This document shows, in pieces, positions 1 to 60,730 of a stretch of 60,730 nucleotides of DNA. Origin of the DNA: Chiloscyllium plagiosum. Its lineage: Eukaryota. Location of the stretch: positions 77,940,318-78,001,047 of the forward strand of contig NC_057718.1 of the NCBI RefSeq assembly GCF_004010195.1. Reading direction: 5' to 3'. Numbering within the stretch: the stretch's first letter is position 1; each line of letters begins with the position of its first letter. The notes beneath the pieces were generated by a model, which was given only the letters and a program-made list of their open reading frames with translations, was not told the origin of the DNA and did not search any database. A program made the position numbers and the translations under genes.

Positions 1-999
1 CACATCCGACAAGCGCATTTCACTCTACCAAAGGCCATTTTTGCTCCTTCACAATCTACAGACCCAGAAAATAACACCGTCTTATTCATCTGCAAAACAC
101 TGTCCTAAGTTAAATTAATAGTTATGGCTTATATTTTAAGTTTAATCAAGAGACATATCTGAAAAAACATATAATCAAGAAAAAACTCACTAATGTAGAC
201 TTTCTGTAGGTCACACTTAAAAACAATACAATACACTTATCTGCTTCTGTGCAGTGAACTTCGCCCAAACAGTTCCTCCAAGATCAGTTGTGAATTTCAC
301 TGCTAATTTTCCCAGGTGCACTCCGATGTCCAATGATGCGTGAATTCAAACAGCAAAGGCAGTAACTGTGCAGGTTCACTGCTCTGTCATCTCTCTCTCT
401 CTCTCTGTCTCTCCTGCACTGACCTCACCATGTGCTTCCTTTGTCTGTTCTTCTCTCTTTTAAAACTGCCGTTGTTTCGACTTTTGTTTTTCCAAAGTTC
501 CAAAACAATGCAACAGCATATGAAACAGTAATTGCTGCTCCTGGAATTCGAGAAATCACCTCCAGCACCTAAAATACCTCAAGAAAGGAGCAGCTGTTAG
601 AGCCAGAAATATTTCCCATCCTCCATCTTGTGGATTACCCAGAATCCTCAATCTTAGCAAAATGCAACACTTTGCATTTATCTACATTAAGCTCCAAGCG
701 CCACTTCACTTTTAGTAAGTAACACTGTTTGGGGGAATAAAGTGTCAAATGCAGGGAGAATGCCTGTAACTGAAAAATAATAGAAATGCATTATTTTAAC
801 AGTTAATAAACAACTGCAAAAAAAAATGCATTGATTTTTGTTCAACGGATGTTGTATGCTGTTGAAGTACTCCAGGTTCTGCACAGGCCCCAGAAAAATT
901 AAACTGGATATTATGGTGAAAGTCACTTTTGGCTAAAGATTAATGCGATACTTCTGTTTGGCTTTCTGAGCCAAGGTTGTTCAACCAGCTTGATGTCTA

Positions 1000-2400
1000 C
1001 CACTATAATGTTCCCTTTTAATTTTTCTCGAACCTGTGCAGAACCAGGAGTCATCTAGCTGCATGCTGCATCTATTGAGCGGAAGTCGTAATGCAAATTT
1101 TTTGTAGTTTGTTCATTAACTACTAGAAGTGTGCATTTATATTTCAGTTACAAGCATCCTACCTGCATATGCCATTTCTTCTCCCATCCTCTTTCTCTTC
1201 CCACTCCACATAATGTTAAGTATTAAAAGTGTGCAATCATATTTTATAATTGCAGGTATTCTACCTACAAAAATAAACGAAACTGTTTGCTTGGCTCAGA
1301 AGTCTGGGGACACCTTTAGTGGTGATGCTGTGATCAAATGCATGCCACTCTTGTGATTCCTCTTGAAATTTGTATTTCAGGTTTTCATGTCGCAGTTGAA
1401 TAAATTGAAGGACTGTTGGGAGCAGCCTGAATCTCCTTAACTACTTCACTCTGATAAACACATTCACCCAAATACTGAGCCTGATTGACCTTGGCCTTTG
1501 CAAATTGCATAGCTTCACTTGTCAAATAGCTTCTCTGCAAGAAGAATTTGCAAAGAGATGCCAGTTTACTGAGAACCCCATTCAGATCTGTCAATACAAT
1601 GCAGTATTGTGGCTTTCTGAGCATCTACAGGTAGTATTTGTTTATTGGGTCATTGCACATAAATTGCTCTCTGCAATACATAGTTTTGCATTAGTATACT
1701 GTGTATGTCAAAATGGCACTGTCACACTGAGACTTTGGAAAGATCTTCAAATTGTCCTTTTTCACGGTTGATCTGCTGAACATTATGCAAAGTCTTAGTT
1801 GTCAATTATGCAAGATATTGAAATACTATGTCCAAATACCATATTCTCAGATTTTCTCAGTAAGCAGCACAGTGCTGTTCCTGAAAATGTTTGATTTGAA
1901 TCATAATATTGTGGCTATTCCATCTGATGTGAATATCACTAACTTCTGTAAATCAAGGTCGTTGTTAACATAAAGTTGCTTGATTGTTATCAGAGTGGAG
2001 GCACTGTCCCAAGCAGTTGTTTCAAAATTCCAGCAAAAAGTCTTGTAAGCAAGTGTAGATTGTTGGTGAAACTTGATGTACAAAATGAAAGTTTTTTTAG
2101 TGTATAAAAATACAGAAATTTCAGCACAATCAATGTATAACTATGCAATTTGAGCAATTCATCCAGGAACTATATGCTGAAGCCTATACACTGTACACAT
2201 TTGAAGGCTTAATTCTTGATGTGCCAGCTCTCAGTAAACTCTGTGTAGTTCACCACATGATCATCAATGCTATACTTGCAGTAAAGTTAAATGCATACAT
2301 GCACAGAAACATGTATGCATTTAACTTTACTACAAGTATAGCATTGAGAGCTTCCACCATATCTGAATCCTCTGTTTCATAACAAGTGAAGATCTTTGAT
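1000..2400 (-). mobile_element. Highly decayed hAT-superfamily (ZNF862/Buster-like) transposase fossil
   Basis: Minus strand reads ...YIKF...DLDLQKLVIFTSDGIATIL (ORF 1901..2083), then after a frameshift QEQHCAAY*ENL (CxxH-like motif). Many stops; boundaries approximate. Confidence 0.5.
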
Positions 2401-2587
2401 TCATATTCTGTTTCTGTGTTGAAGATGACATATTGGTTTTGATGACCTCAAAGCCTTTCTGTTTTGAAATGTGTTCAGGATTTATTTTTTGAAGACTCAT
2501 TTGCTTTCCTTTTGGGTATATTTTAAACTTGCCAATAAATCTAAGCTTTAAAATCTAAAAGACAAATATAATCTGCTATTTGCATCA

Positions 2588-2672
2588 TCACTCACTCACT
2601 CACACTCACTCACTCACTCACTCACTCACTCACTCACTCACTCACTCACTCACTCACTCACTCACTCACTCA
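2588..2672. repeat. (CACT)n tetranucleotide microsatellite
   Basis: About 20 CACT units with one CA interruption. Confidence 0.97.
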
Positions 2673-2689
2673 TCCAAGCCTTGTGTCTG

Positions 2690-3780
2690 ATCCTCTTGAT
2701 CACTGCTGAGCGGACTATAAGTTGTTCCAAACTCCCTGATCCTGTTCCTACACCTTTCAGTTTGAGTTCCTAACTAGATGTGATGGCTTTTTCCCCTTTT
2801 CAGAGCCTGCGTCAACAACCGCAAATTTTTACAATCTATATGGAGAAGCAGTTGCATGGTTAAGTAAAGAGTTTACATGACCTGAGCATTGTTCTGACAT
2901 GCTGGCAATCCCAGGATTCGTGAGCTTTTTGTACGTGATGTCAAGAATGTGTTGCATAGAGGATTCCTTCATTGGCTATCCATTCACCACCACGGGGAGG
3001 TGTTGCGAGGAGGTTTGGAGGAGGGGTGTTCTTTAGGCCTTTTGAATGTGGGTGCTTGGTATGTAGATGATAAAGCGTGCGTGGATTTCATTTTCTTGAT
3101 GCACAGCTGCACATGTGTGCAGTCTACAAGGTATGTTAATAGCAGAGTGGGTTTATGCTACCATGGAGTTGCAGATTATGGTTGAATGTAGTTCTGTTGA
3201 TGACTCTCAGCACTTTGAGTATCCAGTTTGAATTGCTCGATGTGTTCAAAATCTATCCTGTTTTGTAATGTTGTAGTGCCACAGAAAAATGAAGGATATC
3301 CTCAATGTGAAACTGGGATGACTTCTCCAGAAAGGCTGTGTGGTAATCACTTCTATTTATACTGTGATGGACAGACAGATCTGCAACAGGTGGTTTGGTG
3401 AGGGCCAGATCAAGTGGATGTTCCCTGTAATTGGTTCCCACAGCCTGCCATGAACTAAGTCGAGCAACGCTGTTGTTTACCTACTGAGCTGGCCCGTCCT
3501 ACCAAGCTGCTCTTGTTGATTGGCATTGAAGTCCCCACCAGAATACATTGTGTCCTTGCCTTCCTCGTACTTCTTTCAAGTGGTCAACATGGAGGAGAGT
3601 TGTTTCATCAACTGGTACAAGGAGACAGATTAATCCATCTCTCTGCCTCCGTAAGGTCCCCAGTAGTACGTGCCAGTCTTGAGTCAGTTCAAATAATTCC
3701 ATGTATAAATGGTATTCAGCACAAGGTTTTCTTGCTCTTGTTTAATGCTATGAGACTTCACGAGGTTCAGGTAGAATCAT
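2690..3780 (-). mobile_element. Decayed CR1-clade LINE ORF2 fragment (endonuclease region)
   Basis: ORF 3253..3441(-) LDLALTKPPVADLSVHHSINRSDYH resembles the APE endonuclease LD...SDH motif; GDFNA-like sequence near 3525. Confidence 0.6.
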
Positions 3781-5048
3781 AGAATCCCTACAGTGTTGAG
3801 AATTTCTCGGGCTGTTCTCTCCTTCCTGTTTATTAATGTTACCACCTGCAGTGCATCGCAAATGGCTTTCCTTTCTTCCTTTAGCTCCCTTTGTGTCCTT
3901 CTCATAGTCAACTAGTGTTCCATTCCGCTGTGGGTGTGTAACCTCCACCCAGCTCCCTGTGGTCCACCATATCCCTGACCCTCTGCAGTGTCTCCCAGTC
4001 TTTACTGACCCCTAACTGCAGTCCCCTCCTCCCAACACACTCTGGGAAGTCAGACGAAGAATGGGCTGACTGTCATTTCCCTCCTCCCCACGGCATCGCC
4101 TCCTATGCCTATCATTACCATAGCAGACATATACGGTTTGGCACCAAGCCTTGAGTCAAAGCATTTGTGTTATTTTGCTCCTGCAATCACATCTTGTGCC
4201 CCTCTCACTTTGTGGCCCAGGCCCACTTGTTTGATAAGCCTAAATTAGAACTGACAGATGTAAAGGTGGTATGTTTTGTTGGTGATTTATTTGGAGCAAC
4301 ACAGAATACCAGCACGATATTTTAATTGTATACAAATAGGAAGTTGCAGTTGATCTGTCTAGTTTCTTGAGAATTGATTAGGGAATAAGTCTATGCATGT
4401 TTTGCTATTGTATACTTGGAAGGTTCCACACTGCTTCCAGTTATTTAAGTACTGAAAGATAGCTGCATTTAGGTTGTATAGATTTGAAATGAGATATGGC
4501 AATATATTTTTTCCCTATAAAAGAGAACTTCAAAGATTATTTAATGTGTAGTCAAACCATATGTACCATCAAGTCCATTGATTTATCATCATTGTATATT
4601 TATTGTACTACAATTGACTCCATAGTACTGTTTCAGTAAGGAGAAAATCAGTTTGGAAAATTATTTCCAGATCGCTATCTAGGAATATTTCTCTTAAAAT
4701 TATTCATGTGAATCTAATAGCCTGACTATTTGAATAATCTACCACTTGATTAAAGTGCTAGTGACCAGCATGTATGGATAACCTTTGTCAACAGGAAATT
4801 TGCTGACTTCAGGAAAGGAGCTAGTTAAACCAACATTTAAAATTAAACGCTTTGAATAATGGTAAATACCTTAGACACTTCCAGGTGGTAGCCTATAATG
4901 ACTGAGAAAAGGGAGGAAACAAATCTTTTATCTATCTGGCCGTCTAAAGTTGTCAAACTCTAAACTGCCACCTTCAGATTTGAATCTCGTTTTTAGTGGC
5001 CGGTGTTCAGAAGTGATGCATCCTCTTCTGCTCAGCTTCTCTCAGTTG

Positions 5049-5128
5049 AAAATCACACAACACCAGGTCATAGTCCACCAGATTTATTTGGAAGTGCAAG
5101 CTTTCAGAGTGCTGGCCCTTTTTTCAGG
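5049..5128 (-). mobile_element. Penelope-like terminal fragment (second family) with decayed hammerhead motif
   Basis: aaaatcacacaacaccaggtcatagtccaccagatttatttggaag...ctttcagagtgctggccc...caggg. Minus strand gives CTGAAAAAAGGGCCAGCACTCTGAAAGC, a degenerate CUGAnGA..GAAA. Confidence 0.55.
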
Positions 5129-6665
5129 GATTAAGCAAGGGCAGTCGTACTGAAATGGACAAGAGAGCAAAGGTATTTGAGTAGTATAGTAATATATCAA
5201 ACGCACAGGGGCCAGGAATGTTAATACAGCACAGTCGCAGTTGATATGTGAAGTGACTGGGAAAAAAAAATGTAATAGCTGTAAGTTTTTACAAAAAATC
5301 TATCATACTTCAGGTTGAGGCTTTTGAACCATTGAGACGATGGGGACATGGGCTAGCTAGGAACCTGTGCATTTCCTGTGATGAAAGGACTTAAGAACTT
5401 GAAACTTCTAAGAGTTAGTGGAGTCCACAAAGAAAGCTGTGATGTTGGTCGATGGTTCTGTAATGAGAAAGGTATTGATTCCCAAGCTATGTTAAATGTG
5501 GAATCCAAATAAAAATGTGATTCCAATGCGGGAGGAGTACTTAGATTATGACACTGGGGAATCTGATTTTTCAGCAAGCCTTCAGTAAAATTCTTTAAGT
5601 CTACTCTGAAACTACAAGCAATATAACATAGTTCCATTCAGGTAGTTGAGTCTGCCATTCAGTTAGATGCCTAATCATGCATGTCATGGTGCAGGAAAGG
5701 GACTCTCTTGTGAAATTGGGTAGAATCATTGTAGATTGAGAGACAGAAAGTTAGAATTTGGTGTTTGTAAAATGGCGAAGGCCTTGCATGTTGCTTTTTC
5801 TGCGCTTAGAGATTGAACTGGATGTCTGTGAGCAGCAGCTTGAGCTTGCCATTGCACAGAGAGCTAGAACAGAAACATTTCCTTCGAAAGGCCATACAGT
5901 TAGCAGGCTAAGGAGCAGTTTTTACCAAGACAAGGTTTTTGAATTCAGCCAATCAATCAATTTGAACCAGGCACTTGGATACCAACATTTAAATCTGATA
6001 GTTTTGACAACATAGGACCAGTCCTACATTTAAAAATATTGATATGTCATCAAAGGGATAAGAGGAGAGGGTAGTTGTCCAAACAACCCAGAGCTAACAG
6101 GCCTCAACTCTCGAGAGCATCACTTGCTCTCACTGCCTCATCTGTTTATTAGAGAGAGCACCATCTAAAAAGTAACGATGACGAAGAATCTGATGAAAAG
6201 GTGTTCCTGACAGAAGAACGACACAAGACACACACAGCATTCTAGATGACATGTAACCTGGCTGTAATTTCAATAAACTATTTTTGATGAGTGGGACTTT
6301 TATTTATTGGAACAGCATACCATTATAATCTTGTTTTATTCGGGGATAGTTGGTAGTTCGAAGAGATGTATTTGTTTTCAGTTCATTTGTTCACTGTTAG
6401 AGTTAGATAAATTGTTACTTGTTGATTTTAGAGTTAGATTTATTTTATTTAACCACTAGAAGTTGTTGGAAAGCAGGTTTACACCCTTACACTCCTTTTA
6501 ACAGATTATAGGGCAAGGTGTTCCTGTTTAAGTGTTATGGTTTTAGTTCTTGGGGGCAGGGGGACAATCTCCATCTCCCTTAATGTCATTATTTTCTAGA
6601 AATCTATTAATTTCTGACTTGGACATCATTGAAGCATACCCCTCTATAGTATTCCAGTTCCCAAT

Positions 6666-6885
6666 ACAGTCAGTTCTGTTGTAACAAATGTTTATTCAAT
6701 GCCAATTGGCTATAACGCGATTGAAGAATATAGGCGTTCTTTGTAGAACATTATTTGTAGAACGCGAATTTTCCTTACTTGTATTGCTTATAACCTGATT
6801 CCGGCCCCATTAGTTTAAATGGTGCTGCTGTTACACGATTCTCTTATAATGTGAAGTCTCTCAGGAATGAAACAATCACATTATA
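6666..6885. mobile_element. TA-targeting MITE (pogo/Tigger-like), partial
   Basis: Starts TA-CAGTCAGTTCTGTTGTAAC; body resembles the reverse complement of 15794-16004. Confidence 0.5.
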
Positions 6886-7193
6886 TCTATATTTGCCATC
6901 CTCTGAGTGAAGATATTCCTTTTAATGTCAGTCTGAACCTTGGGATAAAAGGTAAGCTGATTTTGTGCCCTGATTTTATACTCCCCAGCTATGGGAAGCA
7001 TCATTGAAGCTTATAACATTTTTGCAGGGTTTGACAAGATAGGTCAGAATTTTTAACTTTCAGTGAGTTCATGCTTCAAATTTTTAGTGAATACGGAGCC
7101 AGTCTTTTAAAGTTCTGCTCCCAAAACAATTCTGCAATTTGAGGGATTAATCTGATGACACTCCATTGTGTTTTTTTCTGTGGCAAGTATATC

Positions 7194-7497
7194 AGATTAG
7201 ATTACTTAGTGTGGAAACAGGCCCTTCGGCCCAACAAGTCCACACCGACCCGCCGAAGCGCAACCCACCCATACCCCTACATTTACCCCTTTGACCTAAC
7301 ACTATGGGCAATTTAGCATGGCCAATTCACCTGACCCGCACATCTTTGGACTGTGGGAGGAAACCGGAGCACCCGGAGGAAACCCACGCAGACACGGGGA
7401 GAATGTGCAAACTCCACACAGTCAGTCGCCTGAGTCAGGAATTGAACCCGGGTCTCTGGCGCTGTGAGGCAGCAGTGCTAACCACTGTGCCGCCGTG
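7194..7497 (-). mobile_element. HE1-type tRNA-derived V-SINE, young, inserted in an old CR1
   Basis: Minus strand has A box GGCACAGTGG, B box GGTTCAATTCC, V-domain GTGTCTGCGTGGGTTTCCTCCGGGTGCTCCGGTTTCCTCCCAC, a CR1-like tail and (TCTAA)n end. Confidence 0.9.
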
Positions 7498-8829
7498 TCT
7501 CCCTAAATGAGGGGGCCAAAACTGTGCATAATGCTCCAGATGAGTTCTCATCATGATTTTATACAACTGTAGCAAGGCATTTTCACTCCTGTAGTGCTTG
7601 AAATGAGGGTGCAACCTTGATGGGGTCATAGTGCCCCATTATGGCACAATTAGAGTTATTTGCCCACTTCCTAAAATGAATTACACAACACTCTCCTTAC
7701 TACAGATTCAGGTCCTATTCTAATCTTTTCTTCACTTTCTCCATGTTGCCTTCACAATGGACACATGGTAGGCATTCCTGATCAGAATGCTGGAATATTC
7801 TGGAACCCTCTTTCAGTGATAAATTATTTCCCTCATCCTCCCTCATGACAGTGTTGGCCCTAGAGATTTATTCAAATTAAAATGCATCTTCATGAATCTT
7901 GTGGTAAATTATGCCCTTGTGCATCCAGTGGCATCTTTCCAAATTGCTGTTATACCCCTCCCCCTAGCCCTCAATGAATCAAGTCCTATTAGAGCTGAAA
8001 ATATGGGTATGTGGATCAGCTGCAATTTATTTTATAAGTGAAACTGGGAGTTCTTGATCGTTGAATCATTAGTGACAGAAATTGCTTTATCAAATAAAAT
8101 TAATGCTTGCATGCTTTAGGATTATTTGTATGTTCTAAGAGTTTTGATCATGCTCAGTAATATGAGAGTAAACACTTCTGTTTTCAAAAAGAAAAATCTA
8201 CTTGACATTGAAATATTGAAATAAACTGAGTACTACATTCTCAGTTTACTTCAAAGTCTCAAGACATGGAATTGCCAAGTTAATCCAATGCATTTATGAA
8301 TAATTTTTGTGTGGGACTTGTTTTGGCAGCTAATGCAACTAGTTTCTATTGAAATAACTGTAGAATTGGAACAGTGACCAGTGTTAATGAATATCCTTAA
8401 ACAATGGCACATTTCAAGTTAATAGTCGTGGGTTGAGAGTTTATTTTGTATTTGAAGAAAGTTTTCTTTGAGTTCCAGATTTCTATGTAACAAGAAGTCC
8501 TTTAGAGAAGGAAATTTGCTTTCTGTACTTGTCAAACCTACATGTGACTTCAGATCCACAGTAGTATGATTTGGCTCTTAGCCCCCGTCTGAACTGACCT
8601 GGCAAGCCACTTGTTTGTATCCAAAAGCTAAGAAAAAGTTGAAAATCAGAACAGGATGCAGCATTCAAGATAAACCAAAAAAGACGCTGGATACAACTAG
8701 TCCAGCCCAGTCATCTCTGTGTAGTATTCCTCTTGGAATTTGTACCAAAATTTAGAGTGCCCACTAATGGACAAATGAAGTGCATCTTGTAATACTGTCA
8801 GAATATCCCAGACTCTTGCATCACTACTG

Positions 8830-9338
8830 AGTCATAGTCATGCAGCACGGAAACACACCCTTCGATCCAACCAGTCCCTGCCAAACATAATCCCAAACTA
8901 AACTAGTGCCACCTACCTGTTCCTGGTCCTCCTTTTATATCCCTCCAAACATTTCCTATTTATATACTTATCCAAAGGTATTTTAAACGTTGTAATTGTA
9001 ACCACATCTACCACTTCCTCGAAGATCATTCCACATGTGAACCACAGTTTGTGTAAAAATATCTACCCCTCATACTTTTCTTAAATCTCTCTCTCACCTT
9101 TAATGTGCACCCAGTCTTTCCATCCTAGGAAAAAGACAGCTACACTGAACCCTATGCTATCCTCCTTACCACTGTAATGTCTCCACTCAACCTCCTATGC
9201 TGCTGTGAAAAAAAAACCTAGGCTATCCAGCCTTTCTTTATAACTGAAACCTTCTATATCCAGCAGCATTCTGGTAAATCTCTGCAAAACCGCTTTAGCT
9301 TAATAAAATCTTCCTGTAATTAGGTGACTAGGACTGAA
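8830..9338 (-). mobile_element. Old CR1 LINE 3' end (resumes at about 11884-12160)
   Basis: gagtcatagtcatgcagcacggaaacacacccttcg is the reversed CR1 tail; ends at a VQxWSP-like motif. Confidence 0.75.
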
Positions 9339-9825
9339 CTGAAAATGTGTTGCTGGAAAAGCGCAGCAGGTCAGGCAGCATCCAAGGAACAGGAGAATCA
9401 ACGTTTCGGGCATAAGCCCTTCTTCAGGAATGAGGAAAGTGTGTCCAGCAGGCTAAGATAAAAGGTAGGGAGGAGGGACTTGGGGGAGGGGCTTTGGAAA
9501 TGCGATAGGTGGAGGGAGGTCAAGGTGAGGGTGATAGGCCGGAGTGGGGTGGGGGCGGAGAGGTCAGGAAGAAGATTGCAGGTTAGGAAGGCGGTGCTGA
9601 GTTCGAGGGATTTGACTGAGACAAGGTGGGGGGAGGGGAAATGAGGAAACTGGAGAAATGTGAGTTCATCCCTTGTGGTTGGAGGGTTCCCAGGCAGATG
9701 ATGCGCTCTTCCTCCAACCGTCATGTTGCCATGGTCTGGCGATGGAGGAGACCATGGCAACACGACGGTTGGAGGAAGAGCGCCTCATCTTCTGCCTGGG
9801 AACCCTCCAACCACAAGGGATGAAC
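9339..9825 (-). mobile_element. Penelope-like element 3' portion with hammerhead motif and a fold-back end
   Basis: Terminal repeat as at 18806/57829/58853; minus-strand CTGAAGAAGGGCTTATGCCCGAAACGTT at 9400-9427; ORF C-terminus ...TMATRRLEEERLIFCLGTLQPQGMN; inverted arms 9664-9737 and 9749-9825. Confidence 0.8.
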
Positions 9826-9856
9826 ATGCGGAACCTTTTCTGAAGAAAGACCAAGT

Positions 9857-11880
9857 AGAAGACAACGTTAGATTCGTGAACCGTGGATGACAGGAGAAAT
9901 TGTACGACTAGTCAAGAGGAAAAGGGAAGCATATTTAAGGTCTAGGCAGCTAAGAACAGAACGGTCCCTGGAAGAATATCGGAAGCATTGGACAAATCTT
10001 AAACGAGGAATCAAGTGGGCTAAAAGGGGTCATGAAATAGCTTTAGCGAGCAGTATTAAGGAGAATCCCAAAGCATTGTATTCTTATATAAGAAGCAAAC
10101 AGGTAACTAGAGAAAGGATTGATCCACTAAGGGATAACTAAGGAAGGCTGTGTCTCAAACCTGAGAGAATGGGTGAGTTTCTGAATGATAACTTTGCATC
10201 AGTGTTCACTGGTGAGAGGACCATGATGAATGTTGAGATTCAAGATAGAAGTTTGATTAGTCTGGATCAAGTTGACATAAGTAAGGAAGATGTGTTGGGT
10301 AGGCTAGGGGTTATTCAGGTGGACAAATCCCCAGGACCGGATGGAATCTATCCCAGGTTGCTGAGGGAGGCGAGAAAGGAAATAGCTGGGGCCCTGGCAG
10401 ATATCTTTGTGGCATCCTTAAATGCAGGTGAGGTGCTGGAGGACTGGAGGGTTGCTCATTTTGTCCCCCTGTACAAGAAGGATAGTAGGGATATTCTGGG
10501 TAACTACAGACCAGTGAGCCTTGCGTCGGTGGTGGGAAAATTGCTGGAGAAGGTACTGAGGGATAGGATCTATTTATATTTGGAGAAGAATGGGCTTATC
10601 AATGATAAGCAACATGGTTTTGTGGGGGAGGTTATGCCTTACCAACTTCATAGAGTTCTTCAAGGAAGTGACCAAGTTGATAGATGAAGGAAGGACTGTT
10701 GATGTCATATATGTGGACTTTAGTAAGGCGTTTGATAAGGTTCCCCATGGTAGACTAATGGAGAAAGTGAAGTCATATGGTATGCAGGGTGTTATAGCTA
10801 GGTGGATAAAGAACTGGTTGAGCCACAGGAGACAGTAGAAGTTGAAGGATGTTTCACAAAATGAGAAAGGTGACCAGTGATGTTCCACAGAGGTCAGTGT
10901 TGGGGCCACTGTTGTTTGTAATATACATAAATGATCTGGAAGAGGGCACTGTTGGTATGATCAGCAAGTTTGCAGATGACATGAAGATTGGTGGAGTAGC
11001 AGAAAGCATAAGGGACTGTCAGAGAATACAGGAGGATGTAGATAGACTGGAGAGTTGGGCGGAAAAGTGGCAGATGGATTTCCATCCAGAGAAATGCGAG
11101 GTGATGCATTTAGGCAAGACTAATTCTAAAGTGAATTATACAATGAACGAAAGAGCCTTTGGAAAAGTTGATGGGCAGAGAAATTTGAGTGCGTGTCTAT
11201 TGTACCCTGAAGGTTGCTGCACAGGTGAATAGAGTGGTCAAGAAGGCATATAGTATGCTTGCCTTCATTGGATGGGGTATTGAGCATAAGAACTGGCAAG
11301 TCATGTTAACATTGTACAAGACATTGGTTTGGCCACATTTAGAATACTGTGTACAGTTCTGATCGCCACATTACCAAGCGGATGTGGACGCTTTGGAGAT
11401 GGTGCAGAGAAGGTTTAGGAGGATATTGCCTGGTATGGAAGGTGCTAGCTATGAAGAAAGGTTGAGTAGGTTATGTTTATTTTCATTAGAAAAAAAGGAG
11501 ATTGAGGGGTGACCTGATTGACGTTTATAAAATCATGAAGGGCATAGACAAGGTGGTTAGAACAAGCTTTTTCCCAGGGTGAAGGATTCAATAATGAGAG
11601 ATCACGCTTTCAAGGTGAGAGGTGGAAAGTTTAAGGGGGATACACGCTGTAAGTACTTCACACAGAAGGTGGTGGGCGTTTCGAACACGTTGCCAGCAGA
11701 GGTGGTAGAGGGAGGCACAGTAGATTCATTTAAGATGCATCTGGATAAATGCATGAGTAGGTGGGGAGTAGAGGGATACAGATGCTTAAGAATTGACCGA
11801 CAGGTTTAGACAGTACATTTGGATCGGCTCAGGCTTGGGCTGAAGGGCCTGTTCCTGGGCTATAAATTTTCTTTGTTCTT
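9857..11880 (+). mobile_element. 5'-truncated, relatively young CR1 LINE (frameshifted ORF2)
   Basis: ORFs 10169..10687 (KSPGPDGIYP, NYRPVSL), 10590..10838 (YVDFSKAFDKVPH) and 10849..11232 (VPQRSVLGP, KFADD); 3' tail gaagggcctgttcctgggctat...ttctttgttc. Confidence 0.93.
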
Positions 11881-12277
11881 CTTAACATCTGCTCCGCCCT
11901 AGTCATTCTTTTTGGTTACCTCTTCAAAAAACTTAGTTGAGTTAGTGAGACACTATTTTCCTCACAACCATTCTGACTATCCCTGATCAATTCTTGCTTC
12001 TCTCGATATCCATAAATTCTGTATTTTAAAATATCTCCAACGATTACCCACAGCCAAAATTAGACACTCGGGTATGTAGTTCCTCAGTTTCTTCTTACAA
12101 CCCTTCTTAAACAAAGATACAACATTAGCCACCCTTCAGTCATAAAGCATTTCACCCTGCCTGGTATGTCTTGTTCTAACAACAATACAGACCTCCTGGA
12201 GCCCGTGGCAGAGCGTGCAATCTGAAAGATTGGCTTTAATGTACCTTAATATACACCTTAACACTCATTCTAAAGTA

Positions 12278-12913
12278 CAGAGGAACCTCGATTACCTGAA
12301 TACCAATTATCTGGAAATCGGATTATCCAAAGGAGATCTCTAGGTCCTGACAGAAACATTACATCAAAGACGTGTTTCCAACAGTGATCACGTCTTTTGC
12401 TTACAGTGATTAAACAGGCATCCTCTCCAAATGACTAACTTCATACCCTCCCTCTCTCTCCCCACACTTTCCCTGGAGTTCTACAGAGGAGTGTACCCTA
12501 AACACCACCCCCCCAGCAATCCCCAGATTCTCACTAACATTGTACAGGGCAAACGTGGAACCTGTCAAAAAGTTGTATCTGTGGCTGTGTGCGCGCGTGC
12601 TATTTGAGACTTACCACGCAAAGGCGGCAGCAGCAGTCTTGGTGTACAGTCCGGCTGCCCCAGAGAGGGCATGCGGCGGGGTGATGATGGAGAAGGTTTG
12701 CTGACAGGGGTGGCCTTGGATGGAATCAGGGGTGGGGCTGGGTGGCAGGGGTGGGGGCTCGCATGCTGTGCTGCTGCTAGTTTCCTGAACGAGAAGCAGA
12801 CTTTTAAAACTCTGAGCCCCAGAGGAGAGGCATTTAATCAATTGACTGAATAATCGATTATCCGAACGAAATAGTGCCTGCCCATCTCGTTCGGATAATC
12901 AAGGTTCCCCTTG
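12278..12913. mobile_element. Non-autonomous pogo/Tigger-like DNA transposon
   Basis: Left TA+CAGAGGAACCTCGATTACCTGAA and right TTCGGATAATCAAGGTTCCCCTTG form imperfect TIRs; internal GATTATCC repeats. Confidence 0.7.
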
Positions 12914-13789
12914 TGGTGTTAGGCCTAACTTGGGCAATGGAATCTGAAGATCACCTGTTGCTCTCCATCAGTTGATGCATTGGTGATCAATGGCACTTAA
13001 GGTTACTAGCACCACTACAGGATAAGCTTGTTGAATCCCAAAGGGCGCATTTACAAGACTAGGCCCATGTCAAATGGTGAGAGAAGCTAACCAAGGGATA
13101 AAATGTAACTTTGCCTTATCGCCAGTCTACCTGTTTCAAATTGACTTAACAGTGACTAAGTGGTAGAAGTGACCACTGTGCAGTCATTGTGAAAGCCAAG
13201 TCTGTCATATTGAGGACACCCTCAATTGTTTTTGTGTGATAGTAGGCATTTTTAATCAACCTGATCAGACTTAGGAAAGATAGACTTAGGGTAGATATCT
13301 GTCGCAGGAGGAACTTGGACCTTCTGGCCCAGAGTTAGGGACACTACCACTGTACCACAACATTGTGTTAATTGAATAGTCTTAGGAGAATTTAGCGGTT
13401 GAGAATTTTGAAAAATGTACTGGAGGTCATCATGAAGGCCAGAACGGCCTGATGTATACTTTTTAATTAATTTATGGAATGTGGATTTTGCTGGGTAGAC
13501 CAGCATTTATTGCACATATCTAAGTGCACTTGAGAAGGTAGTGGTGAGTTATTTGCTACAGCAGTCTGTATGATCTGGTACACAAGTGATTTTAGTAAGG
13601 GAGTTCAAGGACTTCAACCCAGTGACATTTAAGTGCTAAAGCAGCGTTACACGTAGCAAAATTTGGACAAGCATTCGGTCTTGGGCTGATAGGCAGATAA
13701 AGTTCAGGTTGCACAAATATGAGGGGGGAATGGCTTGCAACATGATCTTTAACTATACTCTAAAAGATGAGGTTGAAGCATTCGCAATC

Positions 13790-15350
13790 ATTAGCCAGAA
13801 GTGCCGATAGGTGATCCATCTCTTTCCTGTAAGGAGCCCTAGCATTACAGATTTAAGTTTTCAGCTAATTGGGTTCATTCCATATGGTATCATGAAATGA
13901 TTGGAGGTGCTGGATACTGCAGAGGCTCTGGATCCTGACTGTATTATGAGGAGGGAAGGTCATTGGTGAAGCAGCTGATGTTCGGACCTAGAACACTTCC
14001 GAGGAACAGCAATAGCACTGAAGCCTTATGCTGTAGAACTTTCTGCACCCCAAGCCAAGCTGTTCCAATGCAGCTACAACACTGGCATTCACTCAACTGT
14101 GTGGTAAATTTGACCCGGTATGTTCTGTACACTAAACTGGTTAAATCCAATCCAGTTAATTACCATTCCATCGTTTTACTTTTGATCATCAGTAAAGTGA
14201 TGGAAGGTGCCATCAATAGTGCTATCAAGCATCACTTTCTTAGCAATAACTTGCTCACTGATGCCAATTTGGGTTCTGTCATGGCCACCTATCTCCTGAC
14301 CTCACCTCACAGCCAAGGACAAACATGGACAAAAGTGGTAATTCCAGAGGTGAGGTGAGTGTGGTATTGAGGAGTCCAAGTGAAACAACTCGGGAATCAG
14401 GATGAAAACTTTCTGCTTTTTGTAGTTGTACTTGATGTAATTGAGATGGTATGGTCATTGGAGTTCAGTAACGGGGCATATCTGCAGGAGTTCCTCGGAA
14501 GTGTTCTAGGTCCGAACATCAGCTGTTTCACCAATGACCTTCCCTCCTCATAATATCAGAAGTGGGGATGTTCAGCATCATTCTCAACTCTTCAGATACT
14601 GAAGCAGCCGCGTCCAAATGTAGCAAGGCCTGAACAAACGGCTGGACTTAGGCTGAAAAGTAGCAAGTAACATTTGCACCACATAAATTACCATCTCCAG
14701 CAAGAATGAATCTAGCACCTGTCCCTTGAATTCAATGGTTTTACCGTCACTGAATCCTCAACTATCAACATCCTGGGGGTTACCATTGGCAGAAAATGAA
14801 CCAGGCTAGCCATCTAAATACAATGGCTACAAGAGCAGGTCAGAGACTAGGAATCCTGCAGCAAGTAATCATCTCCTGACTACCCAAAATCCTGTCCTCC
14901 ACCTACAAAGCACAAATCAGGCGTATGATGGAATTCTGTCCACTCGTGTGGATAAGCGCATCTCCAAAAATACTTGAAGCATGGCACCGTCCAGGACACA
15001 GCACGCTTGTTTGGCAATACACCCATAGCAACAGTGTATTCCATCTCCAAGATGCACTACAGAAATTCACCAAGGCTTCTCAGTACCTTCTATACTCACA
15101 GTCACATCTACAGGGACAAGGGAGGCAGATATATGGAAACACCACCACATCCAAGTTCCCTGCCAGGCCATAGCTTGGAAATATATTTGGCTCAAAATCT
15201 TGGAACTACCTCCTTAACAACATTGTGGTTCTACCTACAGTCAGTGATTCAACAAAGCAGCTCACTGCCATCATCTCAAGGGCACCTAGGGGTGGGCAAT
15301 AAATACTAGCCTAACCAGTGACACTCTTATCTCTTAAATGAATTGTAAAA
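13790..15350 (+). mobile_element. Decayed CR1-clade LINE RT and 3' end
   Basis: ORF 13963..14358 KSNPVNYHSIVLLLIISKVMEG; GVPxGSVLGP-like at about 14487; tail gggcaataaatactagcctaaccagtgacac. Confidence 0.75.
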
Positions 15351-15793
15351 AGAAGCCTGCTGAATCCCCACTTTCAATATCCAGGTGTTCAGCATTGACT
15401 AGAATCTTAATTGAACAGTTCTGAAAATACTGTGGCTGTCAGAGTCCATCAAAAGCTGGGTATTCTGTGATGGACTCCCCTAATTCCCCAGATCCTTTCT
15501 ACCAATTGCATCTTTGGAGTAAACTTCAGAATGTAGGGAGAAGGTAAACTACAGATCCTCCAAAACCTATGGTGATCGCTACCTAGGAAGAAATATTAGC
15601 TGCATAAGAACATCACTATCTACAAGTCATCTGGATTGAACTAGTATTGCTGTTACTGCTTCCATGAAATACATGGAAACTCCTACCTGAGGACCATAGG
15701 TGTATCAATGTCAAATGATCTGCAGCAATTCCAGAATGCTGATCAATGCCGCATTGAGGGCAGTTGTTGATGGTCTTGAATCATGAATAAATA

Positions 15794-16004
15794 CGGTCAG
15801 TTCTGCTATAACTCAGCAGTTCCATTCTTGTGTAATGCCATATTATAAGAAAGTTGTGTAATAGCAGCAGCATGTAAGTTAATGTAGCAGGAATTACGTT
15901 ATAGCCAATGCACACTTGAAAACTTAGAAACAGTGTCCCCAATTCATCAATCATGTTATAGCGGATTCATGTTAATGAAACGTGCGTTATAGAAGAACAA
16001 CCTG
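15794..16004. mobile_element. Complete TA-flanked MITE (pogo/Tigger-like)
   Basis: TA|CGGTCAGTTCTGCTATAAC ... GTTATAGAAGAACAACCTG|TA imperfect TIRs; related partial copies at about 6666 and 50597-50780. Confidence 0.75.
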
Positions 16005-17930
16005 TAAGCAGAAATCAGTGCAGATGGTTAAGCCTATTTCATTCCTGTTTGCTCTAAGAGTTGTTTGCCCCTCTCCTCTCTCCCCCCACCCAGTTGAGTT
16101 TATTGGTATGAAGTTTGTTAAATTGTTTCAAATGTTCCCCAGTATAATTATTTTCTTTGCTGATCTCAGATCATTCTTCTATATGCTTACGTGTACTTTT
16201 GCAACCTGCTATCTTAGGATTCTGAAGTTGTTAAAACTGTCACATTACTCATCGCATAAGTATTTTCTACCATGAAGAAGTTCTAAGTTTTTAAAAAAAA
16301 TGACAATGCAATTCATTGCACTGTGAAATATAATTCTGTAATGGTCACAGACAAATTACAAATTTTTGCTTTGTATTAACAAAGCTAAAGATGTCTTTGG
16401 GAATTTGATTGATCCTCTGGATCAACTAAAAACCAAAGCATATGTAAAATTGCATGGCCTGGAAGAAAATGAATTTGAATCCTGAACACAGTTTTGTAAT
16501 GTTAGGTATTGATTCTGATGTTAGCAATCCGGAAAAGTTAATTAATTTTCTTCTCTTTCATCCGTGCCCTAGTAATTTGGTACTCGTATGCACATCTGTT
16601 GCAGTCTTGTTTAGCATTTAGAAAAATAAAAAACAATTATACTTGAATAGAAATAAAATTCCTCTTTGGAAAGCAGAATAAAGGGACAGACTTGCATTTC
16701 ATTTCAGCAAGACTCGTGTAACCTCAAAATTCATCTTTTGACATTCTGTAAAACCATGGTTTGAGTTAACTCTATTCTGTATCCTGTGTTTCATAGGGAA
16801 AATTTTTGTAGTGCCTTAATCTGTCTGATCATGCTGTGAATCTGTTTCTTGTTTTGATGCACTTAACTGAAATTAGAAAACTACAGTAGTAGGAAAGGAA
16901 CTGATAGTGATGAGGCATGCTGCAGTAGGTGGGAGTGTACTCATGGGATAAAAATACTGACATAGGCATGTTGATGCAAAGAACAGAATAATTTAAATTC
17001 TGGCAGAACATGTGAATTATTCCTAAACTACCCAATGTAATCAACTAAACATTTCAAACTACAGGTCAAAGATAACTTCGCCACCTACTTCAAGCTTTGA
17101 TGTACACCTGAATTTGACAGATTCATTACAGGGATTGAGGAGGCTAATAAATTCTCAAAGTATACAAATATTTATGCCACCTTATTATTTATGGATTATT
17201 TATAGATAAATGATTCGCATGCACCTAAAGCTGTGCATGCAGGTTGGAAATTACCTTTAAGTGTAATTGTCCTAATTTCTGCTCTCTCCAGGGCTAATTT
17301 TAATTAGTCTCTTTAAAAATTCCTCTGCATGTAATCATTAAACAATGTGGGATATCTTTACATGGAACATGAACAAGTTGCTGGTTCTTTGACTGGAATT
17401 GTTAAATAAAAATATCAATGAGTAGAGCAGGATTGTACTGAGTGTGAGTCAATTCATCTTGCATGCAGTTTTTAACAAAATTGGATCTTCAGTAGTGGCT
17501 GTGTCTTTAGACAAGCATGTAGAAATGGTGTTAAGCATAGTGTGTAACTGTTTGAGTGCCCTTAACCATTGCCTATTGAGGAGTCTGTAGCAGAAGCATT
17601 CAGTCTGTCAGTCATCTGTATAGTTCTTGTCACATTAAATTACTGAGGGTTCCGGGGTATATTGTGCCTGATAAATGACAAAACAACCAACTTGTTACAA
17701 TATTTTTGTACCATGTCCAAGATTGTCTCAAAGTTACATTATTACAGGTTGCGAGTGTAATGAGTTTTGATTTTCTTGAGCCAAACTAAAAATGTCTGGC
17801 ATTTATAGAAGGTTTCCTTGTGCACAACAGCTGCTTCCATTTAAATTTTAGAAGTTCATGAGACTGCTTAGCTGCTAAATTAGGCTTGCTTAATCTGGTA
17901 GCGACAACGCTTGTAGTGATCCTTTAATGT

Positions 17931-18055
17931 TATAGAGTCATAGAGATGAACAGCATGGAAACAGACCCTTCAGTCCGACTCGTCCATGCTGACCAGATAT
18001 CCCAACCCAATCTAGTCCCACCTGCCAGCACCGGCCCATAACCCTCAAACCCTTT
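17931..18055 (-). mobile_element. Short CR1 3'-end fragment
   Basis: tatagagtcatagagatgaacagcatggaaacagacccttcagtcc is the reversed CR1 tail. Confidence 0.8.
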
Positions 18056-18613
18056 GCCTGGTTATCTTTGTAACTGGAGGGGGTTAAATCCTTAATGGTC
18101 TTTAAATTTGGTGGCTTCCTATCAGTTAGAACTTGTAATAGGTATGAAAGTTTGTTGTGGCATGTTATGATAGTTTTTACATCAGTATCACTGAATTATT
18201 ATACCATTGTACCTAAATATTAAAACTGGCAGTGTGCTTGCACTCTTAGATTTGCACAGACAAAATTCCCTCCATGTATCTAACAAGTGTTATAGTTCTT
18301 GCATGTGCACATCTAGTGAGTATGACACTAGCTTTCTGTAATAATATTACTGCCACACTGACTCAGAACAAATGTATCGAATTAATACTCAGGTCATGGG
18401 GCAAGTAAAGTCAAAAATGAGATAAAAGTTGCACAATTGTTAATGAGAAGCTACTAAGTTTTTATCAAAGCAGCAAAGCCTAAAAGGGGAATAGACTGTA
18501 AGTTATAAGAGCAAGATTCACCCATTTGGCTTACTGTGTTTGATATACAGGAAGTATGAAGGCAAGATGAACAAACTTTGAATCCAACAGGATATATTGA
18601 TTGCATATAGAAA

Positions 18614-19218
18614 AAAATTATGTTGAAATATTTAACTGCAGGCATTTGACACAGACAGTAAATTAATGTTAGTATTTCAGTTTTGAATAATGATTGAATA
18701 GAAGGTGGATAGGAAACGTTTGAAATGGAAAGATTGTATACTTATCTGATAAAATGAAATTACTGTACGAAAAACAAAATAATAGCCTGGTTGCTGTCTT
18801 TGTTAAGAAAGTGAGGTCTGCAGATGCTGGAGATCAGAGCTGAAAATGTCGCTGGAAAAGCGCAGCAGGTCAGGCAGCATCCAGGGAACAGGAGAATCGA
18901 CGTTTCGGGCATAAGCCCTTCTTCAGAAACGTCGATTCTCCTGTTCCCTGGATGCTGCCTGACCTGCTGCGCTTTTCCAGCGACATTTTCAGCTCTGATC
19001 TCCAGCATCTGCAGACCTCACTTTCTTAACAAAGACAGCAACCAGGCTATTATTTTGTTTTTCGTACAGTAATTTCATTTTATCAGATAAGTATACAATC
19101 TTTCCATTTCAAACGTTTCCTATCCACCTTCTATTCAATCATTATTCAAAACTGAAATACTAACATTAATTTACTGTCTGTGTCAAATGCCTGCAGTTAA
19201 ATATTTCAACATAATTTT
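18614..19218. repeat. Perfect 293-bp inverted repeat, 19-nt spacer
   Basis: 18614-18906 is the reverse complement of 18926-19218 with no mismatch found by eye; mirrored ORFs 18824..19072(+) and 18760..19008(-). Confidence 0.97.
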
Positions 19219-19385
19219 ATTGCCCTCCCCAATGTGATTTTTTTTGGTGGCCTCTAGACAATACAGAGAGACGACGGCTTCTTAGAATTCCTAATTTCCA
19301 CCCTGATGTTGTCCTTGAATACCAGAGCAACACCATCTCCCTTCCTTCCTGTCTGCCCTTCCTTTTCCAGCAACACATTTTCAGC
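18806..19385. mobile_element. Rearranged Penelope terminal mini-element with 14-bp TSD
   Basis: TGCTGTCTTTGTTA at 18792-18805 and 19386-19399; PLE terminal sequence at 18806-18925 and 19362-19385. Confidence 0.8.
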
Positions 19386-19689
19386 TGCTGTCTTTGTTAT
19401 AATGACAAGGTTTGTATTTTTAGGTGTGAATTGATGTAAGGGGCTGATGGTGGTGGAGCAAGGGCCCAAGGGAGAGGATGCAGGAGGTATCATGTGATCT
19501 AGATTAACCCAGTTCATTGGTTGAGTAGACTGTTGGTCAGGAATGTTCATGTACTAGATTGGCTATTTTGCCAACTACCAGAAGAGGCCAACCATCCTGA
19601 ATTGACAGGCGATCATTGACCAGGGAGTGCCAAATTCCCCAGTCCCTCCTTTCTGCCTCATCGTTTGTTACATTTCTTGGTATTGTGAA

Positions 19690-22650
19690 GGTGTGCACTT
19701 TTTTCAGACCTGGCTGGAGAGTGTGTTTTGGAACAGGAGGGACCTGTACCGATGGGGCAGTCTCTACCGGAACTGATTTGGAACCGGAGTTCTAGTGAAA
19801 AGGATAAATAGGGTGGTCACTAGGACTATAAACTAGAGGAAAAGACAGGAAGTATGATGATAAGTAAAAAGGTAAGCAGCAGGTTAGCATGTGTGCAGGA
19901 GGGTTTAAGTACAAGGCAGAAGTAAAAAAGGAAGGATAACTCAGGAGATATTATTAGGATGGTCACAACTGGAAGTTAAATATCCAGGGGGTAGTCTTGT
20001 ATTAGGAAGGGCAGACAGGAAGGAAGGGAGATGGTGTTGCTCTGGTATTCAAGGACAACATCAGGGTGGAAATTAGGAATTCTAAGAAGCCGTCGTCTCT
20101 CTGTATTGTCTAGAGGCCACCAAAAAAATATCACATTGGGGAGGGCAATAAACAAAGAAATAACTAATGTCTGTAAAAATGATGTGGCAGTTATGGGGGA
20201 TTTTGATGTACATGTCAATTAGTCGAGCCAGCTCGGTCAGAGTAGCCTTAAGAGTTTGTTGAGTGTATTCGCAATAGTTTTCTTTAACAGTATGTAATGG
20301 AACCGACGAGGGAGCAAGCTATCCTAGATCTGGTCCTGTGCAGTGAGACAGGAATAATTAATGACCTCATAGTTAGGGATCCACTTGGAAGGAGCGATCA
20401 TAATATGGTTGAATTTAGAAAATAGATGGAGAGTGTGAAGATAAAATGCAATACCAGGGTTTTGTGCTTAAACACGGGAGACTACAATAAGATTAGGGAG
20501 GACTTAAGTAGACTGGGAACAAAGATTTTATGTGGGATAGTTGACGAGCAGTGGAGGACTTTCAAAGCAATGTTGCAAAGTGCTCAGCTAAAGTATATTC
20601 CAGTGAAAAGGAAGGACTGTAAGAAAAGGGTCATCTGCCATGGGTGTCTAAGAAATAAGGGAGGCTGTCAAAATGAAAGAGAAGGCATTCAAAGTAGCCA
20701 AGATCAGCGGGAAACTAGAAGATTGGGAAAATTTTAAAGGTCAACAGAAAGTTATAAAAAGAGCTATAAAGAAAAGTAAAAGAGAACATGAGGAAAAACT
20801 AGCACAGAATGTAAAGACAGATAGCAAAAGTTTCTATAAATGTATAAAATGAAAAAGAGTAGCTAAATTAAACGTTAGTCCTTCAGAGGATGAGAGCGGG
20901 CATATAATTATGGGATGTACTGAAATGACCGAGGCATTGAATAAGTATTTTGTTCGTCTTCACAGTGGAGACTAGTAACATGCCAGTAATTGACAGAGAC
21001 TAAGGTAGTTGAGGACCTAGAAACAATCATTATTATAGAAAAGGTAGTGTTGGGCAAGTTAATGAAGCTAAGGATAGACAAGTCCCCTGGCCCTGATGGA
21101 ATGCATCCCAGGGTATTAAGAGATGGTCCGAGAAATAGCAAGTGCACTTGTGGTAATTTTGCAAAACTCGCTGGACTCTGGGGCAGTTCCAGCAGATTGG
21201 AAAGCAGCAAAGGACCAGATCTAGGATAGCTTGCTCCCTCGCCGGTTCCATTACATTTAAAAAGGGAGTTAGACAAAAGATGAAGAATTATATATTGGTT
21301 AGCTTAACTCTTATAGTGGGAAAATGCTTGAGTCTGTTATAAAGGAAGAAATAGCAAGGCATCTAGATAGAAATTGTCCTGTTGGACATTTGCAGCATGG
21401 ATTCACGAAGGACAGGTCATGCTTAACTAATCTTTTGGAATTCTATGAAGACATTACGAGCAAGGTGGACAAAAGGAACCCAGTAGATGTGGTGTACCTA
21501 GATTTCCAAAAGGCCTTCAACAAGGTGCCACACAAGGGGACTGCTGCTTAAGATAAAGATGCATGGCATTATGGGTGAAGTATTAGCGTGGATAGAGGAT
21601 TAGTTGACTAACTGGAAGCAAACATTGGGGAAAGATGAGTGCTATTCTGGTTGGCAATCAAACTACTGGTGTGTCTCAGGGATCAGTGTTGGGACTGCAA
21701 TTATTCACAATTTATATAGATGATTTGGAGTTGGGGACCTTGTGTAGAGAATCAAAGTTTGCAAGTGACACTAAGGTAAGTTGCAGAGCAAAGTGTGCAG
21801 AAGATTGAGAAACTTTGCAGAGGAACATTGATATTTTAAGTGAATGAGCAATGGTCTGGCAGATGGAATGTAATGTTAATAAATGTGAAGTCATCCATTT
21901 TAGTTGGAGTAACAGTAAAAACGATTATTACTTGGTTAAAAAGTTGCAGAATGCTGCTATGCAGAGGGACCTGGATGTCATTGTGCATGAATCAGAGGGT
22001 GGTCTGCAGGTACAAGTAATTAGAAAGACAAATGGAATTTAGTCCTTCATTGCTAAAGGGATTGAGTTGAAAAGCAGGGAGGTTATGTTGCAGCTGTACA
22101 GGGTGCTGGTGAGACCACACCTGGAGCATTGCGTACAGTTTTGGTCTCCTTACTTGAGAAAGGATTTCCTGCACTAGAGGTGCAGAGAAAGGTCACTGGG
22201 TTGATTCTGGAGTTGAGGGTGTTGGCTTATGAGAAGACACTGAGTAGACTGGGATTATATTAATTGGATTTTAGAAGAGTGAGTGGGGATCTTATGGAGA
22301 CATATAAAATTATGAAGGGAATAGATAACGTATACGTAGAGAGGATGTTTTAACTAGGGCAAGAGGGCATAGCCTCAAAATTAGAGGGAGCAGATTTAGG
22401 ACTGAATTGAGAAGGAACTTCACCCAGAGGGTTGTAAATCTATGGAATTCCCTGCCCAGTGAAGTAGTTGACACTGTTTCAATAAATGTTTTTAAAGCTA
22501 AGAGACATTTTTGAACAATAAAAGAATTAAGGGATACGGTGAGAGGGCGGGTAAGTGGAGCTGAGTCCATGAAAAGTTCAGCCATGATCTTATTGAATGG
22601 CAGAGTAGGCTCAAAGAGCCAGAGGGCTTACTTCTCCTTGTTCTTAGGTA
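19690..22650 (+). mobile_element. Long decayed CR1 LINE (ORF1 end, ORF2, 3' UTR)
   Basis: ORF1 esterase-like end about 19730-19836; MGDF; EPTREQAILDLVLC at about 20300; KSPGPDGMHPRVL; YLDFQKAFNKVPH; CR1 3' tail. Confidence 0.88.
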
Positions 22651-24989
22651 AATTGTCTTGTGCCTTCACCTTAGTTTTATCTCCCCAAAGCCCTTCCTGA
22701 CCACCTCCCTTGCTATTGTCTTGGTTCCACTTTGAAAGGTGTTATTTTGACAGGCATAGTTGATGCACAAGGTAAGGTAAAGCACTCTTTCTACACAAGG
22801 CTCTTCCCAACCTCCTCCTTCAGTGGTATGACAGTACCTGATGACTTCCTTCAGTGGTGCAGTTCTGTTTCCACTCTGCCAGCTCTTTGGTTTATGCATT
22901 CCCTCTCACAACCTCAAAAGAACTTCTGTCAGCTACAATGGATTTAAGGTTTTGTAGTCATTGTTACACAAGGAATTCTGACACCTAGTTTGTATTTTGT
23001 AAGCAGAAATGACAATATGCTGGGAGTGAAATTGGATTTTTGGGTGCTATGGGGCCCCATAAAGTTCTGAAATGGAGATTGCTGCACATGCAACATGAGC
23101 ATAGGTTCAGGTGTGAAACTTTGAAGAATTTTAATGCAGTGTTTTTTTCTCCCCCAGTTTAGCAATTCATAAAAATATCAATGTAGAAAGATATTTGGCA
23201 CAGGAGAAGATCATTTGGTTATCCCACTTGCTAAAAATGATTTATCCAGGATTATTCTTTTCTTGGTCTGTAGTGCTCTGGATTATGGCACCTCAATTAG
23301 ACATGTTTTAAACAGTGAATTAGGCATTTTATGTATCTCACCCTTTTCAGGCAGAGAGCTTCAGATTCCATCTGTATCTGGTTTAAAAAAAAATTGTCAC
23401 CTCAACTCCTCTTAATTCTTTCACTATGTACTTTAAAGCTCTCATTATTGACCCCTCTGCTAACAAAAATTCCTCTCCACTCTGTCTAGGCCTTCTATAA
23501 TTTTAGACTCCAATCCAAATTTCTCCATTCTTATTCCTGTCACGAAAACAAACCCAAAGCCAGCCATTTTTATACAGCTCTGGTTCACATTCTTGATCTT
23601 GTACTTTAGGCCTCATCTAATCAAGGAAAGATCCCATATTCCACCTTGACTACCTTTTTGGCTTGTCCTGCCACATTTGAGATCTGTGGACATAAATTCC
23701 ATGATTCCTGTATTTATCTGAACTTCTCAGGAACTTGTCGTACACTATATTTTTCCTTCTGTACCCAGTCAAAATGAATTACTGCATATTTCTAGTTAAT
23801 CTATGCCCATTTTTTTCTGCCACCTGACCAATCAATTGATATCTTCCTGCAGTTTACAGCTTTGTTCCTCATCAGCCATTTGGTCAAGTTTCGTTTCATT
23901 GTTCTTAATCATTTCTCTGTACATTTGACTGATTTAAGGCCATATATTCTATGCAGTTCCTATTCTGTTCTAGGTCTTCCTAAAGAAGCTGTTATCTGAC
24001 ACGGCTTTTATTTTATCTTCTCCAGCTCCATATGCTCTTTTGACATCTGGAAAAATTATATAGATTTCTTCTTTCGGGGAACATGTTTTTTTTCCCCATA
24101 CTCTTAATTTCCTTCTCAAGCTCCTGTACTCCCTTATACGTACTTTTGTTTTCAATCAACTTTTGCCAGAACACATCTCAGTAACAGCATTTTGAAATGG
24201 AGAAGGGAGGCAATATTATTTCTTCCAATCTGATTTCTGCTTCAGGGTTGCTAGTTTTGTGTTTGTCACTTGTATTTGCCATTACTTTGTCTGTAATAAA
24301 TGCATAAAACAACTGCTTTTTGCTGATGGAAACCAGATTAGTTTTTATTCACTCTTCATAGCTTAAAGCTCCAAATTTGAGTTATTCTAAATGTTTGCTT
24401 GTGAACAGTGTTCATCACAACTGTTTTCATAGTATGAATTGTGGTAATTTGAAAACTGCATTGTTTTTGTTTCATCTTTTAGCTTTGTTCACAAATTAGA
24501 ACTCATGTTCTCATCCAGTATTTCCTAGATGTTTAAGTTATCGAGGGATATGGGGAAGGTACAGGATAATGGCATTGAGGTTGAATTTATTCAGCTCAGA
24601 TTTCCTTTGTTCCTGATGTGTTGGATGCCATGTTAATGAGTCATTAGTGAAAAACTCCTAATGTTTCCTGAAAATATGCAAAGTAAATTTTTTTGAAATA
24701 CGTGGAAGCTATGATTGAGCAGAGAGATAAAAGTAAAGAAAGTTGGGTGAATGCTAAAAAGAGGAAAAACTAACGTGTGATAGAGAGTTGGCTGAAGTGA
24801 TGGAGGGTGGCTTGAAAACTGGAGCATTAGCAGGGTCCATAATTTCTCTAACTGGTCGTGGGTGAAGGCTGTAGAGCAAGAATTTTACTTTTTTTAAATA
24901 AAAAATTCTTTCACATGGACATTCACATTCCAGTATATGTTGTCCATTCTTAATTGCCCTTGAGGGTGCTGAAGAACTACCTTCAATTA

Positions 24990-26620
24990 AAAGATATTGG
25001 TGCAGAAATAAGGCATTTGGGCCATCGAGTCTGCTCTGCCATTCAGGGAGATCATGGCCGTTCTGATAAATCCATATTCCACTTCCTTGATTCCCTTATT
25101 GATTACAAACTTGTCCATCTCAGCCTTGTATATCTTTAATGATTCAGCCTCCATATTCTTCTGTGGTAAAGAATTCCACAGATTGACTAACCTCAGAAGA
25201 AACACACCATCTCTGTCCTTAATGGATGACCCATTACTCTGAGATTGTCCTCTGAGGTTGAGAGGAAATGACCTCACTCATCCATCCTGTCAAACTTCTT
25301 AAGAATCTTCTGTTTCATTAAGATCTCCTTTCAAAACTCCAATAAATACAAGCACACCGTATTTAACCCCTCCTCAGAAAATCAACCAAGTGAACGCTCT
25401 CTGGACTGTCTCCCATGTTAGAATATCTCTCCTTTGGTAACGTGTCCAAACTTGTTCAGTGTCCTGGGTCTGGTCTGACCAGTTCCTTTGTATATTTTTA
25501 GCAAGACCTCTCTATTTTTAAATTCCATTCCATTGAAATAAAGGTCAGCAATCTGTTTGCCTTCCATATTACCTGTTGGACTTGTGTGCTGGACTTTACT
25601 GATTTATGCACTTAGACCCCAAAACCCCTTGTGCAGAAGCATTCTGTTTTCATTATCCAATTTTTAAAAAAAAACTCCTCTATACACCTTGCCAAAGTGT
25701 GTAATCTCACATTTGCTGGCATTATATTCCATCTAACAAGTTTTTGCCCACAGAATATATTCTGCGTCCGTCTATGGACTATCACATGCAGTCTGTTTCA
25801 TTCAATGAATGTGTGCAGTTTAGATTAGATTAGTTTAGATTACTTAGTGTGGAAACAGGCCCTTCAAGTTACACCGACCCGCCGAAGCACAACCCATCCA
25901 GACCCATTCCCCTATATTTACCCCTTCACCTAACACTACGGGCAATTTAGCATGGCCAATTCACCTAACCTGTACATTTTTGGACTGTGGGAGGAAACCG
26001 GAGCACCCGGAGGAAACCCACGCAGACATGGGGACAATGTGTAAACTCCACACAGTTAGTCGCCTGAGGCAGGAGTTGAACCTGTGTCTCTGACGCTGTG
26101 AGGCAGCAGTGCTAACCACTGTGTCATCGTGCCGCCCATGTCATTCCCACTACTTGTCTTCCTATGCACTTCCCTCATCAAAGTCATTAGTAAATGTTGT
26201 AGATAATTGAGGCCCCCGGCACTGATTCCTGTGGCATGCTGCTAGTTATGTTGCCATCCTGAAAATACTTTGTCAACTGTCTCCTATTAGTTATCTAGTC
26301 CTCTATCAATGCTATTATATCACCCCCAACACCAGAGGCTTGTATCTTACTCAGTAGCCATCTGTGCAGTACCTTCTTGAACATCTTGTTGAAAATCTAA
26401 ATCTATTACATCTGGCTCGCCTTAATCTAGCCTCCTTATCTCTTCGAACTATAATAAGTTTGTCAGGCATGATTATGCGGTCATGAAGCCTTGTGGACTC
26501 TTTCTTGATTTTATCATGTATTTCTAAATGCTGACAGTAGACTCTCATTTTCCCAATGAAAGGTGTTCGGCTATCTGTCCTACTGTTACCTGTTTTTGTC
26601 TCGGTTGCAACTGGTGCTAA
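24990..26620 (-). mobile_element. Decayed CR1 LINE 3' part (interrupted by a SINE)
   Basis: ORF 24987..25277(-) RLVNLWNSLPQ; reversed 3' tail at about 24990-25060. Confidence 0.75.
25819..26137 (-). mobile_element. HE1-type V-SINE
   Basis: Same structure as, and highly similar to, 7194-7497; (TCTAA)n tail. Confidence 0.9.
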
Positions 26621-27634
26621 ACACTGAGGTTATCAAGTAACCTGCCCACTTCTGATCTTGCGCTGATGGGTGCGTCAATGATCTAGTAAGCAATTGTAAG
26701 AAAATTAATCTAACCAGTGGAATAATTAAGGGTGATGTTTTGCTCGAATATTTGAGAAATATGGCACTTTTCTCAAGAATCCCCTTGGAATGCTGTCCGA
26801 TAAAATGCTATTCTATCCTTTCTTACAATGAGGAATCTACGAGTAAACAAAATCTACACTCAGACTTAAAGTTTTGTACATATGGATCATTCAGTTGTGC
26901 TGCAAGCACTCAGGTACACAAAAATAGGAGTTACTAATTTGAAAACAAAAACAGGAGAGGGATCAAGAGCTAAATCCACCATCTTGCTTTGTCGCCTCAA
27001 CTTTCTAACAATTGAGGAGCAAATCTTGATTTAATTAGAGGAAATTTACAAAAAAAGCCAACCATTCTTTATTTCCACAATAAAGATTAAACTGTGGGAG
27101 TGGAGAGGAAACACTTGATCTTTGGCGTACTTGTAAAAGAATCTTGCTACACTATTTAATGAAGATAGAGCTTAACTTAGTCATTGCAAGTTAGTGATCT
27201 TGATGTCATAACTTGTTTTATCATCTCTAATATAAAGCAATGAATAATTAACCTTATTGAGCAATTCAACAGGATACCTCTCTCCCAAATTCATTTAAAA
27301 TGTTTGAACTTCGTAACTTTAGAAATGGCATATGATGGGAAAACATGCTAGACATTTGTTACTTGTAACTTTCATGGTAATTAATGAGTGAATTAGTTGC
27401 CTTTACAGTAATATTTGTTGCTGCAGGGCTATTGATTTAAAAAAAAAACTGATTTACAAAGCCAGCATTTAAATGTCACAACACTAAATCCCTAGAGTCA
27501 AATGAGAACATAGTTTGACATCTAACGTGAAATATAACACTCCTGATGCTGCAGTAGTGCATCAACATTATGCAGATGCATCAGTCAAGGTTAACTGGTT
27601 TCAATGTGGTTTATTGGTCACTTCAATTTCTGTG

Positions 27635-28760
27635 CAGACCCTTCACTCTAACCCGTTTGTGGCGACCAGATATCTGAAATTATTCTAGTCCCATTTGCCA
27701 ATATTTGGCCCATATCCCTCTAAACCCTTCCTATTCATATACTCCTCCAGATACCTTCTAAGTGTACCAGCCTCCTCCACTTCCTCTGGAAGCTCACTCC
27801 ATACACTCACCACCATCGGCTTGAAAAAATTGTCCCTCAGGTCCCTTTTAAATCTTTTCCCGCCTCACCTTAAACCTATGCCCTCTAGTTTTGGGCTCCC
27901 TCATCCTGGGGAAAAAATACCTTGTCTATTTATCCTATCCATGTCCTTCATGATTTTATAAAGTCAGCTTCTCAGCCTCTGACACTCCAGGGAAAATAGC
28001 CCAGCTTTTCACGCTCACATTCTGTAACCATGGTAGTATCTTTGTAAATCTTTTCTGAACCGTTTCAAGTTTCACAACATCCATCTTATAGAAGGGAGAC
28101 CAGAATTGCACGCAGTATTCTAAAAGTGGACTAACAAATGTCCTATTTGGTTGCAATATGACCTCCCAACTCCTCCACTCGATGCATTGATTAATAAAGC
28201 CAAGCTAACGAAACACCGCCTTCATTATCCAATCTACCTGTGACTCTGCTTTCGAGGAACTGTTAACCTGCACTCCAAAGTCTCTTTGTTTGGCAGCACT
28301 TCCCAGGACCTTACCATTAAGTGTATGAGTCCTGCTCTGATTTGCCTTTGCAGGATGCAACACTTCACGTTTGCCTAAATTAAACTCCATCTGCCACTTG
28401 GCGTGTTGACCCTTCTGATCAAGGTCCTGTTGTACTCTGAAATAACCACCTTCGCTGTCCAGTATGTCTCTAATTTTCGTGTCATCTGCAAACTTACTAA
28501 CCATACCTCCTACGTTCACATCCAAATCATTTCTATAAATAATGAAATGCAGTGGATCCAGCACTGATCCTTGTGGCACACCACTAGTCACAGGCCTCCA
28601 GTTTGAAAAGCACCCCTCCACCACTACCTTCTATCTTCTTCCTTCATGCTAGTCTATTTGAATGGCTAGTTCTCCCTGTATTCCATGTGATCTAATCTTG
28701 CTAGCCAGTTTACTATGAGGAATCTTATCCAATACCTTGTCCATCTAGATCATGTTCACC
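27635..28760 (-). mobile_element. CR1 LINE RT and 3' part
   Basis: ORF 28205..28624(-) SGVPQGSVL...SKFADDTK; ORF 27956..28156(-) LEYCVQFWSP. Confidence 0.9.
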
Positions 28761-28779
28761 CCTTATGAACTTAGTGTAT

Positions 28780-29310
28780 GCTGTGCTCTTGGATCCAACC
28801 TTGATTTTGTAATCAAGCCTGCTGACAAGGACATTGCTGTCATCTGACATGCTGATTTCAACATTGCTGAGACTGAGCACCAGCTCTCAAGTATCTCCTG
28901 TCTCTGCTGGACCATGTCCACAATGGTAACTGGTCTCATTTCATCTGTGACCTCCAAACTCCTGCCTTAAAGCTTAATAGTCACCCAACCCCCCACAATA
29001 GGCTTCTACTTCCTCTGTCTCCCCCTCTGTGTGGGTCCCTCTTCCCCCTCTGAGAGTCGCTCCCTCTCCTCCTCTCTGTGGGGCCCCCCCTGCTGCCCCG
29101 CTCTGTGTCTCCATCCCTGTGTCACGCTCCACTTGCGCGTTTACTCTTTGCCCCTCCTGCCTACCCCTTCTATCACATATACCACTTCTTTCCCCAGCTA
29201 CAATCGGTTGTGAAGGACGGCCTGCTTTCCCTCCACAGATGCTGCCAGATGACCCGAGTTATCTCAGCAATTTCTGTTTTTGTTTCTGATTTCCAGCATC
29301 CACAATTTTT
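28780..29310 (+). mobile_element. Decayed, internally deleted Penelope-like element
   Basis: VIKPADK RT N-terminal motif at about 28810; pyrimidine-rich stretch; terminal cacagatgctgccag...gatttccagcatc. Confidence 0.6.
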
Positions 29311-29514
29311 GGGTATTTTGGTAAATCTAAAGCCCCTGATCTAATGGATGAGAATACCACTAGCTGAAACTTGTGAAAATTTAATAACATTCTAACTTAG
29401 CCTGAAGCTTGGGATCAAAACAAACTGCTTGCTTCCTCCTCAAAGGCTGGAAAGCATCTGACTTTGTGAAAATGCATTGCTGGATCTGAATGATGATTTT
29501 TATGACTTTCTTAG

Positions 29515-29710
29515 GATCTGGAATTCCATGGTGTGATGAGATTTTATTTTCAAGACAAAGTAGCTGGGAACTTCGCAACAAAATGCATCAGAGTGTCCAG
29601 CACTGCTACAACACAAGATGTGATAGAGACTCTTGCAGAGAAGTTTCGCCCAGATATGCGTATGCTGTCCTCACCTAGATACTCACTTTACGAAGTGCAT
29701 GTTAGTGGTG
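29515..29710 (+). CDS. AFDN: Afadin coding exon (equivalent to human exon 2), RA1 domain N-part; 196 nt, phase 0 to 1
   Basis: tttcttag|GATCTGGAATTC...AGTGGTG|gtgagt. Translates DLEFHGVMRFYFQDKVAGNFATKCIRVSSTATTQDVIETLAEKFRPDMRMLSSPRYSLYEVHVSG, near-identical to recalled vertebrate afadin. Confidence 0.97.
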
Positions 29711-29869
29711 GTGAGTTTTTGATTCAAGAATTTATTTTTTGATTGTTCCTAAGATGGACAGAACAAGTATTAATACTTGTTTTTGGAGCTTTAAATATGT
29801 ACACTAGATACCGATGTTGCCTTTAATACCACTCTTGTTCTTGTAAAGTTCATTTATAGCAATGACCAA

Positions 29870-30450
29870 CTGGCATACAGTGTCCTTTGTTTCATTAAAA
29901 GAGGTATAGAGGGCAATAAGGAGGTGATGTTGAACTGGTATAAGCCACTTGTCAGACCTCAGCTGAAGTAACTTGCACAGTTTTGTGTGCCACTTGAAAA
30001 AGACATGAATGCATTGGAGAGGTTACAGAATTAATTTACAAGAACAGTTCAAGGTTAGTGAAATTTTGGTTGAGGATAGATTGAAATAGTTGGGTCTGTT
30101 CTCCTCTGAGAGAAGGCGGTTGAGTAGATTTGATTGAAGTTTTCAAAATCATAAGTGGCCTGGGTAGGCTAAATAGGGAGAAGCTATTTCTGCTCAATAA
30201 AGAGACTAGAACAATAAGACATTGATTCAAAGTTATGTGCAAGAGAAGCAAGTGCAGTGAGTAGTTAAGATATGCTATATGTTGCCTGGAAGTTTTTGTG
30301 CAGACAAGTTTACTTGAGGGATGCAAAAGGGCATAGGATGATCATTTGGATAGAAATAGCATGTGAGAGTGCAGGAGAAAACAGGTTGGTGTGAAGTTAC
30401 GCTCGTTTGAAAAGCCATTGGGCACATTATGGGCTGAATGATTACTGTTT
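29870..30450 (+). mobile_element. Old CR1 3' fragment in intron 2
   Basis: LYKxLVRPQL / QFxxP / LERxQ-like sequence and gggctgaatg tail. Confidence 0.65.
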
Positions 30451-31057
30451 GCCCCTTAACAATTCTTCACTGCTGATTTGGATTCACAATTTCAGTTTGC
30501 ACTTGTGGGCATTCTTGCCCAGTACACATGCCACTTTTCAACAAGCGTAATTTATTATGAAGTATAGCTTGTCTTTAAATGCTGCAACAAAAATAAAGGG
30601 GAAATTTGGATTGTGGATGAATATAAAATAATCCGTGTGGTTTTGTTTTCATTTGGATCTCAACAATTAAACAAAGGTTAGACATTTTAAAAATAGATCT
30701 TTCATTCTTATTACTTTGTACAATTTAGTTGATCTAAAATTATTGAGACAAAGAAGTTGGTGAGTTGAAGCAAAATTAATTTTCACAGATCTGGTGAAAG
30801 TGTAGTAATTTGTCTATGCATTGGGATTCTCCTCAACCTATTCACACATGTTGACATTGAAAGTCACTGTTTTCCTATCTTGTCATTTCCAAAATTTTTA
30901 ATCTTCCACACTGTAATGTAATGTAATGTAATCTAATCTAACTCTTATTATAATGCATAAGTTTTTAACCATATAAGTTATGATTACTTGTATGTTTTAT
31001 AATGACTGGCATGTTTAATTTATCGTTTTCTTAAAATAAGTGAATTTTATTTTTTAG

Positions 31058-31173
31058 AGGAACGTAGGCTCGATCAGGATGAAAAGCCTTTGGTTGTACA
31101 ACTAAACTGGAACAAGGATGATAGGGAGGGAAGATTTGTTTTGAAAAATGAAAATGCATTCCTGCCACCAAAG
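31058..31173 (+). CDS. AFDN: Afadin coding exon (exon 3), RA1 C-part; 116 nt, phase 1 to 0
   Basis: ttttttag|AGGAACGT...CCAAAG|gtaaga. Translates (E)ERRLDQDEKPLVVQLNWNKDDREGRFVLKNENAFLPPK; phase continues from the previous exon. Confidence 0.96.
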
Positions 31174-31929
31174 GTAAGATGATTTTTTTTGCTGTACGCT
31201 GTTTAATAAATCTGCACAATTGGTATCAAGTCTCAATAGATCAATGAATTGTGTGTTGAAATGAGTAATAGGTATGAAAAGTTATATATTGAATATTCCT
31301 ATGTTTTCAGGACAATATGGAACAGTAACAGTAAGATTAACTGAGGATTTGATGGTCTTTGCCCATTGGTGTCCTGTACTAGTATGAATACATTTCTAAA
31401 ATCCATGTTTAAAGTATCAAAATGCTGCTATTCTTGTGCAGCTGTACTGTAGCGCATGCTGCCACATTCCATTTGCCAAAACCATGATCTTCAGGAATAG
31501 ACAACATTTCAGAGTCAGCGAGCATCATGTTTCTCCGAGATGTGTCTGGACAATAAAATTATCCAGATAAATGTAGATTAGAGTTGTGGGAGAAAATATG
31601 TTCTTTTTATTTTGTGTAACTAAAAACCATCTCTTATGAGAAATATGCTTTCTCTGGAAAGGATAGTGTTTGAAGTTGATTATTTCAGATGAACCTGTAC
31701 ATTCCAATTTTTCTCTTTTGGATCCAAAATAGATGACCTGGCACTTTACCATATTGATGATTAATTACCATAAATTTTGTCACGCCCATGTTAACATTGT
31801 TTTTGTGCTACATTCTTCCTTCAGTGCTCTTTGTTTTCCTCCCTCATATGTGACTACTAGGTCATTTATAGAGAAATCCTTCTTGAGTTCTGCCATCTTC
31901 ACATACATGCCTTTATTTAAATTAAGCTA

Positions 31930-33960
31930 AGATAAGGCTCAAGAATTGCATAATGGTCAGCCAGAAGTTCCAAGAAGAATATCCATCTCTGCTTCCTCTA
32001 GAGGTACATGCATTACAGATGCTAGTCTTCAGCCAGTTTGATTCTCTCCACTTGCTATCTCTCAAAAATTGGAGGCACTACATACAGCAAAGACTATGGG
32101 CCCTTACCCACGCCAGTTACAGGCTCTGCCCCTACTCCCAGCTCCACACCCACACCGGGTCCCAGTTCCCAGCCCTGCCGAGTTTTCACCATTCCTCCAG
32201 ACCTCCCCCTCACTGAGGATGAACGATCAGTCCTCAGCAAAGGGCTCATCTTCATCCCCCTCCGCCCACGCATCAATGAATTTAATACACGCCGTGACGT
32301 CGAACACTTCTTTCGCCGCCTGCGGGCCTACTTTTACAATCAGGACTCCCGCCCACCTTCCGAGGACCCCTTCGTCCGCCTCCCACACACTCCATGCACC
32401 TGGACACCCCGTGCTGGCCTATTACCCGTCCTTGATCTCTTCATTTCCAATTGCCGCCGGGAGATTAACTGCCTCAACCTGTCTACCCCTCTCCCCCATT
32501 CCAACCTCACAACGCACAGCCCTCCACTCACTCTGCTCCAATCCCGACCTCGCCACCAAGCCAGCGGATAAAGGTGTTGCAGTGGTAGTCTGGCACACTG
32601 ACCTCTACATCGCTGAAGCCAGATGCCAATGCGAAGACACCACCTCCTACCGCCCCCCTCAACCATGACCCCATCACCAAGCCATCACCTCCCAGACCAT
32701 ACAGAACCTCATCACCTTAGGAGATCTCCCACCCACAGCTTCCAACCTCATAGTCCGGGAGCCCCACACTGCCCGGTTCTACCTCCTTCCCAAGATCCAC
32801 AAGCCTGGCCAACCCATTGTCTCAGCATGCTCCTGCTCCACTGAACTCATCTCTACCAACCATCTTCAGCAGCTTCATAATGACTCCACACGCTTGAAAA
32901 ATTAGAAGTATGGACCTTTGTGCAATCAGCAATGTTCAGCACCATTTAGGATTTGGATACAGAAGCAGTCTGTGTCCAAATGCAACAAGACCAGGATAGT
33001 GAGGAGTCATTATGAAGCTGCTGAAGACGGTTGGGCCTAGGACACTCCCTTGAGGAACTTCTGCAGAGCTGTTCTGTCACTGAGATGACTTACCTCCAAC
33101 AACCACAAACATCTTCCTTTGTGTCAGATAGGACTCCAAATTGTGGAGCATTTTCCCTTAATTCCCATTGACTCCAGTTTTGCAAGGGTTCTATATTACC
33201 ATATTCAGTCAAATTAAGCACTGATGCCAAAAGCTGTAACTCTCACCCTCACCTCTGGAATTTAGCTCTTGTATGAAAAGTGGACAGTAATGTGTGCTAC
33301 ATAAATGCCAGTCAATGACCATCTTCAATAAGAGACTGCCCCTTAACATTCAATGGTGTTACCATCACCGATTCCCTCTTTATAAACATCCTGGGGGTTA
33401 CTATTGACCAGAAGGGCAACTGGGCTAGTCATATAAATACAAAGGCTACAAGAGCAGGTCAGAGACTAGGAATACTGTACTGGGTAACTCACCACCTGAC
33501 TTTCCAAAGCCTGTCCACCATCTAAATGCACGAGTCAGGAATGTCATGGAGTACTTGAAGGGTCTGTTTCTATGCTGTACGCGTCTATGATTCTATTCCC
33601 CATTTGCATGGACAAGTGCAGCTCCAACAACACTTACGAAGCTTGATGCCATTCAGGGCAAAGCTGTCCACTTGTTTGGCAGTGCATTCACATGCATTCA
33701 CTCCCTTCACGACTAATGCTCAGTAGCAGAAGTGTGTTCCATCTACAAAATGCACTACAGAAATTCACCAAGAATCTTTAGACACACTTTCCAGATCCCC
33801 GATGATCACCACCATCTCGGTGGACAAGTGCAATAGATACATGGTGATACTGCCAACTTCAAGTTCCCCGGCAATTGCCATTCCTTCAAAATTACTTGGT
33901 CAAAATCCTGGAATCTCTTTCCAAACAGCATCTACCTACAATGTATCACTGGATCAGACT
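31930..33960 (+). mobile_element. Decayed CR1-clade LINE (same family as 13790-15350), interrupted and partly inverted
   Basis: Colinear similarity with the 13790-15350 copy at 31955-32045, 32856-33000 and 33270-33950; 33003-33270 is inverted; a 39-bp CR1 tail is inserted at 33557-33595. Confidence 0.7.
32046..32855 (+). mobile_element. Penelope-like ORF fragment (N-terminal domain and start of RT), inserted in a CR1-clade LINE
   Basis: LPLTEDERSVLSKGLIFIP...FFRRLRAYF; KPADKGVAVVVW; RFYLLPKIHK...PIVS (PLE RT motifs), frameshifted. Confidence 0.88.
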
Positions 33961-33999
33961 TATGATGTTGCAGAAAGAGGTCATTCATTCCATCGTGTC

Positions 34000-35900
34000 T
34001 GCACCAGCTCTATTTTCTCGTACCTTTCTCTTGTCTTTCTCTTCATATTGCTGCACCCCATTGCCATCCAAAATAAAATCCAGTACCCTCTTGAATGTCT
34101 GAATTAAACCTGTCTCATTCATATTTCCATGAAGTGCATTCCATACCCTAACAACTATCTTTTTCTCCCATTACCCTTGCTTTGTTTGTATGTAACTTCA
34201 AGTCTACGCCCTCTTGTTCTTTGTGTTACAAGTAGTAACTACTTCAGCCTTCTTCGGGCTACTCATGGTTTTGATAACCTCAATCCAATCTCGTGTTAGC
34301 TGCATTCTCTCAGTCTGTCCTCATAGCTGAAACCGGTCTAATAAATCATTTCTGCACTTTTTTCAGTGCATTCTATACTGTGTCTAAATGATAATGTGGT
34401 GCCCATATCTCTGCATGGTGCTCCAGCTACGATTTAACAAATAACTTTTACACTTCCTTGCTTTTGTCCTCTATGCTTCCGTTAAAGCTGTGAACACTTT
34501 TATTTACTGCTCTTTCCATCTGTCCTGTCACCTTCAATGATTTATGCACTTATGCACCCAGGCCAGTGCCCCTACACCCCTTTAGAATTGTACATCCTGA
34601 CTTTATACTGTCTTTCAACAAGTGCAAAATGTCACATTCCTTTTCACTCCCATCTCATCTGCCCATCTATCTGCCCACTCCAACTTGTCAACGTTCCTTT
34701 GGAGTTCCACACTGCCCTTTCAGTTTATAATTCTTGCAACCTTTACGTCACCTACACCTTCGAAATTGTCCCCTGCACACCAAGATCCATATGATTAATG
34801 TATATCAGGAAAGGCAAAAGTTCCAATACTAACTCCTGGGGAATTACACTGCAGAGTTTTTTGCAGACTGAAAAATGCTCATTCACCATTATTCTTTTTC
34901 ACTAAGCCTATCTTACATAATGTTTCCACTGTCCTTTTTATACCATAGTCAATATCTTTTCTCAAGTCTGTGTGAAACACTGTATCAAATGCCTCTGGAA
35001 ATCCATGCATATGATATCTTAATCAACCCACCTTTTTCCATGTGATTGCAGATTCTATCCTGAATAATTGTTTACAAAGGTTACTCCGTTACCAAAGTTT
35101 AACTAACTGACTTGAATTGCTGGGAGTAGTTTTGACCTTTTTGAGCAAGGATATAACATTAGCAATTCTCCAGTCTTCTGGCATCTCCTCAGAGTTCAGG
35201 AAAGATTGAAATATAATGGCCAGTGTCTGTTCAGTTTCTGCCCTCACTTCCTTTCCTTCAATTGCTTCAATGTATTCCATCTGGTCCAGGTATCTTATCA
35301 ACTTCTATAGTGTCAACAATCTATCCAAGATTACTTCCTCATTAATTTTGATCCTTTTTAGTGTCCGGGATTATTCTTTTGTCGTCAAGGCCTGGGCAGC
35401 AGTATTCTCTTTCATTGAGACCGATTCAAAGTATTCATTTAATTCCTCAGCCATGTGCTTTGCCACCATATGTAAATCACCTTTTTGGTCTCTAGTAAGC
35501 CCTATTCCTTTCACCACTCATTGTTTATATGCCTATAGCAGACTCCAGGATTTCCCATTGTTAGCTGCTTGTCTTTCTTCATAATTCTTCTTTGCTTTCC
35601 TTATTTGCTTTTTCACCATCCACTTAAACCTTTGTATTCCTGTTGATGTCAATTATATTTTCTGCTTTACATCTGTCATAAGTACACATTTTTCTTTCTC
35701 ATGTTAATTTCTACACTTTGGAATATACCTCATCTGAGGAATAGTGGGCTTGTTTGTTATATCTTTTCCATTCGAGGAAATATACCTCAACTGTGCACAA
35801 ACCATCCACTTTTTAACTTGTTCAATCACTGATCTTCTTGCCAAGCCCTCATTCCAATCAGTCCAGCTCTGCTGTATTCCATCCCCACTGCAGCAGTTCA
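34000..35900 (-). mobile_element. Old decayed CR1 LINE
   Basis: ORF 35089..35301(-) IIFQSFLNSEEMPEDWRIANV; MDFQRxFD-like at about 34990. Confidence 0.7.
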
Positions 35901-36178
35901 AGAATTAAGCTCACCACTGCCTTCTCAACAGCACCCAGGGATAAGGCAATAAATGCTGATCCAGTCAGTGACGCCCATATTCCACAAGTGAATTTGAAAA
36001 ACTAGTTATCAAGAAACAATATATTGCTTTTTTTTTTGAAGAGGATTGTACTTGAAATTTTGCCGTACTTTGCTTTATGGAGTTTTTTTTTTAGTTTTCA
36101 GGGGCTACTTTTTCTTAATTTATTTGTTAGATAATGTAATCACAATAAAAATCTATCTCTATTTATGTTGACATATAG

Positions 36179-36205
36179 GATATTTGGACTCCCCAAATGA
36201 GAATG
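36179..36205 (+). CDS. Candidate 27-nt alternative microexon in AFDN intron 3 (DIWTPQMRM)
   Basis: ctctatttatgttgacatatag|GATATTTGGACTCCCCAAATGAGAATG|gtaaga. Frame-preserving and stop-free in phase 0, in sequence not recognised as repeat. No transcript evidence. Confidence 0.4.
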
Positions 36206-37989
36206 GTAAGAATTCATGAATATCCTTAATTATCAATCCTCTATTACAATTTAAAGCTGCAATGCACAAGGAATACATTAATTTCTGAGTCACAGTATGT
36301 AAATTGATTAAAGACTAGGCATAAGTTAACAACATCATAAAAACAAAGGACACGTACTGCTGTTCACAAAAACCAATCAACCTGAACACTCCTCCTCCAG
36401 ACTAGTGAGGTAACAGCTAATGCATTATGCACAAAGATTGAAGGTTTTAACCACAGTTTTTATCACACCTTTTACTGCATCTCAGTTCAGAATCTCAGAT
36501 TTAAATCTATCATCTGTGATTTCAAATTTTCCTGGCCTTATTTATTCCTTTGCTAATAGATGGTTGTTCTCCTTATTTTACAAACTTTCTGTCATCCCTT
36601 CGCATCTCTACTTGCATCTTGCCTCTTCCTCCTCCTCCTTTGCAACTTCCATCTATCTCCAGGATGGGCAGGTACCCCTCAATCAACCAGATGGATATCC
36701 CAGTGGATAGAACCCCTCATCCCAGCAAAAGCTTGCTTCTGGCATGGCTCCATTTCCTTGACAGTGGGGTTTCCCCAGTGTCTCTCTGGCTGACTTATTT
36801 ACCTGATTCTTTGTTCCTCCAATCACAGGGTGTTCTTGTCCTGCATTTGCTGCTGCCCATGTGCCTCGTGGTATATTGTCTCTTATTCACCTGTTCTATC
36901 TGTTACAGCTAATGATGTATTATACATCCAAGTTATTTTTATTTGAGGTCACTGAAGCTTTATTTTCAACAGGTATTTTATAACTTTCTATTCCTAGAGT
37001 ATTTCTCATTGTTGTGTACTCTGATCCTTGCTCTGTTCCATTCTTGTTCTTACTTTTAGTTATTATTTCTCCTTTGAAATGTCTTTCTCTATTTTATTGG
37101 TTTAAAGTCTTTTCCACTGTTCTGTTCACCCTTTTTCTAAGAGGACTGCACCCAGTCTCATTCAAGTACCATCTAATTCAGCAGTACAACTGTTTCCTAT
37201 CTCTGCATTGGCACCAGTGCACTATGAAATGGGAACATCACCTTTCCATATCATGCTTATAGCCATGCATTTACTTTGCTAACTTGATTATCCCTATCAT
37301 TAGTGTGTAGCTAGAATGAATCAGGTGATTTTGAACTTTTTGAGGTCATGTTTTTTTTTCATTTGTACCTTAGGTTACGAACTTCACTTACTACCATCTT
37401 GTTCCTTGTATTGGGTACAATGATATATTCCTCTCCTTGATATTCTTGACCTTCCGACTGTATCACTTATTTAAATGCTCGTGAAACGCAACTGGAAATT
37501 TGAAAAATATAGGTCTTATTTGCATGATAAAAGATTTTTAAAAATTAAATGCAGAACCATCTTCCGTTACTACTGTTTACTTCCTGTATTAATATTTAAC
37601 ATGACTCATTTTCTTCAGCTTCAGTGCAGGGGAAAGAGATTGTTCAGATACTAGAGATGACTGAAAACTATGCCAGTCTAGTTTTGGCCACATTAATAGG
37701 TGAATCCAGTCACCTAGGAAATTCAAAGTTTCATCAAAGTAGAATTTGTGTGCATAGCACCAGCATATAAATGGGAGCTTGTGATAGAATAAAGTGGCTC
37801 TTAGCTTTAAGACAAATGTTTGAGGTGGAAGGTGAAGGTGAGTTGATTATAATAATGTTGCACTAAGACAGGGGTCACTCTTAAGTGCATTTCAGACTAA
37901 TTGATTTGCATATTTTCATTTTTCTGGTTAATTTCTGAAGGAGTGGGTTGAAAGCTCTGCAATTACCTAAATGCTCATTTGGTTGACAG

Positions 37990-38147
37990 AAGTCTCAAAG
38001 CAATGGTCCAGAAAAGGAGAAAGAGGGTGTGATCCAGAACTTTAAACGGACACTGTCGAAGAAGGAAAAGAAAGAGAAAAAGAGGCGGGAAAAGGAAGCG
38101 TTAATGCAAACTGTAGATGATGATCGACCTATTTCCAGTGGTGATGG
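37990..38147 (+). CDS. AFDN: Afadin coding exon (exon 4), basic linker; 158 nt (155 nt with the distal NAGNAG acceptor), phase 0 to 2
   Basis: ttgacag|AAGTCTCAA...GATGG|gtaagc. Translates KSQSNGPEKEKEGVIQNFKRTLSKKEKKEKKRREKEALMQTVDDDRPISSGD(G). Confidence 0.95.
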
Positions 38148-39079
38148 GTAAGCTATTTCTCTAACTACTTTCCTTTACCCACAGTTCCTCTAATTACAAT
38201 TGTTCGTTGAATAATGCCATGATGTATACTTAGCTTTGCTGTATGTTGACAGACATGAATATTTTGGTATAGTCAGTATCTTCAGATGTTTAGTTCCGTT
38301 ATATCGAGAACAATATTTGTATACGAGCTAAAATTTAAGTAATATTGCGATAGGTTTGCAACATAAATAAAAAGGTTGGAATTGGAGGTAACACTTCAAC
38401 CATGCAGAAAGGTAGTTCTTGTCTTCCTAAATTCATTTGCTAAGTCTTATGATGTAGGTATAATTGATACTTTAGACTATACCCTTACTATCAGAGTTAA
38501 TTCTTGCTAAACTTGCAACCTGATACTTTTTTGGTTACTAGAATTTCCTTCTCTTCTCACAGTACAAGTTGCCCACAATAATTTTGATAAAGAAAAATCC
38601 TTCAATTAGTCTTTATTCTTTCACAGGATGCTGACATTCCTGGAAAGGCCAGCATTTCTTGACCATCCTGATTGCTCTTAAAACTGGCATTCTCTGCTAT
38701 TTCAAAGGCATTAAGAGTCAACAACGTTGTAGTGAATGTTGTGTAGGCCAGACTGGAGTAGGATGTAAACTTTATACCCTGCAGGGAATAAGCAAATTAG
38801 ATAGGGTTTTTAACAACAGTTAATGATTGTTATCATTACTGAGACTTACTTTTAATCCAGATTTATTTATTAAGTTTTAAACTCCACGGCTGACTGTTAT
38901 GGTAAGATTTGAACACAGCCCAGATTATTTGCCTGAGCTTCTGGTTTACTAGTCCAGTTATATTTGCTTCTACGCTAGTTTGTTCTGCACCACTGATAAC
39001 ATCTGTGGGATATCAAATTAGAAAATCTGGAAAGGGGTATACCATTTATATACCCAAAATGAGACTTGAAAGAATAATA

Positions 39080-39321
39080 GTCTAGATTTAGAGTGGTGCT
39101 GGAAAAGCACAGCAGTTCAGGCAGCATCCGAGGAGCAGTAAAATCGACGTTTCGGGCAAAAGCCCTTCATCAGGAATACATTGTGCTGTATTCCTGATGA
39201 AGGGCTTTTGCCCGAAACGTCGATTTTACTGCTCCTCAGATGCTGCCTGAACTGTGCTTTTCCAGCACCACTCTAATCTAGACTCTGGTTTCCAGCATCT
39301 GCAGTCATTGTTTTTACCTAG
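39080..39321. mobile_element. Palindromic Penelope terminal mini-element with 14-bp TSD
   Basis: TTGAAAGAATAATA at 39066-39079 and 39322-39335; arms 39079-39180 and 39187-39284, 6-nt spacer TTGTGC. Confidence 0.9.
39190..39225 (+). ncRNA. Minimal type I hammerhead ribozyme motif (PLE-type); antisense twin at 39146-39173
   Basis: attc-CTGATGA-A-GGGC-TTTT-GCCC-GAAAC-GTC-gatt: conserved core boxes, 4-bp stem II, palindromic ACGT stem III, GUC site (cleavage predicted after 39221). Activity untested. Confidence 0.65.
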
Positions 39322-40940
39322 TTGAAAGAATAATATGGAAGGGATCATAATGCAGGCCAGAGGGAACTAGGTTTTTCTTAACTTTTTATTTAAGAAACAA
39401 ACTTCTCCATTATGCCACAGAGCTAAATTTATGCAAATTACTGAGAACCTGATAGTTTGTGGTAAATACTTGCAATGCTTATAGTTATAAAATATTGCAT
39501 TAGGAATGAAAGTACACATTCTTTCAGCAGTCATACTTGTATGCCACCCTTTAAAATAATGTTCTATACTTTTTTCTGACATTTTGTAACAGGTTTATTT
39601 CTATGCAAGTCATAAGATAATTATAAACCAGGAAGTCCATTTGTTAAAAATTTCCTGTTACTGCATCTAATTGCTTCAAATAATTCAAACATTTTTGCCA
39701 CAACTGTTTCATCGCAAAGCTCATCCCATGCATTTATCACTCTTCTCTGAAGATTTTCTTAATGATCAGATTGAGAATTGTTGTCCTAAACGCTCAGTTT
39801 AATTATGTAATCTACAAAATTTATTTTTCCAATTGCCTTAGTTATGTTAAAAACTGTTAAGCTTGTAAGCTGAAAAGTTACAAATGTTTTCAGCCTTTCC
39901 TCATAAATCAGACCACTGCCACTTGATATTGCCCATGCCAGAGCTTGTATGTTGTTAACCAGAACTAAATAAAGTGCTCCAGGTGTAGAGAAATCAGAAT
40001 TGTACATGTCGAATCATGATGTGTAAGTTCTATTTCCGTTTATAATTTTGTAGTATTGCTTTTTGTTCTGTGTCCTTCAAGTGCTGCACAACTTACATTT
40101 AGTTCTGTAGTAACATTTCATTTGGAACTTGGCCATCTGGCTTTTGGTATCTGGGAAAATGAGTCCAATCTGCTGATGTTACTTTCCCTGATCCATAAGG
40201 TTAGTTGAAGTGCTTCATTGGATCTATGTTGACTACTATTTTATACATTGCCCCAGAACAGTAGAAGATCTAGCCAATCCATGTTGGAGTTACTTAATGG
40301 AGAACAAGTCCATTCTCGCCTTGCGGGCACTCCAGTCCACCCTATCACTTTAATGCCTTAGGGCTAGCTGACCTGGCACTCTGAAAAGGGTGTCCTCCAT
40401 AACAGAAATGTGATTGAGATTAATTGCAATCTGGACAATTTGGTATGTTAAGAAAACTTCTTAGCAATCAATGTGCAATTCCTTAAGACTCCCTTACCCA
40501 ATCTAATGTCTTCAGTTTCCAGAAGAAAGCAGAAACAAGCTGTCAATTAAATCCATAGTCCAACAGTGATGTGACCAGAATGAATGACCAAAGCCAATGG
40601 GAGGTTACTGAGTTGATCTTGCTATTACCTACTGCAATTGGACCCAAGAAGCTAAGACCATTATCTTTAAATGCCTAATTCTGCCTTTCTATCTGTACTT
40701 TGCTGATAGATCCTAATATGTCAGTTTACTCATTCTTGAATGAAATATTCAGTTCATGAAGCCACCAAAATCCATGAAACTAGCGGCTTGTTAGACAAAT
40801 TTCTGATAGTCTCCAAGACGATGCAATCAAATTACATTTTACTTGAGCTTTACATCTGACTTGAAATTAATTAATCTTGTTATCATCTGCATTATTTCCC
40901 TAGTGCAAGTTTTAAAATGATAATCTCTTTCTATCAAAAG

Positions 40941-41107
40941 TGAGAACTCAAGTTCACATCTTGCAGCGGAGGTATACAAAGACATGCCAGAGACTAGCTT
41001 CACCCGTACAATATCTAACCCTGAAGTAGTTATGAAACGCAGACGACAACAAAAGTTAGAACAAAGAATGCAAGAATTCCGTAGTGGTGATGGACGGCCA
41101 GATTCAG
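40941..41107 (+). CDS. AFDN: Afadin coding exon (exon 5); 167 nt, phase 2 to 1
   Basis: ctatcaaaag|TGAGAAC...GATTCAG|gtattg. Translates ENSSSHLAAEVYKDMPETSFTRTISNPEVVMKRRRQQKLEQRMQEFRSGDGRPDS(G); overlaps ORF 40984..41211. Confidence 0.95.
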
Positions 41108-42287
41108 GTATTGTTTGCATGACTTCTTTAATGCAGACCAGCATCCCATACCTTTCAGGGGAGTTAACAAAAAATAGTAAACAAGTTATAAGAACAGTGA
41201 TCAAAACCTAGTCAAGCTTTTCAGAAAGCTAGGATTTTCTCAGAAGTGGGTTTTAAGCGGCCTCAAATGAGACCGGGTAGGTGAAGGAATTTAGAATAGG
41301 AATTCGGAGTACGGAGTCAAACCAATGTAAGGTGCAGCACCAGTGACAGGCTGAAAGAAATGAGAAGTGTTCAATATGCTCTAGAGCTTCCCATTGTTAG
41401 GGATAAGACCCTGAAGTGGTATCTTCTGCTGCTGCACTGAGTAGAGGTGGACAGTGTTATAGAGCTAGATGTAAATGATTGTGACAGAGTGTACATGTGG
41501 CTTTGCTTTAGGTAGAACACACTCTGCATTTTATGACTGTATGGACCAGTCAGCTAGCTGCTGAAAGAAATTGCAATTTTTTTTTAAAAAATCTGTGGTT
41601 TATCATTGTTACACAGACTGATCTTGTAAGTTTTGGTGGAAGAGAAAGTGATTTGAGAGAAACTATCATATTCTCCTGAATGGATGATGTTCATAAAACA
41701 ATAGCTACTAATTTTTGTGCTAGTGTCACTGATTATTTCTGAGAAACTGGCACTTTACTGCAACTAACTGTGGGGAAAGTAGTGAAATGTACTGATTGAT
41801 CTGCTCTCCGTCTGGGCAGTTGCATTTCTCTGCTGTTTCTTAAATTCCTTTCAGAGATTGGAAAATTTCATCGCAGATTTTTGGATGACTGGGTATGAAT
41901 AATGTGTTCATAATGTACATGTTTTAAAAAGTTATTGTCTTCATAATTGGTTTATTGTAACATATCTAAGCTGACCATTAGTTAAGAGATGATTCAATAT
42001 ACTTAAGTAGGAAACAATGGCCTAGATATTTTGATGACAAGGCAATAGTTTCTATACCAATATTGGAGTTGTGCATTGAGATCTATGCAATCCCTGATAC
42101 TGTTTAGTCTGTAGAAATATCCTGGGTAATTAGTCTGCATCTGGAACTTTCTGAAGGAAGCCATTAGAAATTGGAGGGTTTCAAATGACTAAAGCTTAAT
42201 AGTTACCCAGGAAGAGTTGGAGAATACAAAAATCTACTCAAACTGAACCCCTGACCCTCCAAACTGCACACGCAGGACTCCTGGCAT

Positions 42288-42862
42288 TAGAACATAGAAC
42301 ATAGAAGAATACAGCGCAGTACAGGCCCTTCGGCCCTCGATGTTGCACCGATCCAAGCCCACCTAACCTACACTAGCCCACTATCCTCCATATGCCTATC
42401 CAATGCCCGCTTAAATGCCCATAATGAGGGAGAGTCCACCACTGCTACTGGCAGGGCATTCCATGAACTCACGACTCGCTGAGTAAAGAACCTACCCCTA
42501 ACATCTGTCCTATACCTACCCCCCCTTAANNNNNNNNNNNNNNNNNNNNNNNNNNNNNNNNNNNNNNNNNNNNNNNNNNNNNNNNNNNNNNNNNNNNNNN
42601 NNNNNNNNNNNNNNNNNNNNNNNNNNNNNNNNNNNNNNNNNNNNNNNNNNNNNNNNNNNNNNNNNNNNNNNNNNNNNNNNNNNNNNNNNNNNNNNNNNNN
42701 NNNNNNNNNNNTTTGCCATCAACTACTACCCTCTGTCTTCTTCCAGCCAGCCAACTCCTAATCCAAACCTCCAACTCACCCTCAATGCCATACCTCCGTA
42801 TTTTTTGCAGTAGTCTACCATGGGGAACCTTATCAAATGCCTTACTAAAATCCATATACATC
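42288..42862 (-). mobile_element. Young CR1 LINE 3' part spanning the assembly gap
   Basis: tagaacatagaacatagaa reversed tail; ORF 42526..42990(-) YMDFSKAFDKVPHGRLL. Confidence 0.88.
42530..42711. other. Assembly gap (182 N)
   Basis: Run of n. Confidence 1.
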
Positions 42863-43352
42863 CACCCAACTGGACCCTTTTGGAACTGAACACTCAACTG
42901 AAGTCCTCTCCTGCCGATTGGACCAACAGAGCTGACACTTACCTCTTCGTCCGTCTGCAAGCTCCCCCTTCCCATTTTTGAGAAAAGCAACTGCTAATCT
43001 CTCACTCTGTAAGAGACGGCAAAATACCTGGCTGTGTTTTTGGACTTCAGTTTACAGATACCACATGCTGACTCCTGCAAAAGAGGGTGTGGTTTCCACA
43101 CTGGATTCCTGGACAGCCTTATAGCACAAAGGCCCTGTCCTGGAACCTGCAGAACAGAACATATTGAAATTTAACTGGGTAATTTTAATCTAATCCACAT
43201 TGGGGCGGGGTGGGAACATTTCTGGACCTGATTGGAATATCTGGGCTTATTTTTTGTTTTGATGTTTTCAAATTGTAGAAACTGTAATCAACACTAAAAC
43301 AATTTAATCTGGCTAATAAACATTTTGAAAAGTTGTTTACTTTTGCTTCCAG

Positions 43353-43510
43353 GTGGAACTCTTAGGATTTATGCAGATAGTTTAAAGCCGAATATACCAT
43401 ATAAGACCATCTTGCTGTCCACAACAGATACATCAGACTTTGCTGTAGGAGAAGCCCTTGACAAGTATGGATTGGAGAAGGAAAACCCAAAGGAATATTG
43501 TATAGCACGG
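43353..43510 (+). CDS. AFDN: Afadin coding exon (exon 6), RA2 domain N-part; 158 nt, phase 1 to 0
   Basis: ttgcttccag|GTGGAACT...GCACGG|gtatgt. Translates GTLRIYADSLKPNIPYKTILLSTTDTSDFAVGEALDKYGLEKENPKEYCIAR. Confidence 0.97.
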
Positions 43511-44659
43511 GTATGTGTACTACTTGTGCATATGCATATTTAGAATACCTTTTTTATTTAGGGTTGACAGCTGCTTGCACTAGATGCTCCATGTCAATTA
43601 AAATTGTTTAATTTTCAGAACATTGGGTATTTAATGTTACAGAAATTAGTTTGTTTATTGGACTTAAAAACTCTTCATGGATTGCTTGCATACCAAACAA
43701 CAAAAGCAGCGCACTCTCTGATCTAAGCAATCCCACAGGCAACAGATCAGATCACAGCTATGAAATTCTCCCACATACTGTAAGCACTGGTGTACAATTA
43801 AGGGACTGAAAGGAAGAAGCTGTTCAGCTATCCTCATCTTTAAGGATGACAGACCCCAATCTAAATGCAAACGATGAGGCTGAAACAACCTTTTGAAATA
43901 TCTTGTGTAACATCTTTTGTTGTAACGTCATGTATCAAGAGCTGCTATTCCTGGAGTTGCATTAAATGTTAAAAGTTTTTTTAAGGTATGCGCAATTTAC
44001 CTTACTCCAGATCAAGGTTGATAAAAAGCATGGACGAGATTTCTGATTTCTAAACAATAACTGAAGTAATTAGACTATAGCTACAAGTAAATAGACACCT
44101 TGGCATTTAATATTAAAACGTTTAATTTCCTTATAAACAGCCCCTTGTTAAATCTGTGTAACGTTATTCAACATGCCTTACAAAAGGCATGTTGGAATTA
44201 TATTAGTTCATTGACCATTGAAAGGTTATTAACTACTTGGTATTTTTGCCCACCAAAATATAATTGTCCTTTTAGCAAGTATGCTACATCAGCTGATAAC
44301 CCGACTATAATCAAAATCTCAAACTATATTAAAAAGTACAATGCCCAAATGTCAAATGGCACATACCACTGTTTAGAAATCATGCATCTGAGGTGACTCC
44401 TTTGCGTTCATCTTTTCTACCAGACTAAAGCAAACCGCATTAATACTTTACTCCTGTGAACAGTATTGTTAATCTCTTCCCCACATGCTGTTTCTAACAT
44501 TAAAACTTCAGATAAAAAATAACTTTTATTTGTGTATGCATTCCTACTAAGGAGTTATTATTCCTTCTATGACTGGCAATTCTTTGGAGCATGTCCATTT
44601 CTAAAAGTTAGTTTTGTTTACTTTTTTTCATGTTACATGTAGTTAAATGTCCTCTTTCT

Positions 44660-44910
44660 CACCAGGTGTAAATCCAGCCACACTTCATTTTATTACTAGA
44701 TTGATTTTCAAGGTCACTCTAGTGAGATGAGTCATCAAGTTTATAGTTCAACAAAGTTGGTTATATCACATTGTCATTTGTGGGAGCATGCTTTGTGAAA
44801 ATTGACATTCTTACATCCTACAGTCACAACAAGTAAAGTATTTTTGAAGTGTAAAGGACTTTGGGATGTCCTGAGATCTTAATAGAATTATATAAATGCA
44901 AATTTCTCAA
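44660..44910 (+). mobile_element. Ancient Deu-domain-type SINE 3' part; inverted partial copy at about 45013-45110; another copy at about 52340-52540
   Basis: tatcacattgtcatttgtgggagcatgct...gtaaaggactttgggatgtcctgag...tatataaatgcaa matches my recollection of DeuSINE (SacSINE1/AmnSINE1-like) 3' consensus. Confidence 0.55.
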
Positions 44911-45182
44911 GTTTCACATGTATGTTTGTACTGACTGCTGTTGCAGCCATTTGGTTCCAAGAATTTAAAGTCTATAGCTGAGCTTATGGAGCATTCATAA
45001 TAAAAGAAATGGAAAGACTTAAATTTAAGTGCCACCTTTTAACACATGACATCCCAAACACTTCATAGCCAGTGAAGCTTTGAAGTGTATTCCTTCTTGT
45101 AATAATGGAAAGATCTTACTGAAAATATCATTCGTCTTCCAAGTAGTCATCTGGAGTTTTGCTTCCGCTAAGAGATCGTAAA

Positions 45183-46850
45183 ACTATAAGAAATAGGATC
45201 AGGAGTAGACAGTTTGGTCCCTTAAGCCTGCTCCTTCAATCAGTAGGATCGTGGCTGATCCAACATACCTCATGACCATTTTTCTGCCCTTTTCTAATTT
45301 ATTTCTCCCATATCAAGAATCTATCTCAGCCTTGAATATACACAAGCTCTCTGACCCCACAGCTCTCTATGAGAAAAAGTTCCTCCTTATCTCAGTCTTA
45401 AATTGGTGCCCTTTTATTCTGAGACTATGCCATCTTGTCTTAGACTATTCCATGAGGGGAAACATCCTTTCAGTATTTACCCATGTTAAGCCTCTTAACC
45501 ATCTTCAGGATTTCAATGAGATCATCTCTCATTTTTCTAAACTGTTGAGTGGAGACCCAATCTATGCAGCCTTTGCTCATAAGACAATCCCTCCTTACCA
45601 GGGATAATCCTAGTTGACCTTTCTCTGGTCTACCTCCAATGAAATTACATTGCTTCTTAAATAAGAGGACTCAAACTGCTCACAGTACTCCAGATGTGGT
45701 CTCATCAGTACCCTGTACAGCTGCAATAAGACTTCCTTAGTCATAGTCTTGTATTCCAACTCCCTTGAAATAAAGGCCTTCCCGATTGCATGCTGCACCT
45801 GTCTACCAGCTTTGTGTTTTGTGCCAGTACCTCCAAGTCCTTTTATGTTCAGCTTTCTGCAGATTTTCTCTATTTAAATAATTTTCTGCTCTCTTGTTCT
45901 TCATTCCAAGATGAACAATTTCATATTTGCTCACTTACAGCCGATCAATTTATCTCTAAACTGTATCTCTCTCACTCTTTTTTTCTACCTACTTTTTTCA
46001 TCTGCACATTTGCAACAGTGCATTCACTTCCTTCCTCCAAGTCATATATATTGTAAACAGTTAAGGTCCCAACACTGAGCCCACTGGCCATGGGTCACCA
46101 GCCTGAAAAAGAAACTCTTATTCCCTGTTGCTGTTTCCTGCCCTTAAGCCAATTCTGTATCCTTGCCAATATACTGCCTCTTTGACATATCTTTTTGAGG
46201 GGTACATTGTTGATCGCCTTCTGGAAGTCCAAGTACAATCCATCTACTGGTTTCCCTCTACCCACTCTGGTTGAGACTTCCTTCAAAAACTCTAATAAAT
46301 CGTCAGACATGGCTTCCCTTTCAGGAAGCCATGCTGACCCTCCTTCATTGGATTATGATTTTCTATGTGTTGTACTACGACTTTAATAACCGATTCCAAT
46401 ACATTTCCAACAATAGATGGAAGGTTAATAAGCATAGGGTTACCGTTTTTTGCCTCCCTCCCTTTTTGAATAGGGGTGTCACATTAGCAGTTTTCCAATC
46501 TCTGGTACTTGTCCAGAATACAAGGATTTTTGGAAAAATACAACCAATGCAGCCACTATTTCTGTTGTCACTACTTTTAGGAAGTGAGGATGCAAGCCAA
46601 TAGGGGCCAAGGTTTTATCTGCTTTCAGCCCCATTAGTTTGTCTATTACTACTATTTTTAGTGATGGCGATGGAACTTAATTCCTCCTTTTAGTATTCTT
46701 AAATACGAAAGGAATGTTCAAAATAGCTTCCACCATACAGATTGATGGAAAATGTTTAATTCCTCTGCCATTTCCATACTCCCCAAAACAGTCTCCCCAA
46801 ATTCATTTTCTAAAGGCCACGTGTTTACTTTGACCTTTCTGTTTACTGTT
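45183..46850 (-). mobile_element. Decayed CR1 LINE
   Basis: ORF 45610..45798(-) LLQLYRVLMRPHLEYC; ORF 46095..46310(-) LYLDFQKA. Confidence 0.85.
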
Positions 46851-47268
46851 TTGGACTGGAAAGTGAATGATGTGGAAATCTAGACTGCAGGGAGGACCTT
46901 AAGATTCTGCTGGCTGACCTTCACTTTGGGCTATGCAATTTAATATTAGCTATACATTGATCAAAGCGCCAATATTTAAATGTGCAGGCAATGCAATGTA
47001 ATGTTCAATCACTACAATAAGTTCAGGACTAATTTAAATCAGACTGCATTATCAAACAAAGTTAAAAGATAACTATAGGGTTACCACTTAACAGATGGTA
47101 CTCAGAACTTTAAGTCACTAAATATATTATTGACTGGCATTTTCGTGCTTTGCTGATAAAATGTGGAAGTGATGAAAATACAAATAGGCTTCAAATGGAT
47201 TTAGACATTGGGAGAATGGACAAGAAATGTCAAATTGAAGATGAATGGAAGAATAATTTAATAATATA

Positions 47269-47665
47269 TTAGAACATAGAACAGTACAGTGCATAACAGG
47301 CCCTTCGGACCTCGATGTTGCGCCAATTTATGAACTATTCTCAGCTCATCCCCCTATGCTATCCCGTCATCATATGCTTATCCAAAGATTGTTAAATCTC
47401 CCTAATGTGGCTGAGTTAGCTACATTGGCAGGTAGAGCATTCCATGCCCTTAACACTCTGAGTAAAGAACCTGCCTCTGACATCTGTCTTAAAACTATCA
47501 ACCCTCAATTTGTAGTTATGCCTCCTCGTACAAGCTAATGTCATCACCCTAGGGAAAAGACTGTCACTGTCTACCCTATTTAATCCTCTCATCTTGTATG
47601 TCTCTATCAAATCCCCTCTTAGCCACCTTCTTTCCAGTGAGAACAGACTCTAGTCTCTTAGCCTT
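47269..47665 (-). mobile_element. CR1 3' fragment
   Basis: ORF 47416..47610(-) IETYK...GRFFTQ; tagaacatagaacag reversed tail. Confidence 0.85.
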
Positions 47666-47739
47666 TATTAGCTTTACTACAAGATGATCTAAGTATTGGT
47701 ACAGTTGTATGGAGTTACAGTGAGATAACATCTTTCAAA

Positions 47740-48930
47740 GCCTTGGTTCAATCATGGTCAAGACAGCTGAATTCCAGAGGTAAATCTGACTGCCCTTAAT
47801 GTCAAGGCTGCATTTGCCCAAGTGTAGTAATACGGAGGTCTAGTAAAACTGGAGTCAGTTGGTATAAAGAGAGAAATCAATGCTGGTTGGAGTCCTACCT
47901 CTCATATTGTTGTAGTTTTAGTTGTTGGAAATCAGGCACTTCAGATCTTGTACTTCAGGGTGGATATTGTTAATCAACCTGGTCAGAGATATGACACTAT
48001 GAACTAGAAGGCCAGGCTCAAGTCAACATGTCCAGAGGTTAGGGGTACTACCACTGCACCACAAGAATTGCTGAGTTCATCAGGCTAGTGTTCTGAGCCC
48101 AATCATCAGCAGCTTCATCAATAAGACTAAGGTGGGGATGTTTGTCAATGACAGCACAATGTTCAGCACCATTTACAGCGACTTAGTTACTGAAGCACTC
48201 CTATGTTCAAGTGAAGCAAAACCTGAACAAGTCCAGGCTTGGGCTGACAGTTGGTCAGCGATATTGATGCACAGAAATGACAGGTAATGGTCATCTCTAT
48301 TAGAGAGAATCTAACCACTGACCCTTGACTTTGTGGCATTACCAACACTGAATTCCGTACAATCAACATCCTTGATTACCATTAACCAAAACTGAACTGA
48401 ATGAGCCTTGTAAATACAGTAGCCACGAGATCAGATTGAGGCTAGCAATCCTGCAGTGGATAACTCACTCCCTTACTCCCCAGCCACAAATCAGGAGTGG
48501 TATGGAATACTTGCCTGAATGAGTGCAGCTCCATCAACACAAACTTAACACATTCCACTACAAATCAGCTGGCTTAACTGGCACCACATCTACATACATC
48601 CAGTCTCTTCAGTGACATTCAGTAGCAGTGGTAGGTACCATTTAATGATTCACTGCAGGAATTTACCAAAGCTCCTTAACACTTTTCAAGCCTATGATTA
48701 CTTTCATATCGAAAAGCAAGGGCAGCAAATACCTGGATACACCACAATCTGCAAGTTCCCCTCCAAGGCATTCACTGTCCTGAATTGGAAATGTGCTTCC
48801 ATTCCTTCAGTGTCATTTGGTCAAAGTCTTGGAATTTCCTCCCTAACTAGGTATAACTATAGAGCATGGTCTGCAGCTGCTCAAGAAAATAGTTCATCAG
48901 CACTTTCTTGGAGGCAGCTAGGAATGGGAA
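47740..48930 (+). mobile_element. Decayed CR1-clade LINE (family of 13790-15350)
   Basis: Colinear similarity: aattccagaggt, ggggatgtttgtcaatgacagcacaatgttcagcaccatt, caccacaatctgcaagttcccctcc. Confidence 0.65.
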
Positions 48931-49349
48931 AGAAAAGGTTGTTGGTGATATACTGGTTCTACAGATTTCTGCTTTAAATTATGGTGTCTGTGATACTTTT
49001 TTCTAAAATTTACATGGGGTACAAAAGTCTCAAAAAAGTGCCTGACGTTAGCTTCATTGGAATTTATTTTGTTCAACTTATTTTCATGTCATATTATCAA
49101 TCCCACATTTTTTTCAGATTATAAATATCATTAGTAATTGGAATTTAAAATATTAAATATTGGTGTTAATTTTATGGATGTAACACTTGTTTTGTTCGCA
49201 GTTCAAATAAGTTAAAGCATAGTCATACAGCATGGAAACAGGCTCCTTGGCCCAAACCATCCTTGTCCACCAGCTTTCCTAAACTGAATTAGTCCCATTT
49301 ATGTGTATTTGACCCATGTCCCTCTAAACCTTTCCTATTCATGTACCTG

Positions 49350-49460
49350 AAGGGCTTATGCCTGAACCATTGATCCTCCTTGGATGCTGCCTGACCACCT
49401 GAGCTTTTCCAGCATCACATATTCGACTCTGATCTCCAGCATCTGCAGTCCTCACTTTCT
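49350..49460 (+). mobile_element. Penelope terminal fragment with 16-bp TSD inside a CR1 3' end (about 49217-49720, minus)
   Basis: CCTATTCATGTACCTG 49334-49349 and CCTATCCATGTACCTG 49461-49476; insert begins within a decayed hammerhead motif. Confidence 0.8.
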
Positions 49461-52400
49461 CCTATCCATGTACCTGTCGAAATGTCTTTTTAAATTTTGT
49501 AATTGCACCCACCCCTACCACTGCCTCTAGCAGCTCTTTGCATATATGCACCACTCAGTGGGAAAAGTTGCCCTCAGGTCCCTTTTAAATCTTTTCTTCT
49601 GTCACCTTAAACTTTGGGAAAAGACCTTTACTATTCACCTTTTCTATGCCTCTCATGATTTTATGAACCTTTAAAAGGTCACCCCACAGTCTCCTATGCT
49701 CCAGAGAAAAAAAGTCTCAATTGGAGGTGGAGTGGGAAGTGTGGGGACTGTGCAAAGGAGGTGCGAGAGGACAGTTGCAGAGCAAGTTAACAACATGCTG
49801 ACGTAAAGCAGGATGAATGCAGTCATTAATCCCATTCATGCATAATAATTGTATTAACAGATCATCAAAAATTTTAGTGTTACCAAGTTAAAACAGAAAA
49901 TTGTAAAATTGGATCCTGTGTGCTTTTGTAAATTTGTACTTTATCATTTGGCATAAATCTGCAACTGCATTTACATTGCAGTTCATTTTTGCACTGGAGA
50001 AAATATTTAACAGTGCAAAAGATATTTCTAGAGCATCAGCAAGTTGTTAACTTGTCCTGCAGCTGCCCCCTTCTTTCACTGTGGCCTTTCGCACCCTTCA
50101 CAGGATAAGTTGCCAGGGAAAGTGGTAGAGGCAGGTACAGTTAGAATAGTTAAAAGACATTTGGACAGGTATGTGGATAGGAAAGATTTAGACGGATATG
50201 GGCCAAACGCATGTAAATGGGACTAGTTCAGTTTAGGAATCCTGGTTGGCATAGACAAGTTCGACCAAAGGGTCTGTTTCTGTGTTATAATGACTCTATT
50301 TCTGTGGTATTTTTGAATTCAGTATAAGTACTGCCATGGGTTATTTAGTAGTAATAGGCTTGTTGAACTAATGCTACCAAATAGCCTACTCACTAGGGTT
50401 TTTGAGTGGGGGTTGATGTACAGGTGAGTAGAGTTTCATTCTGTCAGATGTAGCAGATTTAATCTATTGAATTAGATTCACTAATCATCAGAGTATCAAA
50501 ATTAATCCACATTGCTTGAATCTGAGTAGATAATTGAGAATGGATCTAATTGTATATCTAAGTTCTTAATTGAATGCTAATAGAATGTTATGTTTTACAA
50601 GTCATTCTATAACGTGACAGTTGTATTCCTCTGTAACCTTGTGCTATAGAAAATCACGCTATGGAAAACAGCTATAGGAAATTGCTGTGTAGAAAATTGC
50701 TATACTCGTTCAGTAGAAAGTTTGCATTATCCAAACAATGTCCACAATTCATCAATCATGTTATAGCCAGTTCGCGCTGATGTTCTGAGTACTGGACTGA
50801 TCATTATACTTATGAATGATAGTTAATGTGTTGGAAGCAGTTCAGAGAATATTTACTATGCTAATATCTAGAATGAGTAGATTGCTTTGAGGAAAGGCTG
50901 AACAGGCTTGGTCTTTATATTCTGAAGTTTAGAACAATCAAAGGCGACTTAATTGGAACTTACAAAACCTGAGGGGACATGACTAGGTGGATGTGGATAG
51001 GCTATTTCATTTTCTGGGAGAATCTGGAACCAGTAGCAGTAGTAGCTTAATGAGATCTCTATTTGAGAGAGAGATGAAAGAAATCACTTTCTCTAAGGGT
51101 TGTAAGTCTTTGAAATTCCCTTCCTCAAAAAAGATGAATGCAGAATTTTTAAGTATTTATGGCAGAGTTGGATGGATTCCTGACTACCAAGGGGTGAAAG
51201 ATTATTGGGAGTATGCTAGAGTTGAGGTTAACTTTAAATCCATCATGATCTTATTGAATGACAGAGCAGGCTGAAGGACTGAGTGGCCTGTTCTTCCTTG
51301 ATTATATATAGATTTAGTACCCTCAGAAAGGCAATTCCTCCTCATCTCTGTCTTAAATGAATGACCCCTTGTACTGAGATTATACTGCCCGGCCCTAAGG
51401 AAATATACTGTCTGGTCCTCCTGCCTAAAAAGCTCATTTGTGGAATGTGTTAATATGACCAACTTGTGGCTGTAACTTTGCATTGTCTTTCTAGCTACTC
51501 TTTGACAAATGGTGCCAGATTTTTTTCTAGTGCCTCAACAATATTTCTTGAGTTCATGCTTCTTCTCAAGCTTTGTGTTAGGTTTAGATTGTGGTTGTAA
51601 AGATGCTGCCCATCAAATTCCAAACCATCACTCTTGTTGCTGAAGCATTAATATTGAAACAAAACCTAGTTGAGAAATTGATGTTATATGGTTCCTTGTA
51701 ACCATGAAATGCATCTTTGCCTTGCTCTAACAGTTAAATGTGTTTCTCTAAGGTTGTGAATTTTTTATCAACTTTTAGCTCTTAATCACATTTACAGTAT
51801 ACATGAATTTGCAGTTCATGTTGGAACAGTAATCTAACCTGAATCAGGGCACACCTTCATGATCTTCCCAATCTTGCTTGCTTGTGTAGTATCATTGTGT
51901 GAAATTGTGATTTTGTTCCATAGGATGTAATTCAGGCTTTTTATTGATTTTCTTTGGTATGTGGTGAAAATATGAAAATTGAAACCACACATTTACTTTT
52001 AGCAAATGTAACTATATGTAAGGAGAAACTAATAAGCATACAAGCAGAAGAGTACAGAAGATTATGCTGATTGTTAGAGTGGAAGGCAGCTTGAATGGAG
52101 TATTAATGCTGGGCTGGGGTGTCTGACTAGCTAGCTTGTTTGTTTTATATTCGATGTATAAATGGCTTGGTATACTGGTCATGAGAGAGGATATCTTTCC
52201 AGTGCATTGGTCTCTGTGCTGTGCTTAGCACACTTTTTTGTTCTTTATAATTTAATCCTTTTTGATCTGATTCATTTGAAATGACCCCTGTTAATATTTT
52301 GACTATAGCTGCAAAAGATATTATGGTGCTTTTATAGCAAGAATGTCTGTCCTGGCCAGCATTCCTCAACCAACTGTTCTTTTGGTTCCAAATTTTATTG

Positions 52401-52725
52401 CTGTTGTGAAATATTGCCCTATACAGGTCACTAACAGTGTCTGTAAACAAAGTGACTATATTTCAGAAAAAAGTTAATTGACTGAAGTCTTTTTGGGATA
52501 TCCTGCAAATGCAAAAGAGGTGTTTTTAATTTTCTTTCTCTGCAAGAATTCCCTTCATTCCTACTTTTAAGTACTTTGTTTTCCTTTTCAATTTCCCCTA
52601 ATTTTCTGTTTCCTACATTTCCTTTCTCAAGTGTGGAAAAAACATGTAAAGTATAAATTGGTGAGCAAAGCTGGGTACTAATGTGAGAAATTGATTTTCT
52701 GTTGTCTTAATATTTTCCTACATAG

Positions 52726-52837
52726 GTAGTATTACCTCCTGGTGTGCAACAATCTGATGATAAAGGTGCTAAAGAGACTCTGCTTGATGATGATGAATGT
52801 CCGCTGCAGATTTTCAGAGACTGGCCAAGTGACAAAG
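52726..52837 (+). CDS. AFDN: Afadin coding exon (exon 7), RA2 domain; 112 nt, phase 0 to 1
   Basis: ttcctacatag|GTAGTATTA...GACAAAG|gtaaac. Translates VVLPPGVQQSDDKGAKETLLDDDECPLQIFRDWPSDK(G). Confidence 0.96.
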
Positions 52838-53134
52838 GTAAACAAAGCTAGTTTGTTTTTAGAAGCATACACAGACATTGAAAAATTATGAATTGGACCA
52901 TCACTTTTAGAGGGAAGAGGGAAGATGCTACGAGGGAGTTGGGAGGGGTGTGGAAGACTGAAAGTTAGTAGGGACCGAGGAAAAGAGACGACCGTTCTAA
53001 TTCTGTCAAAGAAATGAATCAGATCAATATGCAAATAACTTAGAACTTTTTCCACTATCCTATTTCACTCAAATATAACTGGCTTTAACTCATCCTGTGA
53101 AAGGTCACTGGGAATAGCTCCTAGTGCAATTGTA

Positions 53135-53552
53135 AGACCATAAGACATAGGAGTGGAAGTAAGGCCGGTCGGCCCATCGAGTCCACTCCGCCATTCAATC
53201 ATGGCTGGGCATTTCAACCCCACTTACCCGCATTCTCCCCGTAGCCTTTAATTCCTTGTGACATCAAGAATTTATCAATCTCTGCCTTGAAGACATTTAG
53301 CGTCCCGGCCTCCACTGCACTCCGCGGCAATGAATTCCACAGGCCCAATACTCTCTGGCTGAAGAAAAGTCTCCGCATTTCTGTTCTGAATTTACCCCCT
53401 CAAATTCTAAGGCTGTGTCCACGGGTCCTAGTCTCCTCGGTGTGGGGACCAAAACTGGACACAGTACTCCAAATAGGGCCTAACCAGAGCTTTATAAAGT
53501 CTCAGTAACACAACGGTGCTTTTATATTCCAACCCTCTTGAGATAAATGACA
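53135..53552 (-). mobile_element. Young CR1 3' fragment with internal deletion
   Basis: agaccataagacatagg reversed tail; ORF 53428..53634(-) LYKALVRPYLEYCVQFWSPH joined abruptly near 53440. Confidence 0.85.
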
Positions 53553-54746
53553 AATTATTAACAGCAACTGAATAAATATCTTGGTAAAGTATCTCAATTT
53601 GTGATAATGACAGCATCACTGGAACAGTCAGCATGTGTTACTCATTCCTAACCATCCTGAAGATGGTATAAAGCCACCTCCTTCAACCACTCTAATCTCT
53701 TTCATAGATGTACAGCCAAAGTGTTCTTCAGAAAGGAGTTACAGCATTTAAGGAAAGGCAATTCATTTCTAAGTCAGATGTTGTGGGAATTGGAAGGAAT
53801 GTCATCAACAAGTTCCCCTTTGTCTGCTGCTCTTGTTCTAGATTGTATAGACCATGGATTTGAGTAGTCAGAAAATCAGGAAATAAGCATTACACTTAAC
53901 AGGCGCAATTCTTCGATCAGGAGATTTCTTAAAGATAAAAAATGTCTTTTTTAGGTTTCCCCAACATGTTTGTTCACTCAGCTACACAGGATGCAATATT
54001 AAAAGTATGGTGCATTCAAGCACCTTCCCCTTTTTTGGCTTCTCTCCCCTTCCCTCTCCTGCAGCCTCCCTAATCCCACCATTTCATGCCCCATGATTTT
54101 CTTCCAGCTTCTCCATCTCCCTCACTACCCCTTCATCGTTTCTTCTTCTCCCTAGACTGCCTTGCGATCTATCTCCAACCTGTACTCCCATGAAGTATTT
54201 TCCTTTCCTTGCAGCCTTTCTCTTTTAGCTCTTTGACAAAGGAACTCTAAGCAGAAGACATTGCAGACGTCAGCACAGACTTGACACATCACCCTCCCCC
54301 CAGCTCACGAATTTCCTTTCCTCCTTTCTTACCTTGCTAGTCACATCTGTTTCTCTTCTATGTTTGATGTTGATAGCCACACTAGTGTCTGTAATTGAAG
54401 GAGCTGCCACTCACCTAATCTACTAATTTACTGGCTTTGGGGTCAGGGTTGACTTTTCTCCAGTGGTTGCCTGCGTGTTTGAATTTTCTTGTGTTTAGTT
54501 GTCTTCAGGGCAAAATCCATAGTCACCTTTTGTACTTAAGGCAACTAAGAATTCAGATTATCAAGAAAAAGATGTTTGAGAGAGTAATGTCAAAGGGGTA
54601 GCTTTCAAATTCTTGATCTGCTGGAGTTGATTGACCTATGAATGTGGTAACATTGGAGAATTTGTCCAGATGTAGCAACATGATTTTTTTTATGGTATTA
54701 TGGAATAGATCATGTTTGCGTTACCAATTTTGCTGGATCAGATGAA

Positions 54747-55083
54747 GCAGTGAGGTTGTAGTGCCCTTACAGTGCCAGGGACCTGGGTTCACTTCTAGCC
54801 TTTGAACAACTGTCTGTGTGGAATTTACACATTATAGCTGTATCTGCATGGCTTTCCTCTGGGTGCTCCAGTTTCCTCCCATGGTCCAAAGTTGTACAGG
54901 TAGGGTGGACTGGCCATGCTAAATTACCCATTGTGTCCAGGGATGTGTAGGCTAGGTGGGTTAGCCATAGACAATACAGGGTTATGGGAATAGGCTGGGG
55001 GTGTGCCTGGGTGCGATGCTCTTTGAGGTGTTAGTGTGGACTTGTTGGGGCAAATGGCTTACTTCCACCTATAGAGATTCTGA
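54747..55083 (+). mobile_element. Older HE1-type V-SINE
   Basis: gggacctgggttcacttc B box; tttcctctgggtgctccagtttcctccc V-domain; ggccatgctaaatt; CR1-like tail. Confidence 0.75.
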
Positions 55084-55652
55084 TTTATTTCCACAAAACT
55101 GTTGCATGCCGTATGTACTTCATTCTACAAAAGCTTTTTTGAAATTTAGTACCACTTCATTTTTTTACTTTTTTGTGTAGCTACACTTTCATTGTGCATG
55201 CATGTGCACTTCAGGTGCCCAGATTTGTCCCACACTATATAGTACATGCACGCTTTGGCAGTGCTAACTGGGGAAAAAAGTAGAGAAGGGTTACAGGCAT
55301 TGCAGATCCTTTGAGCTAAGATTAGATATGGCAATAATTGGTACTTTTATCATTAATCTGTAGTCTTTCTGTAGTCTCCAGAATTGTGTATAATACTTCA
55401 GTTGTCACTGCGTCAGTGTTTTACCAAGGTTCATCAAAGAGGATGAAGCTATGGTATCATATGCATCAGTTATTTACAAAGCCAAGGATTTGGTAGTCCT
55501 GAATTTACATTCTGTACCTGCCCTATCAGCTTTAAAGTTCCGTGCAGATAAACCTCAATTCCTATTTTTTTTGTTTTAAAAAACTAAGACTATGTACTAA
55601 TATTCTGATTATGACCTAATCGTTTCCATGTCCTTTGATTTTTTTTTTGTAG

Positions 55653-55817
55653 GTACTTTGGTTTTTCAGTTAAAGAAACGGCCATCTGAACATATCCCAA
55701 AGAATGTAAGGAAACAAGATGGGAGGTTACCCAAAGGAAAAGAAAGGAATGATAATTCAGGCTACGGTTCTTCGTTGCCTCCTGAGAAACTGCCATACCT
55801 TGTTGAACTGAGTCCTG
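55653..55817 (+). CDS. AFDN: Afadin coding exon (exon 8), RA2 end and pre-FHA region; 165 nt, phase 1 to 1
   Basis: ttttttgtag|GTACTTTG...AGTCCTG|gtaagt. Translates TLVFQLKKRPSEHIPKNVRKQDGRLPKGKERNDNSGYGSSLPPEKLPYLVELSP. Confidence 0.96.
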
Positions 55818-56079
55818 GTAAGTTTATATAACACAGTATTAGATGTTTAAAGTTTTTGTTGCATACATTAAGTTCTGTTTTATTTTAATCCTTGTTTTAT
55901 CTTTTTCTTCTTCTGAAGCTTTGTTTCCATTAATACTGTTGAAGAAATCTTTGAAGTCAGAATCACATACTCCAGTAGTTGTACAAAACATGTTTTTTAT
56001 CTTTTTTATTAGTGTTAACCAATAGTACTGCAGTTTTAAATTTTCATTATTCAGAAGTATGACCATTGCAACAATGAAA

Positions 56080-58672
56080 TCAAGAAAAGTTTGCCAAAAT
56101 TAAGTTTGAAGGTAAACTATCAAGAAATATAATGAAAGACGGCAAGAGCTTCTTCGAATGTATAAAAGTGAAGAGGCAGACCAAAATGAGTATAAGCTCC
56201 TGAGGGAATGAGGCTGAGGAAATAGTAATGGGGAAATCAGTAAATGGCAAAGGAGATGAATAAATATTTTGCATCAGTCTTCATGATGGAAGACACTATT
56301 GTAATGAAGTTAAACTTAATTACGTAGTCATGAGGACAGACCTGACCCGAATGGGCTAGGCAGGAAGACTTAACAGGTATGTCACTGACAAATGTTTAAG
56401 GAGATACTTGATTGCTTCCAAGTAAAATATATTTCAGAAAAGAAGAAAGATTGTAAGAGGGGAATGGGAAGGCACCTGTATCTAAATAAAGAAGTTAAAG
56501 ATAATATGAAGACAAAATCTATATCACAAAGGCAAGTGGCAAGCTGGAGAATTGGAAACTTTTAAATCTCACCGAACGGTTTCTTTAAGAAGTCATAAAA
56601 AGGGAAATGCTAAAATGGGAGAAAACTGATTGATAGCAAAAGCTTCTGTTGGCCCCTTGGAAGGTGTGACTGAGGAGTTAACAGGGGGGAACACATGGCA
56701 AACTTAAAATATTGATTTAGCTTTCACAGTTGAGTACAATAGTACCATGCCTATAGGAGCAGGTAATGCAGAGATTTTAGAAAGGGAGGAACAATAGTCA
56801 TCAGGGGTAAATACAGAGCAATCTTTTGGAATTGAACGCAAACAAGACACCAGGGCCTGTTGGCCTTTATCCCAGGGACATAAAGGAGGTGGCAGTAGAG
56901 ATAGTGTCTCTGTTGACTTATAATATTCCAAAATTTGCTGAATGCTGATAAGGTTCCAGTGGATTTTTTAAAAAAAAACTAATATTGGAAAGAGGTTATG
57001 AAAATTGAAAGGGTTCAGTGCAGATCTACGAGGATGTTACCAGGGTTCGAAAATTTGAGCTATAGGGAGAGGTTGAATTGGCTTGTGCTGTTTTCTCTGG
57101 AGTGTTTAGGGCTGACCTCTGATGTTTATAAAATCACGAGGGGCATGGATAGGGTAAATAGACAAGGTCTTTTATTCAGGGTGGGGGAATCCAAAACTAG
57201 AGGGCATGGGCTTAGGGTGAGGGCGCCTTTAAAAGGGACATAAGGAGCAACTTCACACAGGGTGCTATGTGTATGGAATGAGCTGCTGGAAGAAGTGGTG
57301 GAGACTGGTACAATTAGAACATTTAAAAGGCATCTGGATGGGTATATGAATAGGAAGGGTTTACAGGAATATGAGCCAAATGCTGGCAAATGGGACTAGA
57401 TTAAACTAGAATGTCTGGTCAGTATGGATGGGTTGGACTGAAGGGTCTGTTTCCATGCTGAAGGGTCTGTTTCCAAAAAGCCAAAGACCGAAGTTAGAAA
57501 ACTATCGACCAATTAGTTTAACGTGTATAGTTAAGAAATTGTTAGAATTCTATACAGAGGAAGCAGTAACAAGGCATTTGGAAAGTCATAAAAACAATCC
57601 ATCAAAGTCAGCATGGTTTTATGAAGGTTAAATCATGTTTGACTAATTTGTGAGAGTTCTTTAAAGATTTAAGGAGTAATATGGATAATGGGGTTCCTGT
57701 GGATGTATATCTGTGTTTCCAGAAGGCAGCTGATAAGATGACGCACAAAAGGTTAATACATAAGGGGTTCAGATAATTTTCTGGTTGTCAAGACAACTGG
57801 TGGGGTGCAACTGGGTTCTATTTTTGGGGAGAAAGTGAAGTCTGCAGATGCTGGAGATCAGAGCTGAAAATGTGTTGCTGGAACAGCGCAGCAGGTCAGG
57901 CAGCAATTCTATTTTTGGGCCCTAATTATTTACAATCTATATTCATGGCATGGATATGGGGATAGAAAATGCTTTAGCAGAATTTGCAGATGACACTAAA
58001 GTAGTTGGGAATGTAAGTTGCAATGAAGAAATAAGAAATTTACAAATGGATATGGAAAAGCTAGCTGAATGGGCCAAAGTTCAGTGGTTGAAATTTAAAC
58101 GGATGAATGAAGTTAAAGGCATTTGTGTGACTGCACCTGAAATATCTCATAGTTTTGGTGCCCTTACTTGAGGGATGTATAGTATTAGAGGTAGTTCAGA
58201 GGAAAGCTGCTAGACTGATTCTAGAGATAAGGGGCTTATCTTGAGAGATTAAGCATTTTAGGCCTATACTCTCAAGTTCAGAAGAATGAGAGGAGTTCAG
58301 ATTTAAGGCTTACTAAAATGCTAAAGGTTATTGACAAAATAGTTATAGAAAACAAGTTCTTTTGAGGAGGGGGTGATCTAGGACGAGAGGACACAGCTCT
58401 AAGATAGGGGGTAACAGATTTAAAATAGCTGAAGTTGCTTCTCTCATGTTGTAAATCTATGGAATTCACTGCCTCAGAGTGTGTTGAATGCTGGTTCATT
58501 AAAATCTGTGCATGTCCTCCTCAAGTTTACTCAAGTAATAAAGGGATGAGGGGCTATGGAGCATGGGCAAGTAAGTGGGGTCGAGTCCAAGATTAGATCA
58601 GACATGATCGTATAAAATGGCAAAGAAGGTTTGAAGGGCTGAATTGCCTCCTCCTGCTCCTAGTTACGTTCT
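56080..58672 (+). mobile_element. Nested decayed CR1 LINEs (younger 3' fragment at about 56985-57475 inside an older copy)
   Basis: ORF 56998..57243 IERVQCRSTRMLPG; ENYRPISLT at about 57500; EFADDTK at about 57980; tail ending about 58672. Confidence 0.8.
57829..57906 (-). mobile_element. Penelope terminal fragment with 13-bp TSD
   Basis: TTCTATTTTTGGG at 57816-57828 and 57907-57919; insert gagaaagtgaagtctgcagatgctggagatcagagctg.... Confidence 0.85.
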
Positions 58673-58675
58673 TAG

Positions 58676-60730
58676 TTTTTTTAATAGATTTTTTATTGAA
58701 AATTTAACATTTTTACAAGTTTACAAATTTAAAAAAATCCCCAAGTATAAACATTGATATACAATTAAATCTTAAATAATAACCAAAATTTGTCAAACAA
58801 AAAAAAAGATAGCGAGAGAGAAAAAAACAAAACTCAACTAACTACCAATCTAGTGCAGCAGGTCAGGCAGCATCCAAGGAGCAGGAGAATCGATGTTTCG
58901 GACATGAGCTCTTCAGGAAACGAAACGTCGATTCTCCTGCTCCTTGGATGCTGCCTGACCTGCGCTTTTCCAGCAACACATTTTCAGCTCTGATCTCCAG
59001 CATCTGCAGTCCTCACTTTCTCCTAACTACTAATCTAACCTACAACTAACCAAAGTGTATTAATTAAGTCTCTTACATTATTCAAAGAAGAGTAGTGAGA
59101 TACGTGCTCAGAATGTATTAACATCAAATCGTAACAAAACCCGTATTCGTGTAGGATACCTCTCCCAAGGGGCCCCGGACCAGCCAGGTTCGCCATCTCC
59201 ATTAAATAAAAGCCCTTGTTAGGATGGCCAAAATATCTGTATTTATGTAATTCAAGAAGGGCTGCCCTATTTTATCGAATAATGCGGTCTTTTGGTGCAC
59301 CATATTTGTAAGGAAGTCAAGGGGAATACATTCCATGATTAATCTGTGCCAATTCGAAAGTCCAGGACCGTCAGCCACCCAGTTTACCAAAATATTTTTC
59401 CTTGCACAGAAAGAGAGAATAGAAAATAATCTCTTCCCAGTCATATCCAGGGAGAGTAAGTTCGAAAAGCCCAAAAGGAGAGGTACAGGGTGTCCTCTAA
59501 TTTCCGTTCCTAAGATTTCTGTCAGAGCACTTGCTACTTTAGTCCAATATGTACAGATCTTATGACAGGTCCATAAGCAACATACGAGAGTGTCCACCTC
59601 TATTTTACATTTGGGACCCATTGGAGATGCTCCTGCCTTACATTTTGCCAATCGGTCCGGTGCTATATGGGCCCTATGAAGTATCTTCAACTGAATGGCC
59701 TGAGTTCTGTTGCAGATGGTGATTCTTCTGATGTTTTCCCAAATGTCATTCCACGTTTTTATAGAGATTTCCAGTCCCAAATCCTGATCCCATGTTTTAA
59801 GCAGATTGTCCATATCTCTGGATACTTCATCATGTAATAAATGATAAATAGTGCTGACAGAAGATACCCCCATTGGCCATAGCACTCTTATGTTCTCTAT
59901 CTGATTTATAAAGACTATCTAATAACGTAGTCGCCTTCTGTATATAATCTCGAATTTGGAAATATTGAAAGAGGTCTCCATTAGGTAATCCAAATTTCTG
60001 AGACAGCTGTTCAAAAGATATCAGGACCCCTTCTTTAAACAGATCCCCTAAACATGAGATACCCCTGGATCTCCAGAGTTTGAAAGTGGCATCTGTAAGC
60101 CCCGGTTGAAATCCCCCTGCTCCCACTATCTGGGCATAGGGGGATGTTTTATGTGAGTTGCCCTCATTTTGCCGCACTATATTCCAAGCTTTAATTGTGT
60201 TTAGTATTATAGGGTTTTTACATTGATTCGTAATGATTTTCCTCTTGTCTGAAAATAAAAGGTTAATAAGTGGGCATTTTACTTGAGAAGCCTCGATGTC
60301 CAGCCAGATTGATTGCGGGTCAGACAAGACCCAATTGGCTATGTAACGTAATAGGGAACTTAACTGATATTTCCTAAAATCTGGGAAATCCAATCTTCCC
60401 CTTGCCTGTGGAAGCTGTAGCTTCTTCAGCTTAATGAGGGACCGTATATGATTCCAGATAAAGGAATCCAACCAGCCATATAATTTACGTAGTGCCAACC
60501 TCGGCAGCACCACGGGAAGCATTCTCATAGGGTATAGGAGACAGGACAGACATTCATTTTAATTAGTGCTATTCTACCTAGCAGGAAATTGGCAGGTCTC
60601 CCCATTGCTGGAGGTCCTGCCTTATCCTTTTCAGTAAATGCACAAAGTTAGCCTTGTATAACTAACCAAATACTGGGGTAATAAAAATGCCTAAATATAA
60701 GAAACCCTCCAGGGACCACCGAAAGGGAAA
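58676..60730 (-). mobile_element. L1-clade LINE, 3' part of ORF2 and 3' UTR (continues beyond window)
   Basis: ORFs 59830..60528(-) SFIWN...LQLPQARGRLDFPDF and 59202..59885(-) QLKILHR...GPKC...CCLWTC (decayed CCHC knuckle) overlap with a frameshift; AATAAA and A-rich end on minus strand at about 58676-58698. Confidence 0.88.
58853..59022. mobile_element. Palindromic Penelope terminal mini-element with 15-bp TSD inside the L1 3' UTR
   Basis: CTAACTACCAATCTA 58838-58852 and CTAACTACTAATCTA 59023-59037; arms meet at a decayed hammerhead motif (about 58900-58930). Confidence 0.85.

What the first reader, a model, noticed from the sequence alone, without database searches (positions are those of the whole stretch)
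18614..20152. Two-step composite: palindromic Penelope mini-element that seeded a double template switch
Seen, in order: TSD (18792-18805); PLE terminus (18806-18925) ending in a minus-strand hammerhead core; a perfect inverted copy of 18614-18906 running through the element and TSD and 178 bp into unique flank; a TTT microhomology switch to an inverted copy of downstream CR1 sequence (19216-19363 = reverse complement of 20004-20152, one 1-bp indel); a CT microhomology return to a PLE stub (19362-19385); second TSD (19386-19399). Both long arms share a private variant (AAAATGTCGCTGG), while the stub keeps the family form (AAAATGTGTTGCTGG). Inference: the stub is the remnant of the original right arm, and a later break at the hairpin was repaired by FoSTeS/MMBIR-like copying of nearby DNA. 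PLE palindromes may therefore be fragile sites that duplicate host sequence.
Basis: partly seen in the sequence, partly recalled or inferred. Interest (0 to 1): 0.75.

Follow-up and report, generated by a model that had tools for sequence, protein, structure and literature searches.

The report
Penelope hairpin copied its neighbouring DNA
A small hairpin-shaped jumping-gene insertion in a shark-like genome carries backwards copies of two pieces of neighbouring DNA in some individuals but apparently not in another, which suggests a copying error made after the element landed: a real but single example of a known kind of DNA rearrangement.

Summary
The structure is there as described: a 14-bp TSD, a 120-bp Penelope-like (PLE) 3' end, a perfect 293-bp inverted copy running 178 bp into unique flank, a 148-bp inverted copy of LINE DNA from about 0.8 kb downstream, a 24-bp PLE stub and the second TSD.

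It is not an assembly artefact. Public contigs (4 runs) give an apparent allele series. A related species has the empty site. Samples S2 and S8 (two studies) branch exactly at 19218, and S8 holds the flank-to-LINE junction with its 1-bp deletion. Sample S1 has both outer PLE junctions but single depth and no branch, so probably a simple palindrome; its interior was not seen.

Best reading (0.6): a canonical 'inverted arm plus tail' PLE insertion of about 190 bp, later expanded by 390 bp through three template switches (arm homology, TTT, CT). Main rival (0.3): everything was made during insertion, as described for L1, and S1's allele is a later deletion. The claim that PLE palindromes are fragile sites is untested, and PLE-free inverted copies lie in the same window. 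Known kind of event on a new substrate; moderate-to-low interest.

The parts
18614..18791 (+). Unique left flank (178 bp, 28% GC), donor of the first inverted copy
   Evidence: single-copy depth in X1 and X5
18792..18805 (+). Target-site duplication, copy 1 (14 bp)
   Evidence: present once at the empty site in species B (X5 contig 25)
18806..18925 (-). Full arm: 3' end of a Penelope-like element, element sense on the minus strand, 3' end at 18806
   Evidence: the same terminus at 9336-9430 continues into the C-terminal motif of RT + GIY-YIG proteins
18806..18837 (-). 32-nt 'tail', present at this end of the original insertion and absent at the stub end
   Evidence: 30-40-bp tail described in PMC8557442, PMC3846280, PMC11167929
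18899..18926 (-). Minimal hammerhead core (CUGAAGA, stem II, GAAAC-GUC); upstream stem I strand missing
   Evidence: sequence and fold; no Rfam hammerhead among 14 matches; PMC4209133
18907..18925 (.). 19-nt spacer of the palindrome; centre joined by 1-nt microhomology (G18926)
18926..19026 (+). Right arm: exact inverted copy of 18806-18906, with the same TGTCGC variant
19027..19040 (-). Inverted third copy of the TSD
   Evidence: I11
19041..19218 (-). Inverted copy of the left flank 18614-18791
   Evidence: double depth in X4, contigs of X4 and X15 end at 19218
19216..19363 (-). Inverted copy of 20004-20152 with a 1-bp deletion at 19237/8; TTT microhomology at its start, CT at its end
   Evidence: X15 contig 10 (19189-19267, 0 differences, 0 gaps)
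19362..19385 (+). PLE stub in family form, outer end of the original short arm
   Evidence: joined to TSD and flank in X1, X4 and X15
19386..19399 (+). Target-site duplication, copy 2
20004..20152 (+). Donor of the second inverted copy, inside a decayed LINE ORF2 (the CR1 label is recalled from motifs, not tested by clade)
   Evidence: repeat-level depth at 19277-19350

Best explanation
Two steps. Step 1 (structure shown, enzymology inferred): after the split from species B, a PLE protein nicked both strands 13-14 bp apart and primed cDNA from each nick. This left a full arm with a 32-nt tail and a shorter inverted arm, joined head to head at the hammerhead, about 190 bp between TSDs. Step 2 (inferred): on one haplotype, a DNA polymerase crossing this roughly 70-bp imperfect hairpin left its template. 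It used the arm-to-arm homology to copy back through the full arm, the TSD and 178 bp of flank, jumped via TTT to LINE DNA about 0.64-0.79 kb beyond the stub (same strand), copied 148 bp with one slip in a T run, and returned via CT to about where it left. The same path can be read in the opposite direction. Net gain 390 bp, no flank lost. Whether a stalled fork or a break started it cannot be told.
For:: empty site with one TSD in species B (X5 contig 25). PLE-TSD-flank joins at both ends in 3 of 3 same-species samples, with no break at either TSD. Duplication in 2 of 3: X4 contig 18 ends at 19218 with depth 28.4 against 14 next door; X15 contigs 9-11 meet at 19218 and 19238 with 30-nt overlaps. 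No sign of it in X1: an 825-nt contig runs through 19218 and does not continue into the LINE copy; depths 7.86 and 8.31 against 8.42 expected without duplication, 9.4 and 11.3 if heterozygous, 10.4 and 14.3 if homozygous; the LINE piece has the uncopied form. The copies are young: 0 substitutions in 441 columns, 95% bound 0.68%, against 33 of 814 (4.1%) between window and species B. Left arm and stub differ by a 2-nt gap and one substitution, while the new arm is identical to the left arm. The return point lies where the bulged, 43%-GC base of the stem meets the 67%-GC part. Both copied pieces come from one strand within 0.8 kb. Microhomologies of 3 and 2 nt fall in the 1-9 nt range of PMC11293582.
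Against: S1's interior was never seen: contigs break inside the high-copy PLE, so the simple allele is inferred from outer junctions, depth and an absence, and contigs can drop variants. Direction is not fixed: a deletion between the direct repeats at 18972 and 19362 gives the same simple allele, and long palindromes are unstable (10.1101/2023.09.19.558550). The age test is weak: at 0.2-0.8% divergence, P(0 substitutions) is 0.41-0.03, and conversion could homogenise the arms. L1 makes 52-220-bp fold-back duplications and <250-bp templated insertions at insertion time (PMC10191854; 10.1101/2024.08.27.596794). X15 contig 10 has 30 letters left of the junction, one short of the tool's 31-letter mark for a bridge. 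X15 depths are uneven (10 versus 30). The CT junction and the centre are unbridged.
Confidence: 0.6

Rival explanations
1. One event. During insertion the first cDNA, covalently joined to the left flank, folded back on itself and was extended through the TSD into the flank. It then borrowed nearby LINE DNA and was sealed to a short second cDNA (the stub) primed from the other nick. S1's allele is then a later 390-bp deletion between direct repeats, or an effect of contig simplification.
For: A PLE protein nicks and extends both strands (PMC11167929). L1 fold-back duplications of 52-220 bp occur in 0.3-0.4% of somatic insertions (PMC10191854), and 22 templated insertions were found among about 3,600 solo L1s. 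All foreign DNA here lies between the full arm and the stub with TSDs intact. Three unchecked notes report 85-236-bp local captures inside PLE insertions of this genome. Two templates or an RT slip would explain the arm/stub difference.
Against: It needs a second rare event to explain S1, and that deletion would have to use the 10-bp repeat rather than trim the palindrome centre. No empty allele was seen in 3 of 3 samples, so the insertion looks older than the polymorphic duplication, whose copies show 0 substitutions in 441 columns.
Confidence: 0.3
2. The flank fold-back and the LINE copy are two separate later accidents. The genome makes local inverted templated insertions anyway, and one fell beside the hairpin.
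For: Two PLE-free inverted copies lie in this 60-kb window (21207-21256, 13942-14007), each replacing a few codons of a LINE ORF; one has its donor 140 bp from this locus's donor.
Against: The two copied pieces are directly joined by a TTT overlap, come from the same strand and are equally undiverged. X15 holds them joined, and no listed contig shows one without the other.
Confidence: 0.07
3. Fold-back read chimera or misassembly.
For: Perfect 293-bp arms; the window differs from all 4 runs at 19449, so the consensus may hold errors; S1 lacks the junction; two internal junctions are unbridged.
Against: Two samples from two studies branch at exactly 19218; one holds the junction with the same 1-bp deletion, the other shows 2.03-fold depth.
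Confidence: 0.03

Closest known systems
Insertions of endonuclease-bearing Penelope-like elements with inverted pLTR and 30-40-bp tail (PMC8557442, PMC3846280, PMC11167929; minimal hammerheads PMC4209133)
   Same: Head-to-head arms, one 32 nt longer, 14-bp TSD, minimal hammerhead core; PMC3846280 also mentions unrelated sequence captured between pLTRs inside TSDs.
   Different: The passages read describe no arm that runs through its own TSD into flank and no alleles with and without the captured DNA.
Inverted-repeat-initiated template switching: DUP-TRP/INV-DUP (Grochowski et al. 2024, PMC11293582) and FoSTeS/MMBIR templated insertions
   Same: First switch within an inverted repeat pair, later junctions with 2-3-nt microhomology and an extra templated piece; inverted Alus can serve as the repeat pair in humans.
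   Different: About 400 bp rather than gene-scale; arms 19 nt apart, not tens of kb; three switches returning to the departure site; no duplication-triplication pattern.
L1 insertion-time fold-back inversions and templated insertions (PMC10191854; 10.1101/2024.08.27.596794; PMC11702581)
   Same: Inverted duplication of target flank of similar size (192 bp against 52-220 bp) and short local templates inside a TSD-bounded retroelement insertion.
   Different: Different element class. Here the copied flank lies on the full arm's 3' side and is reached through the arm; one template is 0.6-0.8 kb away rather than within 15 bp; a duplication-free allele seems to exist.
Fold-back inverted duplications at yeast DSBs (Yu et al. 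2024, PMC11724301) and ODIRA (10.1101/2023.09.19.558550)
   Same: Fold-back or leading-to-lagging switching at a short inverted repeat yields an inverted copy of adjacent DNA.
   Different: Yeast DSB fold-backs are mostly 5-34 bp; ODIRA yields origin-containing inverted triplications. Neither product matches in size or layout.

Membership tests
EN+ Penelope-like element insertion | Terminus belongs to an element encoding RT plus C-terminal GIY-YIG endonuclease | tested here: met
   5 of 6 long homologs of ORF fragment 32042-32665 hit both RVT_1 and GIY-YIG (several below curated cut-off). An HMM of their C-termini finds 9664-9840(+) at E 1.9e-5 and 9586-9720(-) at E 0.01 among 2043 segments; the latter runs on into the same terminus at 9336-9430. 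Indirect and weakly scored.
EN+ Penelope-like element insertion | Minimal hammerhead core in the pLTR | tested here: met
   CUGAAGA - stem II - GAAAC-GUC on the minus strand 18926-18899. Fold z-score -0.18, no Rfam hammerhead hit, upstream stem I missing; activity untested.
EN+ Penelope-like element insertion | Inverted truncated copy with a 30-40-bp tail at one end only | tested here: met
   The full arm is 32 nt longer than the stub end.
EN+ Penelope-like element insertion | TSD with an empty orthologous site | tested here: met
   14/14 TSD; single copy in species B. TSDs of 13-17 bp at 5 of 6 window insertions tested.
EN+ Penelope-like element insertion | Clade (Penelope/Poseidon, Neptune, Nematis) | not tested
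   No tree was built.
FoSTeS/MMBIR-type templated insertion | Several nearby templates joined by short microhomology | tested here: met
   TTT and CT; joint chance about 0.01 (0.059 x 0.17); templates within 0.8 kb.
FoSTeS/MMBIR-type templated insertion | Error-prone synthesis near a junction (criterion recalled, from no call) | tested here: met
   1-bp deletion about 20 nt past the TTT junction, present in X15 contig 10 and absent from the donor form in X1.
FoSTeS/MMBIR-type templated insertion | Arises on an existing chromosome after the insertion (parental allele without the copy) | tested here: inconclusive
   S1 probably carries such an allele; interior unseen and direction unproven.
FoSTeS/MMBIR-type templated insertion | Started by a stalled fork or a single-ended break | not testable with these tools
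   The product is the same either way.
DUP-TRP/INV-DUP | Inverted triplication embedded in duplications, two junctions | tested here: not met
   Two separate inverted duplications and three switches; only the 14-bp TSD and about 24 bp of arm are present three times. Works like it at the first switch; not a member.
Insertion-time fold-back (L1 type) | Flank duplication of about 50-220 bp inside the insertion | tested here: met
   192 bp (178 flank + 14 TSD) against PMC10191854.
Insertion-time fold-back (L1 type) | Duplication born with the insertion, so no duplication-free inserted allele | tested here: inconclusive
   S1 argues against it unless its allele is a later deletion.

The most novel reading that the evidence does not exclude
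The mass of short hairpins that Penelope-like elements leave in shark genomes act long after insertion as template-switch seeds that copy nearby host DNA into themselves. Much of the 'host capture by PLEs' read as an insertion by-product would then be post-insertional, and PLE hairpins would be a steady source of small inverted duplications, with segregating empty/simple/complex allele series as a natural assay.
Probability: 0.15. Interest if true: 0.6.

Novelty: new member of a known kind. Interest (0 to 1): 0.33.

Why it matters
How PLE inverted ends form, and when foreign DNA enters them, is described as unresolved (PMC8557442, PMC11167929). A locus with an empty relative, a probable simple allele and a complex allele can time the capture directly with one PCR or long-read set and a haplotype tree. 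If capture follows insertion here and at the similar loci noted in this genome, PLE hairpins would join inverted Alus and low-copy repeats as substrates for template switching, at very high density. As it stands it is one non-coding structural variant with no shown effect.

Tried and rejected
Whole-genome screen: no genome is held for this window. A 32-nt PLE motif found 0 loci in viral, prokaryote-genome and metagenome contigs, so enrichment stays untested. Rfam: 14 matches, all below gathering score, 11 of them microRNA hairpin models; no hammerhead; rejected as generic hairpin hits. Direct Pfam scan of window PLE fragments: 0 families for 3 of 3. The word-seeded protein search returned 1 hit, an uncharacterised bamboo-shark protein without Pfam domains. 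In one search, joints 18967-18973 to 19362-19365 look like the simple allele but occur in all 4 runs, including the species with the empty site, so they come from other family copies and were not counted; 119 joints, 905 loose ends and 101,794 pieces were not shown. The coverage hole in X4 at 19240-19276 (about 84% of the run read) is no evidence. Only 18907-20003 was laid, so the left arm, the upstream flank and the copy at 21207 were not examined in reads. Earlier-finding look-ups by words, sequence and nearness returned nothing. Paper searches joining Penelope with inverted duplication/flanking/template switch or templated/foldback gave 0; two searches listed nothing on the point by title or abstract start. 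Hammerhead cleavage as the cause of the centre was set aside: the centre (18925/6) lies 27 nt from the predicted cut (18898/9).
Full report
OBSERVATION. All stated features are present. The inverted repeat 18614-18906 / 18926-19218 is perfect over 293 bp with a 19-nt spacer. 19216-19363 is the reverse complement of 20004-20152 with one 1-bp gap (E 1e-69). The 14-bp TSD occurs at 18792 and 19386 and inverted at 19027. Junction overlaps are G (centre), TTT, CT and T; chance for >=3 and >=2 nt is 0.059 and 0.17. The 178-bp flank is unique in the window. The TGTCGC variant is on both long arms and in 0 of 6 other informative window copies (ten rows aligned, three from this locus, one too short to cover the site).

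WHAT THE ELEMENT IS. The same terminus at 9336-9430 continues on the minus strand into a frame ending in the C-terminal motif of RT + GIY-YIG proteins. 5 of 6 long homologs of the window's ORF fragment at 32042-32665 carry both Pfam domains. A profile of their last 110 residues picks 9664-9840(+) (E 1.9e-5) and 9586-9720(-) (E 0.01) as the top 2 of 2043 segments. So the element's sense is the minus strand of the left arm, its 3' end is at 18806, and the left arm is what a first cDNA primed at 18805 would be (inference from TPRT). A minimal hammerhead core lies at 18926-18899 (motif class in PMC4209133, passages). The stub ends 32 nt short of the full arm, the 30-40-bp 'tail' of PLE insertions with an inverted truncated copy (PMC8557442, passages; PMC3846280, passages). 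Frangieh et al. (PMC11167929, parts 1-2 of 4 read) show that a PLE protein nicks and extends both strands and starts reverse transcription at two sites separated by the tail. TSDs of 13-17 bp flank 5 of 6 window insertions tested. The genome is shark-like (one search hit; notes).

READS. One search listed 23 runs; four were laid on 18907-20003 at 90% likeness, all as contigs. Species B (X5): one 427-nt contig passes from the right flank through a single TSD into the left flank, the empty site. Sample S8 (X15, study P7): a contig ends exactly at 19218, a 79-nt contig 19189-19267 matches with 0 differences and 0 gaps (so it includes the 1-bp deletion), and the next starts at 19238. The 30-nt overlaps are what a 31-mer graph gives at a true branch, though 30 is one short of the tool's bridging mark. 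Its depth is about 0.42 of the donor form, compatible with a heterozygote, but depths in this run are uneven. Sample S2 (X4, study P1): the 19005-19218 contig also stops at 19218 at 2.03 times the neighbouring depth. Sample S1 (X1, study P1): the corresponding contig is 825 nt, runs through 19218 into sequence that is not the LINE copy, at depth 7.86; the LINE contig has the donor form at 8.31; the single-copy neighbour is at 8.42. Expected values are 9.4 and 11.3 for a heterozygote and 10.4 and 14.3 for a homozygote. All three same-species samples join PLE to TSD to flank at both ends without a break (21-30 PLE letters on the short side), so no empty allele was seen. S1 therefore has at least one haplotype with the insertion but without the duplication, unless its contigs dropped junctions. 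Not seen: S1's interior, the CT junction and the locus's own centre. The substitution part of the 'private' variant may be shared by up to 3-6% of family depth.

AGE. The window differs from species B at 33 of 814 aligned positions (4.1%); the copies differ from their donors at 0 of 441 (95% bound 0.68%, 17% of that distance). Same-species contigs differ from the window at 1-2 of about 450 positions. If the insertion is fixed it should be at least that old, and 0 substitutions has P 0.41-0.03 for 0.2-0.8% divergence: weak support that the duplication is younger than the insertion.

MECHANISM. Best reading (0.6): a canonical insertion of about 190 bp (18806-18971 plus 19362-19385), then one synthesis tract with three switches adding 390 bp. 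The first switch has 46-56 bp of arm homology available, so the departure point is undefined within 18926-18981 and the hairpin tip need not have broken. Centres at this position recur in the family (extra-G variant in all 4 runs, table 4; window 58915-58925). Both copied pieces come from the same strand, one on each side of the element, which fits a nascent strand moving to the lagging template or folding on itself (inference; compare ODIRA, 10.1101/2023.09.19.558550, passages). The return point lies where the bulged base of the original stem (stub against left arm about -23 kcal/mol, -36 for the copied arm) meets its 67%-GC part, a plausible stall point in one direction of travel (speculative). 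Rival (0.3): all at insertion. L1 precedents exist: fold-back duplications of 52-220 bp in 3 + 1 cases, 0.3% + 0.1% (PMC10191854, passages); 22 templated insertions, usually under 250 bp and within 15 bp of the site (10.1101/2024.08.27.596794, passages and section 4 part 1 of 2); hairpin formation by cDNA self-annealing (PMC11702581, passages). S1's allele would then be a later deletion between the 10-bp repeats at 18972 and 19362.

FRAGILE-SITE CLAIM. Untested genome-wide. In the window, 1 of 4 PLE palindromes (18806, 39080, 58852, 9664) extends into flank. Of 9 local inverted matches (>=25 nt, >=88%, <5 kb), 2 belong to this locus, 3 to other PLE copies, 1 abuts a PLE ORF fragment, and 3 show no PLE terminus at their ends. 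Two of these three are templated copies that replace a few codons of a LINE ORF. So there is a PLE-free background. On the other side, three unchecked notes from this genome describe local DNA from 0.7-1.3 kb away inside PLE insertions, which hints at recurrence but not at timing.

COMPARISON AND NOVELTY. It works like inverted-repeat-initiated, microhomology-resolved template switching (PMC11293582, passages; PMC11724301, abstract and outline) but fails the DUP-TRP/INV-DUP layout. The host element meets the PLE tests. Searches for this combination in PLEs found nothing (0 papers; listings only; 10.64898/2026.07.22.740005, passages, not on the point). The library lacks most subscription papers, and figures and supplements of the L1 and PLE papers were not seen and may show such cases. 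Verdict: real, polymorphic, a new member of a known kind; interest 0.33, mainly for the allele series.

Noticed in passing
window 21207-21256 (donor 20292-20341): 50-bp inverted copy (96%) inside the same LINE, replacing about five codons of its ORF relative to the homolog at 10142-10684; donor 140 bp from this finding's donor; no PLE at its junctions.
   Followed up: partly
window 13942-14007 (donor 14490-14555): 66-bp inverted copy (98.5%) inserted in frame in a decayed LINE ORF with loss of a few codons; no PLE end within about 4 kb.
   Followed up: partly
window 32856-32891 (donor 32999-33034): 36-bp inverted copy (94%) exactly where the PLE ORF fragment 32026-32854 stops and another LINE begins.
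   Followed up: no
window 39080-39320, 58852-59023, 57830-57905, 49349-49460: Simple PLE-end insertions with 13-17-bp TSDs; the first two are palindromes with different centres, and in both, one arm lacks 3 nt just after GAAAAGC.
   Followed up: partly
window 9336-9830: Longer PLE 3' fragment with the ORF's C-terminal motif and a 166-bp palindrome (89%) at its truncation point; no TSD found.
   Followed up: partly
window 2264-2347: 84-bp imperfect palindrome (88%) unrelated to the PLE terminus; origin unknown.
   Followed up: no
window 19449 (and possibly 19835): The window's base differs from all four runs laid, including the related species: a private variant or a consensus error.
   Followed up: no
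window 59205-60558 (minus strand): Two long open stretches (238 and 242 codons) that look by eye like the C-terminal region of an L1/Tx1-type ORF2 (label recalled, not tested).
   Followed up: no
window 42530-42711: Assembly gap of 182 N inside a LINE RT fragment.
   Followed up: no
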